DNA of 64,000 nt from an uncultured Pelagibacteraceae bacterium (GCA_902518835.1 CABYHH010000001.1:44052-108051); one strand, 5' to 3'; counted from the first letter of the stretch, positions 1-64,000 are shown. Numbers and translations are program-made. Notes: a model not told the origin generated them from the sequence alone.

Positions 1-204
1 TAAAATTAAATCAATTTTTTTAAAACTTCTTTTAATTTTTTTTGCTAAAGATTTGCAAATATCTTGAGCTAAATGTGGAAAACTTAATAATTTTGCACAC
101 TGAATATACTTACGGGAATGAAGACCGGAAGATAGTACAAAATGACCATCTAGCAATGCATCAGTTTTTCTTAAAATATCTAAGGATTTTTTGAGTGAAT
201 GCAT
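1..204 (-). CDS. pyrE: orotate phosphoribosyltransferase, N-terminal part (runs off window)
   Basis: Hand translation from ATG at 204 gives MHSLKKSLDILRKTDALLDGHFVLSSGLHSRKYIQCAKLL, with the GHFxLSSG-H-S-x-Y OPRTase motif. Not in the ORF track; overlaps the spoT 3' end by 44 nt. Confidence 0.85.
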   Translation of the reverse strand, partial: MHSLKKSLDILRKTDALLDGHFVLSSGLHSRKYIQCAKLLSFPHLAQDICKSLAKKIKRSFKKIDLIL

Positions 205-1906
205 TTCTTTTATTTTCATGTCTGATTATTTTAAACTTAATACCTTTTTGCTTAAGTTCAGCAATAAAATTTGTAAAATTTTTTAAATCTCTGATTATCA
301 ATTGAAACTTAAAATTTATGTAATTTGGGTTTTTTCCTACCATTTCCAAGTTTGAGATATTCAATTTATGTTGCCCTATTAAAGAGCTAACGTCTCCAAG
401 TTGTCCCGGCCTATCAGGTAAAGAAATCCATAAAGTAGTGTTATATTTCTTTATTCTTTCTTGTTTTTCTTCTCCTTTGTCATGCCAGTATCTTCTTATA
501 GCTGCCCTAGCCTTCCCTGTTTTGGTTGTTGGTATCCAGTGAAGTGATGGAGAATTATTCTTTGACGTAATAATCTTCACTCTATCTCCGTTTCTTAATA
601 TTGTTTGTAATTCACTTTTGTAACCATTTATCTCACATCCTACAGCAGTGTCACCTATTTTTGTATGAACCGCATATGCAAAATCAATAGGAGTTGCATC
701 TTTTGGTAATTTTATAACTGAGCCTTTTGGGGTAAAACAAAAGACATTTTCTTGAAACATTTGAAGTTTTGTATACTCATAATAATGTTCTGGGTTTTCA
801 TTTTTTTCAATAATTTCGACAAGGTCTTTAAGCCAGTCGTATTCTTTCCAAGTTAATGAATTAAACTTTTCAGAAGATTTATATTGCCAATGTGAGGCTA
901 TTCCTCTTTCAGCAAATTCATGCATTTCCTTTGTTCTAATTTGTATTTCTATAGGCTTTCGGTTTGATCCAATAACTGAGGTATGGATTGATTTATAACC
1001 ATTTATTTTAGCTGAAGATATGTAATCCTTAAACTTACCTGGAATACAATTATATTTTTTATGTAAAATACCTAACGTTTTATAGCAATCATCTATATTT
1101 TTTAAAATTATTCTAAAACCAATAATATCTGTTATGTCTTCTAATGACACTTTTTTTTTTTGAACTTTTCTCCAAATAGAAAAAGGAGTTTTTTCTCTTC
1201 CAAAAATATTAGATGAAATATTGTTTTCTCTTAATAGTTGACTTAATTCATTTGAAAGGTTTTCAAACATATCTTTTTTATCAAGTTTTATTTCATCTAG
1301 TCTTCTCTGTATTAATGATCTAGCTTCATAATTAAGTATCTCAAAAGAAAGATCTTCTAACTCATCACGAATTCTATGCATACCCATCCTATCAGCTAAA
1401 GGTGCATAAATTTCCATTGTTTCTTGAGCTATTCTTTCCCTTTTAACTTTATTGGAAATTCCTTTGATAGTTCTCATGTTATGTAATCGATCCGCAATTT
1501 TAACTAGTAGAACCCTTATGTCTTTAGAAGTTGCTAAGATTAACTTTCTAAAATTTTCAGCTCTGGAGTTTGAAGCAGCAGTATTCTCTAAAACAGAAAT
1601 TTTTGTTACACCATCAACTAAATCTGCAACCTCATCACCAAATTCACCTTTAATTGTCTCATAAGTTGCATGTGTGTCCTCTATTGTATCGTGAAGTAAT
1701 CCTGTTGTAATAGTTGCGCTATCTAGTTTTAGGTCGGTCAATATATTTGCTACTTCTATTGGATGAACTGAATAAGGATCTCCAGAGGCTCTTTTTTGAT
1801 ACTTATGAGCTTTGACAGCAAAATTGTAGGCTTTATTTAATTTTTCAGGATTTAAAAATTTATTATATCCTTTTACCTTATTTATTAACTCTTCAGAATT
1901 TAACAT
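161..1906 (-). CDS. spoT: bifunctional (p)ppGpp synthetase/hydrolase (Rel/SpoT), shortened C-terminal region
   Basis: HD motif (LLHDTIED), synthetase motifs (GREKTPFS, YKSIHT, EIQIRT), TGS domain (FTPKG...DFAYAVHT), C-terminal ACT-like domain (DRPGQL). Confidence 0.95.
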   Translation of the reverse strand: MLNSEELINKVKGYNKFLNPEKLNKAYNFAVKAHKYQKRASGDPYSVHPIEVANILTDLKLDSATITTGLLHDTIEDTHATYETIKGEFGDEVADLVDGVTKISVLENTAASNSRAENFRKLILATSKDIRVLLVKIADRLHNMRTIKGISNKVKRERIAQETMEIYAPLADRMGMHRIRDELEDLSFEILNYEARSLIQRRLDEIKLDKKDMFENLSNELSQLLRENNISSNIFGREKTPFSIWRKVQKKKVSLEDITDIIGFRIILKNIDDCYKTLGILHKKYNCIPGKFKDYISSAKINGYKSIHTSVIGSNRKPIEIQIRTKEMHEFAERGIASHWQYKSSEKFNSLTWKEYDWLKDLVEIIEKNENPEHYYEYTKLQMFQENVFCFTPKGSVIKLPKDATPIDFAYAVHTKIGDTAVGCEINGYKSELQTILRNGDRVKIITSKNNSPSLHWIPTTKTGKARAAIRRYWHDKGEEKQERIKKYNTTLWISLPDRPGQLGDVSSLIGQHKLNISNLEMVGKNPNYINFKFQLIIRDLKNFTNFIAELKQKGIKFKIIRHENKRNAFTQKILRYFKKN

Positions 1907-1925
1907 TTAATATTATACCATTAAA

Positions 1926-2423
1926 TTATATCTGTTTAATAGAATTAATATCAGTAATTGGTAGTGATAATAAAAGATTTTTAATATGATGCTTTGACAT
2001 TGGATGTTTCCAATCTTTATCCAACTCAAATAGTGGAAAAAGAACGAAATTTCTTGTATGCATCCGTGGATGAGGCAAAATAACTTTGTCTTCAATCTCT
2101 AAATTTTTATAATCAATAATGTCAATGTCACAGAATCTAGGTGCATTCTTAGCTAATTTTCTTCTTCCAAACTCATCCTCTAAATTTTTGAAAATCTTAA
2201 GCAATTCTATTGGATGATAATTAGTCTCTATTTTTAAAACAATATTATAAAATTTGGGATTATTTGGATTCGGCCATGATAAACTTTCGTATAATGATGA
2301 AGAGGCAAGGATCTTTATTCCTTTTTGAAGTATTTTGAATTTTGCTCTTTCAATATTATCTCTTTTGTTACCTAAATTTGATCCTATGGCTATATAAATT
2401 CTTTTAGCTTGATTTTCTAACAT
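1926..2423 (-). CDS. folK: 2-amino-4-hydroxy-6-hydroxymethyldihydropteridine diphosphokinase
   Basis: [17 protein letters not shown] and [12 protein letters not shown] motifs; ATG at 2423 chosen as start. Confidence 0.93.
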
Positions 2424-2874
2424 ATCTTGCCTTATCACGATTCCAATCTCTCGTTTTTTTTACTGCCCTTTTATCAAATATTTTTTTACCTTTAGCAACA
2501 GCAAGTTCTACTTTTGCTTTACCTTTTTTAAAATACATTTTAGTTGGAACTATTGTTAATCCATCTCTTTGCATTTTTCCAATGAGTTTGTTAATTTCTC
2601 TTTTATTAAGTAAAAGTTTTCTTTCATCGTAAGGATTGTGATTTGAATAGCTTGCTTGTTTGTATGTTGGAATATGGGAATTAATTAAAACTATTTCACC
2701 TTTCTTCTCAACAGCGTAGGAATCTGTAATATTGATTTTACCCTCTCTAATCGATTTAATTTCAGAGCCTTTAAGAACTATGCCAGCCTCAAGTAAATCT
2801 TCAAAAAAGTAATTAAAACTTGCTTTACGATTCAAACAAATAATCTTCAAACCAGGCTTGGTTTTTTTCTTCAT
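2404..2874 (-). CDS. smpB: SsrA-binding protein
   Basis: [31 protein letters not shown]. Confidence 0.97.
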
Positions 2875-3755
2875 TAAATTAATTTTGCTAATTTTAATGC
2901 TTCTTCTACAATTTTCTTAGTTGATTCGGTTATACTTACCAAAGGAAGTCTTACACCATCGTCTGAAAGATTAAGTAATTTTGCTGCAAATTTTACAGGA
3001 CTAGGGTTGCTCTCTACAAACATTGAATAATGAAGTGGCTGTAAAATTTTATCTAATTCTTCAGCTTTAGATTTAGATAACTCATCGCTTAGAATTGAAA
3101 ATTTTTGAAATTCTGAGCATAATTTTGGGGCAATATTTGCAGTTACACTTATAGCACCTATTCCTCCTCTTCTGTTAAATTCAAGGGCATTGTCATCATT
3201 TCCAGTTAATTGAATAAACTCTTTTCCCAATTTTTCTTTAGTTTTATTAACCCTATCTAATTCTCCTGTAGCATCTTTTACACCAACAATATTTTTTAAT
3301 TCAAATAACCTGGCCATAGTGTCAACTGACATATCAACAACTGACCTTCCTGGTATATTATAAATTATTATTGGCAAACCAGAATTATCATTTATCGCTT
3401 TGTAGTGTTGATAAAGACCCTCTTGTGTTGGTTTATTATAATATGGTGTTACAACCAGGGCACCATCGGCACCAATTTTTTCAGCATGTCTAGTTAAAGA
3501 AATGGCTTCTTTTGTTGAATTAGAACCTGTCCCAGCAATTATTGGGATCTTGCCATTACTTTCTTTAACACATAATTCTATTACTTTTTCATGTTCTTCA
3601 TGACTTAAAGTAGGAGATTCTCCGGTAGTACCAGCAGGCACTAAACCATTTGTCCCATTTTTAATATGAAAATGAATAAGTTTTATATAAGCATCTTCAT
3701 CAAACTTATCATTTTTAAAAGGGGTTATTAAAGCAACATTTGAACCTTTAAACAT
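2874..3755 (-). CDS. dapA: 4-hydroxy-tetrahydrodipicolinate synthase
   Basis: [23 protein letters not shown] (Schiff-base Lys). Confidence 0.96.
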
Positions 3756-3797
3756 AAATACTTATAACATAGATTGTTGATTCATATAGTAAAGATT

Positions 3798-6006
3798 ATG
3801 TTAAAAAAAAAACTTATTTTTTATAGTATTGTTTAGCTTTTTTGGAATAAGTTTAATTCATTCAACAGAAATTCTTCCTTTAAAAAAACCTGTACTATCA
3901 ACAGAAGAAAAGCAAAAAAAATTATTAATTGAAATTACTAAACCTTTACCAAAACCTATTACAGAAATTCAAAAAAAGGTTGATAAAAATGAAAAGTCTT
4001 CTGAAAAAGTTAGAATATCAGGTTTAATTTTACCTAAAAAGAAACCTTTTATTCCGGGAAAAAAGAAAGCAACTCAAATTAAGATATCAAAATATTATAA
4101 CAAAAAAGATTTCAACTTAGCAAAAAAAGCTATGTCTGAAATGAAAAAAGCTAATTGGACAAATGCTATTAAACTAGCAAAAAAAGCTAAGGATAAATCA
4201 ATATTTAATTTCATACAATGGAGACATCTGTTAACAAAGGGTAATCGAGCTTCATTTTATGAATATAAAGATTTTATTGAAAATAATGAAAATTATCCCA
4301 GAATTGGTAGAATTAAATATTTAGCCGAACATAAACTGTCAACAAAAACAATCTCTCCTAAAAAAATCATTGACTGGTTTGGAACTTCAGAGCCTTTAAG
4401 TGGTTTTGGTAAAATGATATTAGGAGAAAGCTATATATCAACTGGAAGTAAAGACAAAGGAATTAAACTATTAAAAGAAGGATGGATTTATGCAGATTTA
4501 TCTAAATCAGAACTGAAACTTTATAGAAAAAAATTTAAAAAATTTTTAAACTCCACAGATTACATTAATAGAGCAGATTACTTAGCATGGAATTATAAAT
4601 ATTGGGATTTAAAAAGAATGTTAAGATATTTACCAAAGGAATATCAACTTTTATACACTGCAAGACAATTATTAATGAGCAAGTCTTACGGAGTTGATAA
4701 TGCAATATCTAATGTTCCAGAAAAATTTAAAAACGATGCAGGTTTAAATTACGATAGATTGAAATGGAGAAGAAAAAGAGGAAGAGTTGATAGTTCAGTT
4801 GAAATTTTATTAAAAATTAAAAATACAAAAGATTACATGGTAAGGCCGGATAAATGGTGGTTTGAAAGAGAAATTATTTCTAGATCTTTAATTTACAAAA
4901 AAAAATATGAATTAGCTTATAAAATTGCAAGTAATCATGGACTAACAGAAGGTTCTGAATACGCTGCTGCTGAATGGATGAGTGGTTGGATAGCGCTAAG
5001 CTTTTTAAAAAACCCTTTATTAGCAAAAAATCATTTTGAAAAATTTTATAACAATGTGGGATATCCAATTAGTGTAGCGAGAGGTGCATACTGGCTAGGT
5101 AAATCTTATGAAAAGTTAGGTAATAAAGAATTATCGAAACAATGGTTTACGGAGTCTTCAAAATATCTAACTACTTATTATGGTCAATTATCTTTTATGG
5201 AACTTTATCCAAATGAAAATTTTGAATTATCAAAGGATATTGAAGTTAATAATGATTATCGTAATTATTTTTTTAAAAAAGAAATTGTTAAGTTGGTTTA
5301 TTTGCTAGATGAGTTAGATGAAGATAAATATGCAAAATATATATTAAGACATTTAGCTAATGAAAATATTTCTAAAGGAAGTGAGGTTTTAGCAGCAGAA
5401 CTAGCAACAAAAATTGAGAGGTTTGATTTTGCAATTCAAATTTCTAAACTTGCCTCATATGAAAAAAGATTTCATAATAAATATAATTATCCAATAATAA
5501 GCACTCCTTCTCATATAAATGGAAGAAAAATTCCAGAGACAGCATTTATTCTTTCAATAATAAGACAAGAAAGTGAATTTGATTTAAAAGCAAATAGTCA
5601 TGCTGGAGCAAGAGGTTTAATGCAACTAATGCCATACACTGCTAAATTAGTTGCCAAACAAGCAAAACTTCCTTATTCAAAATCAAGATTAACATCAGAT
5701 CCAGAATATAATATCAACCTAGGTTCGCATTATATTGCAGGACTAATTCTTAATTACGATGGTGCATACCCTTTTGCAATAGCAGCTTATAATGCTGGCC
5801 CTAAAAGAGTAAGATATTGGAAAAAAATAAATAAGAATCCACAAAAAAATCAAATTAACTATGTTGATTGGATCGAACTAATAAAGTTCAAAGAAACTCG
5901 AAATTATGTGCAAAGGGTTTTAGAGAATTATAATGTATATAGGTATATTCTTGAACAAAGACCTATCCCGATGAAAAATTTTTTTAAAGATAGTCCCTTA
6001 TTTTGA
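3798..6006 (+). CDS. slt: soluble lytic murein transglycosylase (Slt70-like); ATG at 3798 is out of frame by one base, continuous ORF from TTG at 3829
   Basis: C-terminal SLT domain (IIRQESEF, GLMQLMP, AAYNAG, ETRNYV) after a helical region; the signal peptide is restored if one base is removed from the A10 or T6 run. Confidence 0.9.
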
Positions 6007-6010
6007 TATA

Positions 6011-6102
6011 TGGCGGAAGAGGAGGGATTCGAACCCTCGGTACAAGTTTCCTCGCACGGTCATTTAGCAAACGACTGGTTTCAGCCTCTCACCCACTCTT
6101 CC
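6011..6102 (-). tRNA. tRNA-Ser(GCU)
   Basis: Reverse complement GGAAGAGTGGGTGAGAGG...GTCGT-TT-GCT-AA-ATGAC...long variable arm...GGTTCGAATCC...GCCA. Confidence 0.95.
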
Positions 6103-6166
6103 AATAAAATTGTCGCTTCTGATTGTATTGAATAATCAATATTTATAAAGTAATTATTCAATAATT

Positions 6167-7420
6167 ATGAAAAATAAGTATTCAATATTTTCACTTATTA
6201 AGAATGCTTTCTCATATCATGAAAATTGGGAGAAAGCTTGGAAAGATCCTGAGCCTAAAAAAGAATACGATGCTATAATAGTTGGTGGTGGAGGACATGG
6301 GCTTGCTACTGCTTATTATCTAGCGAAAAAACATAATATGAGAAATATTGCTGTCATAGAAAAAGGCTGGATAGGTGGAGGTAACACTGGAAGAAATACT
6401 ACAATAATTAGATCTAATTATTTGTGGGATGCAAGTGCTGGTCTTTATGATCATGCTTTAAAGATTTGGGAAGGTCTGTCACAGGAACTAAATTATAATG
6501 TTATGTTTAGTCAAAGAGGTGTGATGAATCTTGCTCACAATCTGCAAGATGTAAGAGATTTAAAAAGAAGAACACATGCTAATAGACTTAATGGTATAGA
6601 TGCAGTTTATTTGAACACCGAAGAAGTCAAAAAATTTTGTCCAATTATAAATACTTCACAGGATATCCGTTATCCAGTTTTAGGAGGCACTCTTCAAAGA
6701 AGAGCAGGTACAGCAAGACATGACGCTGTTGCCTGGGGGTATGCAAGAGGAGCTGATGAAATGGGTGTGGATATTATTCAAAATTGTGAAGTAAAAGGAA
6801 TAAAAAGAAATGGTGATACAGTTGAAGGCATTGAAACAACTAAAGGATTAATTAAAACTAAAAAAATTGGTGTTGTGGCCGCTGGTCACTCTAGTGTTAT
6901 AGCAAATATGGCAGGATTAAAACTTCCTCTAGAGAGCAAACCTCTTCAAGCTTTAGTATCTGAACCAGTTAAACCAATTATCGATACTGTTGTAATGTCG
7001 AATGCAGTTCATGCCTACGTGAGTCAATCTGATAAAGGAGAACTTGTTATTGGAGCTGGAACAGACGATTATATATCTTATTCTCAAAAAGGAAGTCATG
7101 ATATTGTAGAAGGAACTTTAAATGCAATACTAGAATTGTATCCAATTTTTAGCAGAATGAGGATGCTACGTCAGTGGGGTGGAATTGTTGATATTTGTCC
7201 TGATGCGAGTCCTATAATAAGTAAAACATCAATAAAAGGTTTATATTTTAATTGTGGTTGGGGAACAGGAGGATTTAAAGCTACTCCAGGTTCGGGAGAT
7301 TTATTTGCTCACACAATTGCTAATGACGAACCGCATAAACTCAATGCTGCATTTAACTTGAATAGATTTGTAAGTGGAAATTTAGTTGATGAACACGGAG
7401 CTGCAGCAGTTGCACACTAA
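6167..7420 (+). CDS. soxB: heterotetrameric sarcosine oxidase-family beta subunit (SoxB/MgdA family)
   Basis: [17 protein letters not shown] motif, [15 protein letters not shown]-terminal [10 protein letters not shown]. Confidence 0.92.
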
Positions 7421-7698
7421 TGTTTTTAATTAATTGTCCTTTTTGTGGTGAGAGAGAACAGAGTGAGTTTAAAGCTGGTGGGGAGGCCCATATAGAAAGA
7501 CCAAAACAACCAACAGAATTAAGTGATGATGAATGGGCAGAATTTTTATTTATGAGAAAAAATATAAAAGGTATTCAATTTGAAAGATGGAATCATACTC
7601 ACGGTTGTAGAAAATGGTTCAATATTGCTAGAGATACTTCAAATGATCAAATCAAAGCAGTTTATAAGATGGGTGAAAAGCCACCTGTAAAATTATAA
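7420..7698 (+). CDS. soxD: sarcosine oxidase-family delta subunit
   Basis: CPFCG...H..GCRKWFN zinc-binding pattern; 1-nt overlap with soxB. Confidence 0.92.
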   Translation: MFLINCPFCGEREQSEFKAGGEAHIERPKQPTELSDDEWAEFLFMRKNIKGIQFERWNHTHGCRKWFNIARDTSNDQIKAVYKMGEKPPVKL

Positions 7699-10600
7699 AT
7701 GTCTAAAAATTTAAGATTTAAATCAAGTAAAATATTAGATGAGACTTATCGAATTTCATTCAAATTTAATAATAAAACATATTATGGGTATAAAGGTGAT
7801 ACTTTAGCATCAGCTCTTTTGGCTAACGATGTTCATCTTGTAGGAAGAAGTTTTAAGTATCATAGACCTCGAGGAATTATGACGGCTGGTTCAGAGGAAC
7901 CTAACGCAATTATTCAGTTACATGATAATACTTCCAGAACCGAGCCAAACGTTAGGGCTACAGAAATTGAGATTTATGAGGGTTTAGTTGCGTCTAGTCA
8001 AAATTGTTGGCCAAGTGTAAACTTTGATATTGGCGGAATTAATAATATTCTATCCCCTGTTCTTCCAGCAGGTTTTTACTATAAAACTTTTATGTGGCCT
8101 AAAAATTTTTGGGAAAAATATGAATATTTTATAAGAAAATCCGCAGGTTTGGGAAAGTCACCAAAAGAAGCTGACCCTGATATTTATGAGCATAAATATA
8201 TGCACTGCGATGTTTTAATAATTGGGGCTGGTATATCAGGAATAATTGCAGCTAAAATTGCAGCAAAGAATGGTCTAAAAACTCTCTTGGTGGATGAAAA
8301 ATCATTTTTAGGTGGATCAACAATTTATGATAACTCAGAATTTTCAAAAATTAATAATCAAATAGTAAGTTCATGGCTAGAAAAAGAAATTAATGAAATA
8401 TCTAAATTAGAGAATTTAGAAATTAAAACTAGAACTAGTGTAGCAGCTTTTCATGGATACAATTTTTTGTTAGCTCGTGAAAGTCTCACTGATCATTTAC
8501 CAATTAATCAAAGAGAAAATAAAATCAGACAAAGATTATTAAAAATTAGAGCAAAAAAAGTAATTAGTGCTACTGGAGCGATAGAAAGGCCTCTAATATT
8601 TGATAACAATGATCGTCCGGGAATACTATTATCCTCGGCTATTAAAAAATATATTGATTTATATGGTGTAGCTAGTGGAGAGAATAATATTCTTTTTACC
8701 AATAATGACACTGCATACGAAACTGCTATGAGTATGATTCAAAGAGGGATTAAGATCAATGCAATTATCGATAATAGAGAACAAGTTGATTCAAAACTTT
8801 CTTACGAAGTTGAGAAGAATAATATTAAAATTTTCAAAGGTTACACAGTTGTTGATACATATGGTTATAAAAGAATTAATGGATTATCTATTATGGAACT
8901 TTCTAAGGATGGCCAAAAAGTAATTGGTAAAAAAATAAAATTAATTTGTGATTCTTTGGGTGTATCAGGCGGATGGACACCTGCAGTACATTTATTTACA
9001 CAATCAGGAGGAAAATTAAAATTTAGAGAAGATGATCAAGTTTTTATTCCAAGCAAATATCCTTCAGATCAATTGTGTATAGGATCCTGTAATGGAGATT
9101 TTAGCATTGAGGAAATCACAACAAACACAATTTTATCTGTCAAAAAATTTCTTAACATCAATAACACAAATTATAAAACTTTAGAAATCATGACAGGAAT
9201 AAATAGATCAAAGAGAAATATTTGGTTGTTGCCATCAGATAAAATATTAGGAAAAACTAAATCTTTTGTAGATTATCAAAACGATGCAACTGCCAAAGAC
9301 ATTAAATTAGCGCTTAGGGAAGGATTTAGATCAATAGAACATGTAAAAAGATATACCACAACTGGCATGGGCACTGATCAAGGTAAACTAGGTAACATGC
9401 ATGCTTTAGGGATAATTTCAGAAACTGCGGGGACTAAAATGGGTGAACACGGGACCACAACTTTTAGACCACCTTATACTCCCCTTACTTTTGGAACTAT
9501 AGTCGGAAGAAATGTAGGAGAATTTTTTGATATAACCAGACGAACACCAATTCATGATTGGCATGTTGCAAATAACGCTAAGTTTGAAAATGTGGGTCAA
9601 TGGAAGAGAGCTTGGTACTATCCTAAAGAAAATGAAAATATGCACCAGGCTGTGCAAAGAGAAAGTAAAGCAGCTAGAGAGTGTGCGGGTATACTAGATG
9701 CATCCACTTTAGGTAAAATTGATATTCAAGGAACTGATACTTCAGAATTTCTAAACCGTGTTTATACCAATGCTTGGTCTAAACTTGCTATCGGTAAATG
9801 TCGTTATGGTATAATGCTCAATGAGGATGGCATGGTATATGATGATGGAGTGACAACCAGGTTAGATGAAAATCATTATATAATGACTACTACCACTGGT
9901 GGGGCTGCAAATGTATTAGGAAAACTTGAAGATTATCTTCAAACAGAGTGGCCTGAACTAGATGTTTATTTATCATCTGTAACTGATCATTATGCAACTA
10001 TAAGTGTTTGCGGTCCACATAGTAAAAAAATTGTATCTAAAATTTTTCCTGATTTAGATTTTTCTGATGAAAAATTTCCACATATGTCATTTAAAAACGC
10101 AAAAATTGGACAGATAAAATGTAGAGTTATGAGAATTAGTTTCACTGGAGAACAAAGTTATGAAATTAATATTCAATCAAATTATGGAAAATCTGTTTGG
10201 GAAAAGTGTATGGAGGCAGGTAAAAATTTTGATATTACTCCTTATGGGACAGAAACAATGCATTTATTAAGAGCTGAAAAAGGCTTTATAATAGTTGGCC
10301 AAGATACAGATGCAACCATGACACCAATTGATTTACAAATGGACTGGATAGTGAGTAAGAAAAAATATGACTTCATTGGAAAAAGATCACTGTATAGATC
10401 AGACACAATTAAAGATGACAGAAAACAATTAGTTGGTTTACTTACTGAAAATCCAGATGAAGTTTTAGAGGAAGGAGCACAAATAGTTGCTGATATTAAA
10501 AAATCACCTATTGAAATGTTAGGACATGTTACTTCAAGCTACTATAGTCCGAATTTAAATAAATCTATTGCTCTAGGAGTAGTCAAAGGTGGAAAAAAAA

Positions 10601-10710
10601 TGCTTGGACAGAAGTTAATTATTCCGATGGAAAATAAAAATATAAATGTGACTGTAGCTGATCCTGTTTTTTTAGATAAGGAAGGTAAAAGATTAAATGC
10701 TAAGTTATAA
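7699..10710 (+). CDS. soxA: sarcosine oxidase-family alpha subunit
   Basis: GRSFKYHRPRG, NAD-binding GAGISG, KRYTTTGMGTDQGK, C-terminal GcvT-like folate-binding domain. Confidence 0.93.
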   Translation: MSKNLRFKSSKILDETYRISFKFNNKTYYGYKGDTLASALLANDVHLVGRSFKYHRPRGIMTAGSEEPNAIIQLHDNTSRTEPNVRATEIEIYEGLVASSQNCWPSVNFDIGGINNILSPVLPAGFYYKTFMWPKNFWEKYEYFIRKSAGLGKSPKEADPDIYEHKYMHCDVLIIGAGISGIIAAKIAAKNGLKTLLVDEKSFLGGSTIYDNSEFSKINNQIVSSWLEKEINEISKLENLEIKTRTSVAAFHGYNFLLARESLTDHLPINQRENKIRQRLLKIRAKKVISATGAIERPLIFDNNDRPGILLSSAIKKYIDLYGVASGENNILFTNNDTAYETAMSMIQRGIKINAIIDNREQVDSKLSYEVEKNNIKIFKGYTVVDTYGYKRINGLSIMELSKDGQKVIGKKIKLICDSLGVSGGWTPAVHLFTQSGGKLKFREDDQVFIPSKYPSDQLCIGSCNGDFSIEEITTNTILSVKKFLNINNTNYKTLEIMTGINRSKRNIWLLPSDKILGKTKSFVDYQNDATAKDIKLALREGFRSIEHVKRYTTTGMGTDQGKLGNMHALGIISETAGTKMGEHGTTTFRPPYTPLTFGTIVGRNVGEFFDITRRTPIHDWHVANNAKFENVGQWKRAWYYPKENENMHQAVQRESKAARECAGILDASTLGKIDIQGTDTSEFLNRVYTNAWSKLAIGKCRYGIMLNEDGMVYDDGVTTRLDENHYIMTTTTGGAANVLGKLEDYLQTEWPELDVYLSSVTDHYATISVCGPHSKKIVSKIFPDLDFSDEKFPHMSFKNAKIGQIKCRVMRISFTGEQSYEINIQSNYGKSVWEKCMEAGKNFDITPYGTETMHLLRAEKGFIIVGQDTDATMTPIDLQMDWIVSKKKYDFIGKRSLYRSDTIKDDRKQLVGLLTENPDEVLEEGAQIVADIKKSPIEMLGHVTSSYYSPNLNKSIALGVVKGGKKMLGQKLIIPMENKNINVTVADPVFLDKEGKRLNAKL

Positions 10711-11260
10711 TCAACCAATAAAAGAACAAAAATCATATCAAGGTTTACAAATGAGAGAAATAAATCCTGTTATGAAATTAATAATAAGAGGAAAAAAAAG
10801 AGAATTTTTATCAGCTGTTGGTAAATCTTTAAATATGGTCTTACCCACAAAAGCTAACACCTCAACTCAAAGTGAAAAATTGACAGCTTTATGGTTAAGT
10901 CCTGATGAATGGATGATTTTTTCAAACAATGTTGTTAAAGAAAACACAAATACGTACGATACAGAAACACTATTAAATAAAAATATATGCAAATTAAATT
11001 TAGGAGCTGTAATAGATGTTACAGACCAATATGTTAGAATTTCTCTAAAAGGAGATAAAATTTACGATTTATTTCAGACTGGATCACCTTTTAATTTTAA
11101 TGAATTTAAACAAAAAATTGGATCTGTAACCCAAACAATTATCGCAAAAATCGATGTTATTATTCACAATCAAAATCAAAATGAGGTTAATTTGTTCGTA
11201 AGGCGCTCTTTTTCTGAACATTTATTCTCTTGGATAAATGATAGTGCGTCAAGATTATAG
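10697..11260 (+). CDS. soxG: sarcosine oxidase-family gamma subunit
   Basis: LWLSPDEW and VRRSFSEHL motifs; position after soxA. Confidence 0.88.
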
Positions 11261-11294
11261 TCTCATTTGTATCTTAAATAAGTTAAATAAAATT

Positions 11295-12062
11295 ATGAAA
11301 AGATTATTATTGATAGCATTATTTGCTTTTTTACCCTTCTCATTAAACGCAGACTCTAATTTAGATAAAATTTTATCATCTGGAGTATTAAAAGTTGGAA
11401 CTACTGGCGACTGGGATCCAATGACAGTTAAAGATCCTGCAACAAATAAGTATAAAGGCTTTGATATAGATGTAATGAATGAACTTGCCAAAGACATGGG
11501 TGTTAAGGTTGAGTTTGTACCAGCAGAGTGGAAAACGATTGTATCTGGAATAACATCAGCAAGATATGATATCTCGACTAGTGTTACAAAAACCCCAAAA
11601 AGAGCTGAAGTGGCTGGTTTCACGGATACATATTACAAATATGCTACTGTGCCACTTGTTCTAAAAAAGAACTTAAAAAAATTTCCAACTTGGGAATCTT
11701 TGAATAATTCAAAAGTAACTATTGCAACTACTCTTGGCACTTCTCAAGAAGAAAAGGCTAAAGAATTTTTTCCAAAATCAAAATTAAATTCGATCGAAGC
11801 ACCAGCAAGAGATTTCCAAGAAGTCTTGGCAGGTAGAGCTGATGGTAATATCACAAGTTCAACAGAGGCAAATAAGTTAGTTATTAAATACCCTCAGTTA
11901 GCAATCGTTCCAGATGGTGGAAAAAATCCAGCATTTTTAGCGATGATGGTTCCCAAGGGTGATAATAAATGGAACGAGTATGTGAATAGCTGGATCAAGA
12001 AGAAAAAATCATCTGGCTTCTTTACTAAATTGTTATCTAAATACAATCTAAAAAGCTTATAA
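11295..12062 (+). CDS. periplasmic solute-binding protein, family 3 (cyclohexadienyl dehydratase-like clade)
   Basis: Signal peptide [19 protein letters not shown]; [12 protein letters not shown] and GFDIDV motifs; ATG at 11295. Confidence 0.85.
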
Positions 12063-12102
12063 TAGATTAGTATTTAGTTTTTTATTCTTTATAACTTAAT
12101 GA

Positions 12103-12834
12103 GTGAGAAATTTAGCTTTTTTACTTTTAATCCTTCCTTTAACCTCATGTGGGAAAAGTGAATTAAACTGGTTGATATTATCCCCTCAAAACGTTGAGGG
12201 ATTAACAAATTTAAAATTTCTTTTAAGTGGTTTAACTACCACTATATACATTTCGATAATTTCAATTGTTATATCAATATTGATTGGTCTTTTAATCGCC
12301 ATACCATCGCTTTCAAAAAATAAATTCTTAACTTATCTTAATATTGGTTATGTAGAAATTGTAAGAGCAATTCCTTTACTAGTTTTAATTTTATGGATTT
12401 ATTATGGGTTACCAATAATGACAGGAATTAGTTTTAGCCCATTTGTTTCAGGTATCATAGCCTTATCTATAAGCGAAAGTGCATTCCAAGCTGAGATTTT
12501 TAGAGCAGGAATAAACTCAATTAAAAAAGCTCAATGGGAAGCTGGAAGTTCTTTAGGTTTAGGTTTTTTTAGAAAATTAAGATTAGTAATCTTACCTCAG
12601 GCTGTGAAAAATATTTTACCAGCTATAGGCAACCAATTTGTTTACGTGCTTAAAATGTCATCACTTGTATCAATAATTGGTATTGGTGATTTGACAAGAA
12701 AAGCTAATGAGTTAGTCGTAACAACTTATAGACCATTAGAAATATATACATTTCTTATTCTAGAATATTTAATCTTAATATTGATTGTTTCTTATTTAGT
12801 AAGAAAGTTAGAAAAAAAATTACAAAAAGACTAA
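12103..12834 (+). CDS. polar amino acid ABC transporter permease (HisM/GlnP family)
   Basis: RAIPLLV, EAA-loop region AEIFRAGINSI...QWEAGSSLG, ILPQA; GTG start. Confidence 0.9.
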   Translation: MRNLAFLLLILPLTSCGKSELNWLILSPQNVEGLTNLKFLLSGLTTTIYISIISIVISILIGLLIAIPSLSKNKFLTYLNIGYVEIVRAIPLLVLILWIYYGLPIMTGISFSPFVSGIIALSISESAFQAEIFRAGINSIKKAQWEAGSSLGLGFFRKLRLVILPQAVKNILPAIGNQFVYVLKMSSLVSIIGIGDLTRKANELVVTTYRPLEIYTFLILEYLILILIVSYLVRKLEKKLQKD

Positions 12835-13310
12835 TTTTTACTTCTATAATCCCAAGGATACTCAAACGTCATTGACCACATACCTTTTTTATTTTTTTTT
12901 GCATAGTTCTCATCTTCAATAAATTTAGTTGAATATTTCCTGTAAGCAAAAGCAAACCCCTCTCTAACAAGATACTTAGATAAACTTTGATTATTTACAA
13001 AACATTCAGCTAAAATTCTCTTATATCGATCTACACTCTCGTTGACACATTTTACCTTATTATTACCTATCTTTTTAATAAGTAATTCTTTTGCCCATAT
13101 CCCACATTTAAGTACTTCGTTATTCTTTTTGCATACTTGTTTAATTTCAGGAGTATCAATGCCGCTAAAACGAATTTTTTTGCCATTTAAATGAATAGTA
13201 TCTCCGTCAACAACTTTTGCTTTGTTAGATTTAAGATCAAAAGAAGAGATTAAAAAAAATATTAGACAAATACTAATGAGTAAAAAGACCTTTATTTTGT
13301 TTGAAAACAT
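12831..13310 (-). CDS. thermonuclease (SNase-like) family protein with N-terminal membrane anchor or signal
   Basis: VVDGDTI, RFSGIDTPE and DRYKR catalytic motifs. Confidence 0.88.
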   Translation of the reverse strand: MFSNKIKVFLLISICLIFFLISSFDLKSNKAKVVDGDTIHLNGKKIRFSGIDTPEIKQVCKKNNEVLKCGIWAKELLIKKIGNNKVKCVNESVDRYKRILAECFVNNQSLSKYLVREGFAFAYRKYSTKFIEDENYAKKNKKGMWSMTFEYPWDYRSKN

Positions 13311-14643
13311 TGTTCAAAAAATACCCAATAAACATCAGAACTGCAATTCCCATAAACCAATTTGTTACTAATATTGTGTAAAAAATATCCTCATAATTTC
13401 CTCCTTTAATGTTGATTACATACCACAAACTTAAAAATGGAAGTGCTGTTAGCCGTAAAATACTTAAGTAAAGACTATATAATGGTCTTTTAACTGCTTG
13501 GAACACTGCAGTTGTTATAAAAAAAACAGGATAAATTGGACCAATCAGTGCAGCAATTTTTAGATATATTGTACCGTGTTTTATTGCCTCTGAATTATCA
13601 GTGAATAAAGAAACTAAAAACTCTGCACCCAAAAAAATTATTATTCCTGCACAAATCATAAAAGATGATCCAAAATAAAGAGCCTTTTTATATAGTTCTC
13701 TTAATCTATCAAAATTTTTTGCACCAAAATTTTGTCCTCCAATAGATAGGACTGCTGTATTTAGACCAATAACTGGAAGTAAAAAAACTTGCTCAATTCG
13801 TAAAGCAGCACCGTAACCAGCAGTAGCTAAATCACCAAATTTACCAATGAAGTAAAGAATATTAAATATACCTACGCCAATTAATAACATACTGAACATT
13901 ACTGGAATTGTCTGATACAGGAGTTCTCCTAGGAGGTTTAATTTAGGTATAAAACACTCAGGCTTAAGATATTGCTTTAATTCACAACAATAAACTTTGT
14001 AAGCTAAATACAGAAGGCCGATAAATTGTGACACTACAGTTGCAATGGCAAGTCCAGCTATACCAAAAGCTGGTACAAAACCATAACCAAAAATAAATAA
14101 TGGATTTAAAATAATGTTTAAAAAGAAACTAAAAATTAAAACATTTCTATAACTTTTTGTATCTCCTTGTGCGTTTAAAGTTCCATTTAATGAAATCTGA
14201 ATCAAAACTATTATTGTTCCATAAAAAATTACATCAAGATATTTTCTAGTTAAAATAATTCCTTCCTGGTCCGATCCCATTAAGGAAAGTAGAAAATCTG
14301 AAACATTTAAACCAAAAAAAGTTACTAGAATAGATAAAAAAATTGCAAATACAATTGACTGGGCAACAAATAATGACGCCTTCCTTTTATTCTTAGCACC
14401 TATATTATTTCCAATTAAAGTATTTGTTCCCGCAGTTAGACCAACACCTATAGCAATAATGGTAAAATAAATTGGAAAAGATTTTGCAATTGCTGCTATT
14501 GCTTCAGCAGATATTCTACCCGCAAACCAAGTATCTACTAAATTATAAAAAGTTTGAAATAATGAACCAACACTTGCTGGAATTGTTACCTTTCTCAGTA
14601 AAAACCATATTGGATCCTTAGTTAATTTGAAAGATTGTGACAA
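13273..14643 (-). CDS. MATE family efflux transporter
   Basis: Multiple TM segments; YNLVDTWFAG, AQGDTK, NIILNPLFIFG, GQNFGAK motifs; TTG start. Confidence 0.9.
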   Translation of the reverse strand: MSQSFKLTKDPIWFLLRKVTIPASVGSLFQTFYNLVDTWFAGRISAEAIAAIAKSFPIYFTIIAIGVGLTAGTNTLIGNNIGAKNKRKASLFVAQSIVFAIFLSILVTFFGLNVSDFLLSLMGSDQEGIILTRKYLDVIFYGTIIVLIQISLNGTLNAQGDTKSYRNVLIFSFFLNIILNPLFIFGYGFVPAFGIAGLAIATVVSQFIGLLYLAYKVYCCELKQYLKPECFIPKLNLLGELLYQTIPVMFSMLLIGVGIFNILYFIGKFGDLATAGYGAALRIEQVFLLPVIGLNTAVLSIGGQNFGAKNFDRLRELYKKALYFGSSFMICAGIIIFLGAEFLVSLFTDNSEAIKHGTIYLKIAALIGPIYPVFFITTAVFQAVKRPLYSLYLSILRLTALPFLSLWYVINIKGGNYEDIFYTILVTNWFMGIAVLMFIGYFLNNVFKQNKGLFTH

Positions 14644-14651
14644 ATAAATCC

Positions 14652-15560
14652 TTAATTAAATTCTTTTTGAAAATTATATTTTTTCCCTGATAACTTTGCC
14701 TTATATACCTGACTTTGTCTCATTCTAAAACGAGATTTTTGATTTTTTGAAAGTTTATGAAAACAATTAGGACAACTCACACCTTCCTCATATCTTCTAG
14801 ATTTTTTATCCTTAACTGAAATTGGTTGTCTGCATCCACCACAAATTGAATATGTTCCTTGTACTAATCCGTGCTTTAAACTTACTCTGTTGTCAAATAC
14901 AAAACATTCACCTTTCCATAAACTGTTTTTTTGTTTAATTTTTTTTAAATAATTTAAAATTCCACCCTTTAATTGATAAATATTTTTAAAACCTTTTTTT
15001 TCTAAATATACAGATGCTTTTTCACATCTAATTCCGCCAGTGCAAAACATAGCTATTGGCTTATCTTTTTTTAACTTTTTTAAATATTTTGGGAAATCTC
15101 TAAAGTTACCTATATCTGGATTTACCGATTTCTTAAAAGATCCAACTTTGTGTTCAAAAGGTTTTCTTGCATCTAGTAAGAGAGTTTTTTTATTTTTAAT
15201 TAATTTATTCCACTTTATTGGACTAATATGAGTGTTCTTTTTTTTGATTCTGTTTGACATTATAAGATCCATTGGAACAACTTCTTTTTTAATTTTTACT
15301 TTAGGTTTATGAAATGGTTTAAATTTACTCTTTGAATTACTGAAACTATCGAATTCTTTTATATTCAAAATTTTTTTTAATCGAATAATTGTAGTCTTAA
15401 TGTCTTTATATTTACCAGATACAGATCCATTTAAACCCTCTTTAGATATAATAATTGATCCATGTATATCTTTATCTACTAAGAGATTATTCAATATTAT
15501 TTGTTTTTTTTTTAAATAATTTATTTTTTGAAATTTATAAAAACCAAATATAATAAACAT
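14652..15560 (-). CDS. trhO: oxygen-dependent tRNA uridine(34) hydroxylase TrhO (rhodanese, UPF0176)
   Basis: MFCTGGIRCEKAS, YQLKGGIL, GECFVFDNR, C-terminal Cys cluster. Confidence 0.88.
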   Translation of the reverse strand: MFIIFGFYKFQKINYLKKKQIILNNLLVDKDIHGSIIISKEGLNGSVSGKYKDIKTTIIRLKKILNIKEFDSFSNSKSKFKPFHKPKVKIKKEVVPMDLIMSNRIKKKNTHISPIKWNKLIKNKKTLLLDARKPFEHKVGSFKKSVNPDIGNFRDFPKYLKKLKKDKPIAMFCTGGIRCEKASVYLEKKGFKNIYQLKGGILNYLKKIKQKNSLWKGECFVFDNRVSLKHGLVQGTYSICGGCRQPISVKDKKSRRYEEGVSCPNCFHKLSKNQKSRFRMRQSQVYKAKLSGKKYNFQKEFN

Positions 15561-16210
15561 TAAATCTTCCTACAAACAGTCATTCCATCACCAAATGGTA
15601 CCATGACTTTTTCAATTCTCTTATCTTTAGAGATAAAATTATTCAAATCTTTTATATTTTTAGTAAATTTATCATTGCTATCTTTATTAATAACTTCTCC
15701 ATGCCACAATACATTATCAATTATCACTAAACCTTCTTTATTTAATAGATCTAACGAAATCTCATAATATTTTTTATAATTCATTTTATCTGCATCAATA
15801 AAGACTAAATCAAACTTTTCATTTCTAATGCTCATCAAAGTTTCTAATGCTGGTTTAATTATAGTTTTAATTTTATGATCTTGATTAGCTTTTTTAAAAA
15901 ATTTTTGAGCAACTTTGTTTGTTTCCTCATTTTTATCTAATGCGATTATGCTACCTTCATCTGGTAATGCTAAAGCCATAGATAACGTACTTAAACCAGT
16001 AAAAGTTCCTATCTCTAGGACTTTTTTAATTTTAGAAACTTTAATAATTAAATGTAGAAATTGACACTGAGAAATAGATATTTGCATTCTTTTTGTATCA
16101 CCAAGTGATAAATTATAATCTATTATTCTTTTTTGAATTGGATGTAATTTCAGACCGTTCTTTAAAATATAATCTTGTAAATTTTTTGTGATATTAAGGT
16201 CTGAACCCAT
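15560..16210 (-). CDS. class I SAM-dependent O-methyltransferase (CCoAOMT/COMT/TrmR family)
   Basis: LEIGTFTGLS, FIDADK, IIDNVLWHG, GDGMT. Confidence 0.88.
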   Translation of the reverse strand: MGSDLNITKNLQDYILKNGLKLHPIQKRIIDYNLSLGDTKRMQISISQCQFLHLIIKVSKIKKVLEIGTFTGLSTLSMALALPDEGSIIALDKNEETNKVAQKFFKKANQDHKIKTIIKPALETLMSIRNEKFDLVFIDADKMNYKKYYEISLDLLNKEGLVIIDNVLWHGEVINKDSNDKFTKNIKDLNNFISKDKRIEKVMVPFGDGMTVCRKI

Positions 16211-16214
16211 AACC

Positions 16215-17690
16215 TTATAATTTTTTCTTTAGGATCTCATTGATTAATTGAGGATTAGCTTTTCCACCTGATGCTTTCATTGCTTGACCAACAAAAAAAC
16301 CAAAAAGTTTTTCTTTACCTTGTTTATATTCAATAGCTTTTTCTCTATTGTCATTAATTATTTTATCAATTAAAGCCTCTAAGGCTTTTGGGTCACTTTG
16401 TTGTTTTAATCCTTTTTCCTCAACAATTTTTTGTGGATCTTTATCTCCATCAATCATTAATTCAAAAACGGTTTTCGCTATTTTTCCTGAAATGGTTCCA
16501 TTTTTAATTAGATTAATCAATATAGCAAAGTTTTTAGCGCTCACTGGGCTTTGAGAAATTTCTAAACCTTTGCTATTTAAAACGGCAAATAGTTCACCAG
16601 TAATCCAATTGACTGCTAATTTAATATCTTTGTTTTTACCCATTTTTGTTACAACTTCTTCAAAGTATTTTGCAGTATCAATATCAGATACTAAAATATT
16701 GGCTTCATAAGAAGACAATTTAAACTCTTCAATAAATCTTTTCTTTTTATCATCTGGGAGTTCTGGAATATCATTTTTAAGCTCTTCAATAAATTTATCT
16801 GAAACCTCCAAAGGTAACAGATCAGGATCAGGAAAATATCTGTAATCATGAGCATCTTCTTTTGATCTCATTGACCTTGTTTCATTTTTCTTTGTATCAA
16901 AAAGTCTCGTTTCTTGATCAATAGTTTTGCCCTCTTCTATTAAATCAACTTGTCTATTAGCCTCATATTCTATTGCCATCTGCATAAATTTAATTGAATT
17001 AACGTTTTTAATTTCACATCGAGTGCCAAATTCTTTTGAGCCTTTTGGTCTTACAGAAACGTTCACATCGGCTCTAAGAGAACCTTCTTGCATATTTCCA
17101 TCACAAGTTCCTAGATACCTCATTATAGATCGTAATTTTTTGATGTAAGCATTAACCTCATCTGGAGATCTTAAATCAGGCTTGCTTACTATTTCCATTA
17201 AAGCTACCCCTGATCTATTTAAATCTACAAAGGTATTTTGTGGGTCAAGATCATGAATACTTTTTCCAGCATCTTGCTCTAAGTGTAATCTTTCTATACC
17301 AACTTCTTTTTGACCCTTAGGCATATCCAAAATAACCTTGCCCTCACCTACTATGGGATCTTTAAATTGTGAAATTTGATATCCTTGAGGTAAATCTGCG
17401 TAAAAATAATTTTTTCTATCAAATACTGATCGTTTATTAATTTTTGCATTAAGACCAATACCAGTTTTAATTGCTTGTTTAACACAATATTCATTTATTA
17501 CTGGTAACATTCCTGGAAATGCAGCATCAACTAAACTAACCTGTGTATTAGGCTCCGCTCCAAATTTAGTTGAAGAAGTAGAAAATAATTTTGACTCAGA
17601 TAAAACTTGAGCATGAACTTCTAAACCAATTACAACTTCATACTGATTGTCTCTTCGATTAATCAAGTATTCTGAATTTTTTTTACTCAT
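16215..17690 (-). CDS. gatB: Asp/Glu-tRNA amidotransferase subunit B
   Basis: [29 protein letters not shown]; ATG at 17690 overlaps the gatA stop (ATGA). Confidence 0.97.
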
Positions 17691-19144
17691 TTTATCCACC
17701 AATCAGTAATCTTATTTTTAAAATTGATCTTTTCTTCCATAGCATAAGCTATATTTAGTATATTTTGTTCATCAAAAGCTTTGCCTATAATTTGTAAACC
17801 CAAAGGATAACCATTTGAGTCGTGTCCTGCAGGTATTGAGATGGCTGGAAGTCCAGCTAAGTTAACAGGAACGGTAAATATATCATTTAGATACATCGAG
17901 ACTGGGTCGTTTGTTTTTTCACCTATTTTGAATGCTGAGCTCGGTGTTGAAGGAGTTAAAATTGCATCGACTTTTTTATATACATTATCAAAATCATTTT
18001 TAATAAGTTTCCTCACTTTTTGAGCTTTAAGATAATATGCATCATAATAACCAGAAGACAAAACGTAAGTTCCAATCATAATTCTTCTTTGAACTTCAGC
18101 TCCAAAACCTTCTGATCTTGTTTTTTCATACATATCAATTAAATTTTCTCCTTTAGCTCTAAATCCATACTTAACACCGTCATATCTTGCTAAGTTTGAT
18201 GATGCCTCTGCTGGAGCAACGATATAATAGGTTGGTAAGGCATAACTTGTGTTTGGCAAAGAAATATCAATTGTTTCAGCACCACAATCTTTAATATAGT
18301 GAATGCCTTTTTGCCAAAGATCTTCAATTTCTTTTGGCATACCATCAACTCTATATTCTTTTGGTATTCCAATTTTTTTTCCTTTTATATTATTTGTAAG
18401 TTCTTTACTGAAATGATTTCTTTTAAAGTCTATTGAAGTAGAGTCTTTAGGATCGTAGGAACTAATCACTTCATGTAATAAAGCACAATCTTTAACATTT
18501 TGTGCCATAGGTCCTGCTTGATCCAATGATGAGGCAAAAGCAACTATCCCATATCTTGAACAACTTCCATAAGTAGGTTTTAATCCTACAATTCCAGTGA
18601 AAGAGGCTGGTTGTCTAATTGATCCACCAGTATCAGTACCAATAGTAATAGGAGTTAATTGTCCAGCTACTGCTGAAGCTGAACCACCAGATGATCCACC
18701 TGGAACTAAATTTTTATTAATAGGATTTTGTACATTACCAAAAAAACTTGTTTCATTTGATGAACCCATTGCAAACTCATCACAGTTTAACTTACCTAGA
18801 AGTATTGCACCTTCATTCCAGATATTTTCAGTTACGGTTGACTCATAAGTTGGTATAAAGTTATTCAAAATTTTGCTACCAGCAGTTGTTTTAATATTTT
18901 TTGTACAAAATAAATCCTTAACTGCCATTGGAATACCAGGCAGTTTTAAATCTAAATTAGGTTTTTGATCAAATTTTTTTGCTTTATCTATGGCTGATGT
19001 AAAATCATTTGTAATATAGGTGTTCAATTCTTCAGATTTTTCAGATCTATCAATAAATGCTTTGGTTACATCTGTTGAAGAAAGTTTTTTATTTTTTATA
19101 TTTTCAACTAATTCAGTAAGAGATTGTTTTGTTATATCTGACAT
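17687..19144 (-). CDS. gatA: Asp/Glu-tRNA amidotransferase subunit A
   Basis: Amidase signature [20 protein letters not shown]. Confidence 0.97.
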
Positions 19145-19431
19145 TATTCAATCACCTTGGGTACTACAAAATAATCCTCATTATCCTGAGGAGAATTTTT
19201 AATAATTTGTTTTCTTATATTTTTACTTTTTACTTCATCAGATCTTAATTTTAATGTTGTTTCAGAGATAGAAGTTAATGGTTCTACATTATCCGTTTTT
19301 AATTCATTAAGTTTTTCAATGAAATCAAAAATAGAATTTAAATCACCAGCCAATTTTTCAGCTCTTTGCTCATCAACTGAAATTCTTGCTAATTTTGATA
19401 TATGTTTTATTGTTTTAAGATCTATGCTCAT
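19144..19431 (-). CDS. gatC: Asp/Glu-tRNA amidotransferase subunit C
   Basis: KLARI...YFVVPKVIE; immediately upstream of gatA. Confidence 0.93.
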   Translation of the reverse strand: MSIDLKTIKHISKLARISVDEQRAEKLAGDLNSIFDFIEKLNELKTDNVEPLTSISETTLKLRSDEVKSKNIRKQIIKNSPQDNEDYFVVPKVIE

Positions 19432-19481
19432 ATGCTATTTAAATATGACGCAAAGTATCACTTAAGTTTAAAATATACAAT

Positions 19482-19937
19482 ATGATCACTTTAGAGGAAT
19501 TCAAAAAGAAACACTCAGATAAGTGTAGATTGATAGGTTTAGACCTAGGCTCTAAAAGAATTGGTGTGTCAATCTGTGATGAAAAACAACTAATAGCCAC
19601 TCCATTAAAAACAATAAATAGAAATTCACTTAAGGATCTTATTGATGAACTAAGATTAATTATTAATGAAAATAATATAAAAGGAATCATTGTTGGAAAT
19701 CCTTTAAATATGGATGGATCCTCAGGTAGGTCAGCTCAATCAGTAAAAGATACAACAGAAAATATTGAAAAAAACTTAGACATTCCAATTTGTCTGTGGG
19801 ATGAGAGACTTTCAACTGTTGGTGCTTTTAACCTATCTGGCCAATTAGATATAAATGTAAATAAAAGAGAAAAAAAGATCGATGAAAACGCCGCTGCTTT
19901 TATATTACAAGGAGCTTTAGATTTTTTAAATAATTAA
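19482..19937 (+). CDS. ruvX: YqgF/RuvX family nuclease (pre-16S rRNA processing)
   Basis: GLDLGSKRIGVS, WDERLST, IDENAAAFILQ; precedes pyrB. Confidence 0.92.
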   Translation: MITLEEFKKKHSDKCRLIGLDLGSKRIGVSICDEKQLIATPLKTINRNSLKDLIDELRLIINENNIKGIIVGNPLNMDGSSGRSAQSVKDTTENIEKNLDIPICLWDERLSTVGAFNLSGQLDINVNKREKKIDENAAAFILQGALDFLNN

Positions 19938-19979
19938 TACTTGCTATTATAGAGGTTTATAGCTATAGAGTTGGTTTTA

Positions 19980-20921
19980 ATGGCAATTCCAACAAACAAA
20001 GCTATTAAAATAACTCAAAAACATTTGTTAGGAATTCAAGATTTATCAATCAATGATGTTAACTTGATTTTAGATGAGGCAAATACATTTATAAAAGTCA
20101 ATCAAGGTAAAAATAAAAAAGTTGATGTTTTGAGGGGTAAAACTCAAATTAACTTATTTTTTGAACCATCAACAAGAACTCAAAGTTCCTTTGAATTAGC
20201 TGGTAAAAGACTTGGTGCAGATGTCATGTCTATGAACATAAGTAACTCAGCAATTAAAAAAGGCGAAACATTAATTGATACTGCCATGACTTTAAATGCA
20301 ATGCACCCAGATATAATAGTGATTAGACATCAAGACTCTGGAGCTTGTAATTTGCTTTCTCAAAAAGTTAATTGTGCTGTCTTGAATGCTGGCGATGGGA
20401 GGAGAGAACATCCTACTCAAGCTTTATTAGATGCACTAACAATTAAAACTCGTAAAAATAAAATTGAAGGTTTGAAAATTGCAATATGTGGAGACATACT
20501 TCATTCAAGAGTAGCTAGATCAAATATTTATTTACTAAATATGTTAGGAGCTGAAGTAAATATAGTTGCTCCAACAAATTTAACGCCAAGAGAAATTGAA
20601 AAATTTGGAGTTAATACTTTCACTAATATGAGAAAAGGATTGAAAGATTGCGATATAGTTATGATGTTAAGATTACAAAATGAGAGAATGACTAGTTCTT
20701 ATCTTTCATCAAATAGAGAATATTATGAATATTACGGATTAACAACTGATAAACTAGAATATGCTAAACCTGATGCATTAATTATGCATCCCGGTCCAAT
20801 GAATAGAGGTATAGAGATAGATACAATATTAGCTGACGATATAAACAAAAGTGTAATTAAAGAGCAAGTAGAACTTGGAGTGGCGGTTAGAATGGCATGT
20901 TTAAAAATATTTTGCAAATAA
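19980..20921 (+). CDS. pyrB: aspartate carbamoyltransferase catalytic subunit
   Basis: [21 protein letters not shown]; ATG at 19980. Confidence 0.96.
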
Positions 20922-22208
20922 ATGAAAAAACAATATTTTATAAATGCAAACATAGTCGACCCTCATAACTCAATAAATGAGAAAGGAGGTTTAATTATAA
21001 GTGAAGATGGTAAGATTGAAGCTATTGGAAAAAAAGTTAACACAAACAATATACCAAGTAGAGAGAAACCAATTGATTTAAAAGAAAAATATATTTTTCC
21101 TGGTTTAGTTGATATGAGAGTATTCGTAGGCGAACCTGGTTACGAATATAAAGAAAATTTCAGAACTCTAAGTAATGCAGCCTTATCAGGAGGAGTTACT
21201 TCAGTTGTAACAATGCCGAATACAGATCCAGTAATAGATAATGTATCTATAGTAGATTTTTTGAAAAGAAGAGGAAGAGATAAGTCAAAAATTAATATAT
21301 TTCCATGTGCCTCTCTTACAAAAAACGTTGAAGGAAGGAACATGACAGAGTTTGGACTTTTACAAAGTAAAGGAATAATAGCTTTTACAGATGGTGTAAA
21401 AACAATTCAAAATCCAAGATTAATGTCACGAATAATGAACTCTGCTGGTGATCTTGGGTGTTTAATTATGCAACATGCAGAAGATTATGAGCTTGCAAAA
21501 AATGGAATGATAAATTCTGGAATAATTGCCTCTAAATTAGGGTTATCAGGCATACCAGAAATTGCCGAGAGAATTTCGATTGAAAGAGACCTAACATTAC
21601 TTGAAAAAGTAAAATGTAGATACCACATTTCACAATTATCATCACAGAAATCAGTTGAGGTAATAAAATATAGAAAAGAAATTGTTAAATTTACCTCAGG
21701 TGTTTCTATAAATAATCTATCTTTAAATGAAAATGATATCGGTGATTTTAAAACCTTTTTAAAACTGTCTCCTCCATTAAGAAGAGAGGAAGACAGATTA
21801 GCTCTGGTTCAAGGTTTAAAAGATGGTTTGATTGATGTAATTGTTTCAGATCATAAACCTGAAGATGAGGAGTCTAAAAGATTAACATTTGCACAAGCTG
21901 CTACAGGCGCTTCTGGTATAGAAACTTTATTATCATTGGCTTTAGAGCTATACCATAACGAGTCACTTAAACTTGAAACTATTATAAAAGCCCTCACCTC
22001 TAATCCAGCAAAAATATTAAAAATAGATAAAGGTAATTTATCTATTGGAAATGATGCTGACTTATGTATTGTTGATATTAATAAACCATGGATTGTAAAA
22101 AAAGATAAATTAGTCTCTAAGTCAAAAAATACTTCAATCGAAAACAAAAAACTTCAAGGAAAAGTAATAAATACATTTGTAAAAGGGAAAGAGTTATTTA
22201 GACTTTAA
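20922..22208 (+). CDS. pyrC: dihydroorotase-like protein (probable non-catalytic PyrC')
   Basis: Amidohydrolase fold motifs; the metal-binding HxH is replaced by RVF (DMRVFVGEPG). Confidence 0.85.
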   Translation: MKKQYFINANIVDPHNSINEKGGLIISEDGKIEAIGKKVNTNNIPSREKPIDLKEKYIFPGLVDMRVFVGEPGYEYKENFRTLSNAALSGGVTSVVTMPNTDPVIDNVSIVDFLKRRGRDKSKINIFPCASLTKNVEGRNMTEFGLLQSKGIIAFTDGVKTIQNPRLMSRIMNSAGDLGCLIMQHAEDYELAKNGMINSGIIASKLGLSGIPEIAERISIERDLTLLEKVKCRYHISQLSSQKSVEVIKYRKEIVKFTSGVSINNLSLNENDIGDFKTFLKLSPPLRREEDRLALVQGLKDGLIDVIVSDHKPEDEESKRLTFAQAATGASGIETLLSLALELYHNESLKLETIIKALTSNPAKILKIDKGNLSIGNDADLCIVDINKPWIVKKDKLVSKSKNTSIENKKLQGKVINTFVKGKELFRL

Positions 22209-22209
22209 T

Positions 22210-22788
22210 ATGGATATTTTTTTTATTGCTGTAACTTGTTATTTGATCGGATCAATACCGTTTGGATTTATACTAACTAAAATATTTTTAAAAAGGGATG
22301 TCAGAGAAATCGGTTCCGGTAACATTGGGGCGACTAATGTTTTAAGAACTGGAAATAAAACAGTTGGCTATTTGACATTAATTTTAGATATTCTAAAGGC
22401 GGTGATACCAATCATATACATTAAGTTTTTTTTCCAAGATTTTATATATATTTCTGCTTTATGTGTTTTCTTAGGTCATGTGTTTCCTCTTTGGTTAAAG
22501 TTCAAAGGAGGAAAAGGTGTTGCTACTTTCGTTGGAATCTTATTTGCTATAGATATTTATCTTGGAGTAGTCTTTACCATTTTATGGTTTATAACATTTT
22601 TTATTTCTAAATACTCTTCTCTTTCATCTTTAGTAGGTGCAGCCTCTATACCAATTTATTTACTAATTCTAAATCAATTTGATCAGGTAATTTTTTTTAT
22701 AATAATGTTTGTCTTAATATTTTTTACCCATAGAGAAAATATTAAAAGGTTGAAAAATAAAGAGGAAAATAAGACTAACATTTATTAA
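22210..22788 (+). CDS. plsY: glycerol-3-phosphate acyltransferase PlsY
   Basis: GSGNIGATNVLR, GHVFP..FKGGKGVAT, HRENIKRL. Confidence 0.96.
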   Translation: MDIFFIAVTCYLIGSIPFGFILTKIFLKRDVREIGSGNIGATNVLRTGNKTVGYLTLILDILKAVIPIIYIKFFFQDFIYISALCVFLGHVFPLWLKFKGGKGVATFVGILFAIDIYLGVVFTILWFITFFISKYSSLSSLVGAASIPIYLLILNQFDQVIFFIIMFVLIFFTHRENIKRLKNKEENKTNIY

Positions 22789-22789
22789 T

Positions 22790-22817
22790 TTGACTATCTA
22801 GGTCTTTTGAGTAGTTT
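22790..22817 (+). promoter_or_regulatory. putative sigma70 promoter for topA
   Basis: TTGACT-16 nt-TAGTTT, ending 7 nt before the topA ATG. Confidence 0.4.
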
Positions 22818-22824
22818 GTAGATT

Positions 22825-25404
22825 ATGAATTTGGTCATTGTTGAAAGTCCTGCTAAAGCTAAGACTATTAACAAGTATCTAGGTGATGATTATAAAGTTT
22901 TAGCAAGTTATGGTCATATAAGAGACTTACCTTCTAAAAATGGTTCTGTTGATCCTGATCAAGATTTTAAAATGGAATGGGAAGTTGACAACTTTTCAAA
23001 AAAATATCTTAAAGAAATTACAGATGCTGCTAAAAACTCTACTAAAATAATATTGGCTACTGACCCTGATCGTGAAGGTGAAGCAATAGCTTGGCACGTA
23101 AAAGAGTATTTAAATGAAAAAAAACTTTTGAAAGATAAAGAAATTGAGCGTGTTGTATTTAATGAAATAACAAAAAAAGCTGTAATACATGGAATAGAAA
23201 ACCCTAGACAGATTGAACCACTACTGGTTGACGCGTATATGGCTCGAAGGGCACTAGATTATTTAGTTGGTTTTAATATTTCACCAATACTTTGGACTAA
23301 ACTACCAGGCTCTAAATCTGCAGGAAGAGTCCAATCAGTGGCTTTAAAATTAATTACAGAAAGAGAGCACGAAATAGAGTCTTTTAAACCAGAGGAATTT
23401 TGGACCTTAATTATTAAATTTACCGACAATAAAAATCAAAATATTACTGCCAGTATAAGTCAACTAGATAACAACAAGATTGAAAAATTCTCATTTAAAA
23501 ACAAAGATGAAATAAAGAAAGCTATATCAAGTATTAGTAAAAAAAAATTTAGTATTACTGATATTTCAAGCAAGGTGATAAATCGTAATCCTTCTGGGCC
23601 TTTCACTACATCTACTCTACAACAAACTGCTTCAAGTAGATTAGGTTTTGGTGCATCTAGAACAATGCAAATTGCCCAAAAACTATATCAAGGAATAGAG
23701 ATAGAAGGTGAAACTATTGGATTGATTACTTATATGAGAACTGATGGAACCAACTTATCAAAAGATGCAGTACTGTCTTTCAGAAATTATATCCAAGAAG
23801 AAATTGGTAATGAATATTTACCAAAAGATCCTTTAAACTACTCTGGTAAAAAAGCAAAAAATGCTCAGGAGGCACACGAGGCAATAAGACCTACAGATAT
23901 TATTAGAACTCCTCTAAGTGTTAAAAAATATCTAAGTGCAGATCAAAATAAACTATATGACCTCATTTGGAGCAGGGCTTTGTCTTCTCAAATGCAGTCT
24001 GCAAAGTTTGATAGAAATACTATTACTATAACTTCCGATGCTAATGACTCAGTTTGTAAAGCTAGTGGTTCAGTTCTAAAATTTGATGGTTTTTTAAAGA
24101 TTTATAATAACCAAAATAAGGATGATGATGAAAGTATTTTACCAGCTATGTCTAGAGGACCTATTAATATTGAAGCATTGTTGGATGAACAACATTATAC
24201 ACAACCACCACCAAGATACTCTGAGGCCAGTTTAGTTAAAAAACTTGAAGAATTAGGTATTGGAAGACCATCTACTTATGCAAGCATTATATCTACAATT
24301 GCCAATAGAGGATATGCCGAAATACTCAATAAACGTTTTTTTCCCACAGATAGAGGTAAATTAATTTCAGCTTTTTTAGAAAAATTATTTTCAAAATATG
24401 TAGATTATAATTTTACAGCTGGACTGGAAGATCAATTGGATGAGATAACCACTGGAAAAGAAAGTTGGATAAAAGTATTAGAACTTTTTTGGAAAGATTT
24501 TAATAACAATGTTTCAGAAGTTAAAGAAAAAAGAACTAGAGAAGTTTTAGATTTACTAAATGAAAGTTTAGGAAGTTTAGTTTTTGATAAAGATAAAGAG
24601 GGAAATATTTTAAGAAAATGTCAATTATGTAATAATGGAACTCTTAGTTTAAAAAATAGTTTTAGAGGTGGTGCTTTCATAGGTTGTTCAAATTATCCAG
24701 AATGTAAATTTACAAGGCCGTTATCTAAGGCGAAAGCAGCTGCACAAGCACAATTAGCAGAACCAAAATTAATTGGAAAACATGAGAACGGTAATGATAT
24801 ATATTTAAAAAATGGGAGATTTGGCCCATATCTTCAGTATGAAAAAATACTTAACGAAATTGAAAATGAAAAAGCGACTAAGAAAAAGAAAAAAAATAAA
24901 AAAAATAAATCAGAAGTTAATGAGCTATTAAAAAATGTTTCAATACCCAAAGGTTTAGAATTGGAAAATATTAATTTAGAAAAAGCTAAATTCCTGTGTT
25001 CATTGCCAAAGTCTTTAGGAATAAATCCTAATAATCAAAAAGAAATTACATTAAATACAGGTAGATTTGGTCCTTATCTAAAATGTGAAAATAAATCTGC
25101 GAGAATTGAAAATATAGAAGAGATTTTTTCAATAGGTTTAAATAGAGCAATAACTCTTATAGCTGAAGCAAAACCAGGCAGAATTTCATCATCTATAATT
25201 AAAGATTTAGGAGAACATCCTGCAGATAAAAAACCTGTAAGAATAATGAAAGGACAATATGGTCCTTACATCAAATACAAATCATTAAATGCTACAATTC
25301 CAGAGGAAAAAGACCCAACAGATTTAAATATGGAAGATGCATTAATATTGATTGAGAAAAGAAAAGAGTACGATAAAAGTAAAAAAAATAAAAAAAGGAG
25401 ATAA
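22825..25404 (+). CDS. topA: DNA topoisomerase I
   Basis: VIVESPAKAKTI, ATDPDREGE, ITYMRTD (catalytic Tyr), one Zn ribbon, C-terminal GRFGPY repeats. Confidence 0.97.
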   Translation: MNLVIVESPAKAKTINKYLGDDYKVLASYGHIRDLPSKNGSVDPDQDFKMEWEVDNFSKKYLKEITDAAKNSTKIILATDPDREGEAIAWHVKEYLNEKKLLKDKEIERVVFNEITKKAVIHGIENPRQIEPLLVDAYMARRALDYLVGFNISPILWTKLPGSKSAGRVQSVALKLITEREHEIESFKPEEFWTLIIKFTDNKNQNITASISQLDNNKIEKFSFKNKDEIKKAISSISKKKFSITDISSKVINRNPSGPFTTSTLQQTASSRLGFGASRTMQIAQKLYQGIEIEGETIGLITYMRTDGTNLSKDAVLSFRNYIQEEIGNEYLPKDPLNYSGKKAKNAQEAHEAIRPTDIIRTPLSVKKYLSADQNKLYDLIWSRALSSQMQSAKFDRNTITITSDANDSVCKASGSVLKFDGFLKIYNNQNKDDDESILPAMSRGPINIEALLDEQHYTQPPPRYSEASLVKKLEELGIGRPSTYASIISTIANRGYAEILNKRFFPTDRGKLISAFLEKLFSKYVDYNFTAGLEDQLDEITTGKESWIKVLELFWKDFNNNVSEVKEKRTREVLDLLNESLGSLVFDKDKEGNILRKCQLCNNGTLSLKNSFRGGAFIGCSNYPECKFTRPLSKAKAAAQAQLAEPKLIGKHENGNDIYLKNGRFGPYLQYEKILNEIENEKATKKKKKNKKNKSEVNELLKNVSIPKGLELENINLEKAKFLCSLPKSLGINPNNQKEITLNTGRFGPYLKCENKSARIENIEEIFSIGLNRAITLIAEAKPGRISSSIIKDLGEHPADKKPVRIMKGQYGPYIKYKSLNATIPEEKDPTDLNMEDALILIEKRKEYDKSKKNKKRR

Positions 25405-25405
25405 A

Positions 25406-25633
25406 ATGATAAGAAAATTTATTATAACTACAATAATATTGCTGTTTTTCAATAGTCCAATATTAGCTGATGTAGTGGATTGTAACAAATTTAATAAATT
25501 ATCTAAAGATTATCTTAAATGTCAAAAAGACAACCTTAAACAAAAAAGTGATGACTCAGGCTTAACTGGTACTGTAGAAAATTTTAAGTCAAGTAAAACA
25601 TTATCTGAATTTTTTAAAAAAAATAAAAAATAA
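25406..25633 (+). CDS. small secreted hypothetical protein (75 aa)
   Basis: GGAG Shine-Dalgarno-like site before ATG 25406; signal peptide MIRKFIITTIILLFFNSPILA; two Cys; fills the gap between topA and ridA. Confidence 0.7.
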   Translation: MIRKFIITTIILLFFNSPILADVVDCNKFNKLSKDYLKCQKDNLKQKSDDSGLTGTVENFKSSKTLSEFFKKNKK

Positions 25634-25635
25634 TA

Positions 25636-26097
25636 ATGAATTTTGAGGAAAAAATTAATGAACTTAAAATTTCACTTCCAGAAGCTAAAGCGCCTGTTGG
25701 TTCTTATATAGCAACGAAAGTCATTGGTAAATTACTTTACATATCTGGACAAATCTCAATTTCATCTTCAGGTGAATTAATCAAAGGTAAGGTTGGTAAA
25801 GATATATCTACTGATGAAGCTTATAACGCGGCAAAGAGATGTGGTTTAAGCATAGTTTCACAAGTTAAAAAAGCATGTAAAGGGGATTTATCTAAAGTCA
25901 AATCATGTATAAAATTAACAGGTTTTGTAAACTCAACTGATGACTTTATTGATCAGCCAAAAGTTATTAATGGTGCATCTGATCTTATAGCCTCTATATT
26001 TGGGGAGGCGGGTATGCATACAAGAGCTGCAATAAGCTCTAATAGTCTACCACTAGGTGTTGCTGTTGAGGTTGATGCAATTTTTGAATTAAAATAA
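25636..26097 (+). CDS. RidA/YjgF family protein
   Basis: ISGQI, VINGASDL, HTRAA, VEVDAIFE. Confidence 0.88.
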   Translation: MNFEEKINELKISLPEAKAPVGSYIATKVIGKLLYISGQISISSSGELIKGKVGKDISTDEAYNAAKRCGLSIVSQVKKACKGDLSKVKSCIKLTGFVNSTDDFIDQPKVINGASDLIASIFGEAGMHTRAAISSNSLPLGVAVEVDAIFELK

Positions 26098-26098
26098 A

Positions 26099-27397
26099 CT
26101 ATCTACCTATACCAAAATATTTGATTTTATTTTGGTTCATTTTAATAGGAGAATATATATTTCTGAGATCATAAATTATAAAATTTTTTTTTTTTACTAG
26201 TCTTTTAAAATTCAAAAATTTAAATTCATTCCACTCTGTGTGAATAATAATCAAATCTGTTTTAAGGCATGCTGAAGATAAATCTTTACAAAATTTGACA
26301 TTAGTAAATTTTTCAAACTCTTTTTTTTTACCTGTTGGATCGTAATATCTAATTTTTGCTCCCTTTTTACTTAATCTCGGTATCATCAATAAACTTGATG
26401 CCTCTCTCATGTCATCTGTATTAGGTTTAAAAGTAACTCCTAAAAAAGTAATATTCTTATTTTTAATCTTATTATTTAAAATTTTATACACTCTATTTGC
26501 TAAAATTTTTTTTCTATTTTCATTCGATTTAATAACTGTTTTTACTATTGAAAGATCTGTTTTAAAAATTTTTGCAACATCAACTAAAGCTTTTGTATCT
26601 TTAGGAAAGCAAGAACCACCATAAGCAGGTCCAGCTCTTAAAAATCTATCTCCAATTCTTTGATCTAAACCCATGCCAAAAGAAATATCTTTTATATCTA
26701 CACCACTTTTTTCGCATAAATTTGCAATTTCATTTATGTAGGAAATCTTTGTTGCTAAAAAAGCATTTGAAGCATATTTAACTAACTCAGCCCCTTTTCT
26801 TGAAGTGTTAAAATATCTACTCTTTTTTTTTATAATGGGTAAATATAAAGACTTCATAATTCTATTTGCTTTTTTGCTATTAGTACCTACTACCACCCTA
26901 TCAGGATATACAAAATCTCTTATAGCCTCCCCTTCTCTTAAAAATTCTGGATTTGATACAACATCAACAATTTTTTTTCTTCCTTTTGAATTTAGAATTT
27001 TTTCAATCTTGTCACCTGTTGAAACGGGGACTGTTGATTTAGTTACAACAATCCTATATTTTTTAATATATTTTCTTAATTTCTTGGCAACTTGAAAAAC
27101 ATACTTTAAGTCTGCTGAATTACTTTTTTTTTTAGTTGGAGTACCAACGCAGATAAAAATAATATCAGCTTTATTAACAGCAAGTTTTAGGTCTGAAGTA
27201 AAGAATAGTCTCTTTTGTTTCACATTTCTCTTTAATATTTCATCAAGACCAGGTTCATGAATTGGTATTTTTCCTTGATTCAACAAATTAATTTTTTTTT
27301 TGTCGTTATCAACACAATGAACAGTATTTCCTAAATCAGAAAAACATACTCCTGATACAAGACCAACGTATCCTGTTCCAATCATACAAAGTCTCAT
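26099..27397 (-). CDS. ugd: UDP-glucose 6-dehydrogenase
   Basis: GTGYVGL, SNPEFLREG, YGGSCFPKD, FKPNTDDMRE. Confidence 0.93.
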   Translation of the reverse strand: MRLCMIGTGYVGLVSGVCFSDLGNTVHCVDNDKKKINLLNQGKIPIHEPGLDEILKRNVKQKRLFFTSDLKLAVNKADIIFICVGTPTKKKSNSADLKYVFQVAKKLRKYIKKYRIVVTKSTVPVSTGDKIEKILNSKGRKKIVDVVSNPEFLREGEAIRDFVYPDRVVVGTNSKKANRIMKSLYLPIIKKKSRYFNTSRKGAELVKYASNAFLATKISYINEIANLCEKSGVDIKDISFGMGLDQRIGDRFLRAGPAYGGSCFPKDTKALVDVAKIFKTDLSIVKTVIKSNENRKKILANRVYKILNNKIKNKNITFLGVTFKPNTDDMREASSLLMIPRLSKKGAKIRYYDPTGKKKEFEKFTNVKFCKDLSSACLKTDLIIIHTEWNEFKFLNFKRLVKKKNFIIYDLRNIYSPIKMNQNKIKYFGIGR

Positions 27398-28209
27398 ATT
27401 TTTGAAATCTCTTTTGATGAATTAATATAGCCTTGCATTGTACCACAATCTAAATACTTACCTTTAAAATTATGTCCTATAAATTTATTTCCCTCAATTA
27501 TTAATCCTCTTATTGCATCTGTGATATGTATCTCGCCCCCTTTTCCTTTGGGTTGGTTCTTTAATTTTTTAAAGACTTTTTTTGGCAATATATATCTTCC
27601 AATTACCGCATTGTTAGAGGGAGCACTCTTAATTTCAGGTTTTTCAATAACATCCTTTATATAAAAATTGTGAATGTTAATATGATTTTTTTTTGAAAAT
27701 ATTCCCCATCTATTTACAGTTTTTTTATCTACCTTCATACTTGCCATTACAGAGCATTTTTTTTTTTTATGAATAGAAATCATATCTTTTGAACAATTTT
27801 TTTTAATTATCAAATCATCTGGTAAAAGCATTAAGAAAAAATCACTTTTAATAAATTTTTGAGTTTTTAAAACTGCATCGCCAGTACCTAATGGTTTATT
27901 TTGATAAACAAATTTAACCATTTTTTTATATTTAAGAATTTTTTTATATTCACTTAATATTCTAGGATCCCCCTTTTTTTTTATTATTTTTTTGTAAAAA
28001 TTATCTTTATAGAAATAATCCTTTATCATTTTTTTTTTATTTGAAATTATAAAAATTACTTCTTTAATCCCCGCTTCAATACATTCATCCAATATGTACT
28101 CAATTCCAGGTCTTCCATTCATTGGCAATAGTTCTTTAGGAAAAACACTTGTTAAAGGGAGTAGTCTTGTACCTAGACCAGCTAATGGAATAATTGCTTG
28201 TTTAATCAT
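27394..28209 (-). CDS. galU: UTP--glucose-1-phosphate uridylyltransferase
   Basis: AGLGTRLLP..PKELLP, PLGTGDA, IEKP, GEIHITDA, LDCG. Confidence 0.88.
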   Translation of the reverse strand: MIKQAIIPLAGLGTRLLPLTSVFPKELLPMNGRPGIEYILDECIEAGIKEVIFIISNKKKMIKDYFYKDNFYKKIIKKKGDPRILSEYKKILKYKKMVKFVYQNKPLGTGDAVLKTQKFIKSDFFLMLLPDDLIIKKNCSKDMISIHKKKKCSVMASMKVDKKTVNRWGIFSKKNHINIHNFYIKDVIEKPEIKSAPSNNAVIGRYILPKKVFKKLKNQPKGKGGEIHITDAIRGLIIEGNKFIGHNFKGKYLDCGTMQGYINSSKEISKI

Positions 28210-28243
28210 TTAAATGTTTTACTTATTAAAATGTTTTATACAA

Positions 28244-29056
28244 ATGAAAATTTTATTAAATAAAAATGATTTAAATGAGGCGCTAAATAAAGTCTCAAAT
28301 ATTGGTTTTGTGCCCACCATGGGTAGCCTTCATAAAGGCCACATATCTCTTATAAAAAAATGTTTAAATGAATGTAAATATACTGTTGTAAGTATATTTA
28401 TTAATCCTCAACAATTTAATAATAAAAAAGATTACAAAAAATATCCAAGAAATATTAAAAAGGACTTATCTATATTAAAGAAACTTAAGATTGATTTTGT
28501 TTTTTTACCAGATGAAAAAACCGTTTATTCAGAAAAAAGTAACATTAAAATACAGATTTCCAAAAAAAATAATATTTTATGTGCAAAATTTAGAAAAGGT
28601 CATTTTGTTGGTGTTTTAGAAGTTATGGATCGTTTAACCAAATTAATTAAGCCAAATAAAATTTATATGGGAGAAAAAGATTATCAGCAACTTCACCTAG
28701 TTAAAAACTTTATAGAAAAAAGATATAAAAGTAAGATTATTCAATGCAAAACAATTAGAGATAAATATAAACTAGCATTATCTTCGAGAAACTTTTTATT
28801 GAAGAAAAAATATCTAAAAAAGGCGAGACATTTAACAAATAATATAATTAATTTTAAAAAAAAATTAAAAAGGGAAAAAAATATTAAAAAATTGACTGAA
28901 AAAAAGATGATCGAATTAAGTAAAATATATAGAGTAAAATTTGATTATTTAGAAGTTAGAGATAAAAAGAATTTAAGATTATCAAAAGAAGTTAAAACCT
29001 CTAAATTGTTTTTTGCTTACTCAATTAACAATATTAGATTGATAGATAATTTTTAA
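28244..29056 (+). CDS. panC: pantoate--beta-alanine ligase
   Basis: FVPTMGSLHKGH, SIFINPQQF, GEKDYQQ, LSSRN, RLIDN; ATG at 28244. Confidence 0.93.
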   Translation: MKILLNKNDLNEALNKVSNIGFVPTMGSLHKGHISLIKKCLNECKYTVVSIFINPQQFNNKKDYKKYPRNIKKDLSILKKLKIDFVFLPDEKTVYSEKSNIKIQISKKNNILCAKFRKGHFVGVLEVMDRLTKLIKPNKIYMGEKDYQQLHLVKNFIEKRYKSKIIQCKTIRDKYKLALSSRNFLLKKKYLKKARHLTNNIINFKKKLKREKNIKKLTEKKMIELSKIYRVKFDYLEVRDKKNLRLSKEVKTSKLFFAYSINNIRLIDNF

Positions 29057-29058
29057 TT

Positions 29059-30432
29059 TTACAAAAAATAAGCACCAACACCAAGAAATGATACAAAACC
29101 AATCACGTCCGTTATTGTTGTTACGAAAACACTTGAAGCTATAGCGGGGTCTATATTCATTTTTTTTAATGTTACTGGAACTAGAATTCCAAACAAACCT
29201 GCAACGACCATTGTTAATATCATTGATACTGAAATTATCAGAGAAAGCTGAATGTCTTGAAACCACAGCTGAACAATGATTGAGCTAATAATTGCAAAAA
29301 TAATACCATTTAGAATACCTATATTAAACTCTTTAAAAATGTTTTGATTAAAATTATTTTTAGTAAGATCATTCGTAGCCAATGTTCTCACAGTAACGGC
29401 CAACGTTTGCATTCCTGCATTTCCACCCATGGATGCTACTATCGGCATTAAGAAAGCTAAAACTACCATTTGTTCTATTGTAGCACCAAATAAACTAATA
29501 CAATAAGTTGCTAAAAATGCAGTGAACAGATTTAGTAATAACCAATTAAATCTTCTTTTTGTTTTGGTTATTACACCATCTGTAATCTCTTCGTCACCCA
29601 CTCCTGCTAATCTAAGAGCATCCTCTTCAGCTTCTTCTTTTAATACTGTTAACACGTCATCAGCAGTAATCATTCCAACAAGTTTATTATTTTTATCAAT
29701 GACACAAGCTGAATTTAAATTATAATTTTCAAATAAGTTTCCAACTTCTTCTCTATCCATATCAACAGGAATTAAAAATGTAGAGTCTTCCATTATAGAA
29801 GACATTTTTGCATCTCTAGGATTTCGTAAAACTTTTGATGAAGGAACAATGCCAACAGGTTTGAAATTTTCGTCAACAATATATATTTCAAGAAATTGTT
29901 CAGGTAAATCTTTATTTTCCCTTAAATAATCAATTGTCTGACCGACAGACCAATTACTTGGTATAGCAGTAAATTCTCTCTGCATAATTCTGGCTGCACT
30001 ATCCTCTGGATAACTAAGGCCTTCTAATAATGCAAAGCGATCTTTAGGTGGTAAAGCAGCTAATATTGAGTTCTTGTCTTTCTCATCAACATTTTCAAGA
30101 ATTGCAATAGCATCATCTGACTCAAGATTCTTAAGTATTCTTACAATGGCTTCTGACGAAAGATATTTGATAATCTCAGTCTGAACAGACTCGTTTAGTT
30201 CTACAAAGACCTCAGGATCAATCTTGAAATTATTAAGTTTAATTAAATTTTCTCTATCATTTTGTTCTAGATGTTCGATAATATCCGCAGCATCAGCTGG
30301 ATGCATTTCTTTGAAAGAATTAGTGATAAATAAAGCATCATTATTAGCAATTTTATCAGTTACAACTTTTATATATTCTTTGTTGAATTCAAAATTGACT
30401 TTTTTATCTTTTATTTTTTTTATTAAAGTCAT
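29059..30432 (-). CDS. mgtE: magnesium transporter MgtE
   Basis: N domain, CBS pair, MGGNAGMQT, IDPAIAS..TTITD. Confidence 0.95.
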   Translation of the reverse strand: MTLIKKIKDKKVNFEFNKEYIKVVTDKIANNDALFITNSFKEMHPADAADIIEHLEQNDRENLIKLNNFKIDPEVFVELNESVQTEIIKYLSSEAIVRILKNLESDDAIAILENVDEKDKNSILAALPPKDRFALLEGLSYPEDSAARIMQREFTAIPSNWSVGQTIDYLRENKDLPEQFLEIYIVDENFKPVGIVPSSKVLRNPRDAKMSSIMEDSTFLIPVDMDREEVGNLFENYNLNSACVIDKNNKLVGMITADDVLTVLKEEAEEDALRLAGVGDEEITDGVITKTKRRFNWLLLNLFTAFLATYCISLFGATIEQMVVLAFLMPIVASMGGNAGMQTLAVTVRTLATNDLTKNNFNQNIFKEFNIGILNGIIFAIISSIIVQLWFQDIQLSLIISVSMILTMVVAGLFGILVPVTLKKMNIDPAIASSVFVTTITDVIGFVSFLGVGAYFL

Positions 30433-30498
30433 AAATATACCTATTAATTAGTCGGATCTTTTAATACAAAATAAAAAGATTACAATTTTTAAATTAAA

Positions 30499-31113
30499 AT
30501 GGAGATTAAAAAGTCAAAAAAACCAATAAAATATGATGATGCAATAAGAATTATGGAAAAAAGATTGCATAATATCAATAATGGGGTTGCCGATGAATTA
30601 GTGTGGATTTTAGAGCATGAAGAAATTTACACCGCTGGTAAAAACCACAAAGATAGCGAAATTATCGATAAGTCTATAAAAATAGTTAAAACAAAAAGAG
30701 GTGGGAAAATCACTTATCATGGACCTGGACAATTAATTTGTTATTTTGTTATTGATTTAAAAAAGCGTAAAAAAGATATAAGAAAATTTATATCATTAAT
30801 TGAAAAGTCAATAATAACAACACTAAAATTTTATAAAATTAAAACCTTCGCTGACAGAAATAATGTTGGTATTTGGTACAATGACAAATCAGGTATTAAA
30901 AAGGTTGCAGCTATAGGATTAAGAGTTAGTAAATGGATAGCTTATCACGGTTTCTCAATTAATATCTGTAATGATTTAAGAAAATATGATGCAATAATTC
31001 CATGTGGGATAAATGATAGAGGTGTCACAAATTTAAAAAAAATTAAAAACCAAAATTATAAAGAGATCGAAAAAAAACTAATCGAAATTTTTACTTCAAA
31101 TTTGAAAAATTAA
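30499..31113 (+). CDS. lipB: lipoyl(octanoyl) transferase
   Basis: [30 protein letters not shown]. Confidence 0.95.
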
Positions 31114-32008
31114 GTCGTTTTGTTTTTAACAATTTTTTAAAATAATCTGGTATTAAAGCTGTATAAGTATATTTTTGATCTTTTATAATAAATTTTATTT
31201 GATATGAATGAAGCATTAAATTTTTATTTTTACCTTTCATCAATTTTGAAGATATATATTTTTGATCTCCATATATAGAGTGACCGATATTAAATAATTG
31301 TTTTCTTAGTTGGTGTTTTCGACCAGTAATTGGTTTCATCTCAATCAGACTTGAATTAAAGTTTTTATCAAGTACTTTAAAGTATGTTTTAGCATCTTCT
31401 GAAATTTTTTTGCCATTATCATATCTAATAAGTTTATCATTTAATTCACCTGTATTTTTATCTAATTCTCCATGACATATAGCTAAATAGGTTTTATGAA
31501 CTTTTCTTAATCTAAATAATGAAGTTAGAATTTGTGCGGTTTCCCTATTTTTTGCAATAATAAATACACCTGAAGTATCCTTATCCAATCTATGCACTGA
31601 GTAAGGTTTTGAACCTTCAAAAATTTTACTTTTCTTAAATATATCGATTAAATTTTTTTTTGATTTAGTCCCTCCTTGTACAGAAATACCCGCAGCTTTA
31701 TTAACTACAATAAAATCATTATTATTATCAATAATTAAATCTTCATTAGATTTTATTATTTCATTTGTGGGAATGAAATTTTTTTTTTTGTGTTTAATTA
31801 TTTCTTTAAATCTAAAATTAAATATTTCGATTTTATCGTTTGTTCTAATTTTGAAAGAACTTTTTATTTTTTTTTTATTTAGTTTTATTTTTCCAGACCT
31901 TAAACTTTTTTCAATCAAACTCTGTGGAATTTTTCCAATTTTGTTTCTTAGCCATCTATCAATACGCATATTATTAGAAGCTGTATCAACGAGAAAACTT
32001 CCATTCAT
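31091..32008 (-). CDS. RluA/RluC family 23S rRNA pseudouridine synthase
   Basis: N-terminal S4-like [24 protein letters not shown]. Confidence 0.92.
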
Positions 32009-32020
32009 GATTAAAAAAGT

Positions 32021-32464
32021 TTAAGCTGAAGCTAATTTTTTTTCCTCTTTTTTGTCAGTAACATTTGCTTGATCTTTTTTCTTTTTATCAACTTTTCTAG
32101 CTTGGACATCTCTATCAACAAATTCAATAATTGCCATTGGAGCATTATCACCGTATCTAAAGCCAGCCTTAATTATCCTTGTGTAACCACCTGATCTTTT
32201 TTCGTATCTTTTAGATAAAGTTTTTTTAACTTTATTTGCAGATTTTATATCCTGTAATTTAGAAACCAATATTTTAGTATTATGCAAAGTATCTTTTTTT
32301 CCTAATGTAATAATTTTTTCTGCTTGAGGTCTTAAAAATTTTGCTTTTGGTAAAGTTGTCTTGATTTGCTCATATTTGATTAGTGAAATTAACATATTTT
32401 TCAATAATGCTTTTCTATGTTCCGAAGTCCTATTCAACTTCTTATTTGACATATTATGTCTCAT
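32021..32464 (-). CDS. rplQ: 50S ribosomal protein L17
   Basis: MRH...[16 protein letters not shown]. Confidence 0.97.
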
Positions 32465-33492
32465 TAAATAGCTTCCTCTAATTTTTTAGACATTTCTGCA
32501 ATATTATCTGGTGGCCAATTTGGTATTTCCATTCCCAAATATAAAGACATTCCAGTTAAAACCTCTTTTATTTCATTTAAAGATTTTCTTCCAAAATTTG
32601 GTGTTCTTAACATTTCACCTTCAGATTTTTGAACAAGATCACCTATATAAATTATATTATCATTTTTTAAACAATTCATGGATCTCACAGATAGTTCTAG
32701 TTCATCTACTTTTCTTAATAAATTTTTATTAAACTCAGGTTCTGTTGATACTTCTTTAATAGGTGCCTCTACTGGTTCGTCAAAATTAATAAACATTTTT
32801 AGTTGATCTTGAAATATTCTCGCGGAGTAAGCAACGGCGTCCTCAGCTGAAATCGATCCATTAGTTTCAACCTCCATTGTTAATTTATCGTAATCTAATG
32901 CCTTACCCTCTCTTGCTGTGCTTACGGAATATGAAACTTTTTTTACTGGACTATACAGGGAGTCTATTGCTATTAAACCTAAAGGTGGTTCTTCAGGTTT
33001 ATTCAATTCAGCAGGTACATATCCCTTTCCAGTATTAACATTCATTTCAACGTGGAAATTTGTATTTTCATCTAGATTACAAATAACCAAGTCAGGATTT
33101 AAAATTTTTACATCAGCAACTGGTGTGATATCAGATGCCTTAATTTCTCCTGGGCCTTTAGCGTCAAGGACAAGTTTTTTAGTTCCTTCAGAAGCACATT
33201 TTAAAGCTAAAGATTTTATATTAAGAACAATATCAGTTACGTCTTCTCTTACTCCTTTGATAGACGTAAACTCGTGTAAAACTCCATCTATTTGTATAGA
33301 GGTTACCGCAGCTCCTCTTATCGATGACAATAAAATTCTTCTAAGAGAATTACCTAAAGTTAGACCATACCCCTTTTCAAGAGGTTCTGCAATAATAGTG
33401 GCATGTGTTAAATCATTACTAATTTTTACATCTAACTTTGCTGGTTTAATAAGTGATTTCCAATTTTTTATATTTACATTTTCAGTTTCCAT
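32464..33492 (-). CDS. rpoA: RNA polymerase alpha subunit
   Basis: [35 protein letters not shown]. Confidence 0.98.
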
Positions 33493-33944
33493 TAAACTCT
33501 CCTTTTTTTTGGTGGTCTTGTGCCATTGTGAGGCATTGGTGTAGTGTCTTTAATAGATAAAATTCTAAAACCTCTTGCTTGCAAAGCTCTTAAAGCAGTT
33601 TCTCTACCTGATCCAGGGCCTTTAACTTCTACAGATAAAGTTTTCATTCCATATTCTAGAGCTTTAGATGCCGCAGCATCAGCAGCAATTTGTGCAGCAT
33701 ATGGCGTAGATTTTCTAGAGCCTTTGAAACCCTTTTGGCCCGCTGAAGCCCATGAGATTATATTTCCGTTTGTATCAGCTATTGAAATTATTGTGTTATT
33801 AAATGTGGATTGAACATACGCTACACCATTAAGAATATTTTTCTTAACTTTTTTTTTTTTTGAGTAAGAGCTTTTAACAGATTTTTTTACAAGTTTTTTT
33901 TCAGTTTTTTGATCTTTATTTTCAACTTTATCAGATTTAGACAT
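33492..33944 (-). CDS. rpsK: 30S ribosomal protein S11 (Lys-rich N-terminal extension)
   Basis: [26 protein letters not shown]. Confidence 0.97.
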
Positions 33945-33946
33945 AA

Positions 33947-34330
33947 TTATTTTTTAAGTGGAGTTAATTTTTTTCCTGCAATAGCAATCGCTTTACCTTT
34001 TCTTGTTCTTGCATTGCATCTGGTTCTTTGACCTCTCACTGGTAATTTTTTTCTATGTCTTGATCCTCTATAACATGCTAGATCGACCAGTCTTTTTATA
34101 CTTAAAGAAAAATCTCTACGTAAGTCGCCTTCAACCTTAAAATTTTGATCAATATACTCTCTTATTTTTAAGATTTCTTCATCTGTTAACTGATTAACCC
34201 TTTTATTTTTTGGAATTTCTAAAGATGAACAAATTTGATTAGAAAATTTATCTCCTATACCATAAATATATGTTAATCCTACGTGGACTAACTTGTTTTG
34301 TGGAATGTTAATACCTGCTATACGAGCCAT
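33947..34330 (-). CDS. rpsM: 30S ribosomal protein S13
   Basis: [14 protein letters not shown]. Confidence 0.97.
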
Positions 34331-34353
34331 AAATTTGTGATAAAATATGCCTT

Positions 34354-34381
34354 TTTATATAAGAAGTTCTTTTAATGTCAA
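34354..34381 (-). promoter_or_regulatory. putative sigma70 promoter of the alpha operon
   Basis: Minus strand TTGACA-16 nt-TATAAA in the adk-rpsM gap. Confidence 0.5.
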
Positions 34382-34385
34382 CGAC

Positions 34386-34949
34386 TTAAACGTTTATAAA
34401 TGCCTCAATTTTAGTAGTTATTTCGTTAATTTTTAAGTCTCCATCTATTTCGTAAAAATTTTTATTTTTAGAGTAGAAATCTAAAACTGGTTTAGTAGTT
34501 TCCATGTAAGTATCATACCTCTTTAAAATAGTGTCAAGATCATCATCTGATCTTTTTTCCAAAATTTTTCTTTTTTCAATCCTTTTTACTATTGTTTCTT
34601 TATTTACATTAAGAAAAAAAATAAAATCTATTTTTTGATTGGACTCATTCAGTAACACTTCTAAGTTCTTAGCCTGAGTTAAAGACCTTGGATATCCATC
34701 AAATACAAGTTTATTTTTTTTGGTTGAATCGAATATGACATTTTTTATTAGTTTATTTACAATTTCATCGTCCACAAACTTTCCGTCATTCATATTATTA
34801 ATTATTTTTTTTCCAATTTCGGAATTCTTTTGGATTTCATCTCTAAGCATATCACCAGTTGAAACTTGAAAATTGTTATAATTTTTTACAAAAAATTTTG
34901 CCTGCGTTCCTTTGCCGGCACCTGGAGGTCCAAATATAATTACGTTCAC
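34386..34949 (-). CDS. adk: adenylate kinase (short-LID type)
   Basis: GPPGAGKGTQ, STGDMLR, DGYPR, RSDD; GTG start. Confidence 0.95.
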   Translation of the reverse strand: MNVIIFGPPGAGKGTQAKFFVKNYNNFQVSTGDMLRDEIQKNSEIGKKIINNMNDGKFVDDEIVNKLIKNVIFDSTKKNKLVFDGYPRSLTQAKNLEVLLNESNQKIDFIFFLNVNKETIVKRIEKRKILEKRSDDDLDTILKRYDTYMETTKPVLDFYSKNKNFYEIDGDLKINEITTKIEAFINV

Positions 34950-34955
34950 TTTTAG

Positions 34956-36236
34956 TTATCTTCCAAACTTTGTTTTTTTGATAAGCTGTTCATACTGTGA
35001 GCTCATTAACCTGGTTTGAATCTGAGTCACAGTATCTATTGCAACAACAACTACTATCAAAATAGAAGTCCCGCCTAAATAAAAAGGGATAGGATAGTTC
35101 GCAATTAAAAATTCTGGCATTAAACATACTAATGTTAAATATAAAGCTCCTATCGTAGTCAATTTTGTAAGTATGTTTTCAATATAAATGGCAGTACTTT
35201 CACCTGGCCTTATTCCAGGAATAAATCCACCATATTTCCTCAGATTATCAGCTGTTTCATTTGGATTAAAAGTTATTGAGGTATAAAAAAAAGTGAAAAA
35301 AATTATTCCTGATGCGTATAAGAGCATGTAAAGAGGTTGTCCTTGTGTAAAATAAGAACTTATGTTTAAAAAAGTATCATTTTCAGAAAAATTAAAATTA
35401 GAGAATGTTACAGGTAACAATAATAATGCAGAAGCAAAAATTGCAGGTATTACTCCTGCTTGATTTATCTTTAAAGGTAAATGAGATGACTCACCTCCAT
35501 ACATTTTGTTTCCCATTTGTCTTTTTGGGTAATTAATTAATATTTTTCTTAAGGCTCTCTCCATAAAAACTATAAAAAGTACAGTTAATATTAATAAAAT
35601 AAATATTCCTATAATCATTAACGTTGATACTGCACCCGTTCGACCTAATTCAAATGTTGTTACTAAAGCTCTTGGAATTTCAGCAACTATTCCAGCAAAA
35701 ATTATTAGGGATATTCCATTACCTATCCCTCTCTGTGTAATTTGTTCTCCTAACCACATCAAAAAAATAGTACCAGCTACAATAGTTGTTACAGTGGAGA
35801 CTTTAAAAAAAATTCCTGGATTAATTACCAAGTCAGCTGATGACTCTAATCCAACAGCCAATCCATAGCCTTGAACAGTAGCAAGCAAAACAGTTCCATA
35901 TCGAGTGATTTGAGCAATCTTAGATCTTCCTGTTTCACCTTGAGCCTTTAGATTTTTGAAATAATCTGTAACTCCAGTCAAAAGTTGCACTATAATTGCT
36001 GAAGATATGTAGGGCATAATACCAAGTGCAAATATAGCCATTCTACTCACAGCTCCTCCTGCAAAGACATTAAACATTCCAAGTAATCCTTTTTGGTTAC
36101 TTTCCATCATAATTTTTAATTGATCTGGATCAATTCCTGGTAATGGAACAAATGTTCCAAATCTATAAACAGCCAGTATAGCAATTGTAAAAATTATTCT
36201 ATTTTTTAAGTCTGTATTTGATGATGTGGAGCTCAT
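34956..36236 (-). CDS. secY: preprotein translocase SecY
   Basis: FALGIMPYI, GIGNGISL, IPGIRPG, GGTSILI. Confidence 0.98.
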   Translation of the reverse strand: MSSTSSNTDLKNRIIFTIAILAVYRFGTFVPLPGIDPDQLKIMMESNQKGLLGMFNVFAGGAVSRMAIFALGIMPYISSAIIVQLLTGVTDYFKNLKAQGETGRSKIAQITRYGTVLLATVQGYGLAVGLESSADLVINPGIFFKVSTVTTIVAGTIFLMWLGEQITQRGIGNGISLIIFAGIVAEIPRALVTTFELGRTGAVSTLMIIGIFILLILTVLFIVFMERALRKILINYPKRQMGNKMYGGESSHLPLKINQAGVIPAIFASALLLLPVTFSNFNFSENDTFLNISSYFTQGQPLYMLLYASGIIFFTFFYTSITFNPNETADNLRKYGGFIPGIRPGESTAIYIENILTKLTTIGALYLTLVCLMPEFLIANYPIPFYLGGTSILIVVVVAIDTVTQIQTRLMSSQYEQLIKKTKFGR

Positions 36237-36242
36237 TTTAAA

Positions 36243-36695
36243 TTATTTTTTAATCTGTATAGAGCCACCTATTTTTTCTAATTTTTCAATAGCAGATTTT
36301 GAAGCTAAGTCAGTTTCAATATTTACTTTATCTTTAATTTCACCAGAACCTAGAATTTTTAATTTAGTATAACGTTTGTTAATTAATTTTAATTTCTTTA
36401 ACAATTCACTATTTATAATTTCTTTTGTGCCAATACTTTTTTTATTAATAAAAAATTGAATTTTATCTAAATTTAAAATTGCAATTTTATTTTTGTTTAG
36501 TGTATTAAATCCACGTTTTGGTAACCTTCTATATAATGGCATTTGCCCACCCTCAAAACTTTTTATAGCTACACCTGATCTTGATTTTTGTCCCTTAACT
36601 CCTCTACCAGAAGTCTTACCTTTACCTGAACCGATACCACGGCCGACCCTAATCTTACTTTTTTTTATCTTGAAAGTTTTGTTAAGTTTAATCAT
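36243..36695 (-). CDS. rplO: 50S ribosomal protein L15
   Basis: GRGIGSGKGKT, FEGGQMPLYRRLPKRGF. Confidence 0.97.
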   Translation of the reverse strand: MIKLNKTFKIKKSKIRVGRGIGSGKGKTSGRGVKGQKSRSGVAIKSFEGGQMPLYRRLPKRGFNTLNKNKIAILNLDKIQFFINKKSIGTKEIINSELLKKLKLINKRYTKLKILGSGEIKDKVNIETDLASKSAIEKLEKIGGSIQIKK

Positions 36696-37207
36696 TAGCC
36701 TCTTTTTTCAATAATTTCAGAAATCTTTTTGTTTCTAATTGAAGATATCTGTTTTGGAGAATTTTGTTTAAGTAATGCTTTCATTGTTGCCCTAATAACA
36801 TTATGTGCATTCGATGTACCCATTGATTTAGCAACTATGTCTTTTACTCCTAAAACTTCACAAACAGCTCTGACAGGACCACCAGCGATAATACCTGTTC
36901 CCTTGGATGCTGCTCTTAAAACTATCTTTCCAGAACCCTCTTTTGCTTTAACATCGTGATGAATGGTTCTGCCCTCTCTTAAGGGTATATGTATTAATTT
37001 CCTTCTTGCCATTTCATTAGCTTTTTTTATAGCATCAGGAACTTGCTTTGCTTTTGCGTGCGCAATACCAATTTTACCAGCTTGATTCCCTACAACAACT
37101 AAGGCAGAAAAACCAAATCTTCTTCCTCCTTTGACTACTTTAGTAATTCTATTTATATGAACAAGTTTTTCTAAAATATCGTCAGTTTTTTTTTCTTTAT
37201 AATCCAT
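36695..37207 (-). CDS. rpsE: 30S ribosomal protein S5
   Basis: KVVKGGRRFGF, GTGIIAGG; ATG at 37207. Confidence 0.97.
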   Translation of the reverse strand: MDYKEKKTDDILEKLVHINRITKVVKGGRRFGFSALVVVGNQAGKIGIAHAKAKQVPDAIKKANEMARRKLIHIPLREGRTIHHDVKAKEGSGKIVLRAASKGTGIIAGGPVRAVCEVLGVKDIVAKSMGTSNAHNVIRATMKALLKQNSPKQISSIRNKKISEIIEKRG

Positions 37208-37208
37208 T

Positions 37209-37568
37209 TCAAAAATCCATTCCATTTTTGCGAAGAGTCTCTGCAAAAACTTTTACCCTTCCATGGTATTTATAGCCTGATCTATCAAAGAAAATTTTAT
37301 TTATTTTTTTCTCGTTCGCTTTTTTTGCTAATTTTTCTGCAACAATTTTTGATAATTCTGTTTTGTTAACTTTTGTACCAGATTTAATGTCTTTTTCGAC
37401 TGAGGATGCAGAAATTAATGTTATATTTTTTGTATCATCTATTATTTGGGCAGAAATATTTTTTGATGATCTTGAAATTGACAATCTAAATCTATTTTTA
37501 CCATGAACTTTTTTTAGTTTATTTCTTACTCTAAATATCTTTCTCTTATTTGTATCTAATTTCATCAT
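37209..37568 (-). CDS. rplR: 50S ribosomal protein L18
   Basis: [12 protein letters not shown]. Confidence 0.96.
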
Positions 37569-38104
37569 TTTTTCTTACCTTCTTTTTTTAAAATATGTTG
37601 ACCTTTTTCTCTTACTCCTTTTCCTTTATAAGGCTCAATTTTTCTTAAGGTTTTAAGTTTCGATGCCACAGACCCAACTTGTTGCTTATCTATACCTGTT
37701 ATCTTTAAAGTTGTCTGTTTTTCTACAGAAATTTTTATCCCCTCAGGAATATCAAAATTTATATCATGACTATAGCCTAATTGCAGATTTAATTGAGTTC
37801 CTTTGATTGACGCTCTGTATCCTACTCCAACTAATTCTAAAACTTTTTCATACCCATTAGATGATCCCATGATTGCATTATTTATTAAACTTCTTTTCAT
37901 TCCCCATATTCTTTTAATTTCTTGATCAATTTTTTTTGGTGCTATTGAAATTTCTTTACCTTCTTTGATATCTAAATTAAATAGATTAAGATCAATATTT
38001 AAAGTTTTTTTACCTTCAGGTCCTTCAATATTTAAAGTATTGCCGGATAAAGCTACTTTTACTTTTTCTGGGATTGAAATATTCATTTTACCGATTTTAG
38101 ACAT
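37565..38104 (-). CDS. rplF: 50S ribosomal protein L6
   Basis: GVGYRA, EPYKGKG. Confidence 0.97.
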
Positions 38105-38499
38105 TAAAATACCTTACAGATTATTTCACCACCAACTCTTTGTTTTCTAGCATCTATATCGGTCATCACCCCTTTTGGTGTAGAAACTATAGCAATACCT
38201 AAACCATTATTTATTTTGGGTAATCCATCTGCACTAGAGAAAATTCTTCTTCCAGGTTTTGACACTCTTTCAAAATTACTTATAACCGGGTTACCATAAT
38301 GATACTTTAATTCTAAAGATAATTTTGGTTTTTTATTTTCCTCGTTTACTTCGAAGTGTTTAATGAAACCCTCATTTTTTAATATTCCAGCTATTTTCAC
38401 TTTAAAATTTGAGGACGGTAATTCGACTCTTTTATGATTTCTACTTTGAGCATTTTTAACTCTTGCTATCATATCTCCAATTGGGTCACTTAAACTCAT
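38104..38499 (-). CDS. rpsH: 30S ribosomal protein S8
   Basis: DPIGDMI, SKPGRR, STPKG. Confidence 0.97.
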   Translation of the reverse strand: MSLSDPIGDMIARVKNAQSRNHKRVELPSSNFKVKIAGILKNEGFIKHFEVNEENKKPKLSLELKYHYGNPVISNFERVSKPGRRIFSSADGLPKINNGLGIAIVSTPKGVMTDIDARKQRVGGEIICKVF

Positions 38500-38509
38500 A
38501 TTATCCTTT

Positions 38510-38815
38510 CTACCAACTTGATTTAACTAGACCTGGTATCTTTCCTTGCAATCCAAGTTGTCTTAATGCAATTCTAGATATTTTTAATTTTCTATAAACC
38601 CCATGAGGTCTTCCTGTTATTTGACAACGATTCATTACTCTTGTTTTTGAAGAATTTCTTGGTAATTTTGATAATTTTTGTTGTGCTTTAAATCTTTCCT
38701 CAAAAGGAAGTTTTTTGTTCATAAGAATTTTTTTGAGTTTTTCTCTTTTTTTGTAAAATCTATCAGAAAGTTTAATTCTTTTATTATTTTTGTTAATTGA
38801 GCTTAATTTAGCCAT
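38510..38815 (-). CDS. rpsN: 30S ribosomal protein S14 (long, Zn-independent type)
   Basis: NRCQITGRPHG, IPGLVKSSW. Confidence 0.97.
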   Translation of the reverse strand: MAKLSSINKNNKRIKLSDRFYKKREKLKKILMNKKLPFEERFKAQQKLSKLPRNSSKTRVMNRCQITGRPHGVYRKLKISRIALRQLGLQGKIPGLVKSSW

Positions 38816-38816
38816 T

Positions 38817-39371
38817 TTAATTTTCTCCTTTTTTTATAAATGGAAAGTTAAACTTTTCTAATAGGGCCAAACTTTGATCCTTACTCTTTGAGGAAATAAC
38901 AATTGTTATGTCTAATCCTCTAACTTTATCTGCTCTATCAAAACTTACCTCTGGGAAAATAATATGTTCTTTAATCCCAAAAGTATAATTACCAAATTTA
39001 TCAAATCCATTTCTAGAAAGTCCTCTAAAATCCTTTATTCTTGGCAAAGCAATATTTACAAGTCTATCAATAAACTCATACATTTTATCTTTTCTTAGTG
39101 TCACCTTAAGACCAGCATTCGTTCCTTTTCTGGTCTTAAAATTTGCAACCGATTTCTTAAATTTTGTTACCATCGGTTTTTGTCCTGTAATCTTAGCTAA
39201 ATCATCATCTAATGATTTTAAAGTTTTTGAGTCATTTCCATCAACTCCTAATCCTATGTTTAAAACTACTTTTTTTATTTTTGGACCCATGTATAAATTT
39301 TTTAATCCAAATTGTGTTTTTAAAGCAGGTTGAATCTCTTTATAGTATAAATCTTTTAATCTTGGTGTCAT
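38817..39371 (-). CDS. rplE: 50S ribosomal protein L5
   Basis: ITGQKP, LPRIKDFRG, IFPE. Confidence 0.97.
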   Translation of the reverse strand: MTPRLKDLYYKEIQPALKTQFGLKNLYMGPKIKKVVLNIGLGVDGNDSKTLKSLDDDLAKITGQKPMVTKFKKSVANFKTRKGTNAGLKVTLRKDKMYEFIDRLVNIALPRIKDFRGLSRNGFDKFGNYTFGIKEHIIFPEVSFDRADKVRGLDITIVISSKSKDQSLALLEKFNFPFIKKGEN

Positions 39372-39619
39372 TATTTCTTAGCCTCACTTTTTTTACTTTT
39401 TGCTTTTTCATCTAATAATTTTAAATTTGAAAGATGGATAAAACTTTCTTTTGAAATTATACCACCTTTTTTTTCTTTTGTGGTTTTGACATGTTTTTTT
39501 ACCATATTAATTTCTTTTACCTTTGCTCTATTATTTGTTCTATCAATCTCTATAACTTCACCTTCTTTTTTTTTATCTTTTCCAACAAGAATACGAACTT
39601 TTAATCCTTTTTTAATCAT
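39371..39619 (-). CDS. rplX: 50S ribosomal protein L24 (short)
   Basis: KOW motif [24 protein letters not shown]. Confidence 0.94.
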
Positions 39620-39987
39620 TATAAAACCTCTGGAGCTAATGAAATTATTTTCATCTGCCCTCTATTTCTTAATTCTCTTGTAACTGGTCCAAAAATTCTT
39701 GTTCCAACTGGTTCACCTTTATCGTCAACGAGCACTGCAGCATTATTATCAAATTTTACTTTTGATCCATCCTCTCTATGAATTCCTTTTTTTACTCTTA
39801 CAACAACTGCCTTATGTACTGATCCTTTTTTAACTTTGCCTTTTGGAATAGCTTCTTTTACAGCTATTACAATCGTATCACCAATGCTAGCATATCTTCT
39901 CTTGGAGCCACCCAAAACTTTAATACATTCTATTTTTTTCGCTCCAGTATTGTCTGCAACTAATAATTCCGTTTGAACTTGTATCAT
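39619..39987 (-). CDS. rplN: 50S ribosomal protein L14
   Basis: [23 protein letters not shown]. Confidence 0.98.
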
Positions 39988-40220
39988 TTAGAGGTCTCCA
40001 TTACTTTAAATTTTTTATTTTTTGAAAATGGTTTACTCTCAATAATAGAAACTTTGTCACCAGTCTTAAAAGTATTGTTTTCATCATGAGCATTATATTT
40101 CTTTTTTACTTTTATAACTTTTTTTAGTAATGGATGTGAATATTTTCTTTCAACAATAACTGTAATTGTTTTACTAGGTTTATCACTTACAACGACTCCG
40201 GTTAAAATTTTCTTAGGCAT
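39984..40220 (-). CDS. rpsQ: 30S ribosomal protein S17
   Basis: GVVVSDK..KTI, HP, AHDE. Confidence 0.96.
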
Positions 40221-40404
40221 TTGATTTCCTTTTCAAATAGGTTTTTAATCTAGCTATATTTTTTTTTGTTTCACTTATTTGAGCTGGGTTACTAACCTGG
40301 GAATTTATTTTTTGAAATCTAAAATTAAATAAGTCTTTTTTAAACTTTTCAATATTCTTTAAAGCTTCGTCTTTGGATAATTTTTTAAAATCTTGTTTTT
40401 TCAT
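40213..40404 (-). CDS. rpmC: 50S ribosomal protein L29
   Basis: LFNFRFQ...KKNIARLKT; position between rplP and rpsQ. Confidence 0.92.
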
Positions 40405-40814
40405 TATGCAAACCTTTTTATAGTTTTTGTTTTAATTGGTAATTTTGCTGATGCTTTGTAGAGTGCTTCTTTAGCTATTTGTTCAGATACACCATCAACT
40501 TCAAATAAAATCCTTCCTGGTTTTACTCTGCAAGCATAAAACTCTGGAGATCCTTTGCCCTTACCCATTCTTACTTCAATTGGTTTTTTTGAGACAGGAA
40601 TATTTGGAAAAATTCTTGTCCATACTCTACCTTGCCTTTTCATATGTCTAGTTAAAGCAACTCTCGCTGCTTCGATTTGTTTTCCAGTTACCCTATCGGG
40701 CGATAGTGCTTTTAATGCATATGCACCATAATTAATAAAATTTGCTCTTGAAGCTGTCCCATGTATTCTTCCCTTATGAGCTTTTCTCCATTTTGTTCTT
40801 ACTGGTTGTAACAT
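40404..40814 (-). CDS. rplP: 50S ribosomal protein L16
   Basis: MLQP, RMGKGKG, KLPIKT. Confidence 0.97.
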
Positions 40815-40817
40815 TTT

Positions 40818-41495
40818 TTATTTTTCCTCTTTTTGAATCACTTTATTTGTTTCTTGGCTAAATTCTTTTGCAAAAACTTCACCTTTATATATCCATACTT
40901 TAATACCAATTATTCCATAAGTTGTCAGAGCTTCAGCCTCTGCATAATCAATGTCTGCTCTTAAAGTATGTGACGGTATACTTCCATCCCTTAACCATTC
41001 GGTACGAGCGATTTCATTGCCACCTAATCTTCCACTAATTGAAACTTTAATTCCTTTCGCTCCTAATCTTAAGCACGATTGCATTGCTCGTTTCATTGCC
41101 CTTCTATAAGATATTCTTTTAACAAGTTGTTGAGCTATATTTTCGGCAACCAAGAATGAATTTGTCTCAGGTTTTTTAACTTCTTTAATATTTAATGTTA
41201 CCTCATTTGTTGTAAATTTTGATAAATTATTTTTTATTTTATCAATATCACTTCCTTTTTTTCCAATTACAAATCCAGGCCTTGAAGTATAAATTGTTAC
41301 ATAACATTTATTAGCAGTTCTTTCGATCATAACTTTAGATACACCTGAGTTAATAACATTCTTTTTTATGTATTCTCTGATTTTAAAATCCTCAATTAAG
41401 TAATTACCGAAATCTTTCTTCTTTGCATACCAAACAGAGTCCCAACCTCTATTTACCCCTAGTCTGAACCCAACTGGATTAACTTTTTGTCCCAT
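40818..41495 (-). CDS. rpsC: 30S ribosomal protein S3
   Basis: [31 protein letters not shown]. Confidence 0.98.
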
Positions 41496-41877
41496 GACTC
41501 TCCATTTTTTTAATTTCAGATAAAATTATCGTAACACTTGAATAAGGTTTAAGAATTGGCGCTGCTCTTCCTTTTGCTCTAGGTCTAAACCTTTTCATTA
41601 TAATTTTTTTTCCACAGTAAGCTTCCTTTACGATTAATTTATCGATATCATATTGAAAATTATTTTCAGCATTTGCTACAGCAGAGCTAATTGTTTTTTT
41701 TATATCTTTAGAAATTCTTTTTTCTGAAAATTCAAGATCTCTTATTGCTGTATCCACTTTTTTGCCAACTATATCTTTTAAAATTGGATTAAGCTTTCTT
41801 ACACTAGACCTAATGTTATTATTCACAGATCTTACAATTTTTTCTTTATTCTTTAATACTTGTTTTTTTTTAATCAT
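41479..41877 (-). CDS. rplV: 50S ribosomal protein L22
   Basis: [20 protein letters not shown]. Confidence 0.96.
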
Positions 41878-41879
41878 AA

Positions 41880-42179
41880 TTATTTCTTCTCTTCAGCTTC
41901 TGCTGGTTTAGCTTTTTTATCTGCAGGTGTATGACCAAAAAAAGTTCTTGTAGGTGCAAACTCACCTAATTTATGACCCACCATATCTTCAGATATAGTA
42001 ATTGGAATGAATTTTTTTCCATTATAAATTAAAAAACTTACACCAACAAAATCTGGGATTATTGTAGATTTTCTTGACCAAGTTTTGATAGGTATTTTTT
42101 TTGAGTCGATTTTATATTTGTCTACTTTTTTTATAAGATTTTGTTCAACAAATGGTCCCTTCCAAACTGCTCTAGCCAT
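41880..42179 (-). CDS. rpsS: 30S ribosomal protein S19
   Basis: [18 protein letters not shown]. Confidence 0.97.
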
Positions 42180-43018
42180 TATTTAGTATCCTTTCTTTTA
42201 TTTCTTCTTTTCACAATATATTTATCAGTTCTTTTATTATCTCTAGTTTTTAAACCTTTGGCTGATTGACCTTTGGGTGATACTGGATGTCTTCCACCTG
42301 CAGATTTTCCTTCTCCACCACCATGTGGATGATCAACAGGATTTTTAACAACACCTCTTGTATGAGGTCTTCTTCCTAGCCATCTAGATCTACCTGCTTT
42401 TCCAATTTTAATATTTTTTTGGTCTGGATTACTTAGAACACCTATTGTTGCTAAAGCTCTAGAATCAATTCTTCTTACTTCACCAGATGTAAGTTTAATT
42501 AAACTGTAGTTTCCATCTAGGCCACTAATAGTTACTGAAGTTCCAGCTGAACGAGCTATTTTTCCTCCACCTCCCGGTTGAATTTCAACATTATGAATAT
42601 CTATACCTACTGGAATATCCTGAAGTGGCATACAATTTCCAATTTTAATCTCTTTTTTAGAACCGTTCTCGATCTTATCACCTACTTTAATCTTTTGCGG
42701 AGCTAAATAGTAAAAGTGAGAGTTATCCTCAAATTTTACTAACATAATGTAACAAGATCTGTTTGGATCATACTCTATTCTTTGAACAGTAGCAGTCATA
42801 TCGTTTTTTTTTCTATAAAAATCTACGTGCCTGTACATCTTCTTATGTCCACCAGCTCTATTTATTGATGTAATCCTTCCATAATTATTTCTACCTTTCA
42901 TAGAATTTTTTGATGATACTAATTGTTTGAAAGGTTTACCTTTCCAAAGACCATCTCTATCTACAAGAATAGTTCCTCTAGATGACTTTGTATAAGGTTT
43001 AAAAGTTTTAAGTGCCAT
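42179..43018 (-). CDS. rplB: 50S ribosomal protein L2
   Basis: [20 protein letters not shown]. Confidence 0.98.
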
Positions 43019-43019
43019 T

Positions 43020-43313
43020 TTAAATTCCAGTTGTTAAGTCAATACTTTGACCCTTTTTAAGTGTGATTATAGCTTTTTTATATCCGGAAACTTTATTTTT
43101 CTTTCCTCGAGTCAATTTAATCCTACTTTTTTTATTAATAATATTTATTTTAGTTACATTAACTTTGAAGATTTTTTCAATATTACTTTTTAAATTTTTC
43201 TTATTTGAACCATTTGGAACTTTAAAAACAATCTTATTTTGTTCAGACAAATTCGTTGATTTTTCAGTCACAAGGGGAGATATAATTTTATCAAATAAAT
43301 GTAATTTATTCAT
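43020..43313 (-). CDS. rplW: 50S ribosomal protein L23
   Basis: TEKS, KKAIITL. Confidence 0.95.
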   Translation of the reverse strand: MNKLHLFDKIISPLVTEKSTNLSEQNKIVFKVPNGSNKKNLKSNIEKIFKVNVTKINIINKKSRIKLTRGKKNKVSGYKKAIITLKKGQSIDLTTGI

Positions 43314-43936
43314 TAACTATATCTCTTTTCTAGTTCCTTAACTGAACTTTCTGTAAAAACAATTTTTTTAAATTTAATTAAATCAAAAGCACTGAAATGG
43401 TTTACATCAGTAACTTTTAGATTTGGAATATTTCTAATTGATTTTTCAACTTTCTCTTTAGAAGATTTATCTAATATTATTAAAGAATTTGATATTTCAA
43501 ACTTTTTAAGTATTGTATGCATCTCTTTTGTTTTTTTAATTTCAGAGCTAAAATCATTTAAAACTAATAAATTTTTATCTTGAATTTTTTCACTCATAAG
43601 CGATGCAATACTATTTTTCTTTTCACTTTTATTTAATTTTCTCTTTTTATAAGATAATCTTCCTTTAGGACCATGAGCTACACCTCCACCTACAAATATT
43701 GGTGCTTTTTTACTTGCATGCCTTGCATTACCAGTTCCTTTTTGTGCATAAATTTTTGATGTTGGTCCAGAAACCTCATTCTGTTGTTTTGTTTTTGCGT
43801 ATCTGCCTTTATAGTTTGCATTAGTTTTGTACAGAACGCTGCTCACAAGTTTATTATTAACCTTTGCAGAAAATATTTTATCAAGCACCTCAATCGAACT
43901 TTTTTTTCCATCTAGATGTAACTTTTCAATTTTCAT
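43313..43936 (-). CDS. rplD: 50S ribosomal protein L4
   Basis: QKGTGNARH, GGGVAHGP. Confidence 0.96.
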   Translation of the reverse strand: MKIEKLHLDGKKSSIEVLDKIFSAKVNNKLVSSVLYKTNANYKGRYAKTKQQNEVSGPTSKIYAQKGTGNARHASKKAPIFVGGGVAHGPKGRLSYKKRKLNKSEKKNSIASLMSEKIQDKNLLVLNDFSSEIKKTKEMHTILKKFEISNSLIILDKSSKEKVEKSIRNIPNLKVTDVNHFSAFDLIKFKKIVFTESSVKELEKRYS

Positions 43937-44646
43937 TATTTTTTCTTTTTATCTGGAGTTTTTTTTGCCTCTTCTGCAATTTTAATTTTTTCTTTAATAG
44001 TTTTTTTTCTTATATTCTTTACAGATTCTTTTACTATTACTTCAGTATTTTTAGATCCAGGAATTGAACCCTTTAAATAAAGTAGATCATTTTCTATATC
44101 AGTCTTTATAACTTCTATATTTTGCATAGTTCTTAATTTATCTCCCATGTGACCAGCCATTTTTTTTCCTTTAAAAACTTTACCTGGATCTTGTCTTTGT
44201 CCAGTTGACCCATGTGATCTATGAGATATTGAAACACCGTGACTTGCTCTTAAACCACCAAAATTATGCCTTTTCATTGCTCCAGCAAATCCTTTTCCAA
44301 TAGTTTTAGATCGTGTATCAACAAATTTTGTATCCTTAAAAATCTCAATTCCAAATTCATTTCCTTCTTTAAAATTTTGAGTATCTAAAACTCTAAATTC
44401 TTTTAATCTTTTTTTTGCCTCAGTATTTTTCTTAGCAAAAAAACCTTTCATTGATTTAGTAAGTTTAGAATTTTTTATTTTTCCGTAGCCAAGTTGAATA
44501 GCTTTATACCCTCTCTTTTCCTCATTGATAACCTCGATAACTCTTGCTTTTTCCATTTTGATAACAGTTACTGGCACTAATTGACCAGACTTATAAAATT
44601 CTCTTGTCATACCAATTTTTCTTCCAATTAAAGCAATCTCAATCAT
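43936..44646 (-). CDS. rplC: 50S ribosomal protein L3
   Basis: [26 protein letters not shown]. Confidence 0.97.
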
Positions 44647-44647
44647 T

Positions 44648-44956
44648 TTATATCTTAATCTCCACGTCTACTCCTGAAGCTAGATCGAGTTTCATCAATG
44701 CTTCAACAGTCTGTGGCGTTGGTTCAATAATATCTATAAGTCTTTTATGGGTCCTAGACTCAAATTGTTCTCTGCTTTTTTTATCTATATGAGGTGATCT
44801 TAAAACTGTATATCTTTCAATTTTTGTTGGTAGTGGTATAGGTCCTTTTATTGTTGCACCTGTTCTTTTCACGGTGTTAACTATTTCCTCAGTTGATGCA
44901 TCTAATATTTTATTATCATAAGCTCTCAATTTTATTCTTATATTTTGTTTATCCAT
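44648..44956 (-). CDS. rpsJ: 30S ribosomal protein S10
   Basis: [22 protein letters not shown]; ATG at 44956. Confidence 0.97.
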
Positions 44957-44957
44957 T

Positions 44958-47036
44958 TTAACCTGCAATCTTTTTTGTTACTTCGTCTTGAACATTTTGA
45001 GGAACTTTTGAGTAATGATCAAAAAACATTGAATATTGAGCTCTGCCCTGGGACATGGATCTCAAATTATTAATATATCCAAACATATTAGCTAATGGAA
45101 CCATAGCCGTAATTACCGTTGCATTTCCTCTTTGTTCTTGAGTATTTATCTGACCTCTTCTACTATTTAGATCACCAATAACATCGCCCATATAGTCTTC
45201 TGGTGTTACAACCTCGACTCTCATAACTGGTTCTAATAATTTTAAACCACCTTTTGTACAAGCTTCTTTAAAACATGCTCTACTAGCTAGCTCAAAAGCT
45301 AAAACACTAGAGTCAACATCATGATGCAATCCATCCAGTATTGTAACTTTATAATCTATCATTGGAAATCCAGCTAATATTCCACCGTCCGAAATAGTTT
45401 CAATACCCTTTTCAACACCAGGTATAAACTCTTTAGGGATTGCGCCACCTTTAATTTTACTCTCTACTGCTCTACCCTTCCCAGGTTCCTGAGGCTCAAC
45501 AAGTAATTTTACTTTGGCGAATTGACCAGCTCCTCCACTTTGTTTTTTATGAGTATATTCAACTTCTGAAGAATTTTCTATTGTTTCTCTATAAGCAACC
45601 TGAGGGGCGCCGACATTTGCCTCAACTTTAAATTCTCTTTTCATTCTATCAACAATAATATCTAAATGTAACTCACCCATACCTTTAATTATTGTTTGCC
45701 CTGACTCCTCATCTGACGTAACCCTAAAAGAAGGGTCCTCTTTTGCTAATCTTCCTAAAGCCTCTCCCATTTTTTCTTGATCTGCTTTTGTCTTAGGTTC
45801 AACTGCGATTTCAATAACTGGATCAGGAAATTCCATAGGTTCAAGCAATACTGAATTTTCTTCATCACATAATGTGTGACCGGTTATTGTATTTTTTAGA
45901 CCTGCTAGAGCTACTATATCTCCTGCATTTGCCTCTTTAATATCCTCTCTTGAATTTGCATGCATCAAAAGCATTCTTCCAACTCTTTCCTCTTTTTCTT
46001 TTGATGAGTTATAAACAGCTGTTCCTGTTTTAATTGTTCCTGAATAGACTCTTATGAAAGTTAAAGAACCTACGAAAGGATCGTTAGCTACTTTAAAAGC
46101 TAGTGCAGAAAAGGCTGCTTTATCATCAAATTTCATCTCTACCTCATCTTCACTACCCAATTTGGTTCCCTTTATAGAGCCAATATCAATTGGGCTTGGT
46201 AAATAGTTTACAACTGCGTCTAACAGAGGCTGAACTCCCTTGTTTTTAAAGGCAGAACCTGTCAAAACAGGCACAAAACTGAAATCTAAAGTCCCTTTTC
46301 TTATACATTTCACTAAATCTTCTTCTTTAATGTCTTCACCATTTAAATAGGCTTCCATTATTTTTTCATCTTGCTCGACAGCTAATTCAACTAATTCTGT
46401 TCTATATTTTTGTGACATTTCTTTAAGTTCATCTGGAATTTCTTTGTATTCCCATTCAGCACCTAGTGCCTCGTTTTTCCAAACTTGTGCTTTCATTTTA
46501 ACTAAATCTACAACTCCAGTTAAAGATGATTCAATTCCTATCGGAATTTGAATTACCAAAGGTTTTGATCCTAATCTATCTTTTATCATGTCTACACATC
46601 TAAAAAAGTCAGCACCAGTTCTATCTAATTTGTTTACAAAACAAATTCTTGGAACTTTATATTTATCAGCTTGTCTCCATACCGTTTCAGATTGAGGTTC
46701 TACACCTGCAACACCATCAAAAACTGCGACAGCTCCATCTAAAACTTTTAAAGATCTCTCTACTTCAATAGTAAAATCTACATGACCTGGGGTATCTATT
46801 ATATTAATTCTATGATCTTGCCAAAAACATGTTGTAGCTGCAGAAGTAATAGTAATACCTCTTTCTTGTTCTTGCTCCATCCAATCCATTGTTGCTGCAC
46901 CGTCGTGAACTTCACCAATTTTATGACTTTTTCCTGTATAATATAAAATTCTTTCAGTTGTTGTAGTTTTTCCAGCATCAATATGGGCCATTATGCCGAT
47001 ATTTCTATATTTATCTAATGTATGTGTTCTTGACAT
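44958..47036 (-). CDS. fusA: elongation factor G
   Basis: [23 protein letters not shown]. Confidence 0.98.
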
Positions 47037-47042
47037 ATAAAT

Positions 47043-47513
47043 TTACCATCTAAAATGTGCAAAAGCTTTATTTGATTCTGCCATTTTGTGTACATCCTCT
47101 TTTTTTTTAACTGCTGCACCTTTTTTTTCATATGCATCGTAAAGTTCATTAAAAATTTTATCTGACATATGTTTATCTTTTCTTTTTCTTGCTGATTCAA
47201 CTAACCATCTAATAGCCAAAGCTTGGGCTCTTTTACTTTTAACTTCGACGGGTACTTGATAAGTTGCACCACCAACTCTCCTTGACCTAACTTCAACGGT
47301 TGGTTTTATATTACTTATTGCCTCATTAAAAATATTAATAGGCTCATCTTTTGTTTTGGACTTAATTTTATCAATGGCGTCGTAAACTATTTTTGCAGCA
47401 ACACCTCTTTTGCCATCGTACATTATATTATTGATTAATTTTGGAATTATTACTGAATTATATTTGGGGTCCGGAATAACATTTTTTTTTGGTTGTGTTT
47501 TTTTCCTAGACAT
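47043..47513 (-). CDS. rpsG: 30S ribosomal protein S7
   Basis: RRVGGATYQVP, MAESNKAFAHFRW. Confidence 0.98.
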   Translation of the reverse strand: MSRKKTQPKKNVIPDPKYNSVIIPKLINNIMYDGKRGVAAKIVYDAIDKIKSKTKDEPINIFNEAISNIKPTVEVRSRRVGGATYQVPVEVKSKRAQALAIRWLVESARKRKDKHMSDKIFNELYDAYEKKGAAVKKKEDVHKMAESNKAFAHFRW

Positions 47514-47518
47514 TTTGA

Positions 47519-47890
47519 TTATTTACCTTTTTTTGTTCCATACAAAGATCGCCTTTTTTTTCTATTAGCAACACCTTGTGTGTCTAAATTTCCTCTTAAA
47601 ATATGGTATCTAACACCAGGTAGATCTTTTACTCTACCTCCTCTAATCAACACCACTGAGTGCTCTTGAAGATTATGACCCTCGCCAGGTATATAAGCTG
47701 TAACTTCAAAACCATTTGATAGTCTAACCCTAGCTACTTTTCTCAGTGCTGAATTAGGTTTCTTTGGTGTTGTGGTGTAAACTTTAACACAAACACCTCT
47801 TTTTAAAGGTTGTTTTTGAAGAGCTGGAACTTTATTCCTATTTATTTGTTTAACTCTTTTTTTTTTTAACAATTGGTTAATAGTCGGCAT
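47519..47890 (-). CDS. rpsL: 30S ribosomal protein S12
   Basis: [22 protein letters not shown]. Confidence 0.98.
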
Positions 47891-47899
47891 AAATATTTT

Positions 47900-47990
47900 A
47901 AATTAGTTTATTTTTGAATGAAATAACTGACAGGTTATTCATGGCAGCGTTTAGTAACGTAATAGTACTACATTCCAACCAAAAATATCG
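47900..47990 (-). ncRNA. putative structured 5' leader of rpsL
   Basis: Long intergenic region for this genome with two stem-loops (AATAAC/GTTATT at 47922-47939; CGTT/AACG at 47948-47959), downstream of a putative promoter. Confidence 0.45.
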
Positions 47991-47992
47991 CC

Positions 47993-48020
47993 AAAATACT
48001 AATTAATTAGACTTTGTCAA
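47993..48020 (-). promoter_or_regulatory. putative sigma70 promoter of the str/S10 operon
   Basis: Minus strand TTGACA-16 nt-TATTTT. Confidence 0.5.
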
Positions 48021-48049
48021 ACTAAAACTATTGAAAAAACGGCTTATTT

Positions 48050-51000
48050 TTATTGGTTTACTTGAGTTTCAGATTCTTCGATCTTTTCTTGCTCTGACAA
48101 GAATTTATTGTCATCTTCTAGAGCTTTTTTGTTCCATTTATTTTTAATATTTCCAGTCCCCGCGGGTACCAATCGACCAACAATAACATTTTCTTTCAAA
48201 CCGCTTAATGGATCAATTTTTCCTTTTATCGCTGCGTCAGTCAAAACTCTTGTTGTTTCTTGAAACGAGGCTGCTGAAATAAATGACTCAGTTTGTAACG
48301 AAGCTTTTGTTATACCCATCAAAACTCTTTCACCAATAGCTTGGTTTTTACCCTCATTTTTTAACTTTTCATTTTCATTTTCAAATTTTATCTTATCTAC
48401 TATTTCTCCAGGTAAATAAGAAGAGTCTCCTGAAGACTTAACTTCTATTTTTTTCAGCATTTGTCTTAATATAGTTTCAATGTGCTTATCATTTATTATT
48501 ACTCCTTGTAATCTATAAACTTCTTGCACTTGATTTACAAAATACTCCGTTAATTCTTTTATTCCTAAAATTCTTAAAATATCATGAGGTAATGGTTGAC
48601 CATCTAACAAGTATTCACCTTTCGTAATTTTTTCACCTTGATTAAAATTTATGTGCTTTCCTTTTGGAATTAAATAATTTGAAGGTTCAGAACCATCCTC
48701 AGGAACAATTGAAACTCTCTGTTTACCTCTTACCTCTTTACCAAAAATTACTTGACCATCATTCTCAGCAATAATTGCACTATCTTTTGCTTTTCTTGCC
48801 TCGAACAATTCCGCAACTCTCGGTAATCCTCCTGTAATATCTTTTGTTTTTGTTGTTTCCTTTGGTAGTCTAGCGATAACATCTCCTGCTGAAACTTTTT
48901 GGCCGTCTTTTACTGAAAGAATAGAGTCTGGAACTAGATAATATCTAGCTTCATTATCATCTGCTTTTTTAATTACATTTCCTTTTTCATCTCTTAAAGT
49001 TATTCTAGGTTTTAGATCAGTATTCTTTGATTGAGATCTCCAATCAACTACAGATTTTGATGAAATCCCAGTAGCATCGTCAGTAGTTTCTTGTATTGAT
49101 ACCCCATCAATAAGATCTACAAAACTTGCAATACCACTTTTTTCTGCAATTACTGGCGTAGTATAAGGATCCCATTCACAAATCTTAGTATTTGCATTTA
49201 TTTTTTCACCATTTTTAAAAAATAGTTTAGAACCGTATGCAACTTTATAGACAGCTATCTGCACACCATTATCATCTTCAATGGAAAGTTGAGTATTTCT
49301 TCCCATTACTATTAAATTCTTTTTAGAGTCCTCAAGAATGTTTGAATTGATTATTTTTAAAACACCATCATTTTTAGATACTATTTGAGAGTCTTGTTTT
49401 ACAGATGCTGTTCCTCCAACGTGAAAAGTTCTCATTGTCAACTGTGTACCTGGTTCACCAATTGACTGAGCTGAAATCATTCCAATTGCCTCACCTACAT
49501 GTACCATTTTACCTCTTGATAGATCTCTTCCATAACAAGTTGCACAAACTCCCTCTTTTGAGCTACAAGTCATAACAGAAAATACTTTAAGTGATTTAAT
49601 TCCTGCAGAATCAATTTTATCACATCCAGCTTCATCTATCATAGTCGATTTTTTAATTATTATTTCGCCAGTTAAAGGGTGTTTTACATCTGATGCGGTT
49701 ACTCTTCCTAAAGATCTCTCAGATAAACTTACAACAACATTTCCACCTTCTAGAATTTCAGAAAGTTCTATAAATCCAGGGTTATCACAATTTTTCTTAG
49801 TTATTGTCAAATCTTGAGCTACGTCACACAGTCTTCTCGTTAAATATCCTGAACTAGCTGTTTTAAGAGCAGTATCCGCTAAACCTTTTCTAGCTCCATG
49901 TGTAGAATTAAAATATTCTAGAGCAGTTAGTCCCTCTTTAAAATTTGAAATAATAGGACTTTCAATAATTTCACCTGATGGTTTAGCAATTAATCCTCTC
50001 ATTCCAGCTAGTTGTTTCATTTGTGCCGCTGAACCTCTTGCCCCACTATCAGCCATCATAAAAACTGAATTGATTTTAAGCCCTTCATCAGTTTTTTTAG
50101 TAGCAGAAATACCCTTCATCATTTCACCAGCCACTTTATCTGTACATTTTGACCATGCATCAACTACTTTATTATATTTTTCACCTCTAGTAATCAGACC
50201 TTCTGAATACTGCGTTTCATAATCAGCTATAAGTTTTTTAGTATCGTCAATTAATTTTGTCTTGTTTTCAGGTATTATTAAATCATCTTTACCAAATGAA
50301 ATTCCTGCTTTAAAGGCGTGTTTGAATCCTAAATCTTTAAGTTTATCACAAAATATAACAGTTGTTTTTTGACCACAAAATCTAAAGACAATATCGATTA
50401 TCTCAGAAACTGTTTTTTTGGGAAGTAATCTGTCAATTAAAGAAAATTTTATATTAAAATTTTTAGGAAGTAGATTTGCTAATAAAAACCTGCCAGCAGT
50501 TGAAGTATATTTTTCAAATTTTTTCTTTCCGTCTGCATCGATTGTTTCAAATCTAGAGATAATTGTACTGTGAACTTTTATTTGACCTGAGGATAATGCA
50601 AATTCAATTTGGTCAGCATCAGTAAAATATCCTATAGATTTATCAGTTACTGGTTCTTGAGATAAATAATAAATTCCTAGGATCATATCCTGACTTGGTA
50701 CAATTATAGGCTTACCATTTGAAGGAGATAAAATATTATTAGTAGACAACATTAAAATCCTAGCCTCTAATTGAGCTTCTAAACTTAAAGGAACATGAAC
50801 AGCCATTTGATCTCCATCAAAATCAGCATTAAAAGCAGCACAAGTTAGTGGATGTAATTCTATTGCATCACCTTCAATTAACTTTGGTTCAAATGCTTGC
50901 ACTCCCAACCTGTGAAGAGTTGGAGCTCTGTTTAATAATACTGGATGTTCTCTTACTATGAGTTCTAAAGCATCCCAAACTGCATTAGTTTCTTTTTCGA

Positions 51001-52213
51001 CTAATTTTTTCGCTTGTTTTATGGTCGAAGCTAAACCTAACTTATTTAATCTTGCATATAAAAAAGGTTTAAAAAGTTCGAGCGCCATTTTTTTTGGCAG
51101 ACCACACTCATGAAGTTTTAAATCGGGGCCTACAACAATTACAGATCTACCAGAATAATCTACTCTTTTTCCTAATAGATTCTGCCTAAACCTTCCTTGT
51201 TTGCCTTTAAGCATCTCAGCCAAAGATTTAAGAGGTCTTTTGCCTGTTCCAGTAATTACTCTGCCCCTTCTACCATTATCAAATAAAGCGTCGACTGATT
51301 CTTGCAACATTCGTTTTTCATTTCTAACAATAATATCAGGTGCCTTTAGATCCATAAGTCTTTTTAAACGATTATTTCTATTTATTACTCTCCTATATAA
51401 ATCATTCAAATCTGACGTAGCAAATCTACCTCCATCTAAAGGAACTAGGGGCCTTAGTTCTGGTGGGATAACAGGAACAACAGTTAAAATCATCCATTCA
51501 GGTTTTTGTCCTGTCTCAATAAAAGACTCAATTAACTTTAATCTTTTAATTGCTCTTTCTTCATTAACTTTTGACTTTGTCTCTTTTATATAATTGATTA
51601 AATTTTTTCTCTCTAGATCTAAGTCTAAATTTTTTAACATTTCCAAAACAGCTTCTGCTCCAATACCTGTCGTAAAAGCTTCCTCACCAAATTCATCTTG
51701 ATACTTAGCTAGTTCTTCTTCATTTAATAACTGATTTTTTGCCAGTCCTGTTAAACCAGGCTCAATAACAATAAAATTTTCAAAATATAAAACTCTTTCG
51801 ATTTCCTTTAATTTCATGTCAACAGCTAAAGCGATTCTGCTAGGTAAAGATTTCAAAAACCAAATATGAGCTACAGGGGTTGCTAAATTTATGTGACCCA
51901 TTCGTTCTCTTCTCACATTTGATTTTGTAACTTCAACGCCACATTTTTCACATATAATCCCTCTAAACTTCATTCTTTTGTATTTTCCACACAAACACTC
52001 ATAATCTTTTATTGGACCAAAAATTCTTGCACAAAAGAGCCCATCTTTTTCTGGTCTAAATGTTCTATAATTTATTGTTTCGGGTTTTTTAATCTCTCCA
52101 TAAGTCCATGATTTAATTTTTTCAGGACTTGCTAACGAAATTTTGATGCTATTAAAGTTTTGTGACTCAATTATTTCAGAATTTTTAAATAGATCTGTTA
52201 ATTCTTTTTTCAT
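48050..52213 (-). CDS. rpoC: RNA polymerase beta' subunit
   Basis: [12 protein letters not shown]-terminal Zn finger, QLTMRTFH. Confidence 0.99.
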
Positions 52214-52215
52214 AA

Positions 52216-55200
52216 TTAGTTTAACTCCACATTTAATGCTAAAGATTTTATTTCTTTTACAAGCACATTGAATGACTCAGGTATTCCAGACTCAAAGTTT
52301 TCTTCACCTTTTACGATAGTTTCATAAACTTTTACACGACCAGCCACATCATCAGATTTAACAGTTAAAATTTCTTGTAGTGTGTATGAAGCTCCATAAG
52401 CTTCTAAAGCCCAAACTTCCATTTCACCAAATCTTTGACCACCAAGTTGTGCTTTTCCGCCTAATGGTTGTTGAGTAACCAAACTATATGGTCCAGTCGA
52501 TCTTGCATGAATCTTGTCCTCAACAAGATGATGTAACTTGAGCATATAAATGATACCCACAGTAACTGGTCTATCAAATTTTTCACCTGTTCTCCCATCC
52601 CATAAAAAAGTTTGACCTGAGGCAGGAAGTTTCGCTAATTCTAACATTTCAGTTACATTTTTCTCTTTAGCTCCGTCAAAAACTGGAGTTGACATTGCAA
52701 TACCATTTTGAAGGTTTTCGCATAAGTCTCTAAACTCAGACTTAGATAATTTCTCAACTTTGTCACCAAAAATCTCTTCTCCATAAACTGATTTTAAAAA
52801 ATTACTGATTTTTTCAGTTTTCTCAATTTTTTTATTATTTTCATTAATTAATTTTTTTACTTCCTCTCCGAATTCTTTACATGCCCAACCTAAGTGGGTT
52901 TCCAAAATTTGGCCTACATTCATTCTGCTAGGAACTCCTAAAGGGTTCAAAACTATATCTACTGGAGTACCATCCTCTCTATACGGCATATCCTCAACTG
53001 GAACAATTTTACTAACAACTCCTTTGTTACCGTGACGACCTGACATTTTATCACCAGGTCTTAGTCTTCTTTTAATTGCAACGAAAACTTTTACCATTTT
53101 CATTACACTAGGTAATAAATCGTCTCCACTTCTGATTTTAAGAACTTTATCTTCGAATCTTTCCGTAATGTCTTGCTTAGCTTTATTATATTGGTCTTTA
53201 AGTTGTTCAAAATCTGACTCATTTTTTGGATTACCGGCTGATAATTTGAAAACATCATTTATATTTAATTTGTTAATTGTCTCGAAATCAAGCTTCGAGC
53301 CAACATCTAAATCTTTAATCTTTTTAGTCAAAGATATCCCATCTAATATTTGAGAAGCTCTTTGTTTAATGCTTCTCTCTAAAATTTCTTCCTCCACAAT
53401 TTTATCTTGTTGAACTTGATCTATCTCAGCTCTTTCAATTGTTATTGACCTTTCATCTTTCTCAATGCCATGTCGATTAAAAACTCTTACATCAACCACT
53501 GTTCCACTGCTTCCTCTTGACATTCTTAAGGATGTATCTGTTACGTCGATAGCTTTTTCACCAAAAATTGATCTAAGTAATTTTTCCTCTGGTCCAGAAG
53601 CTGAGTCTCCCTTAGGAGTAACTTTGCCAACTAAAATATCTCCTGGATTTACTTCTGCACCAATATAAACAACTCCTGACTCATCTAAGTTTTTTAGTGC
53701 TTCTTCGTTCACATTGGGAATGTCTCTTGTTATTTCTTCCTCCCCCAACTTTGTGTCTCTTGCCATTATTTCGTATTCAACAATATGAACAGATGTGAAA
53801 ACATCATCTGTCACACATCTTTCTGAAATAAGAATTGAGTCCTCAAAATTATAGCCCTGCCATGGCATAAAGGCGACTGTCACATTTTTTCCTAAAGCTA
53901 ATTCACCTAATTTTGTTGAAGGGCCGTCAGCAATTATGTCTCCTGATTTAACTTTGTCACCAACTCTTACTAATGGTTTTTGATTAATACAAGTATTTTG
54001 ATTTGACCTTTTAAATTTCTGTAAGTTATAAATATCAACACCTGACTTTGAAAAATCAGTTTCTTCAGTCGCTTTAATTACAATTCTTTTCCCATCAATT
54101 CTATCTACTATGCCATCTCTTCTTGCAACTATCGTTACACCTGAGTCAAGCGCAACATCACTTTCAATTCCTGTTCCAACTAAAGGAGATTCTGGTTTTA
54201 AAAGTGGAACAGCCTGTCTCATCATGTTTGAACCCATAAGAGCTCTATTCGCATCATCGTTTTCTAAAAAAGGTATTAAAGAAGCTGCTACTGAAACCAA
54301 TTGTTTTGGTGAAACGTCTATGTAATCAATTGTATCTGGTTTGGATAATAAAAAATTTAAGTTTTGCCGACATGATACTAGTTCTTCAATAATTTTGTTA
54401 TTTTTATCTATTTTTGTATTTGCTTGTGCAATAGTATATTTAGTTTCCTCCATTGCCGATAAATACTCTACTTTTTCTTGAACAATACCGTCTTTAACTC
54501 TTTTATATGGACTCTCAATAAATCCATATTTATTTATTTTTGCGTAAGTTGATAAGCTATTAATTAATCCGATATTAGGACCTTCTGGTGTCTCAATTGG
54601 ACAAATTCTTCCGTAATGAGTTGGATGAACATCTCTGACTTCAAAACCAGCTCTTTCTCTAGTTAAACCCCCGGGCCCTAAAGCTGAAACTCTTCTTTTA
54701 TGTGTTATTTCAGACAAAGGGTTCGTCTGATCCATAAATTGTGACAGTTGTGAGCTTGCGAAAAAATCTTTAAGTGAAACTGTTAAAGGTTTAGCATTTA
54801 TGAGATCTTGTGGCATAGCAGACTCGACATCTAATGTTGTCATTTTTTCTTTAATAGCCCTTTCCATTCTGTAGACACCTATTCGAGCTTGATTTTCGAC
54901 TAATTCTCCGACTGATCTTACTCTTCTATTTCCCAAATGATCAATGTCATCAACTTCATCTTTTCCATCTCTTAAATCTAGCATTTTATGTATAATGGCT
55001 AAAATATCATCGTTTCTTAAAATTGTGATTTTATCAGAACATTCTAAATTCAATCTTGAGTTCATTTTTACTCTTCCCACATCTGATAAATCATATCTGT
55101 CAGAACTAAAAAAGAGGTTGTTAAATATTTGTGCAGCAATTTCAATTGTGGGAGGTTCTCCAGGTCTCAACATTTTATAAATTTCTGTTATGGCCTCATC

Positions 55201-56304
55201 TTTTGTATTATTTTTATCATTAAGTATTGTTGTAAGTATATAAGGACCTTTATTAATTGAATTTGTTATAGAAATTTCCAAAGTATTAATATTTGCCTCT
55301 AATATTTTTTGAATAATGGTATCATTTATTTCAGTTCCGATTTTAAAAGTTCCTTCCTCTTCTTCATTTATCTTTATGTCTTTGTGTAAAAATTTTCCAA
55401 ATAAAGTGTCTTTTGATACCAAAATATCTTTTAAACCATCATTGGCTAACTTTTTGGCAGTTAAATAATTCATTTTATCACCTGAATTTATTACTACTTT
55501 TCCTGATCGTGCATCGATCACCTCTTCAGAGAAATTTTTCGCTTTGTAATTTTCTGGATTAAACCTAGTTTTCCATTTATCAGACTTATTGTCATAAATA
55601 TATTTTTCACTTTCATAAAACTCGTTTACTATTTCCGATTTACTGTATCCTAAGGCTAACAAAAGTGTTGATATAAAAATTTTCTTCTTTCTATCTATCT
55701 TAAAATATAAAAAATCTTTGACATCATACTCAAAATCTAACCAAGAACCTCTATTCGGGATTACTCTACAGTTAAATAACAATTTCCCACTTGCATGAGT
55801 TTTCCCCTTGTCATGGTCAAAGAATACACCTGGGCTTCTATGCATTTGATTAACTACAACTCTTTGAACACCATTAGTTATAAATGTACCACTATTTGTC
55901 ATCATTGGAACCTCACCCATATAGACTTCTTGTTCTTTTGCAGACAAAATATCCTTAGTATTATTTTCTTGATCGATTTCGTAAACAACTAACCTTAAAG
56001 TACATTTTAAAGCTGAGGAATAAGTTAATCCTCTAGCTATACATTCCTCTACATCAAATTTAGGTTTATCTAATTTATACGAAATATATTCTAGTGTTGC
56101 TTTATCGTTAAGATCTTCAATTGGAAAAATACTCTTAAATACTCTATCAAAGCCTTTAGTTAATTCAGCAGTCTCTATATTAAAATCTGTTAGCTCTTTA
56201 TAAGAGTTTTTTTGAACCTCAATTAAATTTGGTATTGATAAACTCTCTTTGAGTTTACCAAAACTTTTTCTAATATTCTTTTTTTCAGTAAAAGATATTT
56301 GCAT
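52216..56304 (-). CDS. rpoB: RNA polymerase beta subunit
   Basis: [21 protein letters not shown], rifampicin region [18 protein letters not shown]; ATG at 56304. Confidence 0.99.
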
Positions 56305-56314
56305 CAATGTTTGA

Positions 56315-56339
56315 TCACCGATAATTATACTATCGGCGA
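56315..56339 (-). other. stem-loop in the rplL-rpoB intergenic region
   Basis: Minus strand TCGCCGATA-GTATAAT-TATCGGTGA: 9-bp stem with one G-U pair, no U tract. Confidence 0.5.
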
Positions 56340-56358
56340 CTTAAAATTTCCTATTAAT

Positions 56359-56727
56359 TTACTTAAGTTCTACTTTTGCGCCAGCGGCTTCCAATTTAGC
56401 TTTAATTTCTTCAGCTTCTTTTTTTGGAACTCCAGTTTTAACTTCTTTTGGTGCTCCTTCAACTAAGTCTTTTGCTTCCTTAAGACCAAGAGAAGTTGCT
56501 GCTCTTACTTCTTTAATAACATTAATTTTTTTGTCACCAGAAGAGACAAGCATTATTGTGAAATCATCCTTATCTTCTGCTACTGCTGCTGCTCCACCAG
56601 CTGCTGCTGGAGCTGCGGCTGCCATTGGGGTAACTCCCCATTTTTCTTCTAGTTGTTTTGAAAGATCTGCCGCCTCAGCAACAGTCAAATTTGATAAATC
56701 TTCGATAATTTTATTTAGATCAGGCAT
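56359..56727 (-). CDS. rplL: 50S ribosomal protein L7/L12
   Basis: Ala-rich hinge, [20 protein letters not shown]. Confidence 0.97.
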
Positions 56728-56738
56728 ATGTGTTCTCT

Positions 56739-57254
56739 TTAGGTTGTTTTTTCAGAATTTTCTGTGGGTAAATTACTCATTTTTTCTGAACGTGCAAGTA
56801 AAATACTAACCAATTTTGAGGCAGAAGCATTCAAAATACCTACGATATTTGCTCTAGCTTCATTCAAAGTTGGTAAATTTGCTACATTTAATACTCCTGC
56901 TTGATCGAGAATCTCGTTATCCATTATTCCACCGATCAATTTTAGATTTTCATTATCTTTTGCAAATTTTGATAATATTCTAGCCGACATTATCGCGTCT
57001 TCACTAAAGGCTACTGCTGTAGGGCCAGTAAATAGACTCGATAAATCTTTACATCTCGTTTTTTCAAGAGCTAATTTTGTTATTCTATTTTTTGTAATCT
57101 TAAAAATTATTCCATGTTCTCTCATTTTTAATCTTAGCTCGTCTAATTGAACCATTGTGAGGCCTTGGTAGTGAGTTACCATAACTGCCTTACTATTCTC
57201 AAATTGAGCTGTCATTTCAGTTATATAGTTTTTTTTTTGCTCTTTATTCATCAT
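56739..57254 (-). CDS. rplJ: 50S ribosomal protein L10
   Basis: [22 protein letters not shown]. Confidence 0.96.
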
Positions 57255-57259
57255 AAAAG

Positions 57260-57949
57260 TTATATATTCTTACCTAACTTTACTTTATATGAAACACCCA
57301 TCGTTGAAGTTGCAAAAGCTGATTTGATTAATTCACCTTTAACTGTATTATTTGACTTTTCCTTTTCAAGTGTTTCAAGTATAGCATTAAAGTTTTTTAT
57401 CAACTTATCATCATTAAAAGATTTTTTTCCAATACTTAGACCAATATTTCCATCCTTATCATTTCTTATTTCAACTTGACCAGATTTTGCATTAGAGATT
57501 GCAGTTTTTAGGTCTTCAGTTACTGAACCTAGTTTTGGATTAGGCATTAATCCTTTCGGACCTAATATTTTTCCAAGTTTTGATAATTTAATCATCATAC
57601 TCGGAGTGCAAATTAATTTTTCAAAATTCATTTCACCATTTTTAATCTTTTCTACAAAATCATCACTACCAACTATGTCTGCGCCAGCAGACTTGGCTTC
57701 AGCTGATTTTGCATCCTCACAAACTACCGCAACTTTAACTTTTTTTCCTGTTCCACCAGGAAGATTTACAACTGTTCGAATGTTGACCTCACTTTTTTTT
57801 TGTTTGTTATTAATCTGAAAACTCAAATCAATTGATTCATCAAATTTTGTCGTGCAATTTTTTTTAATAACTGGAATTAACTTTTCAATTAATTCACCAT
57901 CTAAATTAGATGTTTTTTCTGGTAACTTTTTAAATCTTTTTGATGTCAT
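57260..57949 (-). CDS. rplA: 50S ribosomal protein L1
   Basis: KFDESID, LGPKGLMPNPK, TSTMG. Confidence 0.97.
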   Translation of the reverse strand: MTSKRFKKLPEKTSNLDGELIEKLIPVIKKNCTTKFDESIDLSFQINNKQKKSEVNIRTVVNLPGGTGKKVKVAVVCEDAKSAEAKSAGADIVGSDDFVEKIKNGEMNFEKLICTPSMMIKLSKLGKILGPKGLMPNPKLGSVTEDLKTAISNAKSGQVEIRNDKDGNIGLSIGKKSFNDDKLIKNFNAILETLEKEKSNNTVKGELIKSAFATSTMGVSYKVKLGKNI

Positions 57950-58380
57950 TATTCTTTTACCTCAATACCCATTGATCTTGCTGAGCCTGCAATTATTTTA
58001 ACAGCTTGCTCTAGATCTATTGCATTTAAATCATTCATTTTTTGCTTTGCTATCTCCTCAGCCTGTTTTTTAGTAATTGTGGCTACAATATTTCTACCGG
58101 GTTCTTTAGAACCACTCTTAAGTTTTGCTGCCTCTCTTATATAGAAAGATGCTGGTGGAGATTTAATCTTAAAATCAAATTTTTTATCTTTATAAACCGT
58201 AATCTCTACAGGTACTGGTTTACCAGCTAAAGATTTAGTTTTTTCATTAAATGCCTTACAAAACTCCATTATATTTACACCACGTTGTCCTAAAGCTGGT
58301 CCTACAGGAGGTGCAGGATTAGCTTGACCACCTTTTATTTGAAGTTTAATAAAACCACTTATTTCTTTTTTTGCTGCCAT
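57949..58380 (-). CDS. rplK: 50S ribosomal protein L11
   Basis: [20 protein letters not shown]. Confidence 0.98.
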
Positions 58381-58910
58381 TAACTTACCTTCTCTACTTG
58401 ATTGTATTCAAGATCGACTGGTGTTGGTCTACCAAAAATTGAAACTGAAACTTTGAGTCTTGATTTTTCTTCATCAATTTCTTCAACCATTCCACTAAAA
58501 GATGCAAAAGGTCCATCTACTACCTGTATTTTTTCTCCAATGCTATATTCAATGCCAGATTTTGGTTGTGCGACTCCATCTTTAATCTGACCTAAAATTT
58601 TTTCAATTTCTTTGTCAGAAACTGGTACTGGTATACCTTTGCTTCCTAAAAAACCACTCACCCTTTTTATATTTTTAATCATATGGTAAATATTATTATC
58701 CATCTCACTTTTAATTAACACATATCCTGGGAAGTATTTTTTTTTTCTTTGAACTCTTTTTCCTCTTTTAACCTCTGTTACATCATGTGTAGGAACAATA
58801 ATTTCCTCAAATTTTTCAGAAATTTTTGCTTTATCAGCCTCTTCTTTAATCAAACCTGCCACTTTATTCTCAAAACTTGAATGTGATTGAACAATGTACC
58901 AATTTTTCAT
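58380..58910 (-). CDS. nusG: transcription termination/antitermination factor NusG
   Basis: [31 protein letters not shown]; the start is ATG 58910 rather than the ORF-track 59045. Confidence 0.96.
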
Positions 58911-59101
58911 TATAAGCTCACCTTCAAAAGAATATCTAAGAAAAACTTTAATATCTGATCTAATAGTAGAAAAAATAAAGACATTACAACAGCCATTATG
59001 AGAACCATTAAAGCACCTTGTAAAGTTTCTTTCCATGTTGGCCAAGTAACTTTGAATGCCTCCTGTTTTACCTCTTGAATAAATTTAATTGGATTTTTCA
59101 T
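58910..59101 (-). CDS. secE: preprotein translocase SecE
   Basis: EAFKVTWPT motif plus a single TM segment; upstream of nusG. Confidence 0.94.
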   Translation of the reverse strand: MKNPIKFIQEVKQEAFKVTWPTWKETLQGALMVLIMAVVMSLFFLLLDQILKFFLDILLKVSL

Positions 59102-59121
59102 ATCTAAATTTTTTTAGTTAT

Positions 59122-59197
59122 TGGCAGGAGCGGAGGGACTCGAACCCTCAGCCTCCGGTTTTGGAGACCGGCGCTCTACCAATTGAGCTACACTCCT
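59122..59197 (-). tRNA. tRNA-Trp(CCA)
   Basis: Reverse complement AGGAGTGTAGCTCAATTGGTAGAGCGCCGGTCT-CCA-AAACCGG...GGTTCGAGTCC...GCCA. Confidence 0.96.
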
Positions 59198-59206
59198 ATA
59201 GAGAGT

Positions 59207-60397
59207 TTACTCTATAATTTTAGTTACTACTCCAGCTCCTACAGTTCTACCACCTTCTCGAATGGCGAAATTTAATTTTTCAGACATTGCGATTGGTGTA
59301 ATTAATTTTACAGTAAATTTTGCATCATCGCCAGGCATTACCATTTCTGTGCCAGCCGGTAATTCAACTTCGCCTGTAACATCAGTAGTTCTAAAATAAA
59401 ACTGTGGTCTATACTTAGTAAAGAACGGAGTATGTCTTCCACCTTCCTCCTTTTTAAGTACATATGCTTGAGCTTCAAATTTAGTATGTGGAGTTACTGA
59501 ACCAGGCTTACATAAAACTTGACCTCTCTCTATGTCTGTTCTTTCAACACCTCTCAACAACACTCCAACATTATCTCCTGCCTCACCAGAGTCCAAAAGT
59601 TTTCTGAACATCTCTACACCAGTACAAACTGATTTTTTTGTTTCTCTAATACCAACAATCTCTATCTCATCACCAGTTTTAAGAACACCTGACTCTACTC
59701 TTCCTGTTGCAACTGTTCCTCTTCCTGAAATAGAAAAAACATCTTCTACTGGCATTAAGAAATCCTTATCTTTTGGTCTATCAGGTTGTGGAATAAATTC
59801 ATCGACATTTTTCATTAATTCTAAAATTGAATTTTTTCCAATTTCATCATCTCTCCCTTCAACTGCTGCAAGAGCCGAACCCTTTGCAATTGGAGTTTTA
59901 TCCCCAGGAAATTTATAAGAAGTCAATAATTCTTTAATTTCTTCCTCAACAAGGTCTATCATTTCTTTGTCATCGACTTGATCAACTTTATTTAAGTAAA
60001 CACAAATAGCCGGAACTCCTACTTGTCTTGCCAAAAGTATATGTTCTCTAGTTTGAGGCATAGGACCATCAGCAGCATTTACAACTAATATTGCTCCATC
60101 CATTTGTGCTGCACCTGTAATCATATTTTTTACATAATCCGCGTGACCTGGACAATCTACGTGAGCATAATGTCTCTTTTCTGTTTCATACTCAACATGG
60201 GCTGTTGAAATTGTTATTCCTCTTTCTTTTTCTTCTGGCGCTTTATCTATTTGATCATATGCAATTGCTTTGGCTCCACCAGTTTCAGATAAAACCTTTG
60301 TAATAGCAGCTGTTAAAGTAGTTTTACCATGATCCACGTGCCCTATTGTTCCAATATTGCAATGTGGTTTATTCCTAACAAATTTTTCTTTTGACAT
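59207..60397 (-). CDS. tuf: elongation factor Tu
   Basis: [28 protein letters not shown]. Confidence 0.99.
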
Positions 60398-60435
60398 TAC
60401 TTTTAATCCTCACTTTTTAATTTTTAATTTTTTCT

Positions 60436-60509
60436 TGGAGCGGGTAAAGGGAATCGAACCCTTACATCCAGCTTGGAAGGCTAGCGTTCTACCATTGAAC
60501 TACACCCGC
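60436..60509 (-). tRNA. tRNA-Gly(UCC)
   Basis: Reverse complement GCGGGTGTAGTTCAATGGTAGAACGCTAGCCT-TCC-AAGCTGG...GGTTCGATTCC...TCCA. Confidence 0.96.
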
Positions 60510-60554
60510 AAAACCCCAAGAGTAACACTCCAGTATCATTTAAAATTTTATTGA

Positions 60555-60640
60555 TGGTGGAGGGGGAAAGATTCGAACTTTCGAAGACCGAAGTCAACGG
60601 GTTTACAGCCCGCCCCATTTGACCGCTCTGGAACCCCTCC
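60555..60640 (-). tRNA. tRNA-Tyr(GUA)
   Basis: Reverse complement GGAGGGGTTCCAGAGCGGTCAAATGGGGCGGGCT-GTA-AACCCG...variable arm...GTTCGAATC...ACCA. Confidence 0.95.
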
Positions 60641-60769
60641 CTTAGGGGAAGTGTCCCCTTGTTCAATAAAGCTTTAAACAACATGCGTTTTATATATTTT
60701 ATTTATGCAAATGCAACACGTGATTTAATAAGCAAATGTTCAAAAAAATGTGTAAAATAGTCAAATTTT

Positions 60770-61522
60770 ATGAATAAATCGTCATTTTTTATTGTTGGTC
60801 AACATGCTGTCACAGAGGCTCTAAAAAACCCTAAAAGAAAGGTTCTAAGGATTTTTTTAACTGAGGAAAGTAAGAAGAATATACATAGGAAAAATCCAAA
60901 CAATAATCTTTTAAAAGAAGTTAAAGTATATTTTAAAACAAAAAAAGAGCTCGACAAATATAGCACTAAAGAGAATTTACAACACCAAGGTTATGTTGCA
61001 GAAATTGAACACTTAAAAAAACCCTCACTAAAAGAATTTATCAAAGATAAAAATAATATGACATTAATATGTTTAGATGGTGTTACTGATCCCAGAAATA
61101 TTGGTTCTTTGATAAGAACTGCATCTGCATTTAGTGTTGATGGCATAATTATAAAAGAAAGAATTTTTCCACATGAAAGTAAACTTCTCTTTAAGGCAGC
61201 TAGTGGTGCAATTGAACATATAAATATATTCGAGGTACCAAATATAAATTCAACTTTAAAAAATCTTAAAAGTAAAAATTTTTGGGTATATGGATTTGAA
61301 GGAAGTTCCAATCAAAATTTTACAGATATTGAATGGAAAGGTAATAATATACTTTTATTTGGCTCGGAGGGATCTGGATTACATAAACATACTCAGAAAT
61401 ATGCAGATTTCTCTGTCAAAATAAATATTAGTAAAAAAATAGAGAGCCTAAATGTTTCTAACAGCGTAGCCGTTGTACTTCATCATCTTAGTTTTCTTAA
61501 AAAAAAAGAGTTGATTAATTAG
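60770..61522 (+). CDS. rlmB: 23S rRNA (guanosine-2'-O)-methyltransferase RlmB (SpoU/TrmH family)
   Basis: HQG, LDGVTDPRNIGSLIRT, FGSEGSG, ESLNVS. Confidence 0.92.
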   Translation: MNKSSFFIVGQHAVTEALKNPKRKVLRIFLTEESKKNIHRKNPNNNLLKEVKVYFKTKKELDKYSTKENLQHQGYVAEIEHLKKPSLKEFIKDKNNMTLICLDGVTDPRNIGSLIRTASAFSVDGIIIKERIFPHESKLLFKAASGAIEHINIFEVPNINSTLKNLKSKNFWVYGFEGSSNQNFTDIEWKGNNILLFGSEGSGLHKHTQKYADFSVKINISKKIESLNVSNSVAVVLHHLSFLKKKELIN

Positions 61523-61547
61523 TAATTTATTAATAATTATTGCACGT

Positions 61548-61623
61548 GCCCTTGTAGCTCAGCTGGTAGAGCAATTGATTTGTAATCAATAGGTCCGCGG
61601 TTCGAATCCGTGCGGGGGCACCA
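61548..61623 (+). tRNA. tRNA-Thr(UGU)
   Basis: GCCCTTGTAGCTCAGCTGGTAGAGCAATTGATT-TGT-AATCAAT...GGTTCGAATCC...GGCACCA, 76 nt. Confidence 0.97.
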
Positions 61624-61644
61624 TCAATTTTACCTAATAAAAAA

Positions 61645-62514
61645 TTAAATAATTTTTTTTACTAGTTTAATTAATTTTGTTAAATTATTAGAATAAATAC
61701 TATGTTTATATAAATTACATTGTATCGTGGATCTTGCTACATTATTTTCTAATTCGATTGGATAAACTGCATGCCAAGATATATCATTTTTACCAAAACC
61801 AAATATTCTATTTGGATACGGGTGAACATCGTATTCTCTAATTAACTTTTCCTTTTCATAGTAATCTAGATGTGATTTAGCTTTTTTACTCCATTCCTCA
61901 AAACCTTTTCTGATTGAATACATTTGAGTTCCCAAACCTTTTCTCTTAATTGAGTCTGTAAAACCAAAATAAAGTAATAAAGATATTACTTTATCATCGT
62001 GATCTTTGTGCTGGTTAAGTCCTGCATTTGACGTGTAGGCTGATAATCTGAATTTAATATGACAATTTTTATAGAATAAGTAGTCCCAAATACTCAATTT
62101 AGAATTTTCGTTATGAATCTTTAAAGGTTTAAGTGAAGCTAGGTTAAATAATGAGAAAGGTATTAAAAGTCTATAAATTTTTTTTTGTATTTGTTTTGAT
62201 AATTCAATTACAATATCTTCCATTGGGCATCCATCCTTATTAAGAATGTTAATTATATTTTCAGTTGAATTATATTTATCACTTTGACCCCCACCACCAG
62301 ACACAATTACTTTACCCTTTTCTTTTGAGGCATCGTATCTTTGGATATCATCTGTACGAAATGTACTGTTATTATTTTTTCCCAATAAAAAGTCTTTTAT
62401 ACTTGAGTTAACTTGTTTACTTAATTTAAGATAAACGTCATTTTTTATAAAATCGTCAATTATAAATGCTTTAAATGGCTTGTTAATTATATATTTTTTT
62501 TCAAAATTAAACAT
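61645..62514 (-). CDS. 2OG-Fe(II) oxygenase superfamily protein (putative)
   Basis: FIIDDF N-terminal motif, HxD (QHKD) followed by KVISLLLYF, distal His (SWHAV) and R-S-T-I-Q as the likely 2OG-binding Arg. Confidence 0.7.
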   Translation of the reverse strand: MFNFEKKYIINKPFKAFIIDDFIKNDVYLKLSKQVNSSIKDFLLGKNNNSTFRTDDIQRYDASKEKGKVIVSGGGGQSDKYNSTENIINILNKDGCPMEDIVIELSKQIQKKIYRLLIPFSLFNLASLKPLKIHNENSKLSIWDYLFYKNCHIKFRLSAYTSNAGLNQHKDHDDKVISLLLYFGFTDSIKRKGLGTQMYSIRKGFEEWSKKAKSHLDYYEKEKLIREYDVHPYPNRIFGFGKNDISWHAVYPIELENNVARSTIQCNLYKHSIYSNNLTKLIKLVKKII

Positions 62515-62658
62515 AAAAGTTTAACAATAAATACAATTATAAAAAATTTAAATTACTAAATGTTATTTTTTTAAAATAAATTATCATTCACGCAAAATTA
62601 TTTCAATGTCGAAAATATATCAAGATTATTGTTGTAAACAAATGTTTATTGAAAATTA

Positions 62659-62712
62659 AGCAATTCATTTGTAATCAATAGGTCCGCGGTTCGAATCCGT
62701 GCGGGGGCACCA
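62659..62712 (+). repeat. duplicated 3' portion of tRNA-Thr(UGU) (att-like direct repeat, not a full tRNA)
   Basis: AGCAATTcATTTGTAATCAATAGGTCCGCGGTTCGAATCCGTGCGGGGGCACCA; tRNA positions 1-22 are absent. Confidence 0.95.
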
Positions 62713-64000
62713 CTAAAAACTGTTACTTACAATTATATTCGCCCCATAGTCAGGAATATCACTAAAAAAATTATATTTAGATGAAATTTTTAAGTCGAAG
62801 TTATCTGTTTTTTTTATAAATTCTAAATTAGTAGAACTTGTTTCATCTATTTCTAACGCAATTTTTATTTCATCAACTGGAACATATCCTAAAGATAAAA
62901 AAAACTCATTATAGTAACCTTTTCCACTTGCACCAAATCTCTCAACGTTTGTTACTATTGACCAACCAGTGACTGTAGTTATGTCTAAACCATATCCAAT
63001 TCTATAATTATGTTTTGATTTGTTATTAGCTTTATATTTATAAACTGTGCTTTGATTGTTTAGATGATAAAATTCTGCATTAGAAGATGGGCTTAAATCT
63101 CCCACATACTCCAATCTCCCATGATGGATTGTTTTTTTTTCTTTCTCCTTTTTTTCTTTATCGAACAATACTCCAATTGTTGCCATTGCATTTTTAATAT
63201 TTTGTTCTTTATAAATTAATGCATCACTCAAACTATTACCTAAGGTAGTTTTTTCTCTAAAAGCTTTAAGTTTTGTATATCCTAAGTCTAATTTGATACC
63301 AGGATTTAGATTTATTTCTTTATCATGTAATCTTTTTCCATAATTAATTGAACCAAATATTTGTTGTCCTTCTCTATTTCCTTTAAGAGTATTGCCGTAA
63401 GTAACTCTCGTATGATCAATATCTAATAAGCTTAACCCAATAATCCCATCTGTAAAAAAATCATCTTCTCCAATTTTTGTTCCATAAAGTGCTAAACTAT
63501 AAGAATCTGTATCTAGTCCTGTACCTTGGCCACCAATATCAATATTATCATTTCCATATTGGAAAACATATCCATACATCACATCTCTATTTTTATCTTT
63601 AATTCTATCAGCACCAACTGAGATACCATATGTGTGAATATCTCTAGATGAAGTGTCTATTGCATGTCTTTTCCCTAGACTTATTCTACCCTCACTCCAT
63701 TGAAACCAATCATCACTATTATAAGTTCTGTCTTTTTCTTTTTTAGTATTTAAAGCACTTACTAATTTTGCAATTCTCTGATTTGTAAACTCTATTTCAG
63801 CTTTCAAGTTTGAAAGATTGTCTTTGTTTTTATGTCTTCTTAACCATTCAGTTCTATGAAACACTGGAAGTATATTATTCCTAATAATTCTTTTAGATAA
63901 CTCTACGTTAGCTTCAATGATAGCTTTTACATCAGCATTAGTTGATGCATCAAGACAAGTTATAGTTCCAGCACAATCAACATCGTATTCATAAATCACA
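62713..64000 (-). CDS. autotransporter beta-domain outer membrane protein, C-terminal part (5' end beyond window)
   Basis: Helical linker, then WSEGRISLG, GISVGAD, YSLALYG, LNPGIKLDLGY amphipathic strands; terminal Phe; frame open to the window edge. Confidence 0.75.
   Translation of the reverse strand, partial: VIYEYDVDCAGTITCLDASTNADVKAIIEANVELSKRIIRNNILPVFHRTEWLRRHKNKDNLSNLKAEIEFTNQRIAKLVSALNTKKEKDRTYNSDDWFQWSEGRISLGKRHAIDTSSRDIHTYGISVGADRIKDKNRDVMYGYVFQYGNDNIDIGGQGTGLDTDSYSLALYGTKIGEDDFFTDGIIGLSLLDIDHTRVTYGNTLKGNREGQQIFGSINYGKRLHDKEINLNPGIKLDLGYTKLKAFREKTTLGNSLSDALIYKEQNIKNAMATIGVLFDKEKKEKEKKTIHHGRLEYVGDLSPSSNAEFYHLNNQSTVYKYKANNKSKHNYRIGYGLDITTVTGWSIVTNVERFGASGKGYYNEFFLSLGYVPVDEIKIALEIDETSSTNLEFIKKTDNFDLKISSKYNFFSDIPDYGANIIVSNSF

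Follow-up and report, generated by a model that had tools for sequence, protein, structure and literature searches.

Integrase-free gene units stacked at tRNA-Thr in Pelagibacterales and a candidate satellite helper

Behind the tRNA-Thr(UGU) gene of an uncultured Pelagibacteraceae bacterium, small units without an integrase are stacked additively; every unit has a single att copy derived from the tRNA and a promoter-like box of its own, as the initial annotation of this DNA had proposed. We regard it as rather probable that these units are non-autonomous elements using a satellite-type integrase, with insertion likely at the anticodon loop and carriage between cells likely too. A more far-reaching reading is put forward tentatively: each unit may be a standard-format cassette with two integrase arms and a leaderless slot in which unrelated genes are fused at the start codon. 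It would be a parasite of a phage satellite, itself a parasite, and would be made of satellite parts; through it tRNA-Thr would do the work of an integron, with defence and surface genes still being exchanged between species.

The tRNA-Thr array in the window and in related genomes

The stretch of DNA analysed (the window, 64,000 nt) corresponds to positions 44052-108051 of contig C1 in its own genome (G000, 1.0 Mb, 86% complete). Nucleotides 61570-61623, the 3′ part of the tRNA gene, are copied in repeat 1 (54 nt; BLAST within G000, E 6.5e-23, Table 1), and the sole mismatch falls at position 8, so that the last 46 nt are identical. The 1,035 bp between the two copies hold one antisense ORF, which stops 21 nt from the CCA of the tRNA; the ORF that follows, likewise antisense, runs right up to the CCA of repeat 1 (0 nt). 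Repeat, spacing and gene ends were all described correctly from the start, and following the contig past position 64,000, as had been suggested, revealed a third, decayed copy. The array thus reads rlmB, tRNA, 2OG-Fe(II)-like gene, repeat, gene for a 700-aa autotransporter-domain protein, decayed repeat, TPR gene, xsc.

Table 1. Features of the tRNA-Thr locus. Plain coordinates are window positions; C1 coordinates are those of the G000 contig.
Feature	Position	Strand	Remarks
rlmB	60770..61522	+	core gene beside target; TIGR00186 above cut-off
tRNA-Thr(UGU)	61548..61623	+	insertion target (attB/attL)
Unit-1 cargo, 2OG-Fe(II) oxygenase-like, 289 aa	61645..62514	-	weak PF13640, E 0.012, below cut-off
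Extended -10 box of unit 1	62578..62586	-	80-88 nt ahead of tRNA position 30 in repeat 1
Right-arm (P arm) remnant	62608..62664	+	cassette-arm profile E 1.8e-4, profile positions 43-99
Repeat 1	62659..62712	+	tRNA positions 23-76, 53/54; attR-type copy
Unit-2 cargo, 3′ part	62713..64000	-	whole gene G000:C1:106764-108866
Unit-2 right arm, repeat pair decayed	C1:108925-109000		arm profile E 4.2e-7; outside window
Repeat 2 (third, decayed copy)	C1:108998-109040		tRNA positions 26-68, 93%; 2.3 kb further, outside window
TPR gene, 430 aa	C1:109049-110341		possible oldest cargo; distal repeat not found
xsc, core gene	C1:110567-112351		after TPR gene

An assembly artefact is ruled out, as unit 1 is matched by public metagenome contigs. 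One seawater contig spans it from the tRNA 3′ end (1,051 nt, 0 differences) and a contig from a second metagenome run crosses it into the repeat; either run may relate to the source sample. The remnant of a single prophage is likewise ruled out, by the continuation of the contig, the loci of relatives and the metagenome contigs. No circle or skip joints at the repeats were found in the contigs of four runs, a check made without the distal end of unit 2, repeat 2 or depth differences, and contigs cannot prove absence.

Comparison across relatives gave the expected picture of arrays with variable content: one or two 3′ tRNA-Thr copies were found in 10 of the 20 same-genus loci mapped (one of the 20 is only 1.2 kb long downstream), and the cargo differs. 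Several relatives without copies have an NAD-kinase-like gene (family assigned for one homologue) close behind the tRNA, an arrangement that looks like the empty state. When the flanks were aligned, conservation across unrelated cargo extended over ∼ 90 nt ahead of each copy and ∼ 100 nt behind each CCA.

A larger set of 119 loci, overlapping the first 20, was drawn by an arm-plus-core pattern from species-representative genomes; the statistics below are for loci of at least 1 kb, with 112 repeats after removal of redundancy and 96 bounded units. Named records sharing tRNA core and arm pattern are Pelagibacterales in all 80 listed cases, which points to Pelagibacter as the host. Bounded units have a median length of 1.6 kb (range 333-4,955 bp) and most frequently hold two ORFs (49/96), so the single-gene unit first proposed does not describe the relatives. 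Cassette ORFs are antisense to the tRNA in 210 of 220 cases. No integrase ORF or fragment was found at any of the 119 pattern-selected loci by profile and tblastn searches, in which the positive controls matched and which cover only about 300 nt per side at short loci; nor does any integrase or transposase Pfam family occur among the 119 representatives of the cargo families. A Pfam match was obtained for 35 of these representatives and none for 84. Many of the matches are of restriction type (MrcB_N, SRA-HNH, DpnI, Mrr, NucS, HNH, T5orf172, C5 methylase); pilin-like proteins, DMSP lyase and globin are also represented.

A near-identical, signal-peptide-like N-terminus opens unrelated exported proteins in 34 of the 220 cassette ORFs (L103-L182, mostly tRNA-proximal). 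The same pattern occurs in 8 of 469 satellite-locus ORFs (L229, L239, L251, L254) and in 1 of 1,058 G000 ORFs, and it may be a shuffling module.

Unit architecture and the aged units of the window

Units follow one layout: tRNA or repeat, left arm, antisense cargo, a promoter-like box abutting a pair of 11-bp repeats, and the 3′ tRNA copy. Among 112 right arms examined, 86 have the tandem pair, and in 83 of these it begins 78 nt before tRNA position 30. A left arm with the repeat pair is present in 58 of the 96 units, and in 52 of the 96, all from relatives, both arms carry pairs. Left and right repeat variants agree at 4.13 of 5 within a unit versus 3.17 between units (0/2000 shuffles, with kin not independent); for the satellites described below the values are 4.85 and 2.88. 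Searched alone, as a test independent of the core, the arm motif turned up in 28 of 150 genomes of the genus, and the reversed control gave 0. Of the 32 matches examined, 28 adjoin tRNA-Thr and 0 lie at other tRNAs.

The extended -10 columns, which stood outside the search pattern, read T100 G96 n T99 A100 w A n T94 over 99 arms. An ORF starts 86-105 nt from the core at 91 of the 112 repeats (80 of them at 94-96 nt), and the 91 slot proteins fall into 65 families. ORF-initial ATG codons stand in the slot at 74 of 111 repeats, compared with 46 of 1926 random places. Since the gene starts ∼ 6-8 nt after the -10 box, leaderless transcripts are predicted. Because a plausible -35 position falls within the second repeat, some of the conservation of the right arm could be due to selection on the promoter.

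The 3′ copies start most often at tRNA position 30 (36/112) and 5′ copies end at positions 41-45. These ends bracket loop positions 32-38 and would place the crossover in the anticodon loop, a known class of integration site. The antisense orientation of the cargo, observed as first reported, follows that of the int slot of the satellites; taken alone it is weak evidence, because neighbouring core genes run in the same direction and GC skew is mostly negative there, so that it is partly confounded by replication direction.

Measured against this format, the window units are aged, probably immobilised members whose arms are partly lost, and not the start of a system as first supposed. The right arm of unit 1 has lost its 11-bp pair; its -10 box retains the canonical distance of the family and presumably acts as a promoter. 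The cassette-arm profile matches G000 at its two repeats only and detects no left arm in this genome, and the two genes of the window begin at a distance of 152 and 136 nt from the core, not 95. The unit-1 protein has ESM Atlas neighbours at 0.95, part of them with PF13640. Its gene body is absent at the DNA level from 400 genus genomes, save for one 99-nt match near the gene start; unit-1 DNA as a whole matches 20 of the 400, and 19 of these 20 matches cover the arm end. The exported unit-2 protein (700 aa) combines a beta-propeller-like region with an autotransporter beta-domain; G000 encodes three paralogues of it, and 23 of 60 relatives have a homologue.

Variants of the format were also seen. 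Directly after tRNA-Thr, loci L240 and L243 show a left and a right arm joined at the 11-bp repeats, the kind of trace expected if recombination between its arm repeats had collapsed a unit; because of this fusion the two loci (cassette-type left arm, four genes, intact int), which could be taken for one hybrid element, were left uncounted. A second, unrelated right-arm type precedes the repeat at +6136 in G017, the repeat at +2570 in G030, and those of L122 and L168, ahead of larger cargo such as the C5 methylase of L168. G030 also has a 427-aa PF00589 frame about 14 kb from tRNA-Thr. Seven loci of the sister family f2 (L094-L098, L101, L102) carry 0.4-0.9-kb units with tRNA-Thr 3′ copies, in which no arm repeat pairs are visible by eye.

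Movement between hosts and the candidate helper

Units and half-units recur across divergent hosts at 95-100% identity. The whole integrase-free unit shared by L104 and L143 is 98.0% identical over 1,455 nt in hosts that are 81% alike; upstream of the tRNA the flanks are 76-87% identical, and unrelated DNA follows the repeat. L121 and L124 behave similarly, with a softer downstream edge. The left parts of L112/L160 and of L120/L161 are 95-97% alike between unrelated flanks, in one pair at different ranks of the array. Many pairs are alike in the left or the right half only, which makes the units mosaics.

The att core was also encountered outside the chromosomes; the initial annotation had suggested looking for it in phages and satellites. 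In viral contig L054 an unsplit att site (tRNA positions 21-76) is flanked by a repeat pair to the left and to the right; the cargo slot is taken by an antisense tyrosine integrase of 328 aa (PF00589), and AAA_25 and TerS (Terminase_2) genes are also present. Two peptide patterns retrieved 58 metagenome loci with an L054-type integrase, one identical to the 8,916-nt L054 sequence. A tRNA core lies at the int start in 54 of the 58 (42 Thr, 12 Asn) and in 4 there is none; terminal repeats of 99-127 nt are seen in three contigs, and three contain the ∼ 7-kb element twice in tandem. These ∼ 7-kb elements share core and repeat layout with the cassettes, with int in the place of cargo, and are probable phage satellites, judging from a tyrosine integrase together with replication/packaging genes in a small element. 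No conjugation genes were found among the ORFs scanned. An integrase homologue occurs in 24 of 401 genus genomes and a close one in two of them, G303, where it lies at a tRNA-Thr repeat, and G310, where a whole 6.4-kb element is found at tRNA-Asn; G000 has no close one. The start-SD-repeat layout recurs in distant homologues located at other tRNAs; the repeats thus behave like an arm site of the whole family and, by analogy with lambda-type integrases, may bind Int. G000 has ihfA- and ihfB-like genes, scoring below curated cut-offs.

The match between cassettes and satellites is incomplete. In satellite right arms the pair lies at 88-90 nt (37/37), ∼ 10 nt or about one helical turn beyond the 78 nt of cassettes, spacer GC is 0.43 versus 0.17, and only 17 of 172 cassette repeat units have an identical counterpart among those of the satellites; the precise cognate integrase may therefore be unsampled or extinct. 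Cassette profiles score weakly against satellite arms (E 0.03 at best, through the repeat pair alone), so that cassette arms are not recent copies of these.

We propose that a satellite Int would recombine at the anticodon loop, restoring the tRNA and shifting older units outward. A satellite beside a unit could then excise together with it, or use the unit's arms, by accretion and cis-mobilisation or in trans; a helper phage would package the satellite-unit DNA, which would integrate in a new host, and the satellite could leave later. Cargo would be swapped at the promoter slot, with transcripts predicted to be leaderless, and useful units would persist while their arms erode, as in the window. 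Accretion with cis carriage is the simplest version, because the units have no recognisable origin or packaging gene. The recombinase acting in trans that was first envisaged thus finds a candidate family with the same core, although carriage in cis by an adjacent satellite fits equally. A cassette-type box, repeat pair and slot gene are present, without the core, in the cargo of satellites L251 (unsplit attP form) and L238, and such an arm and gene inside satellites are suggestive of mobilisation in cis. Homologues in satellite loci were found for 20 of the 220 cassette ORFs, a few of which are probably host genes.

It is conceivable, though we think it unlikely, that the units are relics spread by homologous recombination: satellites would lose int and replication genes, a cargo gene would end at the int promoter under selection, and RecA would spread the product via the tRNA and the 47-54-nt repeat. 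Decay intermediates do exist (truncated int with arm in L268, L270, L271, L272 and L278, an int-free long arm in L126), satellites and cassettes have a common cargo pool, and the att-bounded identical tract of L104/L143 would also fit two crossovers in tRNA-derived sequence. However, the relics seen keep the long (88-90 nt) arm, often with int fragments, whereas the pattern-selected loci yielded none. Left-arm repeats, which have no promoter role, are nevertheless retained and match the right arm, and a fixed 78-nt spacing over 65 cargo families is unexpected for independent deletions.

A separate autonomous family with 78-nt arms, its integrase unsampled and the units its commonest integrase-deleted chromosomal form, seems improbable to us. 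The main cassette repeat variants do resemble the arms of distant integrases (26-42% identity) at Arg, Gly, Leu and Met tRNAs, and the metagenome search rested on the two peptide patterns only; yet no integrase was found beside a 78-nt arm or in the slot of short-arm repeats, and short-arm patterns gave 0 Pelagibacter-type matches in viral contigs. There, both the arm-plus-core and the cassette spacer pattern had 0 matches, and the arm pair alone had four, none beside a tRNA-Thr core; one of them lies in a contig of 62% GC, close to an integrase of 27% identity. The 24 matches to the core alone are mostly tRNA genes of other viruses, complete or almost so, and only that of L054 is an att site; GenBank phages showed only full tRNA-like matches of about 80-86% identity among the best 30 of 64.

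That a host Xer-like tyrosine recombinase acts in trans on the anticodon-arm palindrome, in a host-run integron-like system, is very improbable: a PF00589 gene is nearly always at hand (in 30 of 36 relatives from the genus, usually as a single copy), but the only one in G000, a 301-aa SAM-domain recombinase located ∼ 91 kb away from the array, stays under the cut-offs for XerC, XerD and IntI (TIGR02249 28.5 bits versus 265), and such an enzyme would need no arm repeats, yet the same layout adjoins satellite int genes. As a phmmer query it matched nothing in the core-bearing viral loci, the L054 integrase included. A divergent tyrosine recombinase (L032, G000:C1:14212-14712) is single in most genus genomes; the sister family mostly has two, which score more strongly.

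Relation to known systems and further tRNA-linked insertions

The comparison with integrons made at the outset holds in part. The stack is additive and polarised: the proximal copy is perfect and the distal one decayed in 8 arrays, with the reverse in 1 and 11 tied, that is, with the newest next to the fixed site. As in integrons, ordered, exchangeable cargo, with restriction-type and unknown genes, accumulates at one site. The arrays are not integrons, however. IntI is absent beside the array in G000 (86% complete), and an attC-like box pair, sought with a simple motif, lies near only 2 of 112 repeats; the separator is a tRNA fragment and the site a tRNA. There is no shared Pc promoter, as every unit brings its own -10 box facing the tRNA.

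Partial-tRNA cassettes, island growth at tRNA ends, CIMEs and satellites are all in print (PMC7771536, PMC12817590, 10.64898/2026.04.03.716430, PMC11796062, PMC9618062, PMC5704250, 10.1101/2020.12.28.424599, PMC11876622). Additive tRNA-linked flexible islands of SAR11 gMED (PMC11796062) and ‘Ca. Actinomarinales’ (PMC7771536) consist of small tRNA-side cassettes with a partial tRNA direct repeat and no mobility genes; the partial repeat at the cassette end and the variable content at one site are found here too. For SAR11 the figure text gives Met, Leu/Val and Gly as the tRNAs concerned and does not list Thr, and the passages on flexible islands mention neither arms nor a promoter slot nor a helper integrase. 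CIMEs, whose formation by decay is documented, likewise lack integration and transfer genes and stand in tandem at a tRNA-type target; they keep att sites and can be carried by an adjacent active element (PMC5704250). They are described there as decayed ICEs or IMEs moved by conjugation, whereas here the candidate helper is satellite-like, the short-arm and promoter format uniform and the cargo swappable; descent from an ICE or IME was not found, the related autonomous elements being satellite-like (integrase, helicase, TerS).

The candidate helpers resemble VEIMEs (∼ 7 kb, tyrosine integrase, primase/helicase, TerS in some, tandem copies, Pelagibacter hosts), about 20% of which have no integrase and might use that of another element (PMC9618062). 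The cassettes (0.3-5 kb) differ in also lacking replication and packaging genes; published VEIME datasets or preprint supplements may hold these satellites already. Tycheposons and cryptic elements of Prochlorococcus are tRNA-targeted, with newer elements pushing older ones inward and leaving partial-tRNA scars, but in the account given Tycheposons are defined by an integrase of their own (10.1101/2020.12.28.424599), which the cassettes do not have. In the literature searched, whose scope excluded most subscription journals, we found neither the format of arms and promoter nor the link to a helper described.

A 2026 preprint on Pelagibacterales (10.64898/2026.10.07.757358) cautions that ‘inserted’ prejudges an unresolved mechanism for flexible single genes and small cassettes, and finds mobility genes almost absent; in its Arctic population, variable regions were not generally linked to tRNAs, so the route proposed here would explain only part of the flexible genome. 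The locus provides named parts for a direct test (core, arm repeats, promoter slot, candidate integrases), ties marine satellites, integrase-less ones among them, to the building of host islands, and offers a testable gene-swapping route in an ocean bacterium with almost no mobile elements.

The same tRNA-Thr also receives insertions of opposite polarity (L086 in G021:C16, L093 in G028:C22, L092 in G030:C39, L115 and L142), which leave the 5′ half (positions 1-41 to 1-45) in place and have the full tRNA behind the insert. Conserved flanks are common to G021, G028 and L115, the insert of G021 comprises 6 kb of large ORFs, and L115 and L142 gave no int-family match; these insertions are probably a second element family. 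In L088-L091 (G009, G024, G035, G036) one to three antisense genes lie between rlmB and tRNA-Thr with the 5′ copy undetected, possibly as aged inserts of this polarity. Elsewhere in G000, two 5′-half copies of tRNA-Leu(UAA) lie beside exported-protein-like genes (C18:1372-1410 and 3634-3671) and a short tmRNA repeat is present at C4:42347-42376; these are further arrays in the same genome.
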